Of a stretch of DNA of 64,000 bases, positions 1 to 64,000 are shown piece after piece. This DNA is from an uncultured virus (IMG/VR IMGVR_UViG_3300044922_001008) (Duplodnaviria; Heunggongvirae; Uroviricota; Caudoviricetes): IMG/VR virus record IMGVR_UViG_3300044922_001008. The stretch is one strand, 5' to 3'. The number at the start of each line of letters is the position of its first letter. Within the stretch, counting starts at the first letter, position 1. The translations under genes were made by a program, and so were the position numbers. A model generated the notes under the pieces. The model was not told the origin of the DNA. It saw nothing but the letters and a program-made list of their open reading frames with translations, and made no database searches.

Positions 1-270
1 GATAAATTATATCGAAAATTTGAAGATGAGCTTAGAGTTAAAATTTCAAATAGAATAGATGCATTTTTCAGTATTAATCGTTGGGAGTATGGCAAAACAT
101 TAAAAGAAAATGATCTAATAAAAGAATTTTCTGATTTAAAGGAAATTAAATCAGTTGATATTACATTTAATACAGATGATATAACTTTAGGGGCTACAAA
201 TATTGTTACAACTAAATTTTATGAAATAATTAGATCTGACATTATTGAATTAGGATTCGTTTACGAATAA
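1..270 (+). CDS. Baseplate wedge protein, C-terminal fragment (T4 gp6/baseplate J-like); gene begins before the window
   Basis: Open frame 1 to TAA at 268-270: DKLYRKFEDELRVKISNRIDAFFSINRWEYGKTL...ELGFVYE; directly upstream of a gpI/gp7-like gene. Confidence 0.6.
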   Translation, partial: DKLYRKFEDELRVKISNRIDAFFSINRWEYGKTLKENDLIKEFSDLKEIKSVDITFNTDDITLGATNIVTTKFYEIIRSDIIELGFVYE

Positions 271-275
271 TTACA

Positions 276-3200
276 ATGGCACAAAAAAAAATATCTGAGA
301 ATCCAAAAATAACTGATGAAATCATTTTTGAGTTAGAAACTCCAGATGATGATGGCTGTTTATTGTCCGATCCTTATAGGGTTGACAAAATAGTAATATA
401 TTTTATAGAAAGAAGTTTTATTGATCCAACCGTCAATGAATATACTCAAGAAATTTATGATAAAGAAAAACTACAAACAACATTAGAATCTGAGAAATTA
501 GCTTGTGATTATCCAACTGAAGAAAACATATTTAAAGCCAGAAAGAATAGAGTCAATCTCGAATCAAGTATTACGCAACAAAAATTTTATTACAAAGATG
601 CAACACCAGTATTCACTCTTGGCAATCCAGAATTTCCAGCTTGGCTATCTACAGACCAAGATAATGCATTAATTACAAAAGTGTCTACAGACGCAAATGG
701 AAATACTTTATATGGTAATTTTCAATATATTTGGGATGCTCAAGGATATCGTGAAGGCGATTATTTCATTTGTTTTACTTGGACTTCTGTAATTGCCGGA
801 ACAACAAAATCAAGTCATCAGAAATTTAATTTATTAGGCGATACAAGAGCCACAGCAGTTCCATCGCATTTTACTGTTCCAGAAAAATATGCGACTTTAT
901 TTGAAAGATATACTCCAGAAATATTCAAAATAAGATTTAGTGAATTTGATAGAACTCCAGATGTTATAAACAAATTGAATTTAGCTACTGCCGATGGATT
1001 TACCATTATTGAAGATTATGCGAATCAAATTATTGATTTATTTGATGCAAATGTAGTGAATGAAAAATTATTGCCATTTCTATCAAATCTTTTCAGCTTG
1101 AAGCTTAAATCAAATGATCCTTATTTGTGGAGAAGACAAATAAAGAGAGCGATGCCAATCTTCAAGAAGAAAGGAACCATAAGTGGTCTAATAGAATCCT
1201 TGGATCAATCTGGAATTAAATTTATAAAGTATACAAGATTGTGGCAAGTAATTAGCGATTATACTTGGCAAGAAGTGTTTACTTATGACGGAAATTTAAA
1301 TACTTTTGTATTAGAAAAAACAGCATTGTCATTAGATTTAAATAATTTTGAATTATATATTCGTTATTCTGATAGTGACACATGGGATTTGTTAACATCA
1401 GATTATATTGAATTTGGAAATATAGATGGTATTTCAACTATAGAATGGATTGGTGATACTCTTTCGGTAAATCCAATAACATTAGAAGAAGGCGATTCGA
1501 TCAGATTAGTATATAAATATAATGAGATCAATAGTCCTTCCGAACAATCGATAGAAGATTATGTAAGAACTTTATCGCTTTCTGACACCAGAGATGAAAG
1601 AGATCAAGAGTACCCATTAAAAAATTGGAATGTAAGATTGATTGAAGAAACAGATCCTTTGTTTGATGTTATTATTCCGACAAAAAATCCATTCCATGAC
1701 AATGTTATATTCGGGAAAGTAAAAACAGAATTTCCATTTTCAGAAAACATTTATAACATGGATGAATACAATGGATCGATTAGAAATTCAAATGATCCAT
1801 GCGATATTGACAAGAATTTCATCGATCCGTGCTTTAGTAGTTTGAGCAGCAAATATAACATAGATTTAGAAATCAAAAATTTAAGTGATGATAGGATTGT
1901 TGAGGCTTATGAAGTTCTCAGTGAATCTTTACCTTTTCATGCAATTTTACATGTAATGAATATTTATGGAGGTTTTGAAGAAGTCATAATGCCACCAATT
2001 GAAGAAATTGAGGCTCTTATGACTTACAAGCAAAGCAACTTTATCATTTCTGGAAATGCACAAATGTGGTTTAATAGGGGCATGAAAAACGGTCTTACTA
2101 CATCTGCCGTATTGAGAAATGCACTAGCTAGTTCTACTATTGTAAATTCTGGATCTGGTATTGCCTATAACGATAGTGTAGTTTTATTTTCTGGTGAAGT
2201 TAATTTTAAACAAATTGGCGTAGTTTTAAATGGAACAGGAATTTTAAAGGTTTTGGGTGGTACTTTAGCTGGTGAGTATACAATTCAAAATCCTGTTGCA
2301 AATACAATTGAAGTAAATACAGTATCAGAACCATTGGATGAAACCAATTCCGTATTTGCTGGTTCTTTATTAGGACTTGATTCAAGAGCATTTTCATTTA
2401 GGATTTCAAATCCAATTGACTCAACAAGTAGTATAAACATATATCAAGATAATATCTTTTCTTTTTCAGATAGCAGTAAAGATTTTGCTGAATTTAAATC
2501 TCTTTGGGATGTTACTGAAGGATATTCGTCTGGTTCGTGGAAAATTAAAATTATTGCATATTCAGCAACAGCTTATGATATCTTAAACATTCTGCCTAAT
2601 AAAATATTATTATTACAAGATGATGGAACACTTCCGCCAACATCTGTAAGTTCTGTTTCTTATGAGGCATACGATAAAGATGACAATTTATTATTCACAT
2701 CTACAAGTGGCAGCATTATAGTTACTGCAAGAGGAAGAACTGAAGTTTTAAATTCTGATTTTCATGATGTTCGAAATATTTACAGTGTTGGGTTTTATCA
2801 AAAGATTTCTGGTGTTGAATATAGGATTAGTGGTTTTGTTGATGGAACTGTCGATCAATTTTACATTGAAAATTATACAAATGGCGATGTTATTGGAACA
2901 AGTCTTGAAATATTCCAAAGATTAGTTGACAATAAGATTGGCTATATGAGTCATAAAGGTTTTAAAATTCAAATAGTTGGCGATTTAGAATCTTCGCTTG
3001 GTATTGTTAATGGAGCCAATAATTTGATATCAACTCCATTGGAGAATGATTATTTCAAAGAGAATTATTTGATTGAAATTGATGGAGATTTATATTTTAT
3101 ACAAGAAATTGATGGCAACAATCCATCGGGAAATACTACAATAACTCTCGAAGGTTCAGACAGGTATTGGAAGACTTTCTCTTCTGGTGGTACTTCAGAA

Positions 3201-3473
3201 AGTTACACCATTTATAGATACACCAAAACACAAAATGTAACTATAGCAGGACAACAGTTTGATTTGCCAGAAGTTACATTTAACAGAATTGATAGGCGAG
3301 GCAGTGAAATGACAGGAAATTCAGAAAACATCAATCCAATAATGTCTATTGCATCAAAAGATCAACCAGAAGATCAACCAAAAGATAATTTTGTTGAATC
3401 TTTGAAGCAAAATGAAAAGATTGAATTTATAATAGATTACCAAGATGGAAATACGAAGAAAGGCGAATTATGA
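276..3473 (+). CDS. Baseplate wedge/tail protein (P2 gpI / T4 gp7-like domain)
   Basis: 1065 aa; LLPFLSNLF...WRRQIKRAMPIFKKKGTISGL resembles the Tail_P2_I signature; position after a gpJ/gp6-like gene. Confidence 0.7.
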   Translation: MAQKKISENPKITDEIIFELETPDDDGCLLSDPYRVDKIVIYFIERSFIDPTVNEYTQEIYDKEKLQTTLESEKLACDYPTEENIFKARKNRVNLESSITQQKFYYKDATPVFTLGNPEFPAWLSTDQDNALITKVSTDANGNTLYGNFQYIWDAQGYREGDYFICFTWTSVIAGTTKSSHQKFNLLGDTRATAVPSHFTVPEKYATLFERYTPEIFKIRFSEFDRTPDVINKLNLATADGFTIIEDYANQIIDLFDANVVNEKLLPFLSNLFSLKLKSNDPYLWRRQIKRAMPIFKKKGTISGLIESLDQSGIKFIKYTRLWQVISDYTWQEVFTYDGNLNTFVLEKTALSLDLNNFELYIRYSDSDTWDLLTSDYIEFGNIDGISTIEWIGDTLSVNPITLEEGDSIRLVYKYNEINSPSEQSIEDYVRTLSLSDTRDERDQEYPLKNWNVRLIEETDPLFDVIIPTKNPFHDNVIFGKVKTEFPFSENIYNMDEYNGSIRNSNDPCDIDKNFIDPCFSSLSSKYNIDLEIKNLSDDRIVEAYEVLSESLPFHAILHVMNIYGGFEEVIMPPIEEIEALMTYKQSNFIISGNAQMWFNRGMKNGLTTSAVLRNALASSTIVNSGSGIAYNDSVVLFSGEVNFKQIGVVLNGTGILKVLGGTLAGEYTIQNPVANTIEVNTVSEPLDETNSVFAGSLLGLDSRAFSFRISNPIDSTSSINIYQDNIFSFSDSSKDFAEFKSLWDVTEGYSSGSWKIKIIAYSATAYDILNILPNKILLLQDDGTLPPTSVSSVSYEAYDKDDNLLFTSTSGSIIVTARGRTEVLNSDFHDVRNIYSVGFYQKISGVEYRISGFVDGTVDQFYIENYTNGDVIGTSLEIFQRLVDNKIGYMSHKGFKIQIVGDLESSLGIVNGANNLISTPLENDYFKENYLIEIDGDLYFIQEIDGNNPSGNTTITLEGSDRYWKTFSSGGTSESYTIYRYTKTQNVTIAGQQFDLPEVTFNRIDRRGSEMTGNSENINPIMSIASKDQPEDQPKDNFVESLKQNEKIEFIIDYQDGNTKKGEL

Positions 3474-3949
3474 CAAATCAACATGAAGCAATGACCGTAG
3501 TTGGCGTGGTAGAAAGAATCATCGAATATAAAGATGGTAGCAAAGAAGTATCCGAAATAAAAAATACTATTTTGCGTAAGGGCAGAGAAGCCTTAGCCAA
3601 AAGTCTAGCCAATAGTATCGGAAGCACTTATGATTATTTCATAAATCGTATGCTTTTTGGTGATGGAGGAACCAGTGGCGGAACTCTTAAGTATGTTGAT
3701 ACTCAAAGAACTGGTTTATTTGGTATTACCAGAGCGAGCAAGCCAGTCATTAGTCAAATTGATCCAAATATTCCAAGTCAAGTTGTTTTCACATCTGTGT
3801 TAACATTTGATGATGCTAATGGATACGCTCTCAATGAAATGGCACTTCAAATGTCAAATGGCGATTTATATAGCATGGTAACATTTGCAGATTTAAATAA
3901 AACCTCCTCCATGCAAATAACTTTCAATTGGCGTTTATCATTTGTATAA
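3470..3949 (+). CDS. Baseplate/tail-fibre attachment protein
   Basis: KNTILRKGREALAK...FGDGG...ANGYALNEMAL...KTSSMQITFNWRLSF; ATGA overlap with the upstream gene. Confidence 0.6.
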   Translation: MTNQHEAMTVVGVVERIIEYKDGSKEVSEIKNTILRKGREALAKSLANSIGSTYDYFINRMLFGDGGTSGGTLKYVDTQRTGLFGITRASKPVISQIDPNIPSQVVFTSVLTFDDANGYALNEMALQMSNGDLYSMVTFADLNKTSSMQITFNWRLSFV

Positions 3950-3963
3950 AGATTGGTTAAAAT

Positions 3964-4233
3964 ATGGCAAGAAATATTGTAATTTTGGATATAAAATGTC
4001 AAGATCTTAAAAAAGATGTAAAGATGTTAGTATTAGACAATGAAGTTTTTGATTGGGGTCTTGACAAAGAGTCCATCAATCGTGCAAAAAAAATGATTGA
4101 TCAAAAACCAGATATGAAAGAATCAATCATCATGTCTATAATAAATCATTTTTTAGAATGTTTTTCTGATTTTTGTGGCAGAAACATAACTCTCGAAGAA
4201 TTTCTTTTAATTATTGAAAAAGGAAGTATTTAA
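3964..4233 (+). CDS. Hypothetical protein, paralog of 61119..61424
   Basis: LDNEVFDWGLD...HFLECFSDFCGRNITLEE aligns with IDDQLLDWSVD...HFLQSISDFIGRKVSVEE. Confidence 0.6.
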   Translation: MARNIVILDIKCQDLKKDVKMLVLDNEVFDWGLDKESINRAKKMIDQKPDMKESIIMSIINHFLECFSDFCGRNITLEEFLLIIEKGSI

Positions 4234-4752
4234 ATGACTTCTCCACTAACATTCCATGAAATGGATGATCGATTCTACATCAAAGAGTCAACTATTTCTG
4301 GTGCTGGAAAAGGTTTATTTGCCAGAACAAAAATACTTGAAAATGATAGATTGATGATTAAAGGAATTCTTGTTGAAAAGGATAGTCCTGCAGATTTATG
4401 CACGACATTTTCAAATTCTTATAAATTTGCAGCAAGTTTGATATCGTTACCCAATGGAGAAGTTGATTGTGGTAATTTTTTTATTATACCACTTGGATAT
4501 TCTGGAATTGTGAATCATATAGCGGATGAATCAAAGCGTAATGTTCAAATAACTTATCTTGGAAATTATGAAGTTGCTTATGAATTTTTAAAAGATGTTC
4601 ATAAAGACGAAGAGATATTGGGAAACTATGGAGATGAGTGGCAAAAAATTCTCGCTTGGTCTGATTTGCAAAAATCAAAAAATAAAACAGATATTAAATT
4701 GTGGAAGAAATTTTTAGATTTAAATTTATATGATCTTGGTGGTTTAAAATGA
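4234..4752 (+). CDS. SET-domain protein (putative protein-lysine methyltransferase)
   Basis: IKESTISGAGKGLFA (motif I), GIVNH (NH motif), KDVHKDEEILGNYG (EEI..Y motif). Confidence 0.8.
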   Translation: MTSPLTFHEMDDRFYIKESTISGAGKGLFARTKILENDRLMIKGILVEKDSPADLCTTFSNSYKFAASLISLPNGEVDCGNFFIIPLGYSGIVNHIADESKRNVQITYLGNYEVAYEFLKDVHKDEEILGNYGDEWQKILAWSDLQKSKNKTDIKLWKKFLDLNLYDLGGLK

Positions 4753-4900
4753 ATTATTGGTTGGATAAAAAAAAGCAAGAAGAAGAAAAATATAAAAAAA
4801 CAACAGTAAATATTACATTGTAAATTCTTTCCCAAAACAATGGAAAATTGTCGGTAAGAAAAACAATAAAAAAAGTCATATATAAGAACAAAGGATAAAC

Positions 4901-5752
4901 ATGGTTGATCTATCAAGACTCCCAACACCAGAATACTCTGCTCAGAACCCATATCATTATACATATGATAACATTCCAATTAAACAATTGGCAGAAAGAG
5001 ATGTTCTTATAAACAATGAATTGGAAAATGTTTCGAATATTATTCGTAGTGGTGCTGGAACTCAAGGAAATATAGCAAATAGAATAGATCAATCAATTGA
5101 TGAAAATGGAGATTTAAGACCATCTGCGGTTGATGAGTCTCTTCACAATATAGCAGAACATACAGATGGATCAAAATCAGAAGATTTTGGAACATTGAGT
5201 TATATCAACACAACGCTTGGATTTTCGAGTGTTGTAAATCCAGTTTCTTATGTCAGAATGTTAGATGTAGAAAGATCTAAGTTGAATTTAATCGCTGAAG
5301 AGGCGACAGATATTGATTTTCAAGTAGTAACTCCTAGCAGTACCATAACAATTCCAGAAGGAACTATATCTTTTGAAGCATCTGACAATATTTATTGGGA
5401 AATAACTGGTCCTTCTGGACCTACCATGCCATATGTATTGAAGCCAATATTAGGCATTGGAACAACTTATTTTCACAATCATTATTATAATGTTGAGCCA
5501 ATAACATCAAATTATATTGATTATACAGTAACTGCAATAAGCACTCCGTACATTGAAGGAAGCTTAAGAGTGTACATCAATGGAATTAGTATAAATGATA
5601 GTGCTTCAGTTTATGTTCCTACTAGTGATCCAACCGATCCTTGGGTTCAAAATAAATTTACTCCAGATTATGCTAATGGATCTTTTGCTCTTGATATTGC
5701 ACTAACAAGTAATGATATAATAAGAATAGATTTTGACATTTCACTTTCATGA
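4901..5752 (+). CDS. Putative virion structural protein
   Basis: 283 aa; LAERD...L coiled segment and C-terminal YIEGSLRVYINGI...IRIDF beta domain; AAGGA RBS; lies in the tail module. Confidence 0.5.
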   Translation: MVDLSRLPTPEYSAQNPYHYTYDNIPIKQLAERDVLINNELENVSNIIRSGAGTQGNIANRIDQSIDENGDLRPSAVDESLHNIAEHTDGSKSEDFGTLSYINTTLGFSSVVNPVSYVRMLDVERSKLNLIAEEATDIDFQVVTPSSTITIPEGTISFEASDNIYWEITGPSGPTMPYVLKPILGIGTTYFHNHYYNVEPITSNYIDYTVTAISTPYIEGSLRVYINGISINDSASVYVPTSDPTDPWVQNKFTPDYANGSFALDIALTSNDIIRIDFDISLS

Positions 5753-5761
5753 GAATTTCAA

Positions 5762-6292
5762 ATGAATGAGCCAAAAGATTTGAATTATGGATTCATTATT
5801 ATTGTTCCAGAAAACAACCCAAAACTAGTTGAGATAACAGTATCTTCAATTAAGAGCAAATTCAATAAAAGCCCATTTATTTGCGTTGTTACTAGCAATA
5901 TATCTTCAGAAAATGAAAAAGAAATTTCACAATTTTGCCCAACATATAAAGCTGGAAATAGTTATTCTTCATTAATCAATGAGGGAATAAAAAATTCTCC
6001 ATCAGAATGGAATCTGATAATTATATCTGGTACATCTATAAGAAATAGAATTTTCAGAAAATATTCTTGTTTTATTGAAAGCGAAAAAGACATTCTATTT
6101 CCAATTGTTGATAGAAAGCTAAATTTCATTGATGGAACAGTTAATGGAATATTAATACATAGAAATGCACATCAAAATCTTGGTGATATCCCTCAAATGA
6201 GTACGCTCCAAGAATGCAAATCTCTTTGGGCTGAAAAAGCTTTAAGGCATGGATATAAATTTAAAGCAGTGGTTGGTGCTGGCTTAGTTTAA
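5762..6292 (+). CDS. Glycosyltransferase family 2-like protein (divergent GT-A fold)
   Basis: FIIIVPENNPKLVEITVSSI...YSSLINEGIKNSPSEWNLII; the DxD motif is not evident. Confidence 0.45.
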   Translation: MNEPKDLNYGFIIIVPENNPKLVEITVSSIKSKFNKSPFICVVTSNISSENEKEISQFCPTYKAGNSYSSLINEGIKNSPSEWNLIIISGTSIRNRIFRKYSCFIESEKDILFPIVDRKLNFIDGTVNGILIHRNAHQNLGDIPQMSTLQECKSLWAEKALRHGYKFKAVVGAGLV

Positions 6293-6792
6293 GAGCATCT
6301 TTGCTTTAAAAGATACCAAGTATCATCGTATTCTATACCTTTATCGACACGATCTAGATATACATATAGATCATTCCATGATCCAAACATATGATTTAAT
6401 GGAAATAAGCCAAAATACCATACTGGCAAGTTTTCAATTCCTGTTGGGCATACAAGTAAAGTTGGCTTCATGGCTCTCCAGCTTTCTGTAATTTCGTGAT
6501 GTGTTCCTGTGGTTGGAATTTTATATGGCAAACAAGCTATGAGAATATCAGATTTATAGACCATTCCTAAATCTTTTCTGACAAATTCTTCTGCAATTTC
6601 TTTCATTCTTTGAAAATTTTTTGTTTCTTTGGCTAAAGAGATTTCTGGCAACCACTGTTGTTTTGGGTCTGTAAATGGGTCAAAAATCTTTAATCCAAAA
6701 TTATTTTCAAGTATATTAATTGGTTCCGTTCTCCAATTAAGATCATTAAATTCGATTGGTCCACTCAAATAAACTGAAGATCCCGCCAGCAT
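6289..6792 (-). CDS. Nucleoside 2-deoxyribosyltransferase-like protein
   Basis: VYLSGPI, IFDPF, DLGMVYKSDILIA, TGTHHEI...KP motifs. Confidence 0.75.
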   Translation of the reverse strand: MLAGSSVYLSGPIEFNDLNWRTEPINILENNFGLKIFDPFTDPKQQWLPEISLAKETKNFQRMKEIAEEFVRKDLGMVYKSDILIACLPYKIPTTGTHHEITESWRAMKPTLLVCPTGIENLPVWYFGLFPLNHMFGSWNDLYVYLDRVDKGIEYDDTWYLLKQRCS

Positions 6793-6884
6793 GTTTCGCT
6801 CCTATTTAAGAAAAAATCCATTTTAATTTATTTTAAAAAGAAATCAATGGAGATTTGAAACTCTAATATATTAAGGAGAAAATC

Positions 6885-7580
6885 ATGGAAAACACGAACA
6901 TTTTGAAGCAAATGAATGAGATTTTAAATTACGAAATGGCTGAGAGGCATAGTTATTTCCAAATGAAATATTTCATTGTAAATAAAGAACCTACCACACA
7001 ATCTAAAATGTGGCAATGTTTAAGAGAAATAAAAAGTCGATATGAATCTCTACAAGCATTAGATTTAGAGATAGATGAAAGCAAGGACAACCTAGAATTG
7101 ATTGATATTAACATAAATAAGATGATAGCCATATATGATAAAAAAGTATCAATGGGAAAGCCTTCTGATTCTTTAAAAATATCTGAAATCAAGCTAAGAA
7201 AAGCAAAAAGACAGAGAGTTATGGCTGATAAGAATATTGAAACTCTTGTTAAAAAGAAAAAGAACCTAGAGGAAGAGGCTAATTTCTTTGTGCTTTCATT
7301 TAGAAATTTGGAAGTGGTTGAGCCTTTAAAGGATTATGACGATTTGGAATCTCAAAAACAATATTGGGGAGAAAAGCTATTGCAAAAAATAAATTTAAAA
7401 ATGTTGTTGCAGTCGCAGGTAGATACAGAGCTAATTGAAACTGTTTTGGCTCTTCCAGATGACATTCCAATTAAGGGTCAAACAGTGAAAAATCTTGATA
7501 GTATGCACAAGAAAATGATTCAAATGAAAAATCAAGCAGAACAGGCGATAAGCCAAAAGCAGGAATTAAATGGCAATTAG
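6885..7580 (+). CDS. Hypothetical coiled-coil protein
   Basis: 231 aa, AAGGAG RBS, heptad-rich central region. Confidence 0.55.
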
Positions 7581-8619
7581 AATTTCAAGTTTAGATGCTG
7601 GTTATACCATTGGTGGTTTATCTACATTCCCCAGTGGTATTGACAATAGCCAATCTTTATATGAAGCAAGAAATAATGCAGAAACAACTCTGCGTCAATC
7701 ACTTTCTTTTAATGGTAAATATATAATTGTAAATGACAATTCTATGTTTCCAAGTAAAGGTCTACTTCGCATAGGTCCTCCTTCCGGCAAAGCTGGAAAT
7801 TATGAATTGATATATTATGCAGCAAAAACAAACAATGTTTTTAGCGATCTAGTTCGTGGGTTTGCAGGATCAAGACAATCTACTTGGTCAACTGGAAGTC
7901 ATGTTTTACATTCTGTGATGGCAGAACATCATAATGCTTTAAGAGATGCAATTTATAATATGGAAGTTGATTTGGGTACTAGTAGTGATCCGACATCAGA
8001 ATCTCTTAATGGAATATTAAAAAGACAAGAAAATATATTCTTAGCTCCAAAGCCTATATTTAGGGCGCATAAGATCATTGGAGTTCCGCCATTAACTATT
8101 AGATTTCAAAATTTTAGTACTGGTCCAATCATTCGTTATTTGTGGGATTTTGGTGATGGAACAACATCCGTAGAAAAAAACCCAATACATACATATCAAA
8201 ATGAAGGAATTTATAGTGTTCAATTGAATGTGGTTTCTGTCCTTGGAGGACAAGGAATTGCAACAAAAAGTAATTACATAACAGTTAGTAAGCAAGAAAT
8301 TACAACATTTTTTTATGTAACACCAACAGTTGGTATATCTAAAGAAACAGCATTAAAGCTTTCACTAACTCCAACTATCTTTAAATTTGTTGATCAAACA
8401 GATGGCGATATAAGTCAAAGATACTGGATATTTGGTGGAAATGGCACCATTAATGGAATACCAGTTACAAATCAAAGCTATCAAGAAAATAATTCCAACA
8501 TTCATGAGGTTCAATTTGTGTACGATAAACCAAATTCATATATTCCCGGTTTAATGTTGGTGTTGGAAAACTCAAATAGCAAAAAAGCATTCCTTTCTGA
8601 AAACATCGTGGTGAGCTAA
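7570..8619 (+). CDS. PKD-domain virion protein (paralog 1)
   Basis: [33 protein letters not shown] signature; N-terminal FP..D...AEHHNAL domain. Confidence 0.75.
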
Positions 8620-10883
8620 TGACAATACCTTCAGTATCTAATTTTCCAACAAGCATAGACACAGATGATAATCTATTTTTAGTTCATGATAGTTTGCGTG
8701 TAAAACTTTCACAAGACTATAATCCCGGCGACAACTCCATTACAGTTTATGGTGACACTACAATCATAGGAAGATTTCCAGATACTGGAATTATCACATT
8801 GACGGAGCAATGTAGTGACGCAGAATTTAGATCATTGTCTTTTTACTATGGAAGCAGAACTCAAATTTCTTTTGATGAGCTTGAGTTGTTGCCCGGATTT
8901 ATTGATACTGCAAAACCAAAAGATATAACAAATATCACTCAAAATGTAATGGCTCAACATCACAATGCAATTAAAAATGCATTAATTGCAATTCAAGAAA
9001 CGGCTGGTAAAAAAGATGAAATTGCAGATTTTCCATTAACTGGAACCATGGAAGAAAGAATCAATTATCTTAGAAGTATAGCATTGATTCCAAAGGCTTG
9101 GTTTACATCGAATAAATCGATAGGTTTAATTCCTTTTACAGTACAATTCAAAGATTTAAGTTTTAGATTAGGCACAGATGGAACATCAGGATCAATTAGT
9201 TATATTTGGGATTTTGGAGACAACACTTCATCTATTATCAGTTCAATAAGTTCGACTGAGGGTCCTATTTCTCAAGATAATGTTTTAGTTGAAGACTTAG
9301 ATGGTGGAACAATTACCAAAGTTTATACTAGACCGGGAATTTATGATGTTTCATTGACAGTAACGAATGATTTTGGAACAGATACAGTTGTATTCCCACA
9401 ATTTGTTAATGCGAGAGTTTCAGCACCAGAAAAAGCAGTTATAAATTTCAATGTTCGAACTGGTCAATCACAAATTGTAAATGGAATTCCAAGTGGTGGT
9501 CCATACACAACAACTCCAGTATTAAGAACTCCAGTAAATGTATTTGTTGATGCAGATATTCCTATTGGCATCAATCCAAATACTGGAAAAACTTATTCTG
9601 GAGAAGAAGTTTCTGGTTTAGACCCAATTGATCCAGTAACAACATATACTTGGTATTTGGCTGATGATCTTGTTCATAACAATTCATCTAATGTCCGTGG
9701 GTCTTATAGTGTTGGTGGAATTTACAACTTACATTTAAGATGCGATACTGCTTATGGTGCATATAGAATTACAACCTATGATAATGCTATTGATGTTGTT
9801 GAAAAATATAATTTATGGCTATGGAATTATTATTCAGCAAATCAAATTAAAAGTTCTGAATTTGGATTGATAAGTGAAACATTTAAAACTGGATTTAGTA
9901 CTGCAGTATCAATATCAAGAAATAAAACATTTCTTGATGGTGCAACAAATGAAGCTCAACAAAAAAAAGAATTTGAAAGAAATGTTGGATTTTCACCAAG
10001 AGGAACAACACCTTCTGGGAATGGTGGCGTAGGACTTCTTTATTATGCAAGTGGCAGAAATGCTGTAGATTCTCCAATTCTCGAATCAATTAATTTTCAT
10101 GAGTTCAATGGCTTTACACAAACTTATTTAGTTCAAAGCCCAATTTCCAGACCATGGAATTGGGTTGAATTGCACAGTGCAAATAGCATTTATTTTATCT
10201 TAGGAAATATTACAACACCGCAAATTTCTGGAACTAGTCTTACAAATCAAGTTAAAGATAAATTAAATTTAAATGATCTTTCCACTATTACTGAAAATTT
10301 AACTACTTCGAATTATAAAAGTGGCGCTCAGGAATTGAAAAATAACGAAGTTTCATTTGACATTAGTGGCAATCCAAATCAAGGTCATATGAGCGTTTAC
10401 AGATCATGCTGGAAAGATACATCTGGATTCTTTTTGAGAAATCAAGGTGTTGGAACATTTTTCAGAATTAAAAGTTTTTATAAGACCTCTGGATCAACAT
10501 CAGAATATTTTCAAGATATCAAAAAATTAACTGATATGTCTGGAACGGCAAAACTTGAAGGACAATTAGTTCCATTGAGTCAAGGAGTTTACTTTTTCAA
10601 TAACACCGGAGCTATATCTGCATATAACCAAAATACAAATGTTTGGGAAACAGGTGGAACTGGTGTTAATTCTGCATCATTTAGATATCTTCAAGATAAT
10701 ACAATTGTCGGATTCGATGGACAGGATCAAACGCTCGTTGCTACTTCTGATTCTAATAAAATTGCCTATTTGAGTTTTGATTATAGTGCAAAAGCATTTA
10801 TCAAATTCAATGAAACAACGCTAACTTTTAGCAATGTTTCTTATAGACCAATAGGAACACAATTTAACATGTCTATTTTCTAA
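8619..10883 (+). CDS. PKD-domain virion protein (paralog 2)
   Basis: YIWDFGD...YTRPGIYDVSLTVTNDFG PKD signature; N-terminal FP..D...AQHHNAI domain. Confidence 0.75.
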   Translation: MTIPSVSNFPTSIDTDDNLFLVHDSLRVKLSQDYNPGDNSITVYGDTTIIGRFPDTGIITLTEQCSDAEFRSLSFYYGSRTQISFDELELLPGFIDTAKPKDITNITQNVMAQHHNAIKNALIAIQETAGKKDEIADFPLTGTMEERINYLRSIALIPKAWFTSNKSIGLIPFTVQFKDLSFRLGTDGTSGSISYIWDFGDNTSSIISSISSTEGPISQDNVLVEDLDGGTITKVYTRPGIYDVSLTVTNDFGTDTVVFPQFVNARVSAPEKAVINFNVRTGQSQIVNGIPSGGPYTTTPVLRTPVNVFVDADIPIGINPNTGKTYSGEEVSGLDPIDPVTTYTWYLADDLVHNNSSNVRGSYSVGGIYNLHLRCDTAYGAYRITTYDNAIDVVEKYNLWLWNYYSANQIKSSEFGLISETFKTGFSTAVSISRNKTFLDGATNEAQQKKEFERNVGFSPRGTTPSGNGGVGLLYYASGRNAVDSPILESINFHEFNGFTQTYLVQSPISRPWNWVELHSANSIYFILGNITTPQISGTSLTNQVKDKLNLNDLSTITENLTTSNYKSGAQELKNNEVSFDISGNPNQGHMSVYRSCWKDTSGFFLRNQGVGTFFRIKSFYKTSGSTSEYFQDIKKLTDMSGTAKLEGQLVPLSQGVYFFNNTGAISAYNQNTNVWETGGTGVNSASFRYLQDNTIVGFDGQDQTLVATSDSNKIAYLSFDYSAKAFIKFNETTLTFSNVSYRPIGTQFNMSIF

Positions 10884-10907
10884 CTATAAACGCTAAATAA
10901 AGAGAAG

Positions 10908-13900
10908 ATGTCTAATAATTTCCCCCCAATTCCTGTATATCCAAAAAATTACGATACTGATCGTACTTTGTATTTGGTTTATAACACCAGTGAAACCGTA
11001 ACAACCTCAGATAATCATCCTTGGGAAGCAAACATCGAGATTTATCCTGTTAATGCAGATGAAAATGAAATTTGGGCGAACAATGGATATGCAAATATAA
11101 GTGGAGAGCTTTTTTATTATGGCGGTGTATTAAAAAACAATAATGGTAAAGTTTATAAATTAACTAATTGCACGAGAAATTTAGGTGGAACAAAAACTAA
11201 ATATAATTATGCTGGATCGGAAATAAGAGGATTTGTAGTATCAGAACACCACAATCAACTTGCTGATGCAATTATAAAGACTCAAAATTTTATTGGTTTT
11301 AATTTTACAACAGATCAAACAACATTGGATTGGAGAATTAGAAATTTATCTGAACTCGAAGTGATTTTTGACGACTTCACATGTCCAGATGTAACTTTCT
11401 TTTTTGCAATCACATCAATTAGTCCAGTAACTGGAACAATAGCAACATATAATGTTGAAATTACTGGTTCATATAAAAGTTTCAGACTCGACTTCGGTGA
11501 TGGTAAATTTACAAGTACTAATTTATCTGGCACACATGTTTATGCAGCAAATACCACAATAGATCCTGTGATTCAAGTGAATACAGACCAATGTACTGTT
11601 GTGCAAAGTCCTTCAGAAAGAGAGATAGCCAAGCAGCCTAATATACAAACTCCAAATCAACCTTTAGAGTTTTTAATTCCAAATATTCCAGATATACCAC
11701 AACTTATAATACCTACAATTAATTTGCCTACAATTAATGTTCAGCCACCACCAATTGTATTTCCTTGTTTAGACATTGGACCATTAGGTCCAATTAATAT
11801 TCCATCAATTATTGTTGTAGATCCTCCAATTCCAACGATAATTACTTTCGGTCCTTTACCTAATTTTTGTAGTACGATTAATTTTGGTCCACTTAAGTTA
11901 CCAACGATTATAGATTTTGGACCTCTTCCAACATTTCCTTCAATTGTAATTAGTAGTTTTCCAACATTCCCAACTATGATTGAATTTGGTCCATTTCCAG
12001 TATGCAGCATCATAAACTTTGGTCCAATTATATGCCCAACACTTATTTCATTTGGTCCTTTAAATATACCAACAATTATTAGTTTTGGTCCATTAACATT
12101 CCCAACGATAATTACCTTTGGTCCAATTAATATCCCAACGATAATTACCTTTGGTCCACTACCAACATTGCCAACAATTATAAACTTTGGTCCATTGCCT
12201 AATTTTTGTAGCATAATCCAGTTTGGACCATTGAAACTACCAACGATAATTACTTTTGGTCCACTGCCAACATTCCCAACGATAATTACTTTTGGACCTA
12301 TGCCAACATTCCCAACGATAATTAGTTTTGGTCCATTCCCTGTTTGTAGTCTTATAAATTTTGGTCCATTAACTTGCCCAACACTTATTTCATTTGGTCC
12401 TTTAACCATACCAACGATAATTAGTTTTGGTCCATTACCAACATTACCAACGATCATAAACTTTGGTCCATTGCCTAATTTTTGTAGCATAATTCAGTTT
12501 GGACCATCAAGCTTACCATCAATAATTGATTTTGGACCATCAAGCTTGCCAACACAAATTGTTTTTGGACCATCAAGCTTACCAACGATTATAAATTTTG
12601 GACCATTCCCTGTTTGTAGCATTATAAATTTTGGTCCAATCATATGCCCAACACTGATTGTTTTTGGTCCATCAAATTTACCATCAATAATTGATTTTGG
12701 ACCATCAAATCTACCAACACAAATTGTTTTTGGTCCATCAAACATACCAACACAAATTGTTTTTGGTCCATTGACTGGTTTGTGTACTGTAATTCAATTT
12801 GGTCCATCAAGCTTACCATCAATAATTGATTTTGGACCATCAAGCTTGCCAACACAAATTGTTTTTGGTCCATCAAATATACCAACACAAATTGTTTTTG
12901 GTCCATCAAGCTTACCAACGATTATAAATTTTGGACCATTTCCTGTTTGTAGTCTTATAAACTTTGGTCCATTGAATTGCCCAACACTGATTGTTTTTGG
13001 TCCATCAAATTTACCATCAATAATTGATTTTGGACCATCAAGTTTGCCAACACAAATTGTTTTTGGACCATCAAGTTTGCCAACACAAATTGTTTTTGGT
13101 CCATCAAACATACCAACACAAATTGTTTTTGGTCCATTGACTGGTTTGTGTACTGTAATTCAATTTGGTCCATCAAGCTTACCATCAATAATTGATTTTG
13201 GACCATCAAGCTTGCCAACACAAATTGTTTTTGGTCCATCAAACATACCAACACAAATTGTTTTTGGTCCATCAAGCTTACCAACGATTATAAATTTTGG
13301 TCCATCAAATTTACCAACACTTATAAATTTTGGTCCATCAAATTTACCAACACTTATAAATTTTGGTCCATCAAGCTTACCAACACAAATTGTTTTTGGT
13401 CCATCAAACATACCAACACAAATTGTTTTTGGTCCATTGACTGGTTTGTGTACTGTAATTCAATTTGGTCCATCAAGCTTACCATCAATAATTGATTTTG
13501 GACCATCAAGCTTGCCAACACAAATTGTTTTTGGACCATCAAGCTTACCAACGATTATAAATTTTGGACCATTCCCTGTTTGTAGTCTTATAAACTTTGG
13601 TCCATTGAATTGCCCAACACTGATTGTTTTTGGTCCATCAAATTTACCATCAATAATTGATTTTGGACCATCAAGTTTGCCAACACAAATTGTTTTTGGT
13701 CCATCAAACATACCAACACAAATTGTTTTTGGTCCATTGACTGGTTTGTGTACTGTAATTCAATTTGGTCCATCAAGCTTACCATCAATAATTGATTTTG
13801 GACCATCAAGCTTGCCAACACAAATTGTTTTTGGTCCATCAAATATACCAACACAAATTGTTTTTGGTCCATCAAATATACCAACACAAATTGTTTTTGG

Positions 13901-14840
13901 TCCATCAAATTTACCAACACTTATAAATTTTGGTCCATCAAATTTACCAACACTTATAAATTTTGGTCCATCAAGCTTACCAACACTTATAAATTTTGGT
14001 CCATCAAATTTACCAACACTTATAAATTTTGGTCCATCAAGCTTACCAACACTTATAAACTTTGGTCCAACAAATTTGCCTTCACTTATAAACTTTGGTC
14101 CAACAAATTTGCCGACAGTTATAAATATAAGTTTTGGTCCTAATCCAACATTTCCAAATATAAATTTTGGTCCACCACCAACTGTAAGTGTTGATTGGGG
14201 TACTCCACCAACCGTAAGTTGCACGATAAGTATTGTTTGTCCTGCTGCAAGTTCGTCTCCATTCGCTTCAAGATTTGCCGATGAACCAATAGATCCAACT
14301 ATGAATGTGGAAATTTCAGATCTTGGAATACCAAGCATTATTAGGGTTATTGCACCTGTAATTCCAGATATAAAGATATTGCATGATGTTCCTGCTCTTA
14401 TTAGGGTCGAAGCTTTAAAGGTTCCATCATCAATTAGTTTAATTAGTGACTTCCAAATACCAAGTGAAATAAGATTAATTTCTACGGATTTACCAAGAGA
14501 AATAAAATTAGTTTCTGAAAATATACCAAGCACAATTGAAATTGATGCAAGTAAAATTCCTAATTTCATTCGTTTGGAAATGCCAGATAATTTCCCAACA
14601 TTAATTAAAATTGATGGAAGTGGAATACCAGATAAAATTCAAGTTGTTGGTATACCTCCACAAATTGAAATTGTTGGTAGCATACCTTCTGAAATTAGAC
14701 TTGTTATGCCAGATAAACCAGAAATAGAGATGGTTTATAGAGGTGCGCCAATTGATGTTAAAATACAACTTGATGTAAGCAAATTAAATGGCGATAGCCA
14801 AAAAGGTCAATGCGTAGCTATAGTTCCTTGTGGAGATTAA
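10908..14840 (+). CDS. PKD-like, FGP-repeat fibre-like protein (paralog 3)
   Basis: 1310 aa; shared N-terminal domain (SEHHNQL), LDFGDG..HVY PKD-like motif, about 70 P-x-x-I-x-FGP repeats. Confidence 0.75.
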   Translation: MSNNFPPIPVYPKNYDTDRTLYLVYNTSETVTTSDNHPWEANIEIYPVNADENEIWANNGYANISGELFYYGGVLKNNNGKVYKLTNCTRNLGGTKTKYNYAGSEIRGFVVSEHHNQLADAIIKTQNFIGFNFTTDQTTLDWRIRNLSELEVIFDDFTCPDVTFFFAITSISPVTGTIATYNVEITGSYKSFRLDFGDGKFTSTNLSGTHVYAANTTIDPVIQVNTDQCTVVQSPSEREIAKQPNIQTPNQPLEFLIPNIPDIPQLIIPTINLPTINVQPPPIVFPCLDIGPLGPINIPSIIVVDPPIPTIITFGPLPNFCSTINFGPLKLPTIIDFGPLPTFPSIVISSFPTFPTMIEFGPFPVCSIINFGPIICPTLISFGPLNIPTIISFGPLTFPTIITFGPINIPTIITFGPLPTLPTIINFGPLPNFCSIIQFGPLKLPTIITFGPLPTFPTIITFGPMPTFPTIISFGPFPVCSLINFGPLTCPTLISFGPLTIPTIISFGPLPTLPTIINFGPLPNFCSIIQFGPSSLPSIIDFGPSSLPTQIVFGPSSLPTIINFGPFPVCSIINFGPIICPTLIVFGPSNLPSIIDFGPSNLPTQIVFGPSNIPTQIVFGPLTGLCTVIQFGPSSLPSIIDFGPSSLPTQIVFGPSNIPTQIVFGPSSLPTIINFGPFPVCSLINFGPLNCPTLIVFGPSNLPSIIDFGPSSLPTQIVFGPSSLPTQIVFGPSNIPTQIVFGPLTGLCTVIQFGPSSLPSIIDFGPSSLPTQIVFGPSNIPTQIVFGPSSLPTIINFGPSNLPTLINFGPSNLPTLINFGPSSLPTQIVFGPSNIPTQIVFGPLTGLCTVIQFGPSSLPSIIDFGPSSLPTQIVFGPSSLPTIINFGPFPVCSLINFGPLNCPTLIVFGPSNLPSIIDFGPSSLPTQIVFGPSNIPTQIVFGPLTGLCTVIQFGPSSLPSIIDFGPSSLPTQIVFGPSNIPTQIVFGPSNIPTQIVFGPSNLPTLINFGPSNLPTLINFGPSSLPTLINFGPSNLPTLINFGPSSLPTLINFGPTNLPSLINFGPTNLPTVINISFGPNPTFPNINFGPPPTVSVDWGTPPTVSCTISIVCPAASSSPFASRFADEPIDPTMNVEISDLGIPSIIRVIAPVIPDIKILHDVPALIRVEALKVPSSISLISDFQIPSEIRLISTDLPREIKLVSENIPSTIEIDASKIPNFIRLEMPDNFPTLIKIDGSGIPDKIQVVGIPPQIEIVGSIPSEIRLVMPDKPEIEMVYRGAPIDVKIQLDVSKLNGDSQKGQCVAIVPCGD
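11832..14177 (+). repeat. Coding tandem repeat, 33/36-bp units (11-12 aa, PxxIxFGPxxx) with higher-order blocks
   Basis: TTTGGT/ACCA recurs every 33-36 bp; the block starting ttgactggtttgtgtact occurs at 12771, 13137, 13437 and 13737. Confidence 0.95.
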
Positions 14841-14863
14841 TTTTCCAAAACTATATTATAAAT

Positions 14864-15709
14864 ATGAAAGCTAAAATAAAATCATACGAAGATGGTAACC
14901 AACATATAAGAACTCCGCATGGCATGTGGGTTAGAAATTTTACCAACAACAATTATCAATATAAAGATTTAAATAAAACTTATAAAAAATCAGATTATTT
15001 TACATTTCTAAAAAATGAAGTTCAAAATAGCATGCAAAGATTTACATGGATAGAACATGAAAATTTTTCTCATGATACAATCGTCATTGTTTCTGATGGT
15101 TTTGATTTTTCAAAAAAACAACACTTACTTGAGAAAATTCCAAACAATGTAACATTGATTGGAGTTTTGGGAAGTTTATCTAAATGGACAATTAAACGAC
15201 CTTTAGATTATTATCTTGTAAATAATCCCTATGAAACTTGCATGAAATATTTTAATAGACGCATGCGTAACATGCCAAAATGTATAGCCTCATTAAAAAC
15301 TGACTCTAATTTTTTAATGAACTACAGGGGATTAGTATTCAAATATTTATCAGTATATGAAGACGAATACAGATCTAAATATGTAAAAGAAGTTGAATTG
15401 CAAATTGATGACTATAGAAATCCAATTTGTGCAGCCTTGCATTTTTCTTTTAAATTTGGAGCATCTAAAATCATATTATTTTGTTGTGACGATAGTTTTC
15501 AAGGAGAAAGACCGGGATCTGAAAAGCTTGAAAATGGATTGTATCAATATCCTCCACAACAAATAGCTCATGAATTAATTGATGCTAAAATGTTTTGGCT
15601 AAATAAAATGAAATATCAAGAAATTGAAATATTTGATCATTCTAGTGGTGCAACTTATCAAAATGCTACATATATAGAATCAGAAGATTTTGAAAAATTG
15701 TTTATATAG
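14864..15709 (+). CDS. Rossmann-like glycosyltransferase-related protein (MAF/DUF115-like)
   Basis: TIVIVSDGFDF, LDYYLVNNP, NPICAALHFSFKFGASKIILFCCDDSF; ATG at 14864 preferred to the ORF-track start at 14810. Confidence 0.5.
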   Translation: MKAKIKSYEDGNQHIRTPHGMWVRNFTNNNYQYKDLNKTYKKSDYFTFLKNEVQNSMQRFTWIEHENFSHDTIVIVSDGFDFSKKQHLLEKIPNNVTLIGVLGSLSKWTIKRPLDYYLVNNPYETCMKYFNRRMRNMPKCIASLKTDSNFLMNYRGLVFKYLSVYEDEYRSKYVKEVELQIDDYRNPICAALHFSFKFGASKIILFCCDDSFQGERPGSEKLENGLYQYPPQQIAHELIDAKMFWLNKMKYQEIEIFDHSSGATYQNATYIESEDFEKLFI

Positions 15710-15717
15710 GTATTTTT

Positions 15718-16011
15718 ATGCACAACCCGTTTAATTTTTTTAATTTGTCTGATTTCAAAAAGTGGGTAACCACTCATTCTGAAAATGAAAATGAGAATGA
15801 TTCAATCATAGGAAAGAAAATCAAAGCCAAAAGTGGAATTGAAAATTTTGATGAGAAAATATCTCTTGAAATGGGCGATGAATATGATGTGGTCAAACAA
15901 TTCCTCGAATTTGGCGGAATAGTAACAGAACAAGATGGCAATAAGTTTTTAATTGAAGTTGATGCTGGATCATTTGTTTGCCACAAAAGATTCTTAAAAA
16001 AAGTCAACTAA
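15718..16011 (+). CDS. Hypothetical protein
   Basis: 97 aa ORF with AGGT RBS. Confidence 0.55.
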   Translation: MHNPFNFFNLSDFKKWVTTHSENENENDSIIGKKIKAKSGIENFDEKISLEMGDEYDVVKQFLEFGGIVTEQDGNKFLIEVDAGSFVCHKRFLKKVN

Positions 16012-16375
16012 GCTTTCTTATCATTGTTATTGTTTGTTGTATATTTTTTACTGATATTTCTGGATAAGCGTTTGAATAGCCTGTTCCATAAATTGGAACA
16101 TTAGAAATTGGCAAATTATAATATCCACGATTTGTGATTTGTTCCCTTAATTCTGCATAAGATAATGCTGATTCGATCCAAGGTTCATATAGAAATCTAT
16201 TATCGTAAATTTCTTTTGATATTATTTCTTGGTAATCTACAGGAAGTTGTAAATCAGCCAAATCAGATACTCTACTTACTATTATTTTTTTCCCACGAAA
16301 TTGACTAAGTATTTTTATACCAGATTTATCTCTTCTTCCAAGATATATCCAAATTATTGCATCATTTACTGCCAT
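16004..16375 (-). CDS. Hypothetical protein
   Basis: 123 aa ORF filling the gap between convergent genes. Confidence 0.55.
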   Translation of the reverse strand: MAVNDAIIWIYLGRRDKSGIKILSQFRGKKIIVSRVSDLADLQLPVDYQEIISKEIYDNRFLYEPWIESALSYAELREQITNRGYYNLPISNVPIYGTGYSNAYPEISVKNIQQTITMIRKLS

Positions 16376-16496
16376 TTTCTTTTACCTCTTTACCGCAAAA
16401 TTCTTCAAATAAAACTTCTAAAAGTATTCTCTTATAAATATCATCTTCTCCTAAGTTAGAGGAGAATATATTAATTGCTTCCATAAAAGTTTTCAT
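16362..16496 (-). CDS. Small hypothetical protein (44 aa, not in ORF track)
   Basis: Manually translated MKTFMEAINIFSSNLGEDDIYKRILLEVLFEEFCGKEVKENGSK; overlaps the start of the next minus-strand gene. Confidence 0.4.
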   Translation of the reverse strand: MKTFMEAINIFSSNLGEDDIYKRILLEVLFEEFCGKEVKENGSK

Positions 16497-16515
16497 TTTT
16501 TCGGTATCATGATCC

Positions 16516-17127
16516 ATGACATTACCTTTTGAACAATATTTGAAAGTTAAAAATAATTACTGTTTCTGCTATTTCGGAAACAATAATGAATTTATCATTT
16601 TACTTAAAATGTTAAGACCATACATGGAGGCAAAATATAAAGGAGTAAGCATTTATATTGCTTGCAAGGATGAATCATATTATTTATTGCAGGATGAACC
16701 AAGATGTGTAAGAAAAAGCAATTTTAAAAAAGAAAATTATTGTTATGTTCGAAATATTATGACTGATTTTAAACAACATCCAATTCACGAGCTACTAATA
16801 GAGTCGGACATAAAACCACCAATATTATCACAGCCAAGTAAGGAAATAACTTCAAAAATTTACATTTATACAAATGGAGATATACCAACTAAATCATTAT
16901 CTTCGCAACATGTTGAAAAATTAGTTAAAAATTTAGAATCTAAAGGAAAAAATTGCTTTGTAAATGAAAATCATGACGAATATTCTTCAATATATTCTGT
17001 TGAAAATGAAACATTGCTGAATTGTGCTTTAAAAAATATAAATTGCACATTAATTGATTCTGGTCTTGGAACGGCTTTATATAAAGCTATTTTTCCTCAA
17101 ATTAATGTTATAAGCATGAATTGGTAA
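16516..17127 (+). CDS. Divergent GT-B / GT9-like protein
   Basis: LKMLRPYMEAKYKGVSIYIAC and PTKSLSSQHVEKLV parallel the GT9 gene at 17882. Confidence 0.4.
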   Translation: MTLPFEQYLKVKNNYCFCYFGNNNEFIILLKMLRPYMEAKYKGVSIYIACKDESYYLLQDEPRCVRKSNFKKENYCYVRNIMTDFKQHPIHELLIESDIKPPILSQPSKEITSKIYIYTNGDIPTKSLSSQHVEKLVKNLESKGKNCFVNENHDEYSSIYSVENETLLNCALKNINCTLIDSGLGTALYKAIFPQINVISMNW

Positions 17128-17209
17128 AAAAATAGATAAATCACCAATGAGAAGTTATATCCAAAAATATATATAAAAATGAAATTCATTCTATAACAAG
17201 AGGAGAAAC

Positions 17210-17788
17210 ATGAGCGAATTCAGAGTAAAACTAAATAATAGCAAGCAGGGAACAATGGATGTTAATCCCGCAACACAGTCTCAATTCTCTACTTCTGTTC
17301 AAAGAACTATTTTTGTTCAAGGTCCGGGAAGAAAATATCGAAAACTTTTTGATGGTGAGGAATTTGTTGACTGCAATTATTGGAAACAATTTGCATATCC
17401 TCAAGTTGGAGAAGACCAAGCCTTTATTGAAGTTATTTCTGACGATGGCTCTATCTATAGTGAAAATCCAGCAGAAAACAACTTCCCATCAGTTTACACT
17501 TTGACAGTGTCTCCTTCATCAGCATATGAAGATAATGTTATTGATATATCTGGTGATACTGGTTCATTCTCTAATTTTGTACAAATTACTAATTTTGGAG
17601 AAAACCAAATAAATATTAGAATCAATGGTTTGGAAAGTGCTATATTCGTACTTGGTCAATCAGAAACTCAAGTTTTCAATAGTGGCGATTTATTGGTCAC
17701 AAAATTAGAATTTACAAATACTATTTCTGGTGCAATTGATGCAGATGTTCAAGTTCTTTGTTCTGTAAGAAGATCTTGTTTGAGTTAA
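17210..17788 (+). CDS. Hypothetical protein, possibly structural (beta-rich)
   Basis: 192 aa, strong GAGGAG RBS, followed by a terminator. Confidence 0.55.
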   Translation: MSEFRVKLNNSKQGTMDVNPATQSQFSTSVQRTIFVQGPGRKYRKLFDGEEFVDCNYWKQFAYPQVGEDQAFIEVISDDGSIYSENPAENNFPSVYTLTVSPSSAYEDNVIDISGDTGSFSNFVQITNFGENQINIRINGLESAIFVLGQSETQVFNSGDLLVTKLEFTNTISGAIDADVQVLCSVRRSCLS

Positions 17789-17831
17789 AAATATGTTACT
17801 ATGAACTTACAAAAGTAAGATTATCTAAATC

Positions 17832-17870
17832 AAAAAAATACCACTATTTTAAGATAGTGGTATTTTTTTT
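17832..17870. terminator. Rho-independent (bidirectional-type) terminator
   Basis: AAAAAAATACCACTAT-tttaag-ATAGTGGTATTTTTTTT hairpin with A and T tracts. Confidence 0.8.
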
Positions 17871-17881
17871 GAAGAGAAACA

Positions 17882-18844
17882 ATGGCTGAATTAAAGAAAA
17901 GCAATTATAAAAAGAAAATTTTAACTCTTAAAAATTTTCATGAAATTAAAGATAAAGTTCTTATTTGGCATGATAAGGGTGGTCTTGGCGATGTTTTTAT
18001 GCAGCGCATGATATTTGATGATATTAGAAGAAATTTGCCAAATGCAGAAATAACTTTTGCATGTTTGCCAGAGTATTTAGATGCTGCAGTTGATCATCCA
18101 GCGATTGATAAATTTGTTGATGCCAGAACTGTAAATTTAGATGATTATATCCATTGTTTTAATACATGTGTAACCATAGTTAATCGATATGAAAATTATA
18201 ATGCTCCTAATTATAATGAAAATAGAAGTGATATTTGGGCAAGATATTGTGGAATATCGTTAACATCACATGAAATGAACTTTGTTTTAAATAAATCATT
18301 AAGAGATTCAGTTAAAGAAAAATTAGATAAATATAGAAAAGTTGGTAAGCCATTAATTGGTTTTGCTCCAAAATCAAAAATGATCGTGAAAAGTTTACTT
18401 CCAGAACAAATCCAAGCAATAGCAAATAGGTGCAAAGATTATTCGTTAGTTGCTTTCCACAAAGAAGAACTTAGTGAATGTAAAAAACTAGGCATACCCA
18501 CAATAAGTAACATAAGCATAAAAGAACTTATATGCTATGTCGATTGTGTTGACTATATGATTACTGTAGATACAGCAGCCTTTCATTTAGCTGGTGGGTT
18601 AAAAAAACCATTATGTGGTATTTTTACATTTGCCGATGGGAAAGTTTATGGAAAACATTATGAATTTATTCTTATTCAAAAACATAGAGATAATGGAAAT
18701 TGGGATTGTGGACCTTGTTTTATACATGGAAACTGTCCAAAATCAAAAAAACAAATTAAACCTTGTTTGACAGAATTATCTTCTAATGAATTAATTGAAG
18801 GAATTGACAAAATGTTTCAAAAATGGAATTACAAATCTTTATAA
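17882..18844 (+). CDS. Glycosyltransferase family 9 (ADP-heptose:LPS heptosyltransferase-like)
   Basis: GGLGDV, PNAEITFAC, ITVDTAAFHLAGGLKKPLCGIF, C-terminal CGPC...C...PC cluster. Confidence 0.85.
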   Translation: MAELKKSNYKKKILTLKNFHEIKDKVLIWHDKGGLGDVFMQRMIFDDIRRNLPNAEITFACLPEYLDAAVDHPAIDKFVDARTVNLDDYIHCFNTCVTIVNRYENYNAPNYNENRSDIWARYCGISLTSHEMNFVLNKSLRDSVKEKLDKYRKVGKPLIGFAPKSKMIVKSLLPEQIQAIANRCKDYSLVAFHKEELSECKKLGIPTISNISIKELICYVDCVDYMITVDTAAFHLAGGLKKPLCGIFTFADGKVYGKHYEFILIQKHRDNGNWDCGPCFIHGNCPKSKKQIKPCLTELSSNELIEGIDKMFQKWNYKSL

Positions 18845-18875
18845 TGATAAACTATATTAAATACAAGAGGTTAAA

Positions 18876-19106
18876 TTGGCACAACTTATAAAGTCTAGTG
18901 ATGTTAAAGTAATTACGAAAGATGGCGAATGTAAGCTTTCTATAAGTATTGATTTAAATATCAATTTGAATACCTTAGGTGTTGCAGTTAATGCACAAGC
19001 AGCAAAAGTTAGTGATGAAAAAGAAGAAAAGAAAAAAGATGATGTTGCTTGGCAAATACCCGATTTTGGAAATGTACCAAAATTAAACTTTGGGAAAAAA
19101 TCATAA
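18876..19106 (+). CDS. Small hypothetical protein upstream of the actin-like ATPase
   Basis: 76 aa, TTG start with GAGG RBS. Confidence 0.6.
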   Translation: MAQLIKSSDVKVITKDGECKLSISIDLNINLNTLGVAVNAQAAKVSDEKEEKKKDDVAWQIPDFGNVPKLNFGKKS

Positions 19107-19115
19107 GGAGAAAAT

Positions 19116-20120
19116 ATGGCAATTGGATTTGATGTTGGAACCTACAATTTGGTTTGCTGCCAAAGAGATGAAAATAAAAATTTTGTAAATCATCGTGAAA
19201 TAAATGCGTTTATTGAACTTCCTTTAGAAAACAGATATGTATTTGACATGATGAAACAAGCTGGTGCGCCTATTATTGAGCGAGACGATGTTGCTTATGT
19301 AATTGGAGAAGCTGCAGTAAATATGGCATATACAATTAGCCAACTTGAGCTTAAACGACCAATGTCTGGTGGATGTGTTAATCCAAAAGAAAAAGATGCT
19401 TTTCAAATTTTGAATATTATGATTCATAGCTTGCTTGATGGTGTAAAACAAGACAATGAAACTTTATATTATTGCGTTCCAGCAAATGCAATTAATGAAG
19501 ATACTGATGCCGATTATCATACTAAGGTTCTTGAGGCTATTTTCAAGGCATACGAATCTGATAAGGGATATAAAGTTAACGCACATCCAATCAACGAAGC
19601 ATTAGCATTGGTTTATGCAGAATTGGGTAAAAAAGCATATACGGGAATTGGCATTTCTTTTGGTGCCGGAATGGTAAACCTTTGTTATTCGATGTATGGA
19701 AATCCATTATTTAAATTTGCCATTGTAAATAGTGGCGATTGGATTGACAGACAAGCTGCAAAGGCTACTGGCGATACTCCTACTTATATCAATAAAGAAA
19801 AAACAAAAGTTGATTTGGGTGCTGTTCCAACAACTATGGTTGAACGAGCAATTCAAACCCAATATAGAATTATGATTGAGCATACAATCGCTGAAATTAA
19901 AAAAGGATTATCAACTTCCAACAAAGCAGTCCATAGTGATACGCCTGTAGATATCGTAATTGCTGGTGGTACATCTTCTCCTCCCGGTTTTGATAAGATG
20001 TTTAGAGATACGATCATGCAAGCCAAATTGCCAATTAAAATTGGTGATGTTATTCGTCCAGAAGACCCACTCTATAGTGTGGCTCGTGGATGTTTAATTG
20101 CTGCAGAAAACGCAAGATAA
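19116..20120 (+). CDS. Actin-fold ATPase (MreB/MamK/FtsA/ParM superfamily)
   Basis: Phosphate-1 IGFDVGTYN, connect-1 INEALA, phosphate-2 GISFGAGMVN, adenosine IVIAGGTS, connect-2 DPLYSVARG. Confidence 0.85.
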   Translation: MAIGFDVGTYNLVCCQRDENKNFVNHREINAFIELPLENRYVFDMMKQAGAPIIERDDVAYVIGEAAVNMAYTISQLELKRPMSGGCVNPKEKDAFQILNIMIHSLLDGVKQDNETLYYCVPANAINEDTDADYHTKVLEAIFKAYESDKGYKVNAHPINEALALVYAELGKKAYTGIGISFGAGMVNLCYSMYGNPLFKFAIVNSGDWIDRQAAKATGDTPTYINKEKTKVDLGAVPTTMVERAIQTQYRIMIEHTIAEIKKGLSTSNKAVHSDTPVDIVIAGGTSSPPGFDKMFRDTIMQAKLPIKIGDVIRPEDPLYSVARGCLIAAENAR

Positions 20121-20142
20121 AACAAAGAAAGAAAGAAAAAAC

Positions 20143-20595
20143 ATGGCAAATTATAAAAACATTAGTGATCTTGGTGCTGCAGCATATTTACTTATGCATG
20201 ATTATAAGGTGGTTGGAAAAAGAGGAAAAGATATTCTTTTTTCGACAGATGAAAATAAATCAAACGATCATTTTGATCAATTGACTCTTGATTATTTATC
20301 GAGTGAATTTCATCGTTTTGACGCATGTATTATGTCTTTGAAAAAAATTGGAGACTATTCATTTCAAGCAAAAAGTCAAAGATATGTTACAGATTTAGGT
20401 GCTGCAGCTTATATCCTTATGCACAAATATAAAGTTCTTGGGAAAAAAGGAAAAGCTGTTTATTTTGAAATTGATGATGATGGAAGTGATAAATTTGATG
20501 AACTTTCCCTTGAATATTTATCAAGTGAATTTCACCGATTTGATTCTTGTTTGATGTCTTTGAAGAAAATCAATGAATATGTTAGCAATCAATAA
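20143..20595 (+). CDS. Tandem-duplicated small-domain protein (DUF5659-like)
   Basis: Two copies of (S/T)DLGAAAY.LMH.YKV.GK.GK...F..L.L.YLSSEFHRFD.C.MSLKKI. Confidence 0.6.
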   Translation: MANYKNISDLGAAAYLLMHDYKVVGKRGKDILFSTDENKSNDHFDQLTLDYLSSEFHRFDACIMSLKKIGDYSFQAKSQRYVTDLGAAAYILMHKYKVLGKKGKAVYFEIDDDGSDKFDELSLEYLSSEFHRFDSCLMSLKKINEYVSNQ

Positions 20596-20667
20596 GTCAA
20601 TTTAAGTAATTCAAATCATATATATCTTTGAATAGCAGCATTTTTGTTGCACCTATTAGGAGTTATT

Positions 20668-21936
20668 ATGCCAGATTTGAATGCCGAATCAATGAGTAAG
20701 ATAGATCAATCTGTAGATTATTTGGTATCCATTCTCAAAAAACAAATTATTTCTGGTGATGGATTTCAGAAGCGTGGATTGTGGGATAGGTTTAAGAATT
20801 TCGTATCTAATGCTTGGCATGGTCGTTATAACCAAAAAAATCCCTATTATTTCATCAATACTCTTGGTGACTTCGCTGGTTCTTCAAAAAAAGATCCGAC
20901 TGCTTCTGCTCCCAAAGTTGGAGCTTCTGCCCCTAAAGTAGAATCTTTCAATCCACAAACTTTAACTTTACAAGAATACATGGAGATTAAATCTCTATTT
21001 GATAAACTTGAAGAAAATATTAATTCAATCAATGAGGCAGATGGCACTGATAATTTAAGAATTATGCGCTTAATTGATGATTGGTCTAAAACTCTTAAAA
21101 TTACACTTAAAAAGTTATTTTCAAATTTTTCTAAAACTTCTGGATCTCCAGAAGCCGAATCATCTCCAGAAACAGACAATAAGGATGGAGATCAATGTCG
21201 TATTGATTTAGAAAACAAACATAGAGATGGAAAAATAAGTCATAAAGATTATTTTAAAATAAAATCTATGATTAATCGTGGCGAAATAGAAGCTGCATGT
21301 CAAGCTATTGAAGAACTATTGAAAAGTCCAGAACCAGAACCAGAGCCAGAACCAGAAGCAGACCCTTTTTTAGAAAAGAAAATAGCAGATGCATATGAAG
21401 AATTAGAAGAAGCAAAAAAGAAAAAAATGCCAGATGATATTTATGAAAAAATAAAAAAAGATTTAGAAATTTATAGAAGAAATCCAGATGAAAAGCTTTG
21501 GTTAAGTATTAAAGATTCCATTCACGGAACTGGTCCTATCCCTAGTCGTTCTGGCGATGAGTCTGAATCACCAGAAGAAGAAAAATTCCCATTTAACCTT
21601 GACGAAACAATTGCAACTTTCAAAAAAATTAAATCTGCCTTAAGAAAAAAAGAACCATATAAAAAATTATTTTCAAAGTGGAAGAAAAATGCAAGTCCAT
21701 CTTTAAAAGATGAATTTGAAAAATTAGAAGAAAAATTAAACACGGCTCTTATTGATCATATGGAAAAAGAAGAGTTCGAAGATCTATTACACGAATATAA
21801 GATTATTGTAAATGAAATAATTAGTGATGGAGATTCTCCAATTGAATCTACCATTGAATGTGTATCACCTTTATTGCCATTAAATCTTGAACAGAAAAAA
21901 AATTATATAAAAATTTTAATTAATGAGAGATCATAA
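20668..21936 (+). CDS. Hypothetical charged helical protein, possible internal head protein
   Basis: AGGAG RBS before ATG 20668; amphipathic GLWDRFKNFVSNAW helix; PE repeats. Confidence 0.5.
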   Translation: MPDLNAESMSKIDQSVDYLVSILKKQIISGDGFQKRGLWDRFKNFVSNAWHGRYNQKNPYYFINTLGDFAGSSKKDPTASAPKVGASAPKVESFNPQTLTLQEYMEIKSLFDKLEENINSINEADGTDNLRIMRLIDDWSKTLKITLKKLFSNFSKTSGSPEAESSPETDNKDGDQCRIDLENKHRDGKISHKDYFKIKSMINRGEIEAACQAIEELLKSPEPEPEPEPEADPFLEKKIADAYEELEEAKKKKMPDDIYEKIKKDLEIYRRNPDEKLWLSIKDSIHGTGPIPSRSGDESESPEEEKFPFNLDETIATFKKIKSALRKKEPYKKLFSKWKKNASPSLKDEFEKLEEKLNTALIDHMEKEEFEDLLHEYKIIVNEIISDGDSPIESTIECVSPLLPLNLEQKKNYIKILINERS

Positions 21937-22115
21937 TGCCATTTAAAAGTAAATCCCAATGGAAAGCATGCTTTGCTAGCAAAGGATTTGGCGGCAAGGT
22001 TGATTGCGAAAAATGGGCTAAAAAAACCAAAAAATTCAAAAAACTTCCAAATAAGTTAGAGATGAAAAATGAATTTTTTTCAAATTGGTTAAAAAATAAA
22101 GATCCAGAATTTTAA
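21936..22115 (+). CDS. Small basic protein (59 aa, not in ORF track)
   Basis: MPFKSKSQWKACFASKGFGGKVDCEKWAKKTKKFKKLPNK...DPEF; TAATG coupling to the upstream gene. Confidence 0.55.
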   Translation: MPFKSKSQWKACFASKGFGGKVDCEKWAKKTKKFKKLPNKLEMKNEFFSNWLKNKDPEF

Positions 22116-22732
22116 TTGCTTCTGCCAGTTATTTTTTCTGGCAATTTAAATGGTGGCAATTCATAAAATCTAAAAACTTGCTCTTGGCTTAAACTACCAC
22201 TTCCATTTCCCTTACTTTCGCCATGACTCTCTTTTCCTAATGCCTCTGCCTCTCCTGTTCCATTGCCAGATTTTTCTCCAATAATTGTTTTGCCACTCAT
22301 AATCATTTGCATTGCTTTTGCAGCATTTTGATGCAATTCTTCTGAGTAAGATAATCTGTAAGCTCGTGGTTCAACACTATTCTTACGAATTGAAAATGGT
22401 TTCAATAAATAAATAATACTTTTTTCTATAACTTTATTTTCTGTGTCTGCTTCAGTAGCCCAAACAAATATACCACCATCATCTTTTTTATTGAATTTAG
22501 ATGGCTCTTGAACAAGAATCCAATGAATAATTGATTTCTGAGGCATAGCAACGGATGTCGCCCATCCACTTAAATCACTAAGAGAAAACCACATAGCAAA
22601 ACTAAAATACAAACAAAATGTTATAAATAAAGTTTTAAAAGCCCAAAATCCTTTAGAAAATATAATCATCCATAAACCAATAGCACATAATACTAAGAAT
22701 GTTAATGGAATACCAATTGCATTTATGTCCAT
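22112..22732 (-). CDS. Membrane protein (2 N-terminal TM helices), third gene of the MotA/TolQ-like operon
   Basis: Hydrophobic N-terminus, soluble C-terminal domain with PRAYRLSYSEELH. Confidence 0.65.
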   Translation of the reverse strand: MDINAIGIPLTFLVLCAIGLWMIIFSKGFWAFKTLFITFCLYFSFAMWFSLSDLSGWATSVAMPQKSIIHWILVQEPSKFNKKDDGGIFVWATEADTENKVIEKSIIYLLKPFSIRKNSVEPRAYRLSYSEELHQNAAKAMQMIMSGKTIIGEKSGNGTGEAEALGKESHGESKGNGSGSLSQEQVFRFYELPPFKLPEKITGRSN

Positions 22733-22738
22733 AAGACC

Positions 22739-23380
22739 TCAAGGAATTTCTGGTGGGATTATAGGTGTTCTAGCTGGTTCACTTTCTTTTGGCTTTCTAC
22801 CAAGCAATTTCTTTTCAATCTCTGAAATGCCAGCTAATTCGCCTTTTCCATTAATTTTAAAACGAAAAGCTGTTTTTTCATCGCCATTTTTCATTAATGT
22901 TATTTTTCTCTGAATTAAGACACCATATGTTGGACTTACTTTTTCTAATTGAACAATAACTTCTGTTGGCTTTTGATCATTGAAATTATAAGCGTGAACA
23001 TTAACACAATATTCACCAACAGATGTGCCTCTTAGGGTGACTATTTCTTTATTTTCTGAATATACAATTGTGCCAAATTTTGTTTGTACAGTATCATTTC
23101 TGTGACCAAGATCATCACGATCAAGATGCATCAATCCATCTTCTCGTCTTCCAAAACAAACTAAGTTTCCTTCTGGATCTTCTACATAAGCATCAACATC
23201 ATTATCAAGTTCTTTTCCCCAAACAAAAGTTATTAGATATGAAGCTTTAGACTCAGGAGTTTTTTTATTTTGATTTATCAATGCAAATGAAAGAATAAAT
23301 AGGCAAGTAAAAGCTAACAACATGTTGAAAAGCAAATCTAAAAATGAAGTGTTACAAGAATAGTTTTTTCTAAAGTTCAT
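22739..23380 (-). CDS. MotB/TolR/ExbD-like single-TM protein with YfaP/DUF2135-like extracytoplasmic domain
   Basis: SFLDLLFNMLLAF TM helix with the conserved Asp; W...DVDAYVEDP.G, LDRDD.G, GEY.VNVHAY. Confidence 0.65.
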   Translation of the reverse strand: MNFRKNYSCNTSFLDLLFNMLLAFTCLFILSFALINQNKKTPESKASYLITFVWGKELDNDVDAYVEDPEGNLVCFGRREDGLMHLDRDDLGHRNDTVQTKFGTIVYSENKEIVTLRGTSVGEYCVNVHAYNFNDQKPTEVIVQLEKVSPTYGVLIQRKITLMKNGDEKTAFRFKINGKGELAGISEIEKKLLGRKPKESEPARTPIIPPEIP

Positions 23381-23389
23381 TTAACCTCA

Positions 23390-23887
23390 TTAAATATTGT
23401 TTTCTAATTTATCAAGTTCAATAGCAATAAGAAAGAATTGCAATTTTAGAATACTACCACAAACCAAACCAACGATTGTTGTGTATAACGCAGTAGCCAT
23501 ACTTCCGCCCAATTGTGTGAGCAGAGCTTGAACAGATGTGATATTTTGAATGTCTAATGAATTAAAGCCAGAAAGCATCATAATGAAACCAATAATTGTT
23601 CCCATCATTCCCAATGTCAAACAAAGCTCACTTACAAACCATCCTATCTCTGATTTATTTTTATAAATGGCAATATCTTTTGAATTTTTAGAAATTTTAG
23701 AAATTTGATAACACAGGTTTCCTGCATGAAGAGAACAAATTAAGAATATAATATATGTAATATAACTTAAAAAACTTGAATCTTTAATCCAGATTTCTTT
23801 TGCTATACCGCATTGAAATAAAATTATTGATATTACACAAATGAAAGTGAAAATTAAGTGCCATTGTAAGAATAATAGATTTTTCAT
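23390..23887 (-). CDS. MotA/TolQ/ExbB proton-channel family protein
   Basis: ELCLTLGMMGTIIGFI...MATALYTTIVGL signature helices; 4 predicted TM segments. Confidence 0.85.
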   Translation of the reverse strand: MKNLLFLQWHLIFTFICVISIILFQCGIAKEIWIKDSSFLSYITYIIFLICSLHAGNLCYQISKISKNSKDIAIYKNKSEIGWFVSELCLTLGMMGTIIGFIMMLSGFNSLDIQNITSVQALLTQLGGSMATALYTTIVGLVCGSILKLQFFLIAIELDKLENNI

Positions 23888-23901
23888 AATTTCCTTATAT
23901 T

Positions 23902-24267
23902 TTATTTTTTGGCTAAATCCGAAAGCTCATCTATATTTATGAATTGCGAATCATTTGTATTCTCGTTTATTTTATTTTCTTTAGATTTAATCATATCGTT
24001 TATAATTTTTTTATGTTCTGGATTTTCTTCATTAAGCACTTGTTCTTCTATAATCCCAACAACATTTTTAAATTGATAGAAATTTTTACAACCAGTCAAT
24101 GTATGTGTTGTGAAAATTCCATCTTCATCTATAGAATCAACAACACCAGTGAAAAAATCTGCGAATTGAGGATCACTAAAATTTGATTTAGCAATTGGCT
24201 CGGTCAATATTGTGCATATTTTACCAATAAAAAGTTCCGTCATTTTTTTCAAAGTGGTTTGTTTCAT
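23902..24267 (-). CDS. Hypothetical protein
   Basis: 121 aa; FTGVVDSIDEDGIF beta pattern, possibly Sm-like. Confidence 0.5.
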   Translation of the reverse strand: MKQTTLKKMTELFIGKICTILTEPIAKSNFSDPQFADFFTGVVDSIDEDGIFTTHTLTGCKNFYQFKNVVGIIEEQVLNEENPEHKKIINDMIKSKENKINENTNDSQFINIDELSDLAKK

Positions 24268-24290
24268 GTCACACCTAATAGAGAATGAAT

Positions 24291-25340
24291 TTAAGAGAAT
24301 TGAACAATATCACCAGCCATACCATGCGGAGCAGAGAAATCAACTGATTTAGATCTACTATGAATCCAATTATGCACTAATGCCGTTCCAGCATCAATAT
24401 ACATCTCATTCCAATCATTGTATTTTTCTGGTGGTCTTACATACATTAATTTGTCATTACTTTGCAAATTTTTACTTAAAGATAACATATTTAACATTTT
24501 CATGGTTCCATGCGTTCCCGCCTTATCCCTATCCAGACATACAACAATTCGATAATCAGAAAGCATAATTGCTTGTTTTTCACTCATATTTTTACCACCA
24601 CAAGCACATGCGTTCAATTCTGATAATTGTAAGCTTTTTGCATTAAATTCGCCTTCGCAAACATGCACAATACTGCCTGATGTAGCCCATTTACCCGCCA
24701 TGTAAATGACATCTTCTTTACCAACACCACACGACTTTGGAGGTCCCAAATAACGAAGTTTTGATTTTTGGCTTATACTGCGGGAATTCCAATAAATAAG
24801 CTCGCCAGATTTTCCGTAATAAGGGATCACGATTCTTCCCTTATAAGGTTCTTCCATACAAACATAATAACCATCAATTGGTATTTTTCTGTTTGTAAGA
24901 TATTCTTCAGATTTCTGTCTATACCAATTATTGGTGCCAAGATCGCTAATTAAATATGATCCAGATGGCAAAGAAAACTTTGATTTTTCAGAATCTTTAG
25001 AATCTTCTGAAAGATATGAGGTAGTATCTCCAAGAAATTCATCAATATCTTTTTCTAATTGTGTAATAGTTTTATAACCACAAAGGGTCGATAAAGCTTC
25101 TTCTCTTGAACAATTATCAACAAGTCTGACCAATTTGATGAGATCGCCACCTTTATTTGTTTTCCAGCAATGAAATGCTCCAAATTTATATTCTTTTCTT
25201 CCACCAGTAGGAGAACACCATAAGTGATGTTTATCATCTGATGTAAAGATGCTGTTAATCTTTATTTCTTTATCTGTGACAACAACATCTTTAAATCTTG
25301 ATTCTGCCCATTCAACAAATTTGTCAAAGTTTATTGCCAT
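24291..25340 (-). CDS. DNA primase (DnaG/T4 gp61-like)
   Basis: FHCWKT..GGDLIKLV zinc-binding region, RIVIPY, RYLGP, TOPRIM VCEGEFNA and LDRDKAG, YNDWNE; likely start MAINF at 25340. Confidence 0.85.
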   Translation of the reverse strand: MAINFDKFVEWAESRFKDVVVTDKEIKINSIFTSDDKHHLWCSPTGGRKEYKFGAFHCWKTNKGGDLIKLVRLVDNCSREEALSTLCGYKTITQLEKDIDEFLGDTTSYLSEDSKDSEKSKFSLPSGSYLISDLGTNNWYRQKSEEYLTNRKIPIDGYYVCMEEPYKGRIVIPYYGKSGELIYWNSRSISQKSKLRYLGPPKSCGVGKEDVIYMAGKWATSGSIVHVCEGEFNAKSLQLSELNACACGGKNMSEKQAIMLSDYRIVVCLDRDKAGTHGTMKMLNMLSLSKNLQSNDKLMYVRPPEKYNDWNEMYIDAGTALVHNWIHSRSKSVDFSAPHGMAGDIVQFS

Positions 25341-25381
25341 GAGTTGACCTTTTGACTTAGAATTACTTGAGGTAAAAACAC

Positions 25382-26143
25382 ATGAACATTGAACATATTT
25401 CCGTTTCGAGAAAACAATGCTTTGATACTTGCAAAGCACAATACAAATATCGCTATCATTTGAAGATTGTATCAGAAGAACCAACTGCAGACCACTTCAC
25501 TTATGGAAAAATTGTCCATAAAGTTGCAGAAAATTATGTTGAAGAAAAAGGAAAAAGAGAAATTTCAGAAATTGCTTCTGATGTTTTGAATGGAAAAATA
25601 TTTTTAGAAGGAACTACTAAATCTCCTCCATTGCCAGTTCAATATACAGAAAAATTACCTGTTCATTTGAAAAACATTAAAGTTTTAACAGATCGAATTG
25701 GATTTGATGGAGAACTAGAATGGGAATTCAATTATGATCTTGATAATCCAAACAAAAGAATGATTAAAGGATTTATTGATCGATTGATCATTCGTGGAGA
25801 TAAATATTTCATTCTTGATTATAAAACAACAAAAAAAGGTCCATGGAGAAAAACAAAAGGAAATATTGGAAAAGATTTGCAATTACGATGTTATGGAAGA
25901 ATTATTCAAAAGCATTTTGGAGCAAAAGCCGAAAACATTATGGCAGCTTTGTATTATCTCGAAGGACCAAATTTAATTTCGACTGGATTTACTCAAGAAT
26001 CTCTAGATTCTGCAGGAACAGAGCTTTTAAATACCTATAAGGAAATTTATGCCATGAATCCAAACGATGCAATTGGAACAACTGGAAATCATTGTAGATT
26101 TTGTGATTATAAAAATACTTGCCCTTATTTTGACAAGCTCTAA
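25382..26143 (+). CDS. PD-(D/E)XK nuclease (Cas4/RecB/AddB-like, Fe-S staple)
   Basis: N-terminal C..QY.Y, G..VH, GFIDRL, ILDYKT, QL..Y, C-terminal C..C.....C. Confidence 0.85.
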   Translation: MNIEHISVSRKQCFDTCKAQYKYRYHLKIVSEEPTADHFTYGKIVHKVAENYVEEKGKREISEIASDVLNGKIFLEGTTKSPPLPVQYTEKLPVHLKNIKVLTDRIGFDGELEWEFNYDLDNPNKRMIKGFIDRLIIRGDKYFILDYKTTKKGPWRKTKGNIGKDLQLRCYGRIIQKHFGAKAENIMAALYYLEGPNLISTGFTQESLDSAGTELLNTYKEIYAMNPNDAIGTTGNHCRFCDYKNTCPYFDKL

Positions 26144-27018
26144 TTAGGAATCAAAATATAATTTTCATCATATTTTTGATGCCAAATGCTACGATCAATA
26201 ATTTTTATTTTCTTTGCTATATCAGAACCCGGTTTTATTTTTAAAAGAAAATCATAGCCATTTCCAGAATATACCTCATGTATAACACTTAATGGAGTGA
26301 AATATCCTTCTCCAGAACCATCAATATTAGATGTGGCTACACATGTGGCAAGATATAATTTGTCATCCATTAAGCCACCACCACTTCTTCCGGGTCGTGG
26401 ACTATTCTTTATTGTTGTTAGGCTTTTGTTAAATAGACCGACTATTTGAACTTCATAATGTGCAACTTCATCTCCTCCATCGCAACCAATACTATGCATT
26501 ATTTTTCCTTCTTTATATTTATAATCAATTGGTGCGATTGGGAAAAAATTTGGTCTCCAATCAGGTTCAAAAGTTACTAAAGCGGTATCTGCATCTGAGA
26601 TATAAGAATAAAAAATTACTTTAGCATTATATGTCTTCGGTTCTGCCAATTTTATATCATTTTGATACCATGTCAAAATTTTACAAGTTAAATTCTTTTT
26701 TTTGCCTTCTTCAGCCGACATTGTTCCACGATTCCATAAATGTCCACATGTCGCAACATAAGCTATATTTTTTACATTGTCATAGTAGACAATAGTTCCA
26801 GATCCAGATCCTCCAGATACTGCAATTTTTACTGATGGTGCTAACCATTTGCGAAATTCTATGCCCCTTTGTTCGATTGGAGCAGAACCATGGTAATTTA
26901 CTACTGGTTGAAAAATTGGCATTTCTGCCACAGATTTATTTGGTATTTCGCTGGCTTCAGCAAAATTAGAAAATAAAAATACAACCATCATAAAAAGAAA
27001 TGTAATTATTTTTTTCAT
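26140..27018 (-). CDS. Exported trypsin-like serine protease
   Basis: Signal peptide; GSGTIV, ATCGHL (His), DTALV (Asp), GRSGGGL (Ser). Confidence 0.85.
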   Translation of the reverse strand: MKKIITFLFMMVVFLFSNFAEASEIPNKSVAEMPIFQPVVNYHGSAPIEQRGIEFRKWLAPSVKIAVSGGSGSGTIVYYDNVKNIAYVATCGHLWNRGTMSAEEGKKKNLTCKILTWYQNDIKLAEPKTYNAKVIFYSYISDADTALVTFEPDWRPNFFPIAPIDYKYKEGKIMHSIGCDGGDEVAHYEVQIVGLFNKSLTTIKNSPRPGRSGGGLMDDKLYLATCVATSNIDGSGEGYFTPLSVIHEVYSGNGYDFLLKIKPGSDIAKKIKIIDRSIWHQKYDENYILIPN

Positions 27019-27061
27019 TATTCCTCTTTTAATGTAATACTAATTTTATATAGGTCTATCA

Positions 27062-27472
27062 ATGCTAACTCTAACGGTATCACACAATATCTTTTTGACA
27101 AAAAAACAAAGATATGAATTATCTGTTGTAGAATCGACCTTAGAGGTAATTGGAATTTCATTTCCAGTTTGGTTTTATAAAGGTAAAACTTCAGAACCTG
27201 CAAAGGAAGTATTTTGTAAATATATTTTGAGTATTAATGACAAAAAAAAAGCAATCAGCAAATATTCTGAAGGATATATTATAAATCTTCCAAAATATCT
27301 TGATAAAATATCCATGCCTATTTTCGACACTTTAAAAGACGAAAAAGATGGAGGCAGACAAATGCTTCAATATAAAGAATATAGCTCATCAAAAATAAAA
27401 TCTATCAGATACAATGTCGTTCATATTGTTGAAATATATGACGATAGCGTTTTATTAGATTCGATTATTTAA
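27062..27472 (+). CDS. Hypothetical protein
   Basis: 136 aa ORF between divergent and convergent neighbours. Confidence 0.5.
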   Translation: MLTLTVSHNIFLTKKQRYELSVVESTLEVIGISFPVWFYKGKTSEPAKEVFCKYILSINDKKKAISKYSEGYIINLPKYLDKISMPIFDTLKDEKDGGRQMLQYKEYSSSKIKSIRYNVVHIVEIYDDSVLLDSII

Positions 27473-27987
27473 GGGCAATCTCTAAGTGACAATGTCATTC
27501 TTAGACTTAATGTATCGCCAGAGTTCAAAGTCGCTGGAGAACTTAGGGAAACACTGGATATTAAATTTCCAGAGTTATCAGAAGCATCAGTTAAAAACAA
27601 ATTACTAACAGGTCCATATGAATCAGTTGCATTGAAAGATACAATATTCGTAACTGCTTTGTGCAAAGAAGTGCCTATTGATATATTCCATCCACTATTT
27701 ACCGTAGAAGATGAACTTATTTGCTGTCTGATATAGCCACTACCAGATGGCTCATCTATAATGTCTTCCATGGTATCTGCATATGCCAATTCGGTTCTAC
27801 TATCCAAACCAAGATAATAATATTCTGGTGGCATTGATCCATCATTATAAAATAGCGTTTGAAGTATCATGGATTCACCATCAGAATGAAGAATGTTATA
27901 TAAATTCTTATCTTCCCAAATCACTTCATTGTTGCGTATAATTTTAACTTCAACAATTTTCATTATACCATTCCAGTTTTCTTTCAT
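27469..27987 (-). CDS. Putative tail/baseplate structural protein (distantly like 3470..3949)
   Basis: KNLYNILHSDGE, EPSGSGYIRQ, FLTDASDNSGNLI, TLNSGDTLSL; AGGAG RBS before ATG 27987. Confidence 0.55.
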   Translation of the reverse strand: MKENWNGIMKIVEVKIIRNNEVIWEDKNLYNILHSDGESMILQTLFYNDGSMPPEYYYLGLDSRTELAYADTMEDIIDEPSGSGYIRQQISSSSTVNSGWNISIGTSLHKAVTNIVSFNATDSYGPVSNLFLTDASDNSGNLISSVSLSSPATLNSGDTLSLRMTLSLRDCP

Positions 27988-27994
27988 AATTCTC

Positions 27995-28327
27995 CTAATC
28001 AATTAGAGTCATTTCTTCATTATCATTCTGAGTATTTGTAGTTGTAAAATTTTGCAACTTTTTATTTTCAAATTCTATAAGTTTATCTATTTGATTCACC
28101 ATCTTCTTTGCAACCTCAGGATTCATAATTCTTCCATTATTTAAAATCCAATTATTGGATGACTCAAGAGTATTAGATTTTCTTCTAATTTCTTTGTTCT
28201 CTCTTTGTTCAATAAAAGACAATGCTGCACTAAGATGGAACATGGCTTCGCTTAAATCATAATGACTTCTTACATCAGACATAACCTTTGCAATATTTTC
28301 TTTTATTTGTTTGTAATTTTTTTTCAT
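27995..28327 (-). CDS. Hypothetical protein
   Basis: 110 aa, coupled in the terminase operon. Confidence 0.55.
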   Translation of the reverse strand: MKKNYKQIKENIAKVMSDVRSHYDLSEAMFHLSAALSFIEQRENKEIRRKSNTLESSNNWILNNGRIMNPEVAKKMVNQIDKLIEFENKKLQNFTTTNTQNDNEEMTLID

Positions 28328-29205
28328 TGTTCTTCCAATTTTATGTAACGAATTGGTGCCGAATCATCAATCAATCTATAACTTCCAAATTCAAATCTTG
28401 TGTGTTTGTTTTTTACTTTTATTTTCCAAATATCATAATTCTCTGACACAATAGGTTTGTTTGTTTCAAACGAATATTTGAATGCTGTGTAATATTTTCC
28501 CAAATACATCCTTCTAATAGATTCTTGAATTCTATTTCTTTCTGATTTTTTTGTGACAAAATATAATTCTTTATATTTATCATTGTATTCATTAAGAGTT
28601 TTTTGAATAACCTTCATATCTGAATGAATATCAGATTCATTTAAAGATTCGAGATTAAATGAATAATCTTCAAATGTAACTTTAAAACTTTCATTTTCTG
28701 TATTTAATTCAAAAACTGTATCTGATTTTGGTTTAATTTTAATCCATGAAGATTTAATATAATCATCCGCATCACTTAAGATATCAGAAATAAACTTGGA
28801 AGTTTCCAGAACAGATTCGCACTTATAATTAGTCACAATATCTATATCATCCAAAGTAACATCTGAATCTAACAAAGCAAAAGATCTAATATTTGCTATT
28901 CTTTTTTGTATTTTTTCAATTGTTTCATTTTTATTATTTTTAGACCATTCTAAGAATTTAATGTATTCATCATTATGCTTTGTAATATCTTGCATACTTA
29001 CATAAAATAAAATTTCATTCTTTTTTGGATAATCAATATAATTCAAACATCTAGACAATTGTTCTAGATTAAGAAAAATATCATATAATTTTTTTCTATC
29101 TTTCAATACCAACAAATCAGTTCTTGTGACATCTTCATATTCATTGATATCAACAGATATTGTTGGCTTTTTTAACTTTTCTTTTATGAAATCTTTAATT
29201 GACAT
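28324..29205 (-). CDS. Hypothetical protein
   Basis: 293 aa directly downstream of the terminase. Confidence 0.55.
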   Translation of the reverse strand: MSIKDFIKEKLKKPTISVDINEYEDVTRTDLLVLKDRKKLYDIFLNLEQLSRCLNYIDYPKKNEILFYVSMQDITKHNDEYIKFLEWSKNNKNETIEKIQKRIANIRSFALLDSDVTLDDIDIVTNYKCESVLETSKFISDILSDADDYIKSSWIKIKPKSDTVFELNTENESFKVTFEDYSFNLESLNESDIHSDMKVIQKTLNEYNDKYKELYFVTKKSERNRIQESIRRMYLGKYYTAFKYSFETNKPIVSENYDIWKIKVKNKHTRFEFGSYRLIDDSAPIRYIKLEEQ

Positions 29206-29208
29206 TTA

Positions 29209-31029
29209 TTACCACCCAAATTCCTTTAGCAAATTATTATGCCTTCTTCTAAACTGCATTGATTCAGAATTCAGAATATCATCATTATCATCGAACAGGC
29301 TATCTCTTCCCATAGATAATATATCTTCTGGCTTGCCGTCTAACAATTCTCTTTTTATTTCTTCATATATTTCATTATTTATCTTAGCACCAACTTTGTC
29401 TCCATCTATATTAGCTCCCAATGGAATATCTTGACCAAGACTATCACGAACATATAAAGCTAAACACATAGATATGATGGCATCATCATGTCTTCCCTTT
29501 TGTGCCTGTGCTTTCTTTGTAACTGCATTATATTCAAAAGTTCCTAATTCATGAGTGAATCTGATGCTGTTGATTCTAATACTTCGATTTATTAGCTTGT
29601 TTTGCAATGATTCTAAAAATAATGGTCTATTGACTTGTCCCATTTTAATTCCCGGCTTTGGATTTCCTTTTTTAGACTCAAAGTATAAGTTATCGTAGTA
29701 CAAGTGATTCTGTAATGTATTTAAAACTGCTATTCCTGCTCCCATATTTTCTACTACCAACAAAGCATTATTATAAAATGTAGAAATTTCACGAAGTATT
29801 TGGGCAAAAACATTTGGAGAAATAGTGTTGCTGTAAAATTCGGCAATTTGCTCACATGTAATTTGATCTATAACTTGAAAACAACTATTGTCGTTATTCT
29901 CTCCTTGTCCTTCGGCACAATCTGCACCAATTATATATTCTCTGCCCTCAACAGGCTCTTTCCATATCCATAATGCACCTTTGTAGTTTTCAGATTCCAC
30001 TGTCGCTGCATGACCTATTCGGTTGCACCAATTTGGAAAAAGTTTTTTGCTTGGGTTATTATTGATTGTCATTTCGGTTAATTCACGAACAATTTTAGAT
30101 GAAAAGTAAGTTTCTCCACTACCTAAAAATTCACGCAAAACTTCTTGTAAAAAACCCTTTTCTCCAAGCTGTGCCTTTTGTTCAGCTATCCATTTAGGAT
30201 CATTATAATCTGGATGCTCCCAATAGTCTAAATCAATAACATGGAATAAATTTCTTTTTTCTTTTGCTTCAATGTAAGTTTGATAATACCAGTTTCCAAT
30301 ACCATTCACAGTTGAAACTAAAGCACAATTACCACCAGTTGATAAAACTGGCCACATAGCTTTCCAATGCTTGTCCATATCTTCAATAAATGCAACTTCG
30401 TCAATAATCAAGAATGTAACTGATTTTCCACGGGCAGCTTGAGGCGAGTAAAATTTCACAGAACTTCCAGTTTCCGTAAACATTTTCAAATGGTCATTCC
30501 ATTTGCCGTCTTTCTTTGGCTTCAACCAAAGTGGCAAATTTTCAACCGCCCTATCAATCATCATTCCTATATCTGTGGCTTCACGATCAGTTTTAGACAG
30601 AAGCATGATTTGTTGATCAGTTTGAAATAGACACTTCCACATACCCCACAATAATGTAACTGTAGTAAGACCACCTTGACGGAATTTAGAAATAATGTTG
30701 AAGCGATGGTTTTCGTAATCGTTTATAACTTTATGCTGGTATTTAAACATAATAAATGGAATAAGACCTTTAGTCGGATGCAAAATCCTAACATATTTGT
30801 GACAAAAGTAAGAAAAGCTATGAACGCATTTTATAATTTCAAGTTGTCTTTTTTGTGGATCATATGTTTCAAGGAACTCAAGAGGTTCATCAGGATCTAT
30901 TTCTAATTGGTATTTGTCAAATTTGAAATAAGTGGAATCATAAGTTTTATTGTAATATTCTTTTAGAGATTTATGCTTATTCCTCCACACCGAATCGGCA
31001 AGATTTTTTAAATATACGGGTGTACTCAT
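29209..31029 (-). CDS. terL: Terminase large subunit (T4 gp17-like)
   Basis: KFRQGGLTT Walker A variant, LIIDEVAF Walker B, STVNG motif, nuclease IGADCAEG and HDDAI; likely start at 31029. Confidence 0.95.
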   Translation of the reverse strand: MSTPVYLKNLADSVWRNKHKSLKEYYNKTYDSTYFKFDKYQLEIDPDEPLEFLETYDPQKRQLEIIKCVHSFSYFCHKYVRILHPTKGLIPFIMFKYQHKVINDYENHRFNIISKFRQGGLTTVTLLWGMWKCLFQTDQQIMLLSKTDREATDIGMMIDRAVENLPLWLKPKKDGKWNDHLKMFTETGSSVKFYSPQAARGKSVTFLIIDEVAFIEDMDKHWKAMWPVLSTGGNCALVSTVNGIGNWYYQTYIEAKEKRNLFHVIDLDYWEHPDYNDPKWIAEQKAQLGEKGFLQEVLREFLGSGETYFSSKIVRELTEMTINNNPSKKLFPNWCNRIGHAATVESENYKGALWIWKEPVEGREYIIGADCAEGQGENNDNSCFQVIDQITCEQIAEFYSNTISPNVFAQILREISTFYNNALLVVENMGAGIAVLNTLQNHLYYDNLYFESKKGNPKPGIKMGQVNRPLFLESLQNKLINRSIRINSIRFTHELGTFEYNAVTKKAQAQKGRHDDAIISMCLALYVRDSLGQDIPLGANIDGDKVGAKINNEIYEEIKRELLDGKPEDILSMGRDSLFDDNDDILNSESMQFRRRHNNLLKEFGW

Positions 31030-31103
31030 AAGTTTTCCTGTTTTGTAAACTAACTTAAAATATATAGATTTTCGCAAAATTATTTGGAGTATAAATTAAA
31101 ATC

Positions 31104-32189
31104 ATGAAAAAGTTACAAATTATTGTTTTGGCATTGGGATTTATGTGTCTAGTCGCTTATGTATCAAAACAAACAAAATATGACTCAATTGATCGATTAG
31201 AAGTCGAACCAAAAAAACAATTTGATTCTTTGCAAACCGCCTTAGAAAAAATAAATTCTGATTCTGCCAAAAAAACAGTTGAATATTTAGCGTCAGACGA
31301 ATTGGAAGGCAGAATGAGTGGTAAAAAAGGTAATGTATTGGCAGCAGAATTTATCAAAAATAAATTTGATGAATTAGGATATAACACACAATATCAGAAG
31401 TTTAAAATTAGAAGATTAAATTCTGGTCCTAAAAATGAAATTGGCGATGACTTCACACAAAATGTTTGTGCTTGGCGTATCGGCAAAGATGAAAATAGAA
31501 AAAAAGAAATTGTTGTCGTTGGCGCACATATGGATCATATTGGCTATGGACCAAAAATGAGCATGGCTCCAAATAAAATTAAAATTCATCCCGGAGCAGA
31601 TGATAACGCATCGGGAACTGCAGCCCTACTTGAAATCGCCAAAGGCTTTTCAAACATGAATAATAAAAGAACTATTTTATTCATTGCTTTTTCAGCGGAA
31701 GAAATGGGTCTTTTGGGCAGCGAATTCTATGTTGAAAATCCAATCCTTCCTGCAAATGACCCAAATATTAAGAGCCATATATTCATGCTGAATATGGATA
31801 TGGTTGGCTATTTAACTAAGGGAAAGATTAAAACATCTTTTGAAAATCAAGAGAGTTCTATAAACATTACAAAATATATTGGAGAATTAAGTGATAAGTA
31901 TTCATTTGCAAAAAACATAACAACTAGAAGTGGTGGCGGTAGTGATCATGCTGTTTTTTATAACAAAAGAGTGCCTATTGCATTCTTACATACTGGCGGT
32001 CACAACTATTATCATACTCCACTGGATACGCCAGATAAATTGAACTATGATGGTATTGAAAAGATTTCTAAATATGCTTTAGAATTAGTTTGGAAGGTAT
32101 GCGAAGAAGAAAGAACTCCAGTCTTTAACAATAGTGGTTTTAGACCAGTTCCTACAGATCATGACCATGGAATTAAAAAATTTAATTAG
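31104..32189 (+). CDS. M28 family aminopeptidase with N-terminal signal/TM
   Basis: GAHMDH, GADDNASG, AEEMGLLGS, NMDMVG, SDH, YHTPLD. Confidence 0.92.
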   Translation: MKKLQIIVLALGFMCLVAYVSKQTKYDSIDRLEVEPKKQFDSLQTALEKINSDSAKKTVEYLASDELEGRMSGKKGNVLAAEFIKNKFDELGYNTQYQKFKIRRLNSGPKNEIGDDFTQNVCAWRIGKDENRKKEIVVVGAHMDHIGYGPKMSMAPNKIKIHPGADDNASGTAALLEIAKGFSNMNNKRTILFIAFSAEEMGLLGSEFYVENPILPANDPNIKSHIFMLNMDMVGYLTKGKIKTSFENQESSINITKYIGELSDKYSFAKNITTRSGGGSDHAVFYNKRVPIAFLHTGGHNYYHTPLDTPDKLNYDGIEKISKYALELVWKVCEEERTPVFNNSGFRPVPTDHDHGIKKFN

Positions 32190-32198
32190 GAGAAACCT

Positions 32199-32648
32199 AT
32201 GACTATTAATGAACTTATTGTAAATTTGCAAAAAGACCTAAGAAATGAACTTACACATCTGCATTTTTATTTGCAGAGTGCTGCCCTAGTTCAAGGTCTT
32301 CATGCAAAAGAATATAAAGAATATTTTTTAGAAGAAGCAGCTAAAGAAATGAGACATGTATCAGAATTTTCAGATATGTTGATTGGTCTTAATGCAGATA
32401 TTACAAATCAACCAAATTTTGAAAAATTGCCATTTTTGAAAAATGTACGACATATCGTTGAACATGCCTTGACACTTGAGGAAGAAGTAGTGTCAAATTA
32501 TAGCACAAGAATTCACGAAGCTGAATCACTTGGAACGGTCGATGGTGATTGGGTTCATATTTTCTTAGAAAAGCAAATAGAAGATAGCCGACATGATGTC
32601 GATGAACTGAAGCAAATTGTTAGAGGTTTAAAGGAAGGATATCCATGA
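32199..32648 (+). CDS. Ferritin-like (bacterioferritin/Dps-type) protein
   Basis: NE...Y, EE..KEMRH, LEEEV...Y, ED..H four-helix di-iron pattern. Confidence 0.8.
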   Translation: MTINELIVNLQKDLRNELTHLHFYLQSAALVQGLHAKEYKEYFLEEAAKEMRHVSEFSDMLIGLNADITNQPNFEKLPFLKNVRHIVEHALTLEEEVVSNYSTRIHEAESLGTVDGDWVHIFLEKQIEDSRHDVDELKQIVRGLKEGYP

Positions 32649-32812
32649 GTAGTCTTCGAAGAATAAAATATGTTTCAAATATACCAAAATACAAAAAATT
32701 TGCAATTAAATTAGATTGCGGTCATAGATATATATTCGATCACAGTATAACTAAAATGTATGATTTGCCTTTACTGCTTCCATGTAAGATTTGCTTTAAC
32801 TCGCATAAATAA
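32645..32812 (+). CDS. Small zinc-ribbon protein (55 aa, not in ORF track)
   Basis: MSSLRRIK...KLDCGH...LPCKICFNSHK; ATGA overlap with the ferritin gene. Confidence 0.45.
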   Translation: MSSLRRIKYVSNIPKYKKFAIKLDCGHRYIFDHSITKMYDLPLLLPCKICFNSHK

Positions 32813-32843
32813 TTTAAGTTTATAATTTGAAATAAGAGGTAAG

Positions 32844-34808
32844 ATGTCATTCTTTCAAAATGTTTTCAATCAAGAGTATCAAGGCTATTTAAATACGGGT
32901 AGTGATCGTCAATATAGTTTGACATTCAAAATACCAGCAAATCAAAACTCACAAGATTATCAATTTGCTTATAACGCAGAACCTTATGATCTTTCTGTAA
33001 ATAATACTTTAACAATAAATTATGCTTGGGATACTGAGTATAAAAATTGGGCTTCCCTTGCAATTAATATTGCTGGTGTATCTCCAGCAGCAACAACAGC
33101 AACAGAAATAGTTGCTCTTTTGAATTCAAATGCGACATTTTCTGGCATGTACATTGCTAAGGTTGTAAAGAATTTTAACGCAAGTCATGTTCTTATTACA
33201 TCAAAGACTCAAAGAGCCAAACAAATCATTAAAATGTATGTGTTGAATTCATCTGCGGAATCTGCCTTAAAATTCAACAAGAAAGCCAATGTGGCCGAAC
33301 TTCCAAGCTACTTCGAGAGAGACACAATAGCGAATCGTTTTAATTACGAACCAGCGAACAACCATCTTATCAAGCTCGATCCAGAAAATGAGGTCGATGC
33401 AGCTATCATCACGGCAGCTGGATTTGATCCAGATAGCCCAAAAGCAGATTGGGAACTATTGCGTGGTCGTGCTTCTGGCATATACACATTTAAGAAACAA
33501 ACCTTAGACGAAGAAGGCAGAATTGTCGAAATAATCGAATATCCAGCAGGTGCATTGGTTGGCGATCTAGCAAGAAAGACCATCTACACCTTCACCGACA
33601 CCAATGCCCAACCTGATGAAATTTTCCAGATACCACATGTTCTCACATCCGATGACTTAATCACACCTCCTGCACCTCCTGTCGCACCAATCGTTGGAAC
33701 GGTATGGGGCGTTGGGAGCAATGGTAACGGAGAACTTGCTGATAATACAACAAGTGATAGATCATCTCCAGTTCAAACAATCGCTGGTGGTAGCAATTGG
33801 GTTGAAATCAATTGTGGCTACTACAATATCGCTGGTTTGAAAGATGATGGAACACTTTGGACTTGGGGTCAAAATGAACAAGGTGGCTTGGGAGATAACA
33901 CAACTGTTGATAAATCATCACCAGTTCAAACAATTGCTGGCGGAACTGATTGGAAAACAATGGTGGTCGGAACCTACTACGAACATTGTGCTGCGATAAA
34001 GACTGATGGCACATTATGGCTTTGGGGTCATAATGAATATGGGGAAATCGGTGATGAAACAACTGTTGACAAATCATCACCAGTACAAACCATAGCTGGC
34101 GGAACTGACTGGAAACAGATTGCGTCTGGTGGCAACCACACGGCAGCAATAAAGAACGATGGAACTCTTTGGATGTGGGGTAGGAATGGTGATGGGGATG
34201 GTGATGACTATGGTCAACTTGGCGACAATACGATTATAAATAAATCATCACCAGTACAGACGATATGTGGCGGAACTGACTGGAAATCCGTTTCTTGTGG
34301 AGAAAAATTTACCGCAGCAATAAAGAACAATGGAACATGTTGGACTTGGGGCGAGAATAATGATGGTCAATTGGGCGATGAAACAACAGACAACAAATCT
34401 TCTCCAGTTCAAACAATCGCTGGCGGAACCGATTGGAAACAAATTTCCTGTGGCGACAATCACATGCTTGCTATCAAGAATGATGGAACATGCTGGACTT
34501 GGGGAAGAAACAACTATGGTCAATTAGGTGACGAAACAACAGATGATAGATCTTCGCCAGTTCAAACGGTTGCATATGGAACTGATTGGAAGCAGGTTGA
34601 CGGTGGACAGGATCATTCCGCTGCGATCAAGAACGATGGAACATGTTGGGTTTGGGGAACCAATATTGGGGATGAAGAAAATGATGGTCGATTGGGAACA
34701 AATGATCTCATTGACAGATCATCACCAGTACAAACGATTATGGCAGACACCAACTGGTTATATGTTTCGGCTGGATATGTGAACACCTTTGGAATCAGGA
34801 AGGCGTAA
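32844..34808 (+). CDS. Virion-type protein with C-terminal RCC1-repeat beta-propeller
   Basis: Repeats of AIKNDGT.W.WG.N..GQLGD.TT.D.SSPVQTIAGGTDWKQ from about 33700; PPAPP linker to a separate N-terminal domain. Confidence 0.85.
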   Translation: MSFFQNVFNQEYQGYLNTGSDRQYSLTFKIPANQNSQDYQFAYNAEPYDLSVNNTLTINYAWDTEYKNWASLAINIAGVSPAATTATEIVALLNSNATFSGMYIAKVVKNFNASHVLITSKTQRAKQIIKMYVLNSSAESALKFNKKANVAELPSYFERDTIANRFNYEPANNHLIKLDPENEVDAAIITAAGFDPDSPKADWELLRGRASGIYTFKKQTLDEEGRIVEIIEYPAGALVGDLARKTIYTFTDTNAQPDEIFQIPHVLTSDDLITPPAPPVAPIVGTVWGVGSNGNGELADNTTSDRSSPVQTIAGGSNWVEINCGYYNIAGLKDDGTLWTWGQNEQGGLGDNTTVDKSSPVQTIAGGTDWKTMVVGTYYEHCAAIKTDGTLWLWGHNEYGEIGDETTVDKSSPVQTIAGGTDWKQIASGGNHTAAIKNDGTLWMWGRNGDGDGDDYGQLGDNTIINKSSPVQTICGGTDWKSVSCGEKFTAAIKNNGTCWTWGENNDGQLGDETTDNKSSPVQTIAGGTDWKQISCGDNHMLAIKNDGTCWTWGRNNYGQLGDETTDDRSSPVQTVAYGTDWKQVDGGQDHSAAIKNDGTCWVWGTNIGDEENDGRLGTNDLIDRSSPVQTIMADTNWLYVSAGYVNTFGIRKA

Positions 34809-34912
34809 AGAAAATTCTCTCAGAGACCAATTTTCTGCACTATCTTCCAATTCTGCGATAGAAACTTTTTTATGAATTGATAAAATTTCTTTATTTTCAA
34901 AGATATGAATAG

Positions 34913-34946
34913 AAAAAAAGGGGAAGTTGTGAAGCTTCCCCCAATT
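34913..34946 (-). terminator. Rho-independent terminator
   Basis: AAAAAAA-GGGGAAG...CTTCCCC hairpin downstream of 34969..35520(-). Confidence 0.6.
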
Positions 34947-34968
34947 TAGTTTTATCTGTTTAGAATCA

Positions 34969-35520
34969 TTACATTGCAAATAACATGTATCCCAAACCAG
35001 CGGCAAGAACAATAATAACGCCAATAAGAATTTTATTGGTTACACCGTTATTAGAATCTTCATTTACTTTTTCGGCAATTTGATCTGCGATTCCAAGGCT
35101 ACTAATCCTTGATTCGCAAACATCAGAAGATTTTACAGATTTAATTGCCATGGTTATGGCTTCAATCATATCTTCTTTTGTCAATCCTTTAGGATGACAA
35201 ACTTTTTTGCAGCCTTGAGCAGCAAAAGAATTAGCTGCAGAAATGTGTTCAACAAGCTGCATAGGAACTCTTGGTTCTGCACTTTCAATTTTTACATCCA
35301 CAACATTGCCAGCGTCATCTACTGTTTCAATTTTGCGTTCATAAATAATTGGCTTGCTTTTTTCAATAACTCTTTGTTTAAGCTTAAGTGGTCGTTCATC
35401 TTGCATATGAAGCTCAACAACCTTTTCGCTGGTTAAATCTGCGTGATTTATATTTTCTTGTACACGCTTCTCGGCTTTCCTTCCGTCTTCCAAAGTCCAT
35501 TTTTCAGTGTTATTGCTCAT
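34969..35520 (-). CDS. Hypothetical protein with C-terminal TM anchor
   Basis: Ends ILIGVIIVLAAGLGYMLFAM; GAGGGG RBS. Confidence 0.6.
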   Translation of the reverse strand: MSNNTEKWTLEDGRKAEKRVQENINHADLTSEKVVELHMQDERPLKLKQRVIEKSKPIIYERKIETVDDAGNVVDVKIESAEPRVPMQLVEHISAANSFAAQGCKKVCHPKGLTKEDMIEAITMAIKSVKSSDVCESRISSLGIADQIAEKVNEDSNNGVTNKILIGVIIVLAAGLGYMLFAM

Positions 35521-35570
35521 GATACCCCTCTTGTAAAGAATATGGCTATTTCTATTTATGCCATCTGATA

Positions 35571-35927
35571 TTAATTTTGTTTGCGTATTTTTATCTCAGC
35601 TATCCCAACCTTACAGTTATTTAACAATTTACTGGTTTCCAATGCCATTTTTTCTGCTTCTGCTTCGTTTTGGCAATGAATATTTTCAATAGTTTTGTAT
35701 TCGATACCCAATCCTCTATCAAATCTTATAATAGCTTTGTAAACTTTTTTTTCTTCTTCAAACAAAGAATTTATGAATTCTTTTAAAAAATCTTCATTTT
35801 CAAAAAATTTCTCATCAAATGAACGATTGTCTTTTGGAGTTGATACTTTTTGAATTCCATAGCCTTTTTCTATTTGATATATTACGATGCCACATTCATT
35901 TAATTCTTTATAATTTATATTCCCCAT
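35571..35927 (-). CDS. Hypothetical protein
   Basis: 118 aa ORF. Confidence 0.5.
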   Translation of the reverse strand: MGNINYKELNECGIVIYQIEKGYGIQKVSTPKDNRSFDEKFFENEDFLKEFINSLFEEEKKVYKAIIRFDRGLGIEYKTIENIHCQNEAEAEKMALETSKLLNNCKVGIAEIKIRKQN

Positions 35928-36436
35928 TTTGTTTTTAATTTCTCCAATATTTCTTTTTTTCTTCTGTTTGCCAAAACTATATTTTCTTCAACTTGTTTTT
36001 GCCTCATTTTTTTATCTGTTTTAATTGAAGATTCATACAAATCATCAATAATTTTACTCCACTCATCATTTGGAATATATCTTTCCAATTCTCCAGCAAC
36101 TTCTTTATAAACAACATATCCATTGTATGATACATTAATTTCCATATTTGAAAAAAATAAATTTACAGTTAAATTACAACCAAATTTATACCCATCGAAA
36201 GAGTGTCCAATTTCATTGAACATTTCATCTTCATCCATAGTTGGCAACTCATCTGGCTCTTCATCGAACCCATAGAAATCTTCCACAAATGTTTGTTGAA
36301 AATTTGGACTAGATTGAGAAATTATTGGGTATCCTAACTTTTTTGCTATATTTGAAAACTTACCTTCTAATCCCATATAGCCATTTTTCATGGCTTCTAT
36401 AGTTCTTTGCTCTTGTATTAGTTTTTCTTTATTCAT
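35915..36436 (-). CDS. Hypothetical protein
   Basis: 173 aa ORF. Confidence 0.55.
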   Translation of the reverse strand: MNKEKLIQEQRTIEAMKNGYMGLEGKFSNIAKKLGYPIISQSSPNFQQTFVEDFYGFDEEPDELPTMDEDEMFNEIGHSFDGYKFGCNLTVNLFFSNMEINVSYNGYVVYKEVAGELERYIPNDEWSKIIDDLYESSIKTDKKMRQKQVEENIVLANRRKKEILEKLKTKWGI

Positions 36437-36533
36437 GATTTTCGGTCAGATAATCTCCAATTTAATTTATCTATGATTCATAATCTCATATATATTTTAG
36501 TCCATTTCAAAATCTATATCAAGGAGGTTTATT

Positions 36534-38273
36534 ATGATTCAATGGTTTAAAAAAATAATCAATCTATTCAATTCATCTCCAGAAATAAAAGAAGCGACAC
36601 CAAGTCCAAAAAAATTGCCAGTACCCAAGCCAAAACCAGTGCCGACACCAAAACCAGTGCCGACACCAAAACCAGTGCCAGCAATAAAGCAAATTAAATA
36701 TATTTTAAATGATCCAACAACATCGGATCAATTGATAAATTTGTTGCCACCAACTCCATGTTCATTAAAAATGAATATTGCAGGATATGTCGGTGGTGGT
36801 TATGAACCAAACACATTGCAGGGCGAAGCTGCTGGTTGTTATGTGACTATCAATACAGTCGCCAAATATCTTATATCTTTAGTTGATACAAAAAAAACAT
36901 TTACGAGGTGGGCTGCTGTTAGTATTTTAAATGTAAATCCAAGGGCTGGAAAAGATTTTAATGCCTATTATGATCGACAAGCACTCAAATTCTTTTACGA
37001 CAAAGACCCTATTACCAAAAAAATGGTATATACATCTGAATCTACAGATATTGTGGCTCATGAATTTGGACATGCATTTCTAGATATTTTAAGACCAGAT
37101 CTGTGGAGTGCGCAATCTTATGAGGCTTGGGCATTTCATGAATCATTCGGAGATATTGTTGCAATATGCAACATTATGCAATATGATGAAATTTTAACTA
37201 GAGCATTAAGCGAAACTTCCAATGATTTATCAAAGTCTAATATAATTTCACGATTGGCAGAAGAATTAGGCAAAGCAATTTCTAACATTTCTAGTGATCC
37301 TTCTTATGCATTGGCACTTAGAGATGCTTCAAATAATTTTAAGTATGTTAATCCAGCATCTTTACCAGAAGATGCTCCAAATACTCAATTATCAAATGAG
37401 TGTCACAATTTCAGTAGAGTATGGACTGGTGCTTGGTATGAATGTTTAGTTGGTATGTTCAAACAAAACTTACAAAATGGCATGGGAGCCATTGATGCTC
37501 TTAAATTGGCAAGAGATACTGCTGCGAAATATGTTTTATACGCATGTCAATTTGCAAATACAATTAAATTTTATAGTTCTTGTGCTGCTCAAATGCTTTA
37601 TTATGATAGAACTAAAAATTCTGGTAAATATCAAAATGTTTTATCTCAAGTTTTTGCCAATAGAAATATTCCTATTTCTAGTTTAAAATTGTTAAGTAAT
37701 ATTGATTACAATGAAATAAAAAATAAATCTGAATATGCTATACAAGAAATGACAGATCACGGATTTGTATGGACAACAAAAACAGTTAAGACTTTAAATT
37801 TTACAAATGGTTTGTCTGCACTTTCCGGAAATGTAGAATCATTTTCTGTTGAGATTCCATGCACTAAAATCTACATTTTAGATAAAGATAAAAATTTAAT
37901 TCATGCAACTGAAACCACAGAGAAAGAAACTACCGAAATGGTAACTCTTTGTGTCAATAAATTGCAAAGTAAAAATCTCATCGGTGCTGAAGAAAATCAG
38001 TTGTTTGAAATAAAAAATGGAAAATTAATTAGAAAAAGAATTATGTGTCGTTGTCATCCAAACAATGCTTGCAATCCACAATCTCCAGAATATGGAAAAC
38101 CTTGGAGGGGCGAAAATAACGCTGGTTGCGGTTCAAAAGGAATTACAGTTGATTGCGAATGCAATTCTCCAGAACCAACACCTGCACCCAAACTTGGTTG
38201 TTACATAAATACAAAATCATGCTCAAATACATCAAGGGTGTTCTGTCAAAACATCAACAGGAAGGTCTGTTAA
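36534..38273 (+). CDS. Zinc metalloprotease (M4 thermolysin/M36 fungalysin-like)
   Basis: FNAYY, DIVAHEFGH, AFHESFGD, ECH..S; PKPVPT repeats at the N-terminus and a Cys-rich C-terminus. Confidence 0.85.
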   Translation: MIQWFKKIINLFNSSPEIKEATPSPKKLPVPKPKPVPTPKPVPTPKPVPAIKQIKYILNDPTTSDQLINLLPPTPCSLKMNIAGYVGGGYEPNTLQGEAAGCYVTINTVAKYLISLVDTKKTFTRWAAVSILNVNPRAGKDFNAYYDRQALKFFYDKDPITKKMVYTSESTDIVAHEFGHAFLDILRPDLWSAQSYEAWAFHESFGDIVAICNIMQYDEILTRALSETSNDLSKSNIISRLAEELGKAISNISSDPSYALALRDASNNFKYVNPASLPEDAPNTQLSNECHNFSRVWTGAWYECLVGMFKQNLQNGMGAIDALKLARDTAAKYVLYACQFANTIKFYSSCAAQMLYYDRTKNSGKYQNVLSQVFANRNIPISSLKLLSNIDYNEIKNKSEYAIQEMTDHGFVWTTKTVKTLNFTNGLSALSGNVESFSVEIPCTKIYILDKDKNLIHATETTEKETTEMVTLCVNKLQSKNLIGAEENQLFEIKNGKLIRKRIMCRCHPNNACNPQSPEYGKPWRGENNAGCGSKGITVDCECNSPEPTPAPKLGCYINTKSCSNTSRVFCQNINRKVC

Positions 38274-38678
38274 TTTTAAAGAAGTTTTATAATCATCATA
38301 ATTCACAAGGTTGATATTATCATCAATCTTGTGAATTATCATTTCTGTATATGATTTATTACCAAGTGTATTTATACGCAAACTTAAATCAGTTATATTA
38401 CTTCTTGTTTTTTCAATATAGAATGAAAATTTGTCTCTTCCTTTTGCTCCGACATAATATCCATTTTTAGTTTTATATTCAGATGTTATTTTGAATTCTA
38501 AATCAGAACAAGTATTCTTTACCGCTTTAAATAAAACATCAACTTCAAGTTCGTAATACTTATGCGCTCTGCCGTCTTTCCAGATAATTATTCCCGTAAC
38601 AATAGGGCTAATAAGACCAACAAATTGGCATCCAGATAAAAAAACCATAAAAAATAAAAAAACCTTGTAAATTTTCAT
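38232..38678 (-). CDS. Lipoprotein (DUF3568-like)
   Basis: Lipobox LSGC; C-terminal LSLRINTLGNKSYTEMIIHKI. Confidence 0.55.
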   Translation of the reverse strand: MKIYKVFLFFMVFLSGCQFVGLISPIVTGIIIWKDGRAHKYYELEVDVLFKAVKNTCSDLEFKITSEYKTKNGYYVGAKGRDKFSFYIEKTRSNITDLSLRINTLGNKSYTEMIIHKIDDNINLVNYDDYKTSLKLTDLPVDVLTEHP

Positions 38679-38727
38679 TGTAACCTCTTATATTATGTAT
38701 TGAAGTCTTTTATAAAAGGATGCAAAT

Positions 38728-39114
38728 ATGAATCATAAAAAAAATAGAAACAATTTGTTCATTCAGTATGATGAATGGGATACAAAAGAATTCTCAGAAA
38801 AAGAGAGTTGGAAATATGATAACGACTATGACGATAATGAAGACGATGAAGATGATGAAGATGATGATTGGGATGATGAAGAAGAAGATGATGATTTAGA
38901 TGATGATGATTTTGATGAAGATGATGACGATTTAGATGAAGATGACGATTTAGATGACGATGATGACGATGAAGATGATTGGGATGACGATGATGATGAC
39001 GATGACGATGATGATGACGATGACGATGATGATGACGATGATGATGACGATGATGACGATGATGACGATGATGACGATGATGATTGGGATGATGACGATG
39101 AAGACGATGATTAA
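38728..39114 (+). CDS. Extremely acidic poly-Asp protein
   Basis: AAGGA RBS; C-terminal ~95 aa almost all D/E, encoded by GAT/GAC runs. Confidence 0.6.
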   Translation: MNHKKNRNNLFIQYDEWDTKEFSEKESWKYDNDYDDNEDDEDDEDDDWDDEEEDDDLDDDDFDEDDDDLDEDDDLDDDDDDEDDWDDDDDDDDDDDDDDDDDDDDDDDDDDDDDDDDDDWDDDDEDDD

Positions 39115-39124
39115 TGATTCGCAA

Positions 39125-39157
39125 AGAGATCGCCTTAATTTATTCAAGGCGATCTCT
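39125..39157. terminator. Stem-loop after the poly-Asp gene
   Basis: AGAGATCGCCTT-9nt-AAGGCGATCTCT perfect 12-bp stem; no U tract. Confidence 0.5.
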
Positions 39158-39299
39158 AAATTACAAATAATATAAGACAAATTTTAAATTTACACCAATA
39201 GTAACATTATCAATATATATTTGATAATATTATTGTGTAATGATTGCATACATAGACTCCTATTTTCCTATATATTTATAGGAATTTTCAAGGAGGAAT

Positions 39300-40013
39300 A
39301 TGCAATCTAAAAAAGCAAGTTTTTTCCTGATTTCTGTCTGTACAATACTTTCATTTTCATTGTGTTTTCTGGTTGTAGCTAAAGCACCGAACTTACAAAG
39401 CGTTGCTCAAGTTTCACACGAGAAAATTACTAATCCAGTAGCCAATTTCGAAGGCTATGAAGATGATGATGTTTCAAATGTAATGGTTCCAATTCCTATG
39501 AAGGATAGAGTCTATAATAAGACTGGAATTCAATGTGTTTGGGCATCACTTGAATGTATTGGAAGATATGCTGAAGAAAAAAAACTTATCAACCTAACGA
39601 ATGATTCCGAATGTCAAGGTTATAGCAGCCCAAGTGGATCAGCAAGAAAGCTTATGGCTTTAAATGTCAAATTTGAACAGACTACAAGTTTGTCTGATAA
39701 AAGTTTGATCCGTAAGGCTGTAGTGAAAGAAAAGCGTGGTGTATTATTTGGTATTCCCGGTCATGCTATGGTCATGGTTCACTATGATGAAGCAAAAGGA
39801 ATTATCAAATATATAAACAATAGCGATAAAGAATTGAAAATAAGAACTTGGACAATCGATGAATTTAACCGCAGATGGGATGGTTGGATTTGTGCAGTTT
39901 ATGCCGATGTGGATCACATTCCAAATAAATGGTTGGCATCAACAATTAAAGTTATTGATATGGAAAATTTAAATTTTCTGGCTCCAAAGAATTATATTCT
40001 TTTTCCAAAATGA
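39300..40013 (+). CDS. Exported papain-fold (C39-like) cysteine peptidase
   Basis: N-terminal TM; QCVWAS (Cys), GHAMVMV (His), YINNSD. Confidence 0.7.
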   Translation: MQSKKASFFLISVCTILSFSLCFLVVAKAPNLQSVAQVSHEKITNPVANFEGYEDDDVSNVMVPIPMKDRVYNKTGIQCVWASLECIGRYAEEKKLINLTNDSECQGYSSPSGSARKLMALNVKFEQTTSLSDKSLIRKAVVKEKRGVLFGIPGHAMVMVHYDEAKGIIKYINNSDKELKIRTWTIDEFNRRWDGWICAVYADVDHIPNKWLASTIKVIDMENLNFLAPKNYILFPK

Positions 40014-40204
40014 TTCTTTTTTCCACAATTACATTTCTTTACAGATCTTGTTTTCTTATTTACTGGCGGTTTATCATCACCAATTGTTTGAAATGCTCCC
40101 GCACTATCCATGGGCGGGAGCATATCATGAGAGTCGGGTCCAATATCAGAAATGCCAATATTAAAATTTTCAGATTTTTTAGATAACCAATTTTTAAATT
40201 TCAT
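39992..40204 (-). CDS. Small hypothetical protein (MKFKNWL N-terminus)
   Basis: 70 aa ORF. Confidence 0.5.
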   Translation of the reverse strand: MKFKNWLSKKSENFNIGISDIGPDSHDMLPPMDSAGAFQTIGDDKPPVNKKTRSVKKCNCGKKNHFGKRI

Positions 40205-40207
40205 AAT

Positions 40208-40798
40208 CTATTTAACAATTATGTTACAAACTTTATTTGCAAAATAAATATATTTCTCATAAGCATTAGATAAATTTTCATATTCTTGTAATTGTAAAGT
40301 ATTTTTTCCAGATGGGATAATGAACTCTTGACTGAATTTCAATTTAGTTTTTAATCCAATATATTCTGATATTAAATCTAAACCTTTTCCCTCACGAAGA
40401 TTCGAATGTGTCAAAAAAACAGAATTTGGATTTCTTTTTGCTAATTCGCACAATCTTCTGATTCTGTAAAGATAATATCTTTTTGCATCATTTTTTTTAT
40501 AAATCTTTTGATTTATAAGATAATCAATCGTTGCTTCTGGCTCTCTTACCAAAAATATAAATTGGCAAAATTGATTAGGCTTGAGACTATATTGATAATT
40601 ATACAGTAGGTGATCCATGTATATTCTTGATGAATTATTTAACTTGTGCTTATTTTCAGTAAGACCCAACAATCTCAATGGTGTATCATAAATATTATCT
40701 TTTTCAAATCCCATGATTCTTGTTTCATTATTCAATAAAGCATATAATTCATTAGATCCACTACCAATGTGACTCATTATAAATAGAACTTTTTTCAT
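40208..40798 (-). CDS. Sulfotransferase-like P-loop protein
   Basis: FIMSHIGSGSNELYALLN (5'-PSB-like), FIFLVREP (3'-PB-like). Confidence 0.6.
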   Translation of the reverse strand: MKKVLFIMSHIGSGSNELYALLNNETRIMGFEKDNIYDTPLRLLGLTENKHKLNNSSRIYMDHLLYNYQYSLKPNQFCQFIFLVREPEATIDYLINQKIYKKNDAKRYYLYRIRRLCELAKRNPNSVFLTHSNLREGKGLDLISEYIGLKTKLKFSQEFIIPSGKNTLQLQEYENLSNAYEKYIYFANKVCNIIVK

Positions 40799-40866
40799 CA
40801 AATGCCCTAAAAAAGTTGGATAATACAATAACTAAGAAAGCACACTAATATAAGTAGAGGAATATT

Positions 40867-43800
40867 ATGACACTTTGGTCAGATTTTTTTAAGCTATTTA
40901 CATACGCCACAGAAAAAGACCCACTAGCAAAAAGAAAAGATTCTTCTAAATTTTCTGGTGCAGGGATTTCTCAGGCTGATGCTTTGCAAACTGGCGGCGA
41001 ATTAGTTGCTGGACAAGGTCCAAGTAATTACATCAACCTTCGTCAAACCTATGATATGATCGATACTACCACACTTGGTAATCGATCTTCAAGATATAAA
41101 GAATACGAAAGACTAAGAAATTTACCAGAAATTGAAATGGCTATGACCGTATTCGCTGATGAAGCATGCGTCAGCGGAGATACATTGATTGCAACTCCAC
41201 ATGGCTACCAAACTATAGAATGGCTCACAAAAAACAAAGCTAATGAAAGATTTTTAGTTTATTGCTACAACTTAGAAAAAAGAGATTACACACTTGGATG
41301 GGCATTTGCTCCAAGACTTGTAAAGAAAGCCAAAACTGTTGAAGTTGTTCTAGATGATGGAAAAATCATATACGCAACACCAGATCATCGCATTTTAAAA
41401 CGAAATGGCGAATGGATTCCTTGCGGAGAACTTGAATTTGGCGATGAATTAATGCCATTTTATCGTATTCCAGCCAATCAAAATTTAACAAATCTTAGAG
41501 TGAATCAATTTCCAAGAATATTTTCATTTGATAAAGGATGGATTCATGAACGACAATTTGTAGATGATTGGAAAAGTGGCAAAATAACTCCCGAATATGA
41601 AAAGTTAAATAGAGCTTGCAGACTAATTGGAAGCGACATTCCAGTAAGACAAATCGCCAAAATAATGGAACATGATTGGAATACTATCGATAGTATGATT
41701 CAAAAGAATGGATTCACACTAAAAGAAATTAGAAAATTGCACAGGAGAGCAACGGTAAGAAAGGTTGTTAGTGTAGCCGAAGGTCCAGAAATGGATGTTT
41801 ATGATATATCAGTTGAGAAACATTTGTGCTTTGCAACAGACTCTGTAATCCTTCATAATTGCCAAAAGAATGATGCAGGGAATATTATGACTATTGAATG
41901 CAAAAATGACGAAGTTAGAAAAGAAATTGAATTTTTGCTTCTTCATCGAAAAATGTTAAATCTTAACAGATATGGTTATGTGTACTTCAAAGATATGATT
42001 GTTCATGGTGACAAATTTTTCGAAATAGTTATAAATCCAGATAAACCAGCTGAGGGTATCTATAAAATTATACCTTTGCCACCAGAGACAATGTATCGAA
42101 TCGAAACAATTAAAGGAAAATTAATTGAATTCCAACAATCAAAAGAAGGTCCAGACTATCAAGCATTGGCAAGAGGAGATGTATCACAACAAAGTGATGC
42201 AGAATTATCCCAATCTACAGCAATAAGATTTGCACCATCCCAAATTTTGCATATGAGAATTGGAGATGATCGAAGAAATTTCTATCCTTACGGACAATCT
42301 CTTATCGAACCAGCCAGAGGACCAGCACATCAATTAAGACTTATGGAAGATGCAATGGTGGTATATCGCCTGTGTCTTGTTGGAAATACAAGAATTAGAA
42401 CCGAAAATAGCTATAAATACATCAAGGACTTACAAATAAATGATCAAGTTTATTCTTATGATCAATCTAACAACACTATAATTACCAATGTTATAAACTT
42501 TATGAACAATGGAATTAAAGATGTTTATAAAGTTAAGACAAAACATGTGGAAATTACAGGAACAGCAACCCATCCAATTCTGGTTAACAGAAACGGAATT
42601 ATTCAATATGTTGATATTCAAAACTTAATTCCAAAACATGATATGATTATAAATGTTCAAAGGAATAATGATAAAGAAGTTGAGATCCCAAAAATATTTG
42701 GAACTAAATGGGCAAAGATAAGTGATTCCCAAAGAAAATCATTCCGTAATAATACCTACGCAAATAAATCTCAAATCATGAGATTGTGTAGCACTAAAGC
42801 GGATAGAGTCAAACAGTTTTTGTATTCTAAAGGAAAGGCTTTGCCATATGAAAAAGCTTTGGAAATATGTGACAAATTTGAAATTAATCCTGACAATTTA
42901 ATTGTTGTAAGTAAAGGTCAGTACAATGAAGAAAGAATTGATTTACCAAAATATGTAGATGAAGATTTTGCTCGTCTTTTTGGATTTCTGATTGGCGATG
43001 GATCAATGAGTAAGAATAAATGCCAGTTAAACTTTACTGCTGGCATGGATGATAGACAAAATAAATTCTATGCAAATTTATTGAAAAAATATTTTGGAAA
43101 AGTGAGATTTGAAAAAGAAACTAGAAGCAAGCATAAACAACTAGGTAAATATGTAGTCGATTCTAGAATAGCTTGTAAAACTTTTATCACTTTGGGATAT
43201 ATCCATGGAGCTAAAAACAAAAGAATTCCTGATTGGGTTCACACAGCATCGAAAAATATTAGAAAAGCATTTGTCGAAGGAATTTGTAATGCAGATGGAT
43301 GTGAAAGAACAACAAAAAAGGGAACATGGTTTTCTACAATTGAATTGTGTAATCAAAAATTGATTGAAGATATCAAGGAAATTTGGTCTTCAATTGGATT
43401 GTGTTCTGGAAAACTTAAAACTAGACATCGTAAATGTGGTCATATCATAGAAAAAAATAGAAAGATGCCGTCAACTATTTCTTATTCTGTGACAATATCT
43501 GAAAATGAATTGCCGAAATATGAAAATGTAATATCTGTAGAACATGTAGGAAAAGAAGAAGTTTTTGATATTACAGTTGAAAATGAACTTCATAATTTCA
43601 TAGCCAATGGCATACCGACCCATAATACTCGTGCGCCCGAGAGACGAGTGTTTTATATAGATGTCGGTCAACTTCCACCATTTAAAGCAGAAGCTTTTAT
43701 GGAAAGATTAAAAGATCAATTTCGTAAAAGAAAAACTGCTGGTAATCGTGCAACAACAGGTGCAAACCTTGTAGAAGAAAGATGGCAACCACCAGCACAA

Positions 43801-44637
43801 GATGAAGACTATTGGGTTCCAGTTCGTCCAAATGCAAATAGTAGAATTGAAACTCTTCCGGGCGCACAAAACCTTGGAGAAATTGATGATGCTGTTTATT
43901 TTAGAAATAAATTATTTGTTTCATTGAACTTTCCAAAAAGTTATTTTTCAAGTGAAGATGTTAATGCAACTAGAATTACATTATCAGCACAAGATGTTAA
44001 GTTCGCAAGAATGATCGAAAGACTTCAATCGAATTTTGAAGATGGAATTTTAGATATATGCGAAAGACATCTTGAACTTCGTGGATTTCCACAAGAAATG
44101 TTTAAAGATTTAAAAATTCGTATGACTCCACCATCAGATTGGAGAGAATTATCAAGAGCCGAAGTAAAAACAGCAAGACTTACAAATGCAGGTTCTTTAA
44201 AAAGTGGTTTGTTAATGTCAGATTATGACATTTATACAAAAGTTTTAATGTATTCAGAAGAAGATACATCTATGATGTTGAGCAGACTTAAATTGCAAAA
44301 ATTAGAAGATCTAAAAATTCAGATTATGTCTCAAAATCCTCAATTGCTAGGTGTTGGTGTTCCTACTCCAGAAGAAGCAGGAAAAGAAATAGGGTCTGAA
44401 GCTGGTGGTCCAACTCCAGATCTTGGTGCAGAAGCTCCACCGCCAGCAGAAGGCGAAACTACACCACCGCCAGCAGAAGGCGAAACTACACCACCGCCAG
44501 AAGGCGAACCTCCAACAACAGCAACAGATGAAATTCCAGATGCTGAAGAAAATGATTTGAAAAAGTACAATCTTGAAATTATAAATTATGGAATAGAACA
44601 AGATCATGAAGATCGTGATGATAGCACAATGAGTTAA
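40867..44637 (+). CDS. Portal protein (T4 gp20-like) with two inteins
   Basis: PEIEMAMTVFADEA, QLRLMEDAMVVYRL|TRAPERRVFYIDVG, EDYW, IETLPGAQNLGEIDD; about 607 aa after splicing. Confidence 0.95.
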   Translation: MTLWSDFFKLFTYATEKDPLAKRKDSSKFSGAGISQADALQTGGELVAGQGPSNYINLRQTYDMIDTTTLGNRSSRYKEYERLRNLPEIEMAMTVFADEACVSGDTLIATPHGYQTIEWLTKNKANERFLVYCYNLEKRDYTLGWAFAPRLVKKAKTVEVVLDDGKIIYATPDHRILKRNGEWIPCGELEFGDELMPFYRIPANQNLTNLRVNQFPRIFSFDKGWIHERQFVDDWKSGKITPEYEKLNRACRLIGSDIPVRQIAKIMEHDWNTIDSMIQKNGFTLKEIRKLHRRATVRKVVSVAEGPEMDVYDISVEKHLCFATDSVILHNCQKNDAGNIMTIECKNDEVRKEIEFLLLHRKMLNLNRYGYVYFKDMIVHGDKFFEIVINPDKPAEGIYKIIPLPPETMYRIETIKGKLIEFQQSKEGPDYQALARGDVSQQSDAELSQSTAIRFAPSQILHMRIGDDRRNFYPYGQSLIEPARGPAHQLRLMEDAMVVYRLCLVGNTRIRTENSYKYIKDLQINDQVYSYDQSNNTIITNVINFMNNGIKDVYKVKTKHVEITGTATHPILVNRNGIIQYVDIQNLIPKHDMIINVQRNNDKEVEIPKIFGTKWAKISDSQRKSFRNNTYANKSQIMRLCSTKADRVKQFLYSKGKALPYEKALEICDKFEINPDNLIVVSKGQYNEERIDLPKYVDEDFARLFGFLIGDGSMSKNKCQLNFTAGMDDRQNKFYANLLKKYFGKVRFEKETRSKHKQLGKYVVDSRIACKTFITLGYIHGAKNKRIPDWVHTASKNIRKAFVEGICNADGCERTTKKGTWFSTIELCNQKLIEDIKEIWSSIGLCSGKLKTRHRKCGHIIEKNRKMPSTISYSVTISENELPKYENVISVEHVGKEEVFDITVENELHNFIANGIPTHNTRAPERRVFYIDVGQLPPFKAEAFMERLKDQFRKRKTAGNRATTGANLVEERWQPPAQDEDYWVPVRPNANSRIETLPGAQNLGEIDDAVYFRNKLFVSLNFPKSYFSSEDVNATRITLSAQDVKFARMIERLQSNFEDGILDICERHLELRGFPQEMFKDLKIRMTPPSDWRELSRAEVKTARLTNAGSLKSGLLMSDYDIYTKVLMYSEEDTSMMLSRLKLQKLEDLKIQIMSQNPQLLGVGVPTPEEAGKEIGSEAGGPTPDLGAEAPPPAEGETTPPPAEGETTPPPEGEPPTTATDEIPDAEENDLKKYNLEIINYGIEQDHEDRDDSTMS
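41167..41859 (+). mobile_element. Intein 1 in portal (231 aa, no LAGLIDADG motif)
   Basis: Starts CVSGDTLI, block B ATPDHRIL, ends VYDISVEKHLCFATDSVILHN followed by Cys. Confidence 0.9.
42373..43626 (+). mobile_element. Intein 2 in portal (418 aa, LAGLIDADG endonuclease)
   Basis: Starts CLVGNTRI, GTATHPIL, LFGFLIGDGS and FVEGICNADG, ends HNFIANGIPTHN followed by Thr. Confidence 0.93.
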
Positions 44638-44638
44638 T

Positions 44639-44887
44639 ATGATAACAATTAAACAATTAGCACACTTTGCTTTTAAAAATAAAAATCTACAAAATGTAGC
44701 AGTGAATGCTGGATGCTATCATTGCACTAAAATTTTCAAAGCAATTGATGTAAAAGAATATACAGATGCAGGGCAGACAGCTTTGTGTCCACTATGCTCT
44801 GTAGATTCAGTTGTTTTTGATAATGCAGAATTTGAATTGACTGAAGACAGTCTTAAAAAAGCTTATCAATACTGGTTCCAGAAATAA
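44639..44887 (+). CDS. Small zinc-finger protein
   Basis: GCYHC..IF...TALCPLCSVDSV. Confidence 0.65.
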   Translation: MITIKQLAHFAFKNKNLQNVAVNAGCYHCTKIFKAIDVKEYTDAGQTALCPLCSVDSVVFDNAEFELTEDSLKKAYQYWFQK

Positions 44888-45223
44888 TTATGCCATGTCA
44901 GAAGCGTTTGGAGCAACTACATCTGGTTCATCTTTAGAAGTTTTCAAACCAGATTTTGCAGCCGTTCTCAAACCAGACAAAAATGCAGAATCATTAAGAT
45001 CATCCATATTTGACTTATCTAGTTCTCCTTGAACATCTGGACCTTCGCTTTGCAACAAAGTCAGTAGTCTTCGAGCAAAAGTTGGGTCGTCAGCAATTGC
45101 AATACGAACTGCACGAAGAAGATGAGCTAGTACTGGTCCTTTTGATGCACTTAGACCCCTTCCAGCTATTTCACGACCAAGATCCATTGCGACATCTTCA
45201 ATATATTGTTGAAATGTTTTCAT
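44888..45223 (-). CDS. Hypothetical protein with T4 capsid-targeting-like N-terminus
   Basis: MKTFQQYIE; GAGGT RBS. Confidence 0.55.
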   Translation of the reverse strand: MKTFQQYIEDVAMDLGREIAGRGLSASKGPVLAHLLRAVRIAIADDPTFARRLLTLLQSEGPDVQGELDKSNMDDLNDSAFLSGLRTAAKSGLKTSKDEPDVVAPNASDMA

Positions 45224-45427
45224 TTTTTACCTCAATTTTAATCCCAAAAGCATACTTATATAGTTGATAGATGCTATTTTTATATTGTCGATCTAATTTT
45301 TATAGTGTTAATCTATTTTTTAAAATTGGATTTAAAATATTATGGCGTGAGTAATATATAGCATAATGACAGCATTGAAAATCGTGCTACATAAATCATA
45401 ACTTACAGGCACAGGAGTTGATGAGAC

Positions 45428-47266
45428 ATGAAAAGAAAACTTATAAGCTTTGAAGCATTCAAAAATTTGCAAGAAAATTCTTTAACCCGTATTGAAGAAG
45501 AACTTATTCTTGCTGAAGACATTTTAGGTAAAACTCTCGGCATTGATGTTGAGTTGTTTTCTTTCACCGAAAACGCTGTTACCTACAAAACCGCTGATGA
45601 TAACTTCATCAATGCAATTTACAAGCTAGAAGATGATCAAGTTATTTTTGAAAACATTCAAGAACTTGTTATCGATGAAGAATCCGCTAAGAAAGGTGCA
45701 AGACAAACTATTTCTGAAATGGTGGATGCAATTATCGAAAGCAAGGATGAAATCGCTGACAATAAATTTGACGAGTACTTCTCGCTACCAAATGTTCGTA
45801 AACAAATTAGCGAAGCAGTTGCATTTAAAGTATCGGTTTCCAAACCTACTGGCAAACGCAGCAAGCTATTCCACAAGAAACAACCACGCAGCTTAGTAGC
45901 AAAGCGTGTTCGTATGAGAAAGCTAAGTCAGAGAAAAATTTCGAAGAGCAAAAAGAAAGAATTAGGTCGTAAGCGAGCTACAGCTGCAAGGAAACTTGGA
46001 AAATCTAAAAATCCTCGTTGGAGAACTTATGTTCGTGCAGTAAAAAATATGAAAGAATGGGCTAATTTAGCCAATAATGTATCTGGTTATGTTGAATACA
46101 AAAATTATGGTCATATGTTGACCGAATCTATAATTCAACCTGACAATAAAGGAAATATTGTTGCTGTAGCTATTCCAAATACACAAAAAAGGAACGAAGG
46201 TAAAATCCTTTCCTTCCAATGGAAAACAATCGATACAGATCTCAAAATTCTTCGTGGTAGTGCCAAGAAGCTTAATGAGAATCAGACATTTGTAAAGGCT
46301 ATCGCTGAATTAAAGCGATATAACAACACATCTGATAATTCTTCCCTTGAAGAAGCTCTAGAAAACATGGTTAGCAAATTCCCCGGAGTTCTTTATTTAA
46401 CTCAGGAAGAATTGACTAATAATATCGCTGAAGCTTTCGAAATAGCAAATATCACAAATTATGATGATGATACTTGCAAGTTTATTGCTGAAGCAATTCT
46501 TAGAACTGCACACAGTGCATATACAGATCGTGTAAAGAAAATTGGTACTGCTGCTGGTGTTAGAACTGATATCACCGCAGAATGCAAAGAATGCAAAGAT
46601 GCTTATGTGGAATTCCAAAATGTAGCCACTAAGTTATTTTCAAAACTTGATGAAAGCGAAAGTATTGATATGAGAGTTTTCTCAGATCTTTATAAGGCTC
46701 TTCATGAAATGCACAAAACAGCAAGCGAAATCGGTGACGAAGCAACTAAGATTGAAACCGCAAGTTTCATGTATGATGTTGAAGCTGTATTAAGCAAAAC
46801 TCAATCTCCGTCCTTAGAAATGGCTGAAGAAATCGCTGATTATATCAATGATTTAGTTGAAGCCAATATTGATAACTCTGGCGAATGGAAAGATCATGGA
46901 GTTCATACTTCCGCTGATGGAGATCATCCAAATACTGCTTGGAATGCAAAACAAACCGATGCAGTTCCTTCCAAATTCAATGGAAGGGATGAATATGGTG
47001 TTAACCATGCACCTGTAAGTGATGGAAAGGATTTGGGCGGAGATGAAGAAATGGCTCATAATGCTTTGGGTAATGACGGTGGTGACCATACTTGGCCATC
47101 CTTAAGTAACCCTTACATTCCTGATCCCTTCACTTTCACTCTAAAGGGCGAAAAAGGTGTTGATAAGGATAATGAGGAAATCGGCACATTCCAGTCGAAT
47201 GATACTTGGCCAAACCTCAATAATCCATTGCATCCAAAGGCTGAAATAGCCCAACCAGTTGAATAA
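45428..47266 (+). CDS. Putative prohead core protein
   Basis: Between portal and protease; Lys/Arg-rich central segment, acidic C-terminus; AGGAG RBS. Confidence 0.55.
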   Translation: MKRKLISFEAFKNLQENSLTRIEEELILAEDILGKTLGIDVELFSFTENAVTYKTADDNFINAIYKLEDDQVIFENIQELVIDEESAKKGARQTISEMVDAIIESKDEIADNKFDEYFSLPNVRKQISEAVAFKVSVSKPTGKRSKLFHKKQPRSLVAKRVRMRKLSQRKISKSKKKELGRKRATAARKLGKSKNPRWRTYVRAVKNMKEWANLANNVSGYVEYKNYGHMLTESIIQPDNKGNIVAVAIPNTQKRNEGKILSFQWKTIDTDLKILRGSAKKLNENQTFVKAIAELKRYNNTSDNSSLEEALENMVSKFPGVLYLTQEELTNNIAEAFEIANITNYDDDTCKFIAEAILRTAHSAYTDRVKKIGTAAGVRTDITAECKECKDAYVEFQNVATKLFSKLDESESIDMRVFSDLYKALHEMHKTASEIGDEATKIETASFMYDVEAVLSKTQSPSLEMAEEIADYINDLVEANIDNSGEWKDHGVHTSADGDHPNTAWNAKQTDAVPSKFNGRDEYGVNHAPVSDGKDLGGDEEMAHNALGNDGGDHTWPSLSNPYIPDPFTFTLKGEKGVDKDNEEIGTFQSNDTWPNLNNPLHPKAEIAQPVE

Positions 47267-47276
47267 AAGGAGATGA

Positions 47277-47954
47277 ATGAGCGACAACAAAATGCTACTT
47301 GTTGACTCCTGCAATAATGGAGGACTCTTTCTAAATCTTAATGAATCCACCGATAAAGGACTCACTAAGTTTAGAGGAAAATTCCAAGAAGCCGAAGCTG
47401 TTAACAAAAATAAGAGGATGTATCCACACGGAGTCCTCGATGAAAATGTAAAGAAACTTTTGCCAGTAATTGAATCTCGTGGGTTGGTTGGCGAACTTGA
47501 CCATCCCACTGATTCTATCATTCACTTTGAAAAGGCATCTCATGTCATTACAAAGTTGTGGTGGGAAGGCAATAACCTCATGGGTGAGGGAGAGATTCTT
47601 AATACTCCACATGGAAGAATCCTCAAAGCACTTATCAATGATGGTGTACGAGTCGGAATTAGTAGCCGTGGCGTAGGCAACGGCAAAGTGGACGAGAACG
47701 GCATCCTTGTCATTGGCGAGAGCTATAAACTCTTAACTTTTGATGCGGTTGCAGATCCAAGCACACACGCTGCCTTTCAGGAGAAGGTGGTAAATAACAA
47801 GCGAGAAAATTACGCTCCAATAAATAATTCTATGGAAATACCTGCTAAAAATGAAAGTAGCAGCATACATAGAGTTAGCAAAGAAGCGTTAATTGCTTGC
47901 TTGGGTGGAATAATCGAGGATCAAACAAAAAGTATTAAATCAAAAATTGTTTGA
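47277..47954 (+). CDS. Prohead protease (T4 gp21-like)
   Basis: NKNKRMYP, GELDHP, SHVIT, TPHG, GISSRGVG, FDAVADPS. Confidence 0.95.
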   Translation: MSDNKMLLVDSCNNGGLFLNLNESTDKGLTKFRGKFQEAEAVNKNKRMYPHGVLDENVKKLLPVIESRGLVGELDHPTDSIIHFEKASHVITKLWWEGNNLMGEGEILNTPHGRILKALINDGVRVGISSRGVGNGKVDENGILVIGESYKLLTFDAVADPSTHAAFQEKVVNNKRENYAPINNSMEIPAKNESSSIHRVSKEALIACLGGIIEDQTKSIKSKIV

Positions 47955-47996
47955 TTATTTCTTAAAACGAAACACTAGCAAAGTGAGGTTAGGCTA

Positions 47997-48899
47997 ATGG
48001 AAAAGATAATGGAAGCGATCAAGAAATTGTTGCCTGAGTCCGATGTAAAGGAAGTATCTTCTGCTATCAGCGAGATGCTAGATCAGGCTAAAGTAAGTCT
48101 CGAAAAAGAGTATAATGAAAAGCTTGAAGAAGCATATTCAGATCTCTCTGGCGAACTAAACAAATCAGAAAATACTGCGGAAAAAGGCTATGAAGAAGCT
48201 TATTCTATCATTGCCGATCTTCGCAATCGTCTTGAAATTCAAGGCGAAGAGTACAAGCAAGCTATGGAAGAAGGATATGAAGAAGCCTATCAGATGCTTA
48301 AATCTGAAAGAGCTAAAAACAATTCTCTTGAAGTAGAACTGTACGAAGAATACGACAAGAAACTTCATGAAATGAAGGAATACATTGTTGATAAGGTAGA
48401 TCAATTCCTTCAAGTGAAGGGTCAAGAAATCTATGAACAAGCTCGCAAGGACATCGTAACCGATCCTCGCTTGGCTGAACATAAGGTCGTTCTCGATAAG
48501 ATTGTTGACCTCACCAGCAATTATCTTTCCGATGATGAAGTGAACAATGTCTCTTCAGCAAAAGTTGAAGAAGCAATCAAACAAGCCGATGAACTTAAAG
48601 GTCAACTTCGAATTATGGAAGCCCGTAATATCAGGCTTTCTACCGAAAACACTAAACTTAATGAAAATGTACGCTATGCTAAAAATTTAATTACAGAGCA
48701 AACAAGGGCGGTTGAAAGTCGAAAAAAGTCTGAAGTAATTACAGAACAGAATGCAAGGGTTGAAAAAGCACAGAATGTAACGGGGAGAGGTAATAAGGTT
48801 GTTGATCAAGAAGTCGTAATTGCGGAAAATTATGACAACAACAACAGCAGTGAAATAGACCAAATCTTGGTTCTTTCAGGTGTGAAAAAACCAAAGTAA
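47997..48899 (+). CDS. Prohead scaffold protein (T4 gp22-like)
   Basis: Glu-rich coiled coil between the protease and the capsid gene. Confidence 0.8.
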   Translation: MEKIMEAIKKLLPESDVKEVSSAISEMLDQAKVSLEKEYNEKLEEAYSDLSGELNKSENTAEKGYEEAYSIIADLRNRLEIQGEEYKQAMEEGYEEAYQMLKSERAKNNSLEVELYEEYDKKLHEMKEYIVDKVDQFLQVKGQEIYEQARKDIVTDPRLAEHKVVLDKIVDLTSNYLSDDEVNNVSSAKVEEAIKQADELKGQLRIMEARNIRLSTENTKLNENVRYAKNLITEQTRAVESRKKSEVITEQNARVEKAQNVTGRGNKVVDQEVVIAENYDNNNSSEIDQILVLSGVKKPK

Positions 48900-48933
48900 A
48901 AGCTAAATTCTAACAGTAAAAGGAAATTTTAAT

Positions 48934-50364
48934 ATGAACGCTAATGCTAGATTTTTAAATGAAGCTAAAGAGTTAGAAGGACGCTGGGCTAAAACTGGTC
49001 TCCTCAATGGAATCGAAGACCGTAATACTCGTGCAGCCACAGCAGTTCTTCTCGAAAACCAACGCCTTATCAACGAAGTGTCTACCGACACCGCTGACAT
49101 CGCACAATTCAAACGAATCTCCATACCATTGGTTCGTAGGATTTACCCACAGTTGATCGCTAATAAGATCGTATCCGTCCAGCCTTTGCTTGGACCTACT
49201 GGTCTTGTTTATTATCTCCGCTTCCGCTATTCATCCAATAAGGGTGCTACCCGTGGTGCAGATAATAATGGCGGCTTCCCCGGTGATGACGCAAACTCCT
49301 TGATGCAGAAGGCTGATGGTACTGCAAACCTTGATATCTTCTATTCTCACCAGTTCGTTCAAAACGAGAGACTAGTAGATGCAGGTGGCGATACCACTTC
49401 CAACTTCACACTTGAACGAGGACCAATTTTGGCTGGTACTATTACTGGTACTATCTATGATGGTGCTACAGCAGTATATACATTCAATTTTAGTGCTGGT
49501 GGCACATTCAATAAAACTGAAATTGGCTCACCTTCACCCGCTGTATCTACTGGCACAATTGATTTGACCAGTGGTGCATTGACATTGACTTGGGATAGCG
49601 ATCCCGGTGCAAATAGCGTAGTAATGAGCTACGAATCTAATCTTGAATGTAATCAAGACCTTCCAGAAATCAACCTCGTTGTTGAATCTGAAGATATTAC
49701 CGCCAAGACCCGTAAGTTGAAGGCTGTATGGTCTTATGAAGCTCAACAAGATCTTCGTTCGCAACACAACTTGGACGCTGAAGCCGAATTGACCGCAGTT
49801 CTTGCTCAAGAAATTAATCTTGAAATTGATCGTGAAGTCCTCACCGACCTCCGTCAAAATGCTGGTACTGTAACCGCTTGGGACTTCAACACCTCCTTAG
49901 GTGATACCATCAAGGAAAAATACGAATCTCTCTATGTGAAGATCGTTGAAATTTCCTCCGTTATTCATCGTAAGACCCTTCGTGGTGGTGCTAACTTCAT
50001 CGTTACATCTCCCGAAGTTGCTTCGATCTTCGAAACCGCAACCGCTGGTTTCGCTCCTGCTCCTAGCGAAACATTCACTAGCTCCCTTGGCATCCAGTAT
50101 GTCGGAACTGTGAACAATCGTTGGAGATTATATAAAGATCCATTGTTCCAAAGCAATCAAATCCTTATGGGCTATAAAGGCGATTCATATCTTGACTCAG
50201 GATATTTCTACTGCCCTTATGTTCCTCTTACTCAGACACCTGTTGTTCTCGATCCAGAGAGCTTTTGCCCCAGAAAAGGTATTTTGACAAGATACGGAAA
50301 AAAATTGTTAAGGGAAGGTGCTAAATTCTACGCAAGAATGTCGATTGCTAACTTTATTATTTAA
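48934..50364 (+). CDS. Major capsid protein (T4 gp23-like)
   Basis: LLENQ, IPLVRR, VQPLLGPTGLVYYL, AKTRKLKAVWS.E..QDL, EIDRE, YCPYVPL, PRKGILTRY. Confidence 0.97.
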   Translation: MNANARFLNEAKELEGRWAKTGLLNGIEDRNTRAATAVLLENQRLINEVSTDTADIAQFKRISIPLVRRIYPQLIANKIVSVQPLLGPTGLVYYLRFRYSSNKGATRGADNNGGFPGDDANSLMQKADGTANLDIFYSHQFVQNERLVDAGGDTTSNFTLERGPILAGTITGTIYDGATAVYTFNFSAGGTFNKTEIGSPSPAVSTGTIDLTSGALTLTWDSDPGANSVVMSYESNLECNQDLPEINLVVESEDITAKTRKLKAVWSYEAQQDLRSQHNLDAEAELTAVLAQEINLEIDREVLTDLRQNAGTVTAWDFNTSLGDTIKEKYESLYVKIVEISSVIHRKTLRGGANFIVTSPEVASIFETATAGFAPAPSETFTSSLGIQYVGTVNNRWRLYKDPLFQSNQILMGYKGDSYLDSGYFYCPYVPLTQTPVVLDPESFCPRKGILTRYGKKLLREGAKFYARMSIANFII

Positions 50365-50395
50365 TTTTTACTCTCTATAAAAATAGTAAAAATTT

Positions 50396-50432
50396 AAGAA
50401 CCCAACTAATGATAGTTGGGTTCTTTTTTTTT
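50396..50432 (+). terminator. Rho-independent terminator after the capsid gene
   Basis: AAGAACCCAACTA-atga-TAGTTGGGTTCTT followed by a T run. Confidence 0.9.
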
Positions 50433-50472
50433 GTTAAAAGAAAATTTTTAGAAAAAGATCAAAATTTTATGA

Positions 50473-50501
50473 TTGACTAAAAAACAGATTTCGTGTAGAA
50501 T
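50473..50501 (+). promoter_or_regulatory. Sigma70-type promoter for the homing endonuclease gene
   Basis: TTGACT-17 nt-TAGAAT, then AAGGAG RBS and ATG 50522. Confidence 0.65.
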
Positions 50502-50521
50502 GAAATCACAAGGAGTTTAAC

Positions 50522-51661
50522 ATGAATATAGAAGAATTTAAATTTAAGTATATAACATTTAAAGATATAGAAAAGATTGAGATAAATTGTGATCATCCAC
50601 AACACGAACCAAAAGATGAAATTATTATCATTGGAAAGCAACCAGCCAAAAGAAACATATTAAAAAATGATGGCGAAAGTTTTATCTGCAGAAAATGTTA
50701 TATGCATCACAACAATCCAGTAAACAAAGTTGGAGAAAATCGACAAACAGAAGAAATTGTTAATGTTTATTGTCCTCATCCAAAACACGATGGAAATCAT
50801 TGCCGTCAAATGAAAAAACGCAATTATTATGGTTCATTACAAGAACCGTATTTACAGCTTTGTAAAAGTTGCATTCAATTAGGAAAAGAAATTAGCGAAG
50901 AACAAAAAGAAAAAATTCGCATGAGTCTTACTGGAATCAAGCGTAGCGAAGAGTTTAAGAAAAAACTAAGTAATTACATGAAAAATAATCCAGAAGGTAT
51001 AGCCAGAGCAACAAAAAATATTATCGAAAATCATTGCATTAATGGAATGTTAGGAAAAGTTCATTCCGAAGAAACAAAACAAAAAATGTCTGAATCCCAC
51101 ATGGGAAAAGAATTTTCTGAAGAGCATTGCCAAAATATTTCAGAAGGCAGAAAGAAAATGCTTGAAGAAACTGGAGGGTTCACCAGAGAGCATAAAGAGA
51201 ATATTTCAAAAGCTACTGTCGCACAATACAAAAAAGGTTTTGATCCAAAACTTCATCATTTGAGTGGCTGGCATGAATCTTCAAAAGCTGGAAGAGTATT
51301 TTATAGATCGTCCTATGAGAAGAAAGCATATTTAAAATTAGACGAAGACGATTTTGTAAAAAATTATTTTGTAGAAAAAATTGAAGTTGAATATTTTAAT
51401 CCAATAAAAGAAATAACCTCCTCCTACATCATTGATATCTTAATAGAATATAAAGATGAATCAAAAAAATTAGTCGAAGTAAAACCAGAGAAATGGTTAA
51501 GTGATGAAGTTGTCATATGTAAAATCAATGCTGCTAAAATAAAAGCAAAAGAACTTGGTATATCGTTTGAGGTTTGGACAGAAATCAATTTATTTGGTCA
51601 TGTTTATAATGAAAAAAATATGAGATCTTTTATCGAAAAGATAAGAAAAAAAACTAAATAA
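50522..51661 (+). CDS. Free-standing homing endonuclease-like protein (NUMOD3 repeats + TnsA-like PD-(D/E)XK domain)
   Basis: HSEETKQKMSESHMGK NUMOD3-type repeats; YRSSYE...YIIDIL...LVEVKP...FEVWTE. Confidence 0.8.
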   Translation: MNIEEFKFKYITFKDIEKIEINCDHPQHEPKDEIIIIGKQPAKRNILKNDGESFICRKCYMHHNNPVNKVGENRQTEEIVNVYCPHPKHDGNHCRQMKKRNYYGSLQEPYLQLCKSCIQLGKEISEEQKEKIRMSLTGIKRSEEFKKKLSNYMKNNPEGIARATKNIIENHCINGMLGKVHSEETKQKMSESHMGKEFSEEHCQNISEGRKKMLEETGGFTREHKENISKATVAQYKKGFDPKLHHLSGWHESSKAGRVFYRSSYEKKAYLKLDEDDFVKNYFVEKIEVEYFNPIKEITSSYIIDILIEYKDESKKLVEVKPEKWLSDEVVICKINAAKIKAKELGISFEVWTEINLFGHVYNEKNMRSFIEKIRKKTK

Positions 51662-51664
51662 ATC

Positions 51665-52021
51665 ATGTTGCTATCATATTCAGAATGGAAAATAGTCAGT
51701 AATTTCAAACCTTATGAATTTTATAGGGAAGGGATTGCCGACTTTATTTCGCCATCTAAAATCATTGAAAAAATCAAAAATCATTATGAGAGACTATCAG
51801 TCAAATATGGCAAGAACATGGCTAAAATCATCATAGGAGTGGCATTACTAGGCACTTTATCTCCGATTCCGGGTTCTAGCATTATTGCTGCATTGCCTTT
51901 TGTTGGTTTGGCTGAAATTATCAATTTGATCAAAGGAAAGCCAGAAATCGAAAAAGAAGTTATGCAAACTCATGAAAAAGAAACAAAAGAAATTATAAAT
52001 GATTTACAATTAGAAACATAA
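51665..52021 (+). CDS. Hypothetical membrane-associated protein
   Basis: Hydrophobic hairpin IIIGVALLGTLSPIPGSSIIAALPFVGL. Confidence 0.55.
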   Translation: MLLSYSEWKIVSNFKPYEFYREGIADFISPSKIIEKIKNHYERLSVKYGKNMAKIIIGVALLGTLSPIPGSSIIAALPFVGLAEIINLIKGKPEIEKEVMQTHEKETKEIINDLQLET

Positions 52022-52064
52022 GTGTTATATTCTTTTAAGTTAAATCTTTCTAAGGAGATACATT

Positions 52065-52355
52065 ATGAAAATTGAATATTTAAAGATTTCTACTGGTGAA
52101 GATGTTCTTGCACAAACTTTATCTTCTGATAATGATACTTTTGTTTTAAAGAATCCGATGATTTTTGCCATTTCAAGAGAAGGCGTTGGTATGATGCCAT
52201 ATGCACCTTTTGCCAAAGATCAAAAAATGACCATAAATAAGTCTCATATTGTTGCGTATGGAGAGCCAGACGATGAGATTAAAAACGCATACAACAGCAA
52301 ATTTGGCAGTGGGATTGTGGTTGCATCTTCTGGTGGAATTCAAATTCCTCAGTAA
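52065..52355 (+). CDS. Sm-like fold protein of T4-like phages
   Basis: LKISTGEDVLA, LKNPM, PYAPF, INKSHIV, Y...FGSGIVV. Confidence 0.65.
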   Translation: MKIEYLKISTGEDVLAQTLSSDNDTFVLKNPMIFAISREGVGMMPYAPFAKDQKMTINKSHIVAYGEPDDEIKNAYNSKFGSGIVVASSGGIQIPQ

Positions 52356-52398
52356 TAAAATAACATTTTGAATCATAGATACTTTCATGGAAGGTATT

Positions 52399-53085
52399 AT
52401 GAATTTTTCAAAATGGTTTTATGAGCAAGGTTCTACCATTGGCACAGAAAATGTCGATGAGACCCAAATTGATTCTGCATATAAAAGTGCAAAATATTCA
52501 GTAAAGTTAGTACAACTTTACGATAGATTGACAGGTCAGAAGTTACTTAAAAATATAAGCACCATTGCGTTATTGCAATCAGGTGCTTATGGTCTTTATA
52601 GTTCAGCAGAAAATAAAAAAATTGTAGGGGCTTCTGTTGCAAACAAGATCAAAATGAAATTTGGTTCTGACATTATGATGAATCAAAAGTTAAATACAGT
52701 TCCTAATGCTGTTATCAAGAAATACATTCCAGATATAGATGTAAATCAATTACAGCCATCAGATGTAATTCGTGTAAATGTTCAAAAGCATTTAGCAACT
52801 CACGGAGATACTTTGGATGCTATAATTGAAATAGCCAGTACGATTGTTCACGAATGCACTCATGAGATTGAGTTGCAAACAACGGGAACAACAAGTGAAG
52901 TTGGTCCTGTAAGGGCTGAAAAAATATTCATAGATTGGGTATCCAAACATTGGCAGGTTATTCGCCAACAAATACCTATACTAGCGTCATATCGAAGCAA
53001 AGGTCAATCACAACAGCCTAATACTATGCAGCCAAACAAAGTTCAATCACAACAGCTTAATACTATGCAACCAAGGCAAATCTAA
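52399..53085 (+). CDS. HExxH zincin-like protein
   Basis: ASTIVHECTHEIE...E; likely start MNFSKWFYE. Confidence 0.55.
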   Translation: MNFSKWFYEQGSTIGTENVDETQIDSAYKSAKYSVKLVQLYDRLTGQKLLKNISTIALLQSGAYGLYSSAENKKIVGASVANKIKMKFGSDIMMNQKLNTVPNAVIKKYIPDIDVNQLQPSDVIRVNVQKHLATHGDTLDAIIEIASTIVHECTHEIELQTTGTTSEVGPVRAEKIFIDWVSKHWQVIRQQIPILASYRSKGQSQQPNTMQPNKVQSQQLNTMQPRQI

Positions 53086-53700
53086 TTCTATGCGTCCCGG
53101 TTTGTTTACATAGTCTAAATTTTTAATAGGATATTTTTGAATATCAATTGGTGGGTTGTCAAAATATTTCTTATTTACCAGTGTAATTTCCAATGCAACT
53201 GGAACTAGTTCCTTACAATTTCCATAATTATTCCCATGAACATGAGCGACATAATGTGTATCAAGCATCTTTTCCATAACTGATAATGGTGTTTTTTTAG
53301 GATTCATATGGAGATGCAATTCAAAAGCAAAGCAAGAAATTTTTTCTTCAAAATGTTGCATATTCATTGTTTCAAAAAAATTCCATTCCGAACCTTCGGT
53401 ATCTATCTTTAGAACTATTTTATTAGATTGTTGTACTTCTGGTATGTTTGCGAATTCTTCATAGGTATCAAGTTTCATTTTTCTTGCCCATGCGTGTCGT
53501 GTTTTTAATGCAATATCATATCCAATAACTTTTTTATTCCTATTCAATAAATCTTTTTCGTAAGTAATATTATTTCCCAATCCAAAAGAAATACAAAGAT
53601 CACCTTCATCGATACATTTTTTAGGAAGAACATATCCTCCATCTTTGTTATTTCCTATTCTTATTTTTTCGAATTTTCTTGGTATTATATGTTTATTCAT
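53047..53700 (-). CDS. FkbM/Methyltransf_22-like SAM methyltransferase
   Basis: RIGNNKDGGY, SFGLGNNITYE, LKIDTEGSEW, FELH, HVHGNN; likely start at 53700. Confidence 0.8.
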   Translation of the reverse strand: MNKHIIPRKFEKIRIGNNKDGGYVLPKKCIDEGDLCISFGLGNNITYEKDLLNRNKKVIGYDIALKTRHAWARKMKLDTYEEFANIPEVQQSNKIVLKIDTEGSEWNFFETMNMQHFEEKISCFAFELHLHMNPKKTPLSVMEKMLDTHYVAHVHGNNYGNCKELVPVALEITLVNKKYFDNPPIDIQKYPIKNLDYVNKPGRIELDLPWLHSIKLL

Positions 53701-54052
53701 CCATTGAAATATTTGCATTTTTTTTAAAAACCTTTGTATAAAAGATATAGACAATAATGCTAGTGAATATGAACTTTAAAAATCCATTCATCATTGATCC
53801 AATTTCAAATTCAAGACCAGCGGTTGGCACAAAAACAAGATTTCTCCAGTTTTCTCCAGCATTATCAACAAAGTAATTTATAATTGGCATTAATACATTT
53901 TCGCTAATGCTATTTACTATTTTTTCTGTAGCATTAGCCATAGTTAGAGATAGAGCCAATGCAATTAGATTATTGGAGAATGCAAACTTTTTATATGATT
54001 CTAATTCTTGTTTCAGTTGATTTACATTTATAAAATTTTTCTCATCGTTCAT
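53693..54052 (-). CDS. mscL: Large-conductance mechanosensitive channel-like protein
   Basis: YKKFAFSNNLIALALSL...KIVNSISENVLMPII...IGSMMNGFLKFIF follows the MscL S1-TM1-TM2 pattern. Confidence 0.75.
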   Translation of the reverse strand: MNDEKNFINVNQLKQELESYKKFAFSNNLIALALSLTMANATEKIVNSISENVLMPIINYFVDNAGENWRNLVFVPTAGLEFEIGSMMNGFLKFIFTSIIVYIFYTKVFKKNANISMDE

Positions 54053-54112
54053 TTTATATTCTCCCATACATATATATGATAATCATATAATTTTAATGGA
54101 CTAGGAGATAAT

Positions 54113-54469
54113 ATGAATAAAATGATTATGTTGTTTTTAGTTGTTGCTATTTTTGTGACTTCGGGATGCGGCAGAATCAGGCATAGGAATTTCGAAGGTG
54201 AATACAGTGGATTTCCAAGAATTATGAAAGATAAGGAACAATTTAAAAATACCAGTTTATGCAAGACTACTGATGATGTATTATATGCAAAACCTTGTGC
54301 GATGACAACACTTATATCAGAGTCATTTTATAGTGGATACACAGATGCTTTGAATGGTAAAAAATTTAAGTTGTTTGGAAATAATGATGATTATCAAACT
54401 GGACATGAGATGGGAATTAAGGACAAAGAAAAAGGTTCTGTCCGTAAGTTCGAAATAAAAAAGAAATGA
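54113..54469 (+). CDS. Putative lipoprotein
   Basis: Signal peptide with TSGC lipobox; AGGAG RBS. Confidence 0.55.
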   Translation: MNKMIMLFLVVAIFVTSGCGRIRHRNFEGEYSGFPRIMKDKEQFKNTSLCKTTDDVLYAKPCAMTTLISESFYSGYTDALNGKKFKLFGNNDDYQTGHEMGIKDKEKGSVRKFEIKKK

Positions 54470-54850
54470 TTGAAACAAATAAAATACTCGTTATTATCAA
54501 AAGGACAAATAATCATGATAGACAAAAATAATCCAAATTATAAATTTTACTTAGCTGGCATTATAAGTGAGAGTGAATATTTTGACATGTGTGAATCATC
54601 GACATCTATACCTTCTCCTACTTTAAGAAATGAAGTTTCAGATGATGGTAATGACATGTTGATGCGTAATTTGAAAGATATAATAAATGATGCGAGCATG
54701 ATGTTACAAATGCTCACTCCCGATGATCAACTTGAAGAATGGATGGAGTACAAGATATCTGTATCCCGTGCTTACATTTCTGATATTTTCCATGCGTTCA
54801 AACACGACAAGGAAGAGGAAGAAAAGCATTCTGGCGGTTGTGGGATGTAA
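54470..54850 (+). CDS. Hypothetical phage protein
   Basis: QLEEWMEYKISVSRAYI helical motif; start uncertain. Confidence 0.5.
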   Translation: MKQIKYSLLSKGQIIMIDKNNPNYKFYLAGIISESEYFDMCESSTSIPSPTLRNEVSDDGNDMLMRNLKDIINDASMMLQMLTPDDQLEEWMEYKISVSRAYISDIFHAFKHDKEEEEKHSGGCGM

Positions 54851-54856
54851 TTTTAC

Positions 54857-55153
54857 TTACCAGCTTCTACCTATTCCTTGTGTTGCCATGTGAAAATATG
54901 GATTATTGAATGGCATATATCCACTTGGCGTTACATATCTGTTCCAATTATTGTTGTAATTGTAATTGTAATTGTAATTGTAATTGTAGTTGTTATATCT
55001 ATAACCATAATTATAGTTGTTGTAGTTGTATCTATAATTGTTATAATTATAGTTGTTGTAGTGTCTTACTTGTGGATATACAACGATAAATTGTGCCTCT
55101 GAAACACCACTAAAGCCTAAAAAAATAACCAAAGCCAAAATTAAAGATTTCAT
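54857..55153 (-). CDS. Secreted Tyr/Asn-rich low-complexity protein
   Basis: AGGAG RBS, signal peptide MKSLILALVIFLGFSGVSEA, YNNYNY repeats. Confidence 0.6.
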   Translation of the reverse strand: MKSLILALVIFLGFSGVSEAQFIVVYPQVRHYNNYNYNNYRYNYNNYNYGYRYNNYNYNYNYNYNYNNNWNRYVTPSGYMPFNNPYFHMATQGIGRSW

Positions 55154-55178
55154 CGTATGCTCCTTTATGAATATATAT

Positions 55179-55523
55179 TCATATTTCTTTTTTAAATTGT
55201 TCAATTAATTTCTTTGTAGTTTTCCCAGTTAAAAAAACCTTTTTCAAATCATTGTTCCATGTCAACATTCCATCTACTTTATAATTGCAATTTGAATATT
55301 CATATTCTTGATAGATTGGTTCTGTGAGGAAGTGTTTTTCCTTACGAATTTCATCTTCCAAATCAACATTACTTTTCCCACATTTAGTAATACGCATAAC
55401 GCTTTGAATTTCAATATCAACAATTTTTAATTTTTTTTTGTATTTAACTGAAAACATGATGAATACTTTCGACCAATTTAATTCATCGAGGTGCATCCAA
55501 ATATCTTCTCTTGTTTTAATCAT
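55179..55523 (-). CDS. Hypothetical protein
   Basis: 114 aa ORF. Confidence 0.5.
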   Translation of the reverse strand: MIKTREDIWMHLDELNWSKVFIMFSVKYKKKLKIVDIEIQSVMRITKCGKSNVDLEDEIRKEKHFLTEPIYQEYEYSNCNYKVDGMLTWNNDLKKVFLTGKTTKKLIEQFKKEI

Positions 55524-55582
55524 AAATTACCTTGAAAAAAATTTATTTTAGTTTATTATTAGTATGTAGATAAAGGAGTTGT

Positions 55583-55693
55583 ATGTTTTTAAAAGAGTTG
55601 TTGATGTGTTGCATAATTTACATAATTATATATAAATTAATGCAACTAGTAAATGATATATTTGATTATTTTAAGGAAGATGATGATGAATAA
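55583..55693 (+). CDS. Small single-TM protein (36 aa, not in ORF track)
   Basis: AAGGAG RBS; MFLKELLMCCIIYIIIYKLMQLVNDIFDYFKEDDDE. Confidence 0.4.
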   Translation: MFLKELLMCCIIYIIIYKLMQLVNDIFDYFKEDDDE

Positions 55694-55812
55694 TTTTTGT
55701 GCAAAACATGGGAATTATTGTGGAGAAAGATGCACTCAATGCATCAAAATTAAAGAAATTCACATGAATATCGTCAGGGAATATAAAGAAAAGTTTACAG
55801 AAAAAGAGAGAT

Positions 55813-56271
55813 CTAAATTTTCACAACTTTGGAATTCTCACAAATAATATCTTCTAGACCAAATGGTATATCGTATGTTTTTTTGTTTTCTATCTGTTCT
55901 AGAAGTAATTTTATTGAATTTCTTTTTTCTTCAAAGAAATTAATACCGTTCTCAATTTGGGTTTCTTTTGGCAATAAAGTTGATCCATATACACCAATAC
56001 CAAAAAGCGATCCAATTCCATCGGTATCTCTTAATTTTATTACATTTTCAACATAATTTTTTATATCTTCATTAGTAATTTCTGATTGTTTTTTCAAAGA
56101 CTCAAAATTGAAACATGCAGATATTTTGGCGAAATCTTGCAATGAAAATTCAATATTTATTTTTATTTTTTCATTATTGATTTTTAGATAAATTGATTTT
56201 TCATCAAATGATTCACGATAAAGATGAAAATTTTCACAATAATATAGACTACACTTTGTACTCATGGTCAT
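55813..56271 (-). CDS. Hypothetical protein
   Basis: 152 aa; preceded on the minus strand by TTGATT-17-TATGAT (56336-56308). Confidence 0.55.
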   Translation of the reverse strand: MTMSTKCSLYYCENFHLYRESFDEKSIYLKINNEKIKINIEFSLQDFAKISACFNFESLKKQSEITNEDIKNYVENVIKLRDTDGIGSLFGIGVYGSTLLPKETQIENGINFFEEKRNSIKLLLEQIENKKTYDIPFGLEDIICENSKVVKI

Positions 56272-56362
56272 ATTCCATAATGTATCGTTGTTGTAATATC
56301 TAATTGAATCATACGATAATTCAACAATTGAATCAAATTTAAATCATAAAAATTTTAATTTC

Positions 56363-56929
56363 TTAATCATTTACCATAAAGCTTGGCAATCTATGCGAAA
56401 ATGTCTTGAGATATTCTTGTGAGCCTTTATTATCAAAAACTATTTCAAATCTTTCTTTTTGTTTCTTTATTGTGCATGTGCAATCCAAAGAATTGAAATA
56501 TTCTGCAATAATATTTGAACCTTCTTCTCCGAACTTTTGTGTCCTAAGATACACTTTTCTTTTACTTTTCCTACCACTATCGACATACCACACCATCCAA
56601 GCAAGATCATTCAGAGACTCTAAAATTTCTTTAGTTACAGTTTTTTTACCATCTTTATAGAATGATCGATAAAGTTGATTGAAACAAGGATATGCGACAG
56701 AGTAACATCTATATGTGTTTTTATCTTTTTTGATAGTGGTGCTATCTAACTTAAAAAAATCTTTCAATTCATTGATTTTATATGAAAGCCAATTAAGGTT
56801 ATTGTCTCTCATTGCAAGATAACAATTTCTACCATGTGTTGGATTGACAATAGATGATCCACCAAGTATGGTTCCATACAAAATTTGTTGTTGAAATGAT
56901 TTAGTTTCTGGGCTTGCTTCATATGTCAT
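56363..56929 (-). CDS. Free-standing LAGLIDADG_2-type homing endonuclease (possibly degenerate)
   Basis: QILYGTILGGSSI and LAWMVWYVDSG, where the family usually has G.LLGDG and W.MDDG. Confidence 0.7.
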   Translation of the reverse strand: MTYEASPETKSFQQQILYGTILGGSSIVNPTHGRNCYLAMRDNNLNWLSYKINELKDFFKLDSTTIKKDKNTYRCYSVAYPCFNQLYRSFYKDGKKTVTKEILESLNDLAWMVWYVDSGRKSKRKVYLRTQKFGEEGSNIIAEYFNSLDCTCTIKKQKERFEIVFDNKGSQEYLKTFSHRLPSFMVND

Positions 56930-57037
56930 ATAAGTATATATCTGTTTTCGCAAAATTTATTCCATGCTCTAATCACAATTACGATGCAAATGATAGATAT
57001 TATTAGATAAATACACCTAAATTTCAAGGAGATTATT

Positions 57038-57805
57038 ATGGGTGCAACAAGTCGAGAAGGTGTAGGAATAGGCTCTGTAAATAAAATTAAACCACTTATA
57101 ATAAATGGCGTAGTAAAAGCTGAAAACCTCGGTGTCGATATTCTACACAACTGGAAATACGACATCAACGCAACTGGCGATATGACAACCGAATCAAATA
57201 TCAGTGCAGATGGCGACATTTCGTCTGGTGGCGATATATCCGCTGATGGTGATATTTTATCTGGTAATAATATATCCGCTGATGGTGACATTTCGTCTGG
57301 CAACAATGTAACCGCAGATGGCGATATATCCGCTGATGGTGACATTTCGTCTGGCAACAATATAACCGCTGAAGGTTACATCAGAGGTGACGCAATTGGA
57401 CAACACTTGAATACGAGTTTCTATACATTCACCGCTGGCGAATTGACCAACAACAGTAATGACTATACTGATTTTGCATCAGTTTCATACACGCCAGTAT
57501 CCAACAGCAGTTCCTTGTACATTGAGTATAATGCAACTTATGCTGTTGGTGGAGGCTTGGCAGATAATTTCAGATCTAGAATAACGGTAAATGATGTTGA
57601 GATAACATGGAGAAACCAAGCATGGACAAATAGTGCAGGTGGTGGCACTAGAAGTGCAGTACTGTTTCCCATTGCCATGGTTTTTTCAAATTCTGTCACA
57701 ACTGCGTTGACCATTAAAATCCAAGCAAAGAGGGATGGAGCAGATGACATCCTCACCTTGAACACCAACAGTGCGGTGTTGAAAGTTTCTGAGTACGCAA
57801 GGTAA
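57038..57805 (+). CDS. MGATS-family protein 1 (fibre-like; ADGDISS repeats + beta-sandwich head)
   Basis: Shared N-terminus; I(S/T)ADGDISSGNN repeats; C-terminal beta domain. Confidence 0.65.
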   Translation: MGATSREGVGIGSVNKIKPLIINGVVKAENLGVDILHNWKYDINATGDMTTESNISADGDISSGGDISADGDILSGNNISADGDISSGNNVTADGDISADGDISSGNNITAEGYIRGDAIGQHLNTSFYTFTAGELTNNSNDYTDFASVSYTPVSNSSSLYIEYNATYAVGGGLADNFRSRITVNDVEITWRNQAWTNSAGGGTRSAVLFPIAMVFSNSVTTALTIKIQAKRDGADDILTLNTNSAVLKVSEYAR

Positions 57806-57861
57806 CTTGGTTTTTTTAAAACTAAGTTTTTTAATTTCTACTTATTACAAAGGAGATCATT

Positions 57862-58833
57862 ATGGGAGCTACAAGTAATGAAGGTGTCGGAATAGGATCG
57901 GTAGAGAAATATTTACCGAAAATCGTAAACGGTGTCGTGAAAAAAGAAAACATACAACAAGGTAAAATTTTCGAAAACTTTACATCGGATATTTTGATTT
58001 CCACGGCAGATGGAACTGCTGGCAATAATGATGCAAGCAGCATTACCATTAAAGCAGGTGATGGATATCCGTTAGCGGTCGATCCTCCCGAGGCTGATGG
58101 AGTCGGAGATGATGCTGATGGTGGCAGTGTTTTCATCTACGCTGGTAAAGCTAATGGTAATGGCGAAGGCGGAAACATTGAAATATTCGCTGGTGATACC
58201 GGCAATGGTCCAGATGCAAACGCTGGAAATGTAACGATTAGAGGTGGTGATGCCGATAGTGTCGAAAACAGCGATGCTGGCGATGTAAACATCTATGGTG
58301 GCGATGGATCAAGTGGTACTACTGACAGCGAGGGTGGCGATATTAATATTGAAGCTGGCGATGCTGGTGGCGATGGTGAGGCTGGTCATGTCCATATTCA
58401 TGCTGGCGATAGTGGAACTGGAGATGGCATCAATGAGGGTGAGGATTATCCAGAAGCAGGCGACATAGAAATCACTGCTGGCAATTCACTAGCCACTACA
58501 GATGTAGATGGCGGAGACATCCGTATCGAAGCTGGTGATGGCACAGTTGATGGTCGTGGTGGCGATATCGAGATTACTACTGGTAATAGCGTTGGCACAG
58601 ATCGTGCTGGCGATATGTTTCTTACTTGTGGCACTAATTCTGGTTCTGGTAGAAATGGTCACATTTATATTCAAAGTATGCCAATCATGCCAGTATATGC
58701 AAATGCTACCGCAAGAGATGCTGCTGCTGGTACTGCAACCAACGGCATGTTTTGTTACAACACAGCGACAAGCAACATAGAAGTCTATGTTGGCGGTGCA
58801 TGGAAGAGTGTGGATGTAACTGCGATTGTTTAA
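57862..58833 (+). CDS. MGATS-family protein 2 (Gly/Asp-rich GGxIxIxAG repeat fibre)
   Basis: Shared N-terminus; about 10 GG/AG-[DN]-[IV]-x-I-x-[AG]G repeats; C-terminal NGMFCYNT...EVYVGGAW. Confidence 0.65.
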   Translation: MGATSNEGVGIGSVEKYLPKIVNGVVKKENIQQGKIFENFTSDILISTADGTAGNNDASSITIKAGDGYPLAVDPPEADGVGDDADGGSVFIYAGKANGNGEGGNIEIFAGDTGNGPDANAGNVTIRGGDADSVENSDAGDVNIYGGDGSSGTTDSEGGDINIEAGDAGGDGEAGHVHIHAGDSGTGDGINEGEDYPEAGDIEITAGNSLATTDVDGGDIRIEAGDGTVDGRGGDIEITTGNSVGTDRAGDMFLTCGTNSGSGRNGHIYIQSMPIMPVYANATARDAAAGTATNGMFCYNTATSNIEVYVGGAWKSVDVTAIV

Positions 58834-58838
58834 TGTAA

Positions 58839-58877
58839 TATTTGAACGGTTTTAAATTTCTTGAAGCCGTTCAAATA
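58839..58877. terminator. Stem-loop after MGATS gene 2
   Basis: TATTTGAACGG...CCGTTCAAATA inverted repeat. Confidence 0.55.
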
Positions 58878-58944
58878 AACTTAGTCTTTATGTTAAGCTA
58901 AGTTTATTGTGTTTGATTTTTTTTATATATAAAAGGAGATTATT

Positions 58945-59508
58945 ATGGGAGCTACATCAACAGAAGGAACAGGACAAGGTTCTGCATCAAAAATCAAGCC
59001 ATTGGTTTTCAATGGTTCTGTAAAAACAGTAAACATCGAGCCAAATGCTGTGACCGCAGCTAATCTCGACAACAACGCATTGTCAAAAGCACCATTCGTG
59101 CTTAATGTTGCGACAATAACTCTTGATTCAAGCAAAGCTGGAATTCCTTTGGTTTTCACTAGGGCAGCAGGTGTTGTTGCTACTCTTCCAGCAGCTACTG
59201 GAACTGGTGATATTTATAAGTTTTATGTTAATACCACTGTAACTAGCAACAGCTACAAAATTCAAGTAGCTAATGCAACGGACATTATTTCTGGCTTGGC
59301 TCTTGCCGATGACGGAGAGGGTGAGCCAGCAAATGGTTGGCCAACTACTTCGACTACTGATACCATTACAATGGATGGATCTACTCAGGGTGGCATCAAA
59401 GGCGACAGTCTTGAGATAATAGATATCGCTTCTGGTCAGTTCTGCGTAAGGGCATTCCTTACAAATAGCGGTACTGAAGCGACTCCTTTCAGTGCAGCAG
59501 TTTCTTAA
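58945..59508 (+). CDS. MGATS-family protein 3 (capsid decoration/fibre-like)
   Basis: Shared N-terminus; TLPAATGTGDIYKF beta domain. Confidence 0.65.
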   Translation: MGATSTEGTGQGSASKIKPLVFNGSVKTVNIEPNAVTAANLDNNALSKAPFVLNVATITLDSSKAGIPLVFTRAAGVVATLPAATGTGDIYKFYVNTTVTSNSYKIQVANATDIISGLALADDGEGEPANGWPTTSTTDTITMDGSTQGGIKGDSLEIIDIASGQFCVRAFLTNSGTEATPFSAAVS

Positions 59509-59517
59509 GTTCAATTG

Positions 59518-59555
59518 GGTATGCGTCTTGGTTTTCTCCAAGACGCATACCTTTT
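59518..59555 (+). terminator. Rho-independent terminator
   Basis: GGTATGCGTCTTGG-ttttct-CCAAGACGCATACC-TTTT perfect 14-bp stem; a second hairpin lies at 59570-59609. Confidence 0.85.
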
Positions 59556-59642
59556 GCTTTTATAATTTAAAAAAAAGACAATGCAGTTTTAAATGCATTG
59601 TCTTTTTTTGTTCATAAAGCTTACATATTATAGAGGTGAAAA

Positions 59643-59999
59643 ATGGGTGCTTCAAGCGTTACTGGAATAGGTTGTGGATCGGTTGGAAAATCATCACTTA
59701 CTGCTACTTCTTCTAATTCAAATGATTCTTGTGTTCCTTTATCTATAAGTAGTTTGATGGGTCCAAGAATTATAGCTGCTGGTGTCATGAATTTGAAAGA
59801 AGAGAATGCAGAAATTGTATTTACGGCTCCATCAGGATCTGTAAATGAATATACTGTATTTTTACAAGATAACAATAAAGTGGCAATTGTTAGTTCAAAT
59901 TTAAAGGCAGATGCCCATAATAGCAACTGGAGTTTTTATATTACGGGCAAGCCAAAAACAACAATTTCTTGGATGGTTATAAAATTAGGTATCTTTTAA
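59643..59999 (+). CDS. MGATS-family protein 4 (short)
   Basis: MGASSVTGIGCGSVGK N-terminus; small beta domain ending ISWMVI. Confidence 0.6.
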   Translation: MGASSVTGIGCGSVGKSSLTATSSNSNDSCVPLSISSLMGPRIIAAGVMNLKEENAEIVFTAPSGSVNEYTVFLQDNNKVAIVSSNLKADAHNSNWSFYITGKPKTTISWMVIKLGIF

Positions 60000-60553
60000 T
60001 TATCATCCTTATCCTGTTTGTTGAATTTCAAGTATCTATCGGACCATTCAATTGCCATGTGCAGTCCTCTGGCTAATAATCCAACAAGATGTGTTGGATT
60101 TCCATTTCCTTCAATTGCAATATTGTCTTTAATGTTTTCTTCCATCCAAACCATGGCAAAAGTCAAATTTTTGCGATTTTTTAGCTCTTTGGCTATTTGT
60201 TTGATTGTGACTAGAGATAAATCTGGAACTCCGTATTCGTCATAGGCTACAACTTTATTTTTTTCAACGAACATTTTAATTCGAGATGAAAACAACTTCA
60301 GTAATCGATCTACATCTTGATGAAAAACAAGTTGATATGCAGGTTTATCTTCATTAATTGGATGAGTTAAATTCATCATTTTGCAGATTTTATCATCTGC
60401 TATTTCTTCGACCAAAGCCGTTAAAAGGGCGATAGAATGATCTGATTCACAAGAAAAGAAGACCCAAGTTGTAGGTTCCATTTCTTTCTGGAAGATATCG
60501 ATACCTTCTAAAGAATTCAAATTATCTATAAAAGATTTGTATTCATAATCCAT
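59996..60553 (-). CDS. Hypothetical protein
   Basis: 185 aa, coupled to the upstream SWIM gene. Confidence 0.55.
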   Translation of the reverse strand: MDYEYKSFIDNLNSLEGIDIFQKEMEPTTWVFFSCESDHSIALLTALVEEIADDKICKMMNLTHPINEDKPAYQLVFHQDVDRLLKLFSSRIKMFVEKNKVVAYDEYGVPDLSLVTIKQIAKELKNRKNLTFAMVWMEENIKDNIAIEGNGNPTHLVGLLARGLHMAIEWSDRYLKFNKQDKDDN

Positions 60554-61089
60554 TAGTCCTCCATGATTTTAGAGTCATTTAACGATTTGATCAATTTGAT
60601 CAAATGCTTGCACATTCCGGGTGATTCATTCACATTTGCAATTCTTTCGTTGCTTTTTGACTCATACTTACTTCTTTTTCTTCCATAAAGGCTTTTATCA
60701 ATTGAGTTGTAGTAATTGAATCTCCAATAAAAATCAGGGCAAGTACATCTTACGACAACCTCATTAACATCTGACTTTATAGTTTCAAGAATATATTTCT
60801 TTTCATCGCTTGCAATCAACTTAATGGAATTTTTAGATTCCTTAGTTAGATATTTTATTCCTTTAAACAAAGCAACTGTTGTATATTCCTTTTGATTACC
60901 AATATTTTTTGCTAGACCTTTTACGAAAAGTGTCCTCATTCCAAGATAAGGCAAAAAATTCATCTCAATAATTTTTATCATATCGATGGAATTTTGTCTT
61001 TTCGTAGTTTTAGGAAACGCATCCACAGTACTATTATAAAGATCGATAACAGTGGACTCATTAAGTCTAACAAACTCATTGAAATTCAT
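60553..61089 (-). CDS. SWIM zinc-finger protein
   Basis: VRCTCPDFYWR...GMCKHL. Confidence 0.75.
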   Translation of the reverse strand: MNFNEFVRLNESTVIDLYNSTVDAFPKTTKRQNSIDMIKIIEMNFLPYLGMRTLFVKGLAKNIGNQKEYTTVALFKGIKYLTKESKNSIKLIASDEKKYILETIKSDVNEVVVRCTCPDFYWRFNYYNSIDKSLYGRKRSKYESKSNERIANVNESPGMCKHLIKLIKSLNDSKIMED

Positions 61090-61118
61090 AATATATTTAA
61101 GCCGATAGGATTTTTAAA

Positions 61119-61424
61119 ATGAATAAAAAAAACCAACAAATGGAAACAAATAATCCAATTCCAGAAGGAAAGAGCAAATTTGAAGTAAGAATGTATATGG
61201 CTGAAAAGGGAAATCTTAAGCAAGGGATTTTTATTGATGATCAATTGCTAGATTGGTCTGTAGATGTACATGATCTTTTGGAAGCTAAAAAAATGGGTAC
61301 ACAATATATAAAAGATTTAGAAATTGATGTTATTAGACATTTTCTTCAATCTATTTCGGATTTTATTGGAAGAAAAGTTTCGGTTGAAGAAATGAATCAA
61401 GCTAAAAAAAATGGATACATTTAA
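61119..61424 (+). CDS. Hypothetical protein, paralog of 3964..4233
   Basis: Shared DW..D and HFL...SDF.GR motifs. Confidence 0.6.
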   Translation: MNKKNQQMETNNPIPEGKSKFEVRMYMAEKGNLKQGIFIDDQLLDWSVDVHDLLEAKKMGTQYIKDLEIDVIRHFLQSISDFIGRKVSVEEMNQAKKNGYI

Positions 61425-61508
61425 GTGGAAAGACAATACTTTAATTGTTTCGTGTTCAAGGGGGTGAATTTCACTATTTGCGAAACATCTGATTGTCTTT
61501 CCGCTTAA
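61421..61508. other. Multi-stem inverted-repeat element between convergent genes
   Basis: 17-bp outer stem TTAAGTGGAAAGACAAT/ATTGTCTTTCCGCTTAA enclosing TGTTTCG/CGAAACA and GTGAA/TTCAC stems. Confidence 0.6.
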
Positions 61509-61529
61509 TGCTTATTTTTGTATAATTAC

Positions 61530-62867
61530 CTAAGGACTTGGCGGAACCATAGTTTTGATAATTTTAGATAAATTTTGAATTCTACTTAGAGCATTCGGAT
61601 TTTCCATAACCATCTGAAACTCTTTAGTTTTCATAATTTTTTCTTGAATGTCTTTAGGTAATTTTCTGATTGATCCAACCACACTAAGTTTTCCTTTAGT
61701 TGTTTTTTCTGGATAATTTTTCAAAAACTCTTCTGGTGTTGGTTTCGCTGTTGGTTCTGGTGGTGGCGTTTCTTCCGCTTCTGCTGGTGGTGCTTCTCCT
61801 GCTGGTTTAGATCCAGATTCTGCTGGTGCTTTAGATGTGGCTACATTTCTTAAATTTGCATTCAGATCTGCAATTTGTTTTGAAAGTTCTTTATAATTTG
61901 CAGCATCAAGTTTACCAGAAAAATCAGTTAGATGTTTTATAGCATCTTCAATTGATTTTATATCATATTGATCGTATTTTTCATCTCTACTGCCTTTGTA
62001 GCCTTTTGTGAAAGCATCCCAAACACTTCCTTCTCCGCCACCCATAAAGCGATCAAAGCCTCCAGCCAAACCACCTTTTAATCCAGCCCATGCTCCGCCA
62101 AGCCAATTTGCCTCATCTAGAACATATTCGTTAGCAATCCATTGTGCGAACAATTTTGAATTAAAGCCTCTTCCTTCTACAAGAAAACAAAGATTTTTAA
62201 TCCTAGTTTCCATTAATTTTATATCTATGGGATTAATTTTTCCATGATGAGAAGATTCATAATTAAACTGGTCTGGACTTGATGCTCTATCGGTGGCAGC
62301 ACCAGCAGCACGAGCTTTAGAAGCAGCGTCAACAGTTGGTGGTCCGCCAGCCATTGGCTTCATTGGCTTTGCACCAGCTTGTGGTGGTATTGGTGGTGGT
62401 TGAGTTGCCACTGGTGTATTTTTCAAGGTTTTTAATATGCCGTACAATGAGTCTTGAATATCTTTTTGAGCAAGTCGAGAATTTTGCCTATTACTTTTCT
62501 TTATAAGGTCATTTATTTTTTCTACTGCTTGATTGCTTGCCACAACCAAAGGGTCTTGATTAGATCCAGATCCTGCCATCATTTTATTGCCAGCATTTTG
62601 CATAAAATTGCCAACAGCACCTTGAACTTTATTTGCAGCACCTTGCATAAAATTGCCAACATTTTGAAAAAATCCTTGTTCATTAACCTTAAGTTCGGTA
62701 ACGACCCATTTTTCGGCTTTATCTGCTATATGATCGGTTTCTGAATGAATATCGAGCCATTCAACAAATGATTCTGGACTAATACCTCTGATGATCATTT
62801 CTCGAAAACATTCTAATGCCAATTTTTCAGTTTTTTTTAATTCCAAAGATTCTTTAAAGCTGATCAT
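61530..62867 (-). CDS. Putative internal head/ejection protein with internal duplication
   Basis: MISFKESLE N-terminus; two CF...RG.....F..W units, each followed by NE/DE and a Gly-rich amphipathic helix. Confidence 0.5.
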   Translation of the reverse strand: MISFKESLELKKTEKLALECFREMIIRGISPESFVEWLDIHSETDHIADKAEKWVVTELKVNEQGFFQNVGNFMQGAANKVQGAVGNFMQNAGNKMMAGSGSNQDPLVVASNQAVEKINDLIKKSNRQNSRLAQKDIQDSLYGILKTLKNTPVATQPPPIPPQAGAKPMKPMAGGPPTVDAASKARAAGAATDRASSPDQFNYESSHHGKINPIDIKLMETRIKNLCFLVEGRGFNSKLFAQWIANEYVLDEANWLGGAWAGLKGGLAGGFDRFMGGGEGSVWDAFTKGYKGSRDEKYDQYDIKSIEDAIKHLTDFSGKLDAANYKELSKQIADLNANLRNVATSKAPAESGSKPAGEAPPAEAEETPPPEPTAKPTPEEFLKNYPEKTTKGKLSVVGSIRKLPKDIQEKIMKTKEFQMVMENPNALSRIQNLSKIIKTMVPPSP

Positions 62868-63691
62868 TTTCTTGTGCCTTTCACTTCAAAATCCCTCATC
62901 CATATCTGATAAATAAGTGTTTGAGGTTGTTTTTTATTTTCCTTATATATGAATGACAAAGCCCCTTCTGATTCATCATCCCAAGTTTTTATCCAATAAA
63001 TTGGAGAAAAATAAGCTTGGTTATTTAAAAACAAAGAATCAGAGCCACGAATGGAACTTGTAACTCCAATAACTTTATATCCATCCTTATAAAATAAAGG
63101 TCCGCCAGAATCTCCGAATATTGTATAACAATTCGATCTTAGAAATCCTTTAAGATTTTCTGGCTTTTTTGTATCGACAGATGTTATTGCTCCGAAATCA
63201 ATGCGTATATCATCTCCAAGACCATATCCTATTTTAAATACATCTGTTCCAAAATATGGCTTAGAATTAAAGTCCATATCTGCACAAGGCATTTTTTTAT
63301 CTGATTTAAATATCAAAATTGCCAAATCCATTTTCTTATTGATGTTGTAGATTAATGCCTGATATGTATCAAATTTCGTAAGGTTTGACCAATTGTCATA
63401 AACTCCGCAATGAACATCGATAGCCGATGCTACATTTTCGACATTATGTGCAGCTGTGACTATAACATTTAGGTATTTTTTATCAATAAGTTGAGATTGA
63501 ATTAATTCTGATTTGACGATAAATCCACTGGCTACTGCTTGTGGTGGTTTTTTCTTACAATCATCGCAATCGCAATTGTTTTTACTATAACTTATCTTTA
63601 TTGTAGGATATAAACTTTTCTCATGTAGTTTTTTATCTGGTTCTACACTAAATAACCATAAGGGAAATATCAAAAATATTAGATGTTTCAT
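62864..63691 (-). CDS. Exported trypsin-like serine protease
   Basis: Signal peptide; ASGFIV, VTAAHNV, DLAIL, GDSGGPLF. Confidence 0.88.
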   Translation of the reverse strand: MKHLIFLIFPLWLFSVEPDKKLHEKSLYPTIKISYSKNNCDCDDCKKKPPQAVASGFIVKSELIQSQLIDKKYLNVIVTAAHNVENVASAIDVHCGVYDNWSNLTKFDTYQALIYNINKKMDLAILIFKSDKKMPCADMDFNSKPYFGTDVFKIGYGLGDDIRIDFGAITSVDTKKPENLKGFLRSNCYTIFGDSGGPLFYKDGYKVIGVTSSIRGSDSLFLNNQAYFSPIYWIKTWDDESEGALSFIYKENKKQPQTLIYQIWMRDFEVKGTRK

Positions 63692-63711
63692 TTTAAATCC
63701 TTGGAGGTATT

Positions 63712-63993
63712 ATGGATAGAAGCTTCCTATATGGCATAATAGTTCTGCTTTCTTTGACAGATACTGTTATCTATATACAGAAAACAAACCCTAATCTTAT
63801 AGAAAAATTTATGCCGTCTTCTGAAGATGGTAGTTGGCAATCAAAAGATCCGGGTTGGAATGTAAAGCCTGATATTGATAAAAAAGAAGAAAAAAAAGAT
63901 GGTGCGAATGAAAAAAATAATTCAGTACCAGAAAGCGAAGATGAGCCTAAAGCAGACACAAAAAAAAGACATCACTTTAGATTCTTTAGGTGA
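63712..63993 (+). CDS. Hypothetical membrane-anchored protein
   Basis: GGAGG RBS, N-terminal hydrophobic helix. Confidence 0.55.
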   Translation: MDRSFLYGIIVLLSLTDTVIYIQKTNPNLIEKFMPSSEDGSWQSKDPGWNVKPDIDKKEEKKDGANEKNNSVPESEDEPKADTKKRHHFRFFR

Positions 63994-64000
63994 GGAAGTA

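Follow-up and report, generated by a model that had tools for sequence, protein, structure and literature searches.

Three neighbouring genes in the stretch of viral DNA analysed here (the window, 64,000 nucleotides in full) form a real and conserved three-gene membrane module. The module, designated A, B, and C (Table 1), is likely a stripped-down relative of the flagellar and nutrient-uptake motors. Regarding its architecture, we consider it quite probable that A, B, and C together form a stand-alone 5:2-type ion motor located in the inner membrane of the host. The original prediction had placed three co-oriented, closely spaced membrane genes at 22112..23887, and minus-strand ORFs lie exactly at this span, separated by intergenic gaps of 9 and 6 bp. 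Shine-Dalgarno-like sequences were found upstream of all three starts, and promoter and terminator scans of the trio gave results no better than the chance level. In 9 of 15 gene pairs, namely the unsaturated ones, dN/dS values of 0.05–0.25 revealed purifying selection on the trio. Neighbouring genes in the window encode a primase, an exonuclease, proteases, a volactin, and a terminase; the trio comes after the primase on the same strand. A 121-aa gene at 23902-24267 was considered as a fourth member and dropped, as it is confined to the window's own phage clade.

Table 1. Coordinates of the three genes and of predicted functional features within the window
Feature	Position	Strand	Description
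Gene A	23390-23887	minus	165-aa ORF, MotA/TolQ/ExbB-family channel subunit
Gene B	22739-23380	minus	213-aa ORF, single-pass partner
Gene C	22112-22732	minus	206-aa ORF, third partner, two membrane helices
A Thr97, pore threonine	23597..23599	minus	Aligned to TolQ T145 / ExbB T148 of E. coli
A Thr137, pore threonine	23477..23479	minus	Aligned to TolQ T178 / ExbB T181 of E. coli
B Asp15, predicted ion-carrying membrane aspartate	23336..23338	minus	Aligned to ExbD D25 / TolR D23 / MotB D32
B residues 44-195, TerD/DUF2135-like beta-sandwich	22796..23251	minus	Invariant acids form a predicted Ca2+ site

Conservation of the trio as a unit, one of the tests named beforehand, was evident: all three genes occurred together in 443 of 467 locus records, and 161 of the 164 loci collected first had them in the order A-B-C, the three misses all being at contig ends. 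Also, the 80 viral loci picked by A alone all carry B, C, and Asp15. Both temperate and lytic phages carry the trio, among them cultured Rhizobium phages such as 16-3 (genes p038, p040, and p042). The A and C proteins of Rhizobium phages were recognised by profile; a tblastn search of cultured phages with A and C gave no match. The trio is not phage-specific, being present as a chromosomal operon in many bacteria, and was detected in 17 of 401 sampled Pseudomonadota genomes. Of the proposal that a phage here supplies its own ion motor, the motor-type pair with a fixed third partner thus stands, while exclusive ownership by phages does not. Viral and cellular labels changed 5 times on the tree versus 59.5 times in shuffles, which points to long-standing viral clades. 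Recent capture from a host was rejected because the window copy is nested among 60 viral rows and one cellular row.

Protein A matches PF01618 (MotA_ExbB) above the cut-off (34.4 versus 22.9 bits, E 2e-8), and its family profile matched MotA, PomA, and TolQ chains of the PDB with E values of 3e-4 to 9e-4. This confirms the assignment to the MotA/TolQ/ExbB family. Peaks of the family-mean hydropathy and the K/R distribution indicate four hydrophobic helices (residues ~10-25, 40-55, 85-105, and 130-150), so that the predicted helix count is four, MotA-like, rather than three. Both pore threonines fall on the last two helices; position 137 is Thr in all 318 non-redundant trios, and position 97 is Thr in 277 and Lys in 38 of these 318. 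Where PomA has its cytoplasm-side Asp, 250 of 318 A proteins likewise have an acidic residue. The cytoplasmic loop (residues 56-83) has a median length of 28 residues in 143 viral rows and 63 residues in 121 cellular rows, the longest viral A comprises 249 aa, and A has neither a cytoplasmic torque domain nor a cytoplasmic tail. Pore threonines and kink prolines of ExbBD are described in PMC12215075. Neither the two kink prolines of ExbB/TolQ nor ExbB E176 is found in A: the corresponding columns hold L90, I146, and T132, respectively, and no more than 9 of 318 trios have Pro at the two proline columns. Clades altering one pore charge alter others too, and this joint change across clades suggests that an ion path is maintained. 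Natural variants of the pore charges are Thr97Lys and Asp15Val, the latter with Asn19Lys.

The single-pass partner B consists of a basic N-terminus, a membrane helix, a short linker of about 10-20 residues, an outer beta-sandwich, and a Pro-rich tail. Its AlphaFold2 model (pLDDT 80.6) contains one predicted helix at residues 9-36 followed by an all-beta domain, and the motif FLDLLFN sits at the start of this helix, as expected for the proposed single-TM partner with a conserved Asp. Position 15 is Asp in 309 of 318 non-redundant trios, including all 143 viral ones, so that conservation of the Asp in phages, the second test named beforehand, was observed throughout. The alignments of D15 to ExbD D25, TolR D23, and MotB D32 are each non-significant by themselves. 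The nine trios with Val at this position are all cellular and belong to one clade (L275-L283), which has Lys at Asn19 and an Asp one turn earlier and makes up 9 of the 17 loci of the unbiased cellular sample. Therefore, the canonical Asp15 is not universal. An invariant Asp as a family rule, which came from motif-based searches, failed in this sample and was given up. No helix appears in the predicted model between the membrane helix and the beta domain, i.e. a plug helix is absent, and the spacing from N36 to W54 is 18-24 residues in all 143 viral rows.

For the outer domain of B, the top three VIA-align matches were TerD-family chains (3ibz, Z 9.2; 2qng, Z 8.2; 2qz7, Z 7.7), with an rmsd of 4.0-5.0 Å over 130-142 aligned residues for the top TerD structures. 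The Ca-binding TerD 2kxt (Ca according to the entry title) reached Z 7.0. Sequence identity to TerD/DUF2135 proteins is 10-18%, and the DUF2135 profile matched 22 of 140 B members weakly (best E 0.0035; Atlas lead 0.83), the window B being unmatched. The likeness to YfaP/DUF2135 that had been read from the sequence is accordingly weak by profile, with none for the window B, and better supported by the TerD-type fold of the predicted model. Five acids (D61, D63, D89, D90, and E112) are each present in 318 of 318 trios, D89 and D90 being partly built into the search patterns. From these acids and by analogy to TerD, the outer domain is predicted to bind Ca2+. As had been stated, B does not carry an OmpA or ExbD domain: neither profile was among the matches listed for 140 B proteins (25 of 39 families). 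The B profile matches E. coli ExbD over the membrane helix only, and TolR negligibly beyond the helix. A PDB sequence search with the B profile gave no significant match, and Foldseek of B and C against the PDB gave no match at E<=0.001.

Protein C, for which two TM segments had been predicted, has N-terminal helices at residues 3-25 and 30-54 in its AlphaFold2 model (pLDDT 79.7) and is a fixed partner of A and B. Directly after the membrane segment follows a compact, beta-rich outer domain (residues 61-195) with a Gly-rich insert. As the wide VIA search was filled by the helical hairpin, the soluble domain was judged from a search with residues 61-195 only. This search yielded the eIF5A C-domain (Z 6.7, rmsd 3.7, 74 aligned residues), SSB, PriB, and KREPA, all of which we take to be of the OB-fold class, followed by many further OB-type rows at Z 4.5-6. 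In the full-chain model, the order of elements fits a five-stranded barrel with a helix between strands 3 and 4. Judged from these models, the outer domain of C is a probable OB-fold. A long periplasm-spanning linker is absent from C, as is the SHLS motif; a SxxxH pattern occurs in 11 of 318 trios, and His is not conserved in the helices.

Five viral loci, all from one clade and 61-66% identical to L073, encode C and a phage lysozyme as an in-frame fusion, and the three scanned matched PF00959 with E values of 5e-47 to 6e-50. These loci correspond to 3 of 142 non-redundant viral trios. The fused proteins comprise about 300 aa. Since an internal ribosome-binding site is present, the fusion may be due to a lost stop codon between neighbouring genes. 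A free lysozyme gene is located two genes downstream of the trio in L074. The lysozyme of the fusion clade had no match in the window's own genome fragment, and a weak, length-based search for longer fused B or C proteins found none, the C-lysozyme fusions of about 300 aa being below the range searched.

Residue co-variation was analyzed by mean-field DCA on the 318 trios (Meff 136-246) with three settings. Among the top 20 A-B pairs, 6, 7, and 3 connected A residues 82-153 to the B helix versus 1.4 expected (p 0.002, 0.0003, and 0.16), and enrichment in the top 50 had p values of 0.002, 0.0005, and 0.02; several of the highest-ranking inter-chain pairs are topologically impossible, which marks them as noise, and the residue ranges were chosen once the data had been inspected a first time. 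The outer helices of A (residues 7-60) were not enriched in pairs with the B helix. From the alignments, the pore helices of A thus appear to co-vary weakly with the membrane helix of B. For A-C and B-C there was no stable enrichment, and the binding site of C gave no consistent signal. A relative-swap control was not relied on because it removes phylogenetic and direct signal alike.

Considering these parts, a mechanism can be proposed. By homology, five A subunits would ring two B helices, and protons (possibly Na+) would pass via Asp15 and Thr97/Thr137, thereby turning the A ring against the B pair. Since A is without a torque domain or tail, B without plug, long linker, and OmpA domain, and C without a periplasm-spanning arm, both a flagellar rotor and the outer membrane would be out of reach for the output. 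With these parts missing, it would be confined to a few nanometres from the membrane's outer face. The acidic TerD-like domain of B, positioned on the periplasmic face of A, would bind Ca2+ and serve as a gate or sensor replacing the plug; on the basis of the model and of analogy, the motor is probably Ca2+-gated. C would be anchored beside the ring, with its OB-like domain and C-terminus acting as a brace or a cargo-holding arm. The motor probably acts on the envelope side of the inner membrane of the infected host. Most speculatively, it would be made in the phage replication phase to control the state of the host envelope, for instance by powering or placing local remodelling of the cell wall or periplasm. 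For this purpose, namely that the phage makes the motor during replication to manage the host envelope, we see somewhat less than an even chance. The C-lysozyme fusions hint at an envelope-side output and are the sole direct hint among three suggested purposes. An L,D-transpeptidase (L108) and an OmpA protein (L098) are each found near a single cellular copy. The commonest functional neighbours, Clp genes in phages and PQQ genes in bacteria, point away from the envelope reading. Rather doubtful is the wider proposal of a distinct rotary-motor family apart from Mot, Ton, Tol, and Zorya, with a TerD Ca2+ gate and an OB-fold output arm, long kept by phages and used for proton-driven wall remodelling or competitor exclusion.

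Superinfection exclusion or inter-phage defence had been suggested as a function of the trio. Here, B and C would sense an envelope disturbance and trigger an ion leak, or incoming DNA would be blocked at the inner membrane. We regard this as unlikely, and the data do not specifically support it. The best PADLOC matches of A are indeed ZorA models (E 3e-8), but at 23 bits they are far below the 500-bit cut-off, and these models of 413-683 positions match A over the shared pore helices only. The Zorya-specific parts, i.e. tail, OmpA domain, and effector neighbours, are absent, with no ZorC/D/E effectors among the scanned neighbour representatives or the window neighbours (PADLOC on four window proteins). 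OB-folds are often nucleic-acid binders, and the probable OB-fold of C together with weak DUF4131 matches in 29 of 131 C members would be in line with a defence function. The same applies to the long-standing viral clades in temperate and lytic phages, and to the ter operon, the home of TerD, which PMC8123226 links to phage inhibition. However, bacterial trios are mostly located among metabolic genes (PQQ systems, suf, trehalose) in clade-stable neighbourhoods and not among defence genes, for which one weak match, 3.5 kb away, was obtained among the neighbours scanned. Also, the annotated immunity loci of 16-3, immX at 18.3-18.7 kb and the C repressor region at 35.6-36.5 kb, do not include the trio (22.6-24.5 kb).

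The PQQ genes raise the possibility of a metal-handling accessory, by which the motor would energise periplasmic Ca2+ or lanthanide loading, release, or sensing for quinoproteins, the phage copy being a host-support gene. PQQ-system genes were found within 4 kb of the trio in 39 of 80 best-hit cellular loci from several lineages, and many Burkholderiales loci have the trio directly after a PedC-type ABC permease on the same strand, a transporter type reported in PMC6839425 to support rare-earth-dependent growth in P. putida. The TerD-like acidic site on B would also fit. In the unbiased sample, however, PQQ genes were present in just 3 of 17 loci (blast and scan of 60 of 132 unlabelled neighbours), the 84 phage loci contained no member of the PQQ gene clusters, and the DUF3108-like fourth gene of PQQ-type operons was found in none of 143 viral trios, many of which have short flanks. 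We consider a metal-handling role improbable.

We give little credit to a stress or proteostasis module, in which the motor would keep the membrane energised or feed envelope proteins to proteolysis alongside phage Clp parts. Of 142 non-redundant viral loci, 26 have a Clp-system gene on the same strand at a distance of at most 700 bp, compared with 1 of 121 cellular loci; the arrangement varies (ClpS downstream in 13, ClpP on either side in 8, and a McsA-like gene upstream in 5), and this is a raw count that is inflated by related phages and includes any background of Clp genes beside arbitrary phage genes. Hsp20 comes next after C in L057, and 16-3, RHph_N3_13, and the window each encode trypsin-like proteases close to the trio. 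Clp proteins, however, are cytoplasmic and the soluble domains of the trio face outward, and the window's own genome fragment, in which neither ClpP nor ClpS was found, has its McsA-like gene some 48 kb from the trio. Equally hard to credit is that the trio descends from a motor but has no rotating part, serving as a static scaffold or a simple gated channel: the absence of ExbB E176 and of the two kink prolines, the missing plug and identifiable load, the nine cellular copies without the canonical Asp, and the 38 with Lys for Thr97 would agree with it, but Thr137 is invariant, every viral copy has Asp15, the PomA-type acid is mostly retained, and the co-changing pore charges suggest a maintained ion path.

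To our knowledge, every 5:2 motor characterised so far is cellular and acts on an identifiable load, be it a flagellar rotor, a TonB/TolA arm, or an effector tail. The trio is near the minimum size of a motor, has no known load, and carries two partner domains of which we found no description in such motors; very different phages and a few percent of the sampled Pseudomonadota have retained it intact. If the proposed motor turns, it would mean that phages equip the host membrane with a proton-driven machine of their own, and the trio would be a compact model for gating without a plug or kink prolines. Because the classical laboratory phage 16-3 and cultured bacteria (among them the Burkholderiales Sphaerotilus and Ideonella) carry the trio, it is directly testable, and the natural pore variants (Thr97Lys; Asp15Val with Asn19Lys) offer ready-made tests of the ion path.

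By their membership features, MotAB, Ton/Tol, and Zorya systems do not include the trio. A literature search found no description of it; members could be listed in the supplementary data of PMC12505986 (379 A homologues) and of PMC12204202. A La-repressed MotA/TolQ/ExbB pair (PMC6277846) was set apart, since it is described there as two channel genes, unlike the trio. With MotAB/PomAB, the trio shares the four-helix A, the GxxGT and ALxTT motifs, the cytoplasm-side acid ten residues ahead of the first Thr, and the best PDB sequence matches. It differs by having an obligatory third gene and no flagellar neighbours, and by the absence of the torque-generating cytoplasmic domain, the plug, and the OmpA-type wall anchor, which are the features defining flagellar stators (PMC12505986). 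The Ton/Tol systems (ExbB-ExbD-TonB and TolQ-TolR-TolA) likewise place a PF01618 channel gene ahead of a single-pass partner bearing the Asp and a third gene for a membrane protein, and have pore threonines at equivalent positions (T148/T181 and T145/T178) as well as a small cytoplasmic domain. In contrast to these, A has four helices and is without P141/P190 (P138/P187) and E176 (E173), B has a TerD-like sandwich in place of the ExbD/TolR periplasmic domain, and C combines two helices with a compact OB-like domain, without SHLS, a periplasm-spanning linker, or TonB-C.

ZorAB resembles the trio as a non-flagellar motor with a phage connection, in which B is plug-less and its outer domain is close to the membrane; the equivalent Thr/Ser plus the Asp are given as essential in ZorAB by PMC11946911. 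The trio is without the long cytoplasmic tail of A and the peptidoglycan-binding OmpA domain on B, and its carriers are the phages themselves and bacteria in which it is not part of a defence neighbourhood. With the TerD and YfaP/DUF2135 families, B shares the beta-sandwich fold and an invariant acid cluster, but B is membrane-anchored via a motor helix, and the window B is below Pfam significance. The TolQ-like motors with transpore-helix vWA partners reported in PMC12204202 also combine an orphan TolQ-like ring with a non-standard outer domain on the Asp partner. As far as that account goes, they are heterologous gene pairs, whereas the trio has a TerD-like sandwich and a fixed two-helix third protein and is a module common in phages.

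The genes A, B and C form a real trio that is common to phages and bacteria and apparently undescribed; a search of the openly accessible literature returned no description of it. The source virus is probably a jumbo tailed phage, since terminase and primase genes of T4-like type are present in the window and the record, whose first 64 kb make up the window, comprises 131,882 bp at an estimated completeness of 27%. On the minus strand, the order is primase, a 121-aa gene, A, B and C, with spacings of 6-14 bp among the last four genes, and the stop codon of C overlaps that of a convergent 59-aa ORF (22112-22115). GC content (31%) and GC3 of the trio are like those of the remainder of the genome. 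Within the phage clade of the window, an actin-family gene (Pfam Volactin match, E 3e-74) is conserved near the trio. Also, signal-peptide-like starts were seen on four ORFs of the window, one encoding a trypsin-like peptidase and three looking like exported proteases, and a 149-aa ORF may encode a ferritin/bacterioferritin-family protein, judged by its motif. An McsA-like gene lies outside the window, 48 kb from its trio, and in sister phages (loci L019-L022 and L027) such a gene is directly upstream of A.

Linkage of the three genes is established: they occurred together in 161 of the 164 first loci, in all 80 viral loci chosen by A alone, and, over the whole set, in 443 of the 467 locus records, which overlap and yield 318 non-redundant trios with the window. 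Among the last 189 records 20 were incomplete, the majority stopping at a contig edge; in six of them, about 1.5 kb of downstream sequence contained no match to C. Relatives of B made up 705 of 784 candidates, and at least 558 of 600 GTDB stretches were confirmed. Cultured carriers comprise 29 records of Rhizobium/Sinorhizobium phages (59-171 kb), and A-B-C was present in all four records opened, including temperate phage 16-3. The trio was found in 17 of 401 genomes sampled evenly across Pseudomonadota (centre included) and in 41 of 301 genomes from the class to which genome G341 belongs. It is an extra system in cells, because all five cellular carriers checked have separate, canonical PF01618 genes. 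An unrooted tree built quickly from the concatenated sequences of 185 trios (LG+G4, with long-branch warnings and a sample biased toward best matches) required 5 virus/cell changes versus 59.5 in shuffles and placed the window copy in a group comprising 60 viral rows and one cellular row. Selection is evident from dN/dS values of 0.05-0.25 in nine of 15 gene pairs, the other six, all with L013, being saturated.

A belongs to the PF01618 family, and a profile of 128 A sequences matched PDB chains of MotA, PomA and TolQ at E-values of 3e-4 to 9e-4. Family-mean hydropathy gives four helices, the second and third being joined by a basic loop, and the topology indicated by the sequences is MotA-like. 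The median length of this loop is 28 residues for viral and 63 for cellular copies; judged by its length, the phage loop is too small for the torque interface, a defining feature of flagellar stators according to PMC12505986. Aligned with E. coli proteins taken from the K-12 record, T97 and T137 correspond to TolQ T145/T178 and ExbB T148/T181, and no counterparts of the kink prolines and E173/E176 were found in A in the alignment to TolQ and ExbB; the equivalent threonines and the kink prolines are shown for the ExbBD pore in PMC12215075. In the alignment, E87 falls on the MotA/PomA Asp that precedes the first Thr by ten residues, and its position holds an acidic residue (D or E) in 250 of the 318 trios. 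D36 and Q150 are almost invariant and specific to the family.

In the AlphaFold2 model of B (pLDDT 80.6), one helix (9-36) and a short coil are followed by a predicted all-beta domain that matches structures of the TerD family best (Z 9.2, 8.2 and 7.7; rmsd 4-5 A); the most frequent weak Pfam match is DUF2135 (22/140). Residues D61, D63, D89, D90 and E112 of B are kept in 318 of 318 trios, two of the five having stood in some search patterns, and a Ca2+ site is predicted because one TerD match is titled calcium-binding. D15 aligns with ExbD D25, TolR D23 and MotB D32 in short alignments that are each non-significant alone. It is kept in 143 of 143 viral trios, completing a conserved Thr/Thr/Asp set, and the window protein has the canonical pore set. 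T97 is replaced by Lys in 38 cellular or metagenomic copies, mainly Burkholderiales, usually together with E87 to Gly. In nine cellular copies of one clade (L275-L283), D15 to Val and N19 to Lys accompany an Asp four residues earlier. Trios of this clade often adjoin a LuxR-type two-component pair, and in the Burkholderiales variant, e.g. L131, the trio shares its orientation with PQQ ABC transporter genes and precedes a DUF3108-like gene and tctC.

For C, helices are predicted at residues 3-25 and 30-54, together with a domain of beta-beta-beta-alpha-beta-beta order that contains a Gly-rich insert. Chains matching residues 61-195 include eIF5A, SSB, PriB and KREPA, which we take to be OB-folds, with a middling best Z of 6.7. 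The trio alignment contained no conserved His or SHLS motif in C, through which TonB and TolA dock according to PMC12204202. A profile search yielded 2,413 clusters at 50% identity, and the Atlas gives no Pfam family name for B or C. One 374-aa protein (P0121) carries two C units in tandem. Five loci encode C as an in-frame fusion with a phage lysozyme (PF00959), and an internal AAGGAG (Shine-Dalgarno) ahead of the lysozyme Met may allow both tethered and free enzyme to be made.

In the phage loci examined, the trio resides in replication and host-takeover regions, not in head, tail or lysis cassettes. Of 80 best-match bacterial loci, 39 have PQQ-system genes at a distance of up to 4 kb, compared with only 3 of 17 unbiased ones (60 of 132 unlabelled neighbours scanned); in other bacterial clades the trio has sufB, otsA or amino-acid ABC genes as its neighbours. 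Downstream of C, a fourth gene of DUF3108-like type is present in 46/121 cellular versus 0/143 viral trios. At the 16-3 locus (p038-p042), the small unrelated p039 and p041 sit between the trio genes and a trypsin-like protease gene lies upstream. Of two distant trios of this type, one has short genes of prophage-like character around it and the other is carried by an Azospirillum megaplasmid.

Coordinates of the trio genes, neighbouring features and variants
Feature	Location	Strand	Remark
A	window 23390-23887	-	165 aa; PF01618 match above cut-off
B	window 22739-23380	-	213 aa
C	window 22112-22732	-	206 aa
Convergent 59-aa ORF	window 21936-22115	+	stop overlaps the C stop
Actin-family gene	window 19116-20120
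Trypsin-like peptidase ORF	window 26140-27018
Protease-like ORFs	window 31104-32189, 39300-40013, 62864-63691
149-aa ORF	window 32199-32648
McsA-like gene	G000:C1:71969-72400
ClpS, ClpP or McsA-like gene next to viral trio, examples	L087:5158-5460, L184:3638-3949, L074:5199-5834, L021:3153-3500
C-lysozyme fusions	L073:2768-3661, L081:4684-5544, L082:2645-3553, L083:2454-3356, L084:2382-3278
B of Val15 clade, example	L279:5595-6281
Lys/Gly pore variant, example	L131:3245-3946
16-3 trio	L004:3292-5153
Distant 16-3-type trios	L285:4711-6702, L250:4303-6147

Mean-field DCA recovered plausible intra-chain strand pairs. With residue windows fixed after a first look, pairs of A 82-153 with the B helix numbered 6, 7 and 3 among the 20 highest-ranking A-B pairs in three settings versus 1.4 expected (e.g. 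L105-N19, L123-A23, V119-L30 and G127-A33); further top pairs are topologically impossible. The outer helices of A showed no enrichment with the B helix, and pairs of C gave no stable signal. The coupled pairs hint at a B helix inside an A ring. By family knowledge, an A5B2 ring would form, ions would flow via Asp15, and A and B would rotate relative to each other. Judged by absences, output would be restricted to the outer face of the inner membrane, the acidic domain of B might act as a Ca2+ gate, and C could be a brace or cargo arm.

As a tentative and speculative reading with somewhat less than an even chance, the trio would manage the envelope or wall of the infected cell; we rank this ahead of four others. 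Exclusion or defence is unlikely; the trio of 16-3 maps to the immX-attP interval and is separate from the annotated immunity genes. Metal handling appears rather improbable. Proteostasis has a slim chance; a ClpP, ClpS or McsA-like gene is adjacent and co-oriented, in several arrangements, in 26/142 non-redundant viral versus 1/121 cellular trios (raw counts). An equally slim chance is given to a non-rotating channel or scaffold. By the defining tests of MotAB, Ton/Tol and ZorAB the trio belongs to none of these systems, although its mode of action would resemble that of the 5:2 motors.
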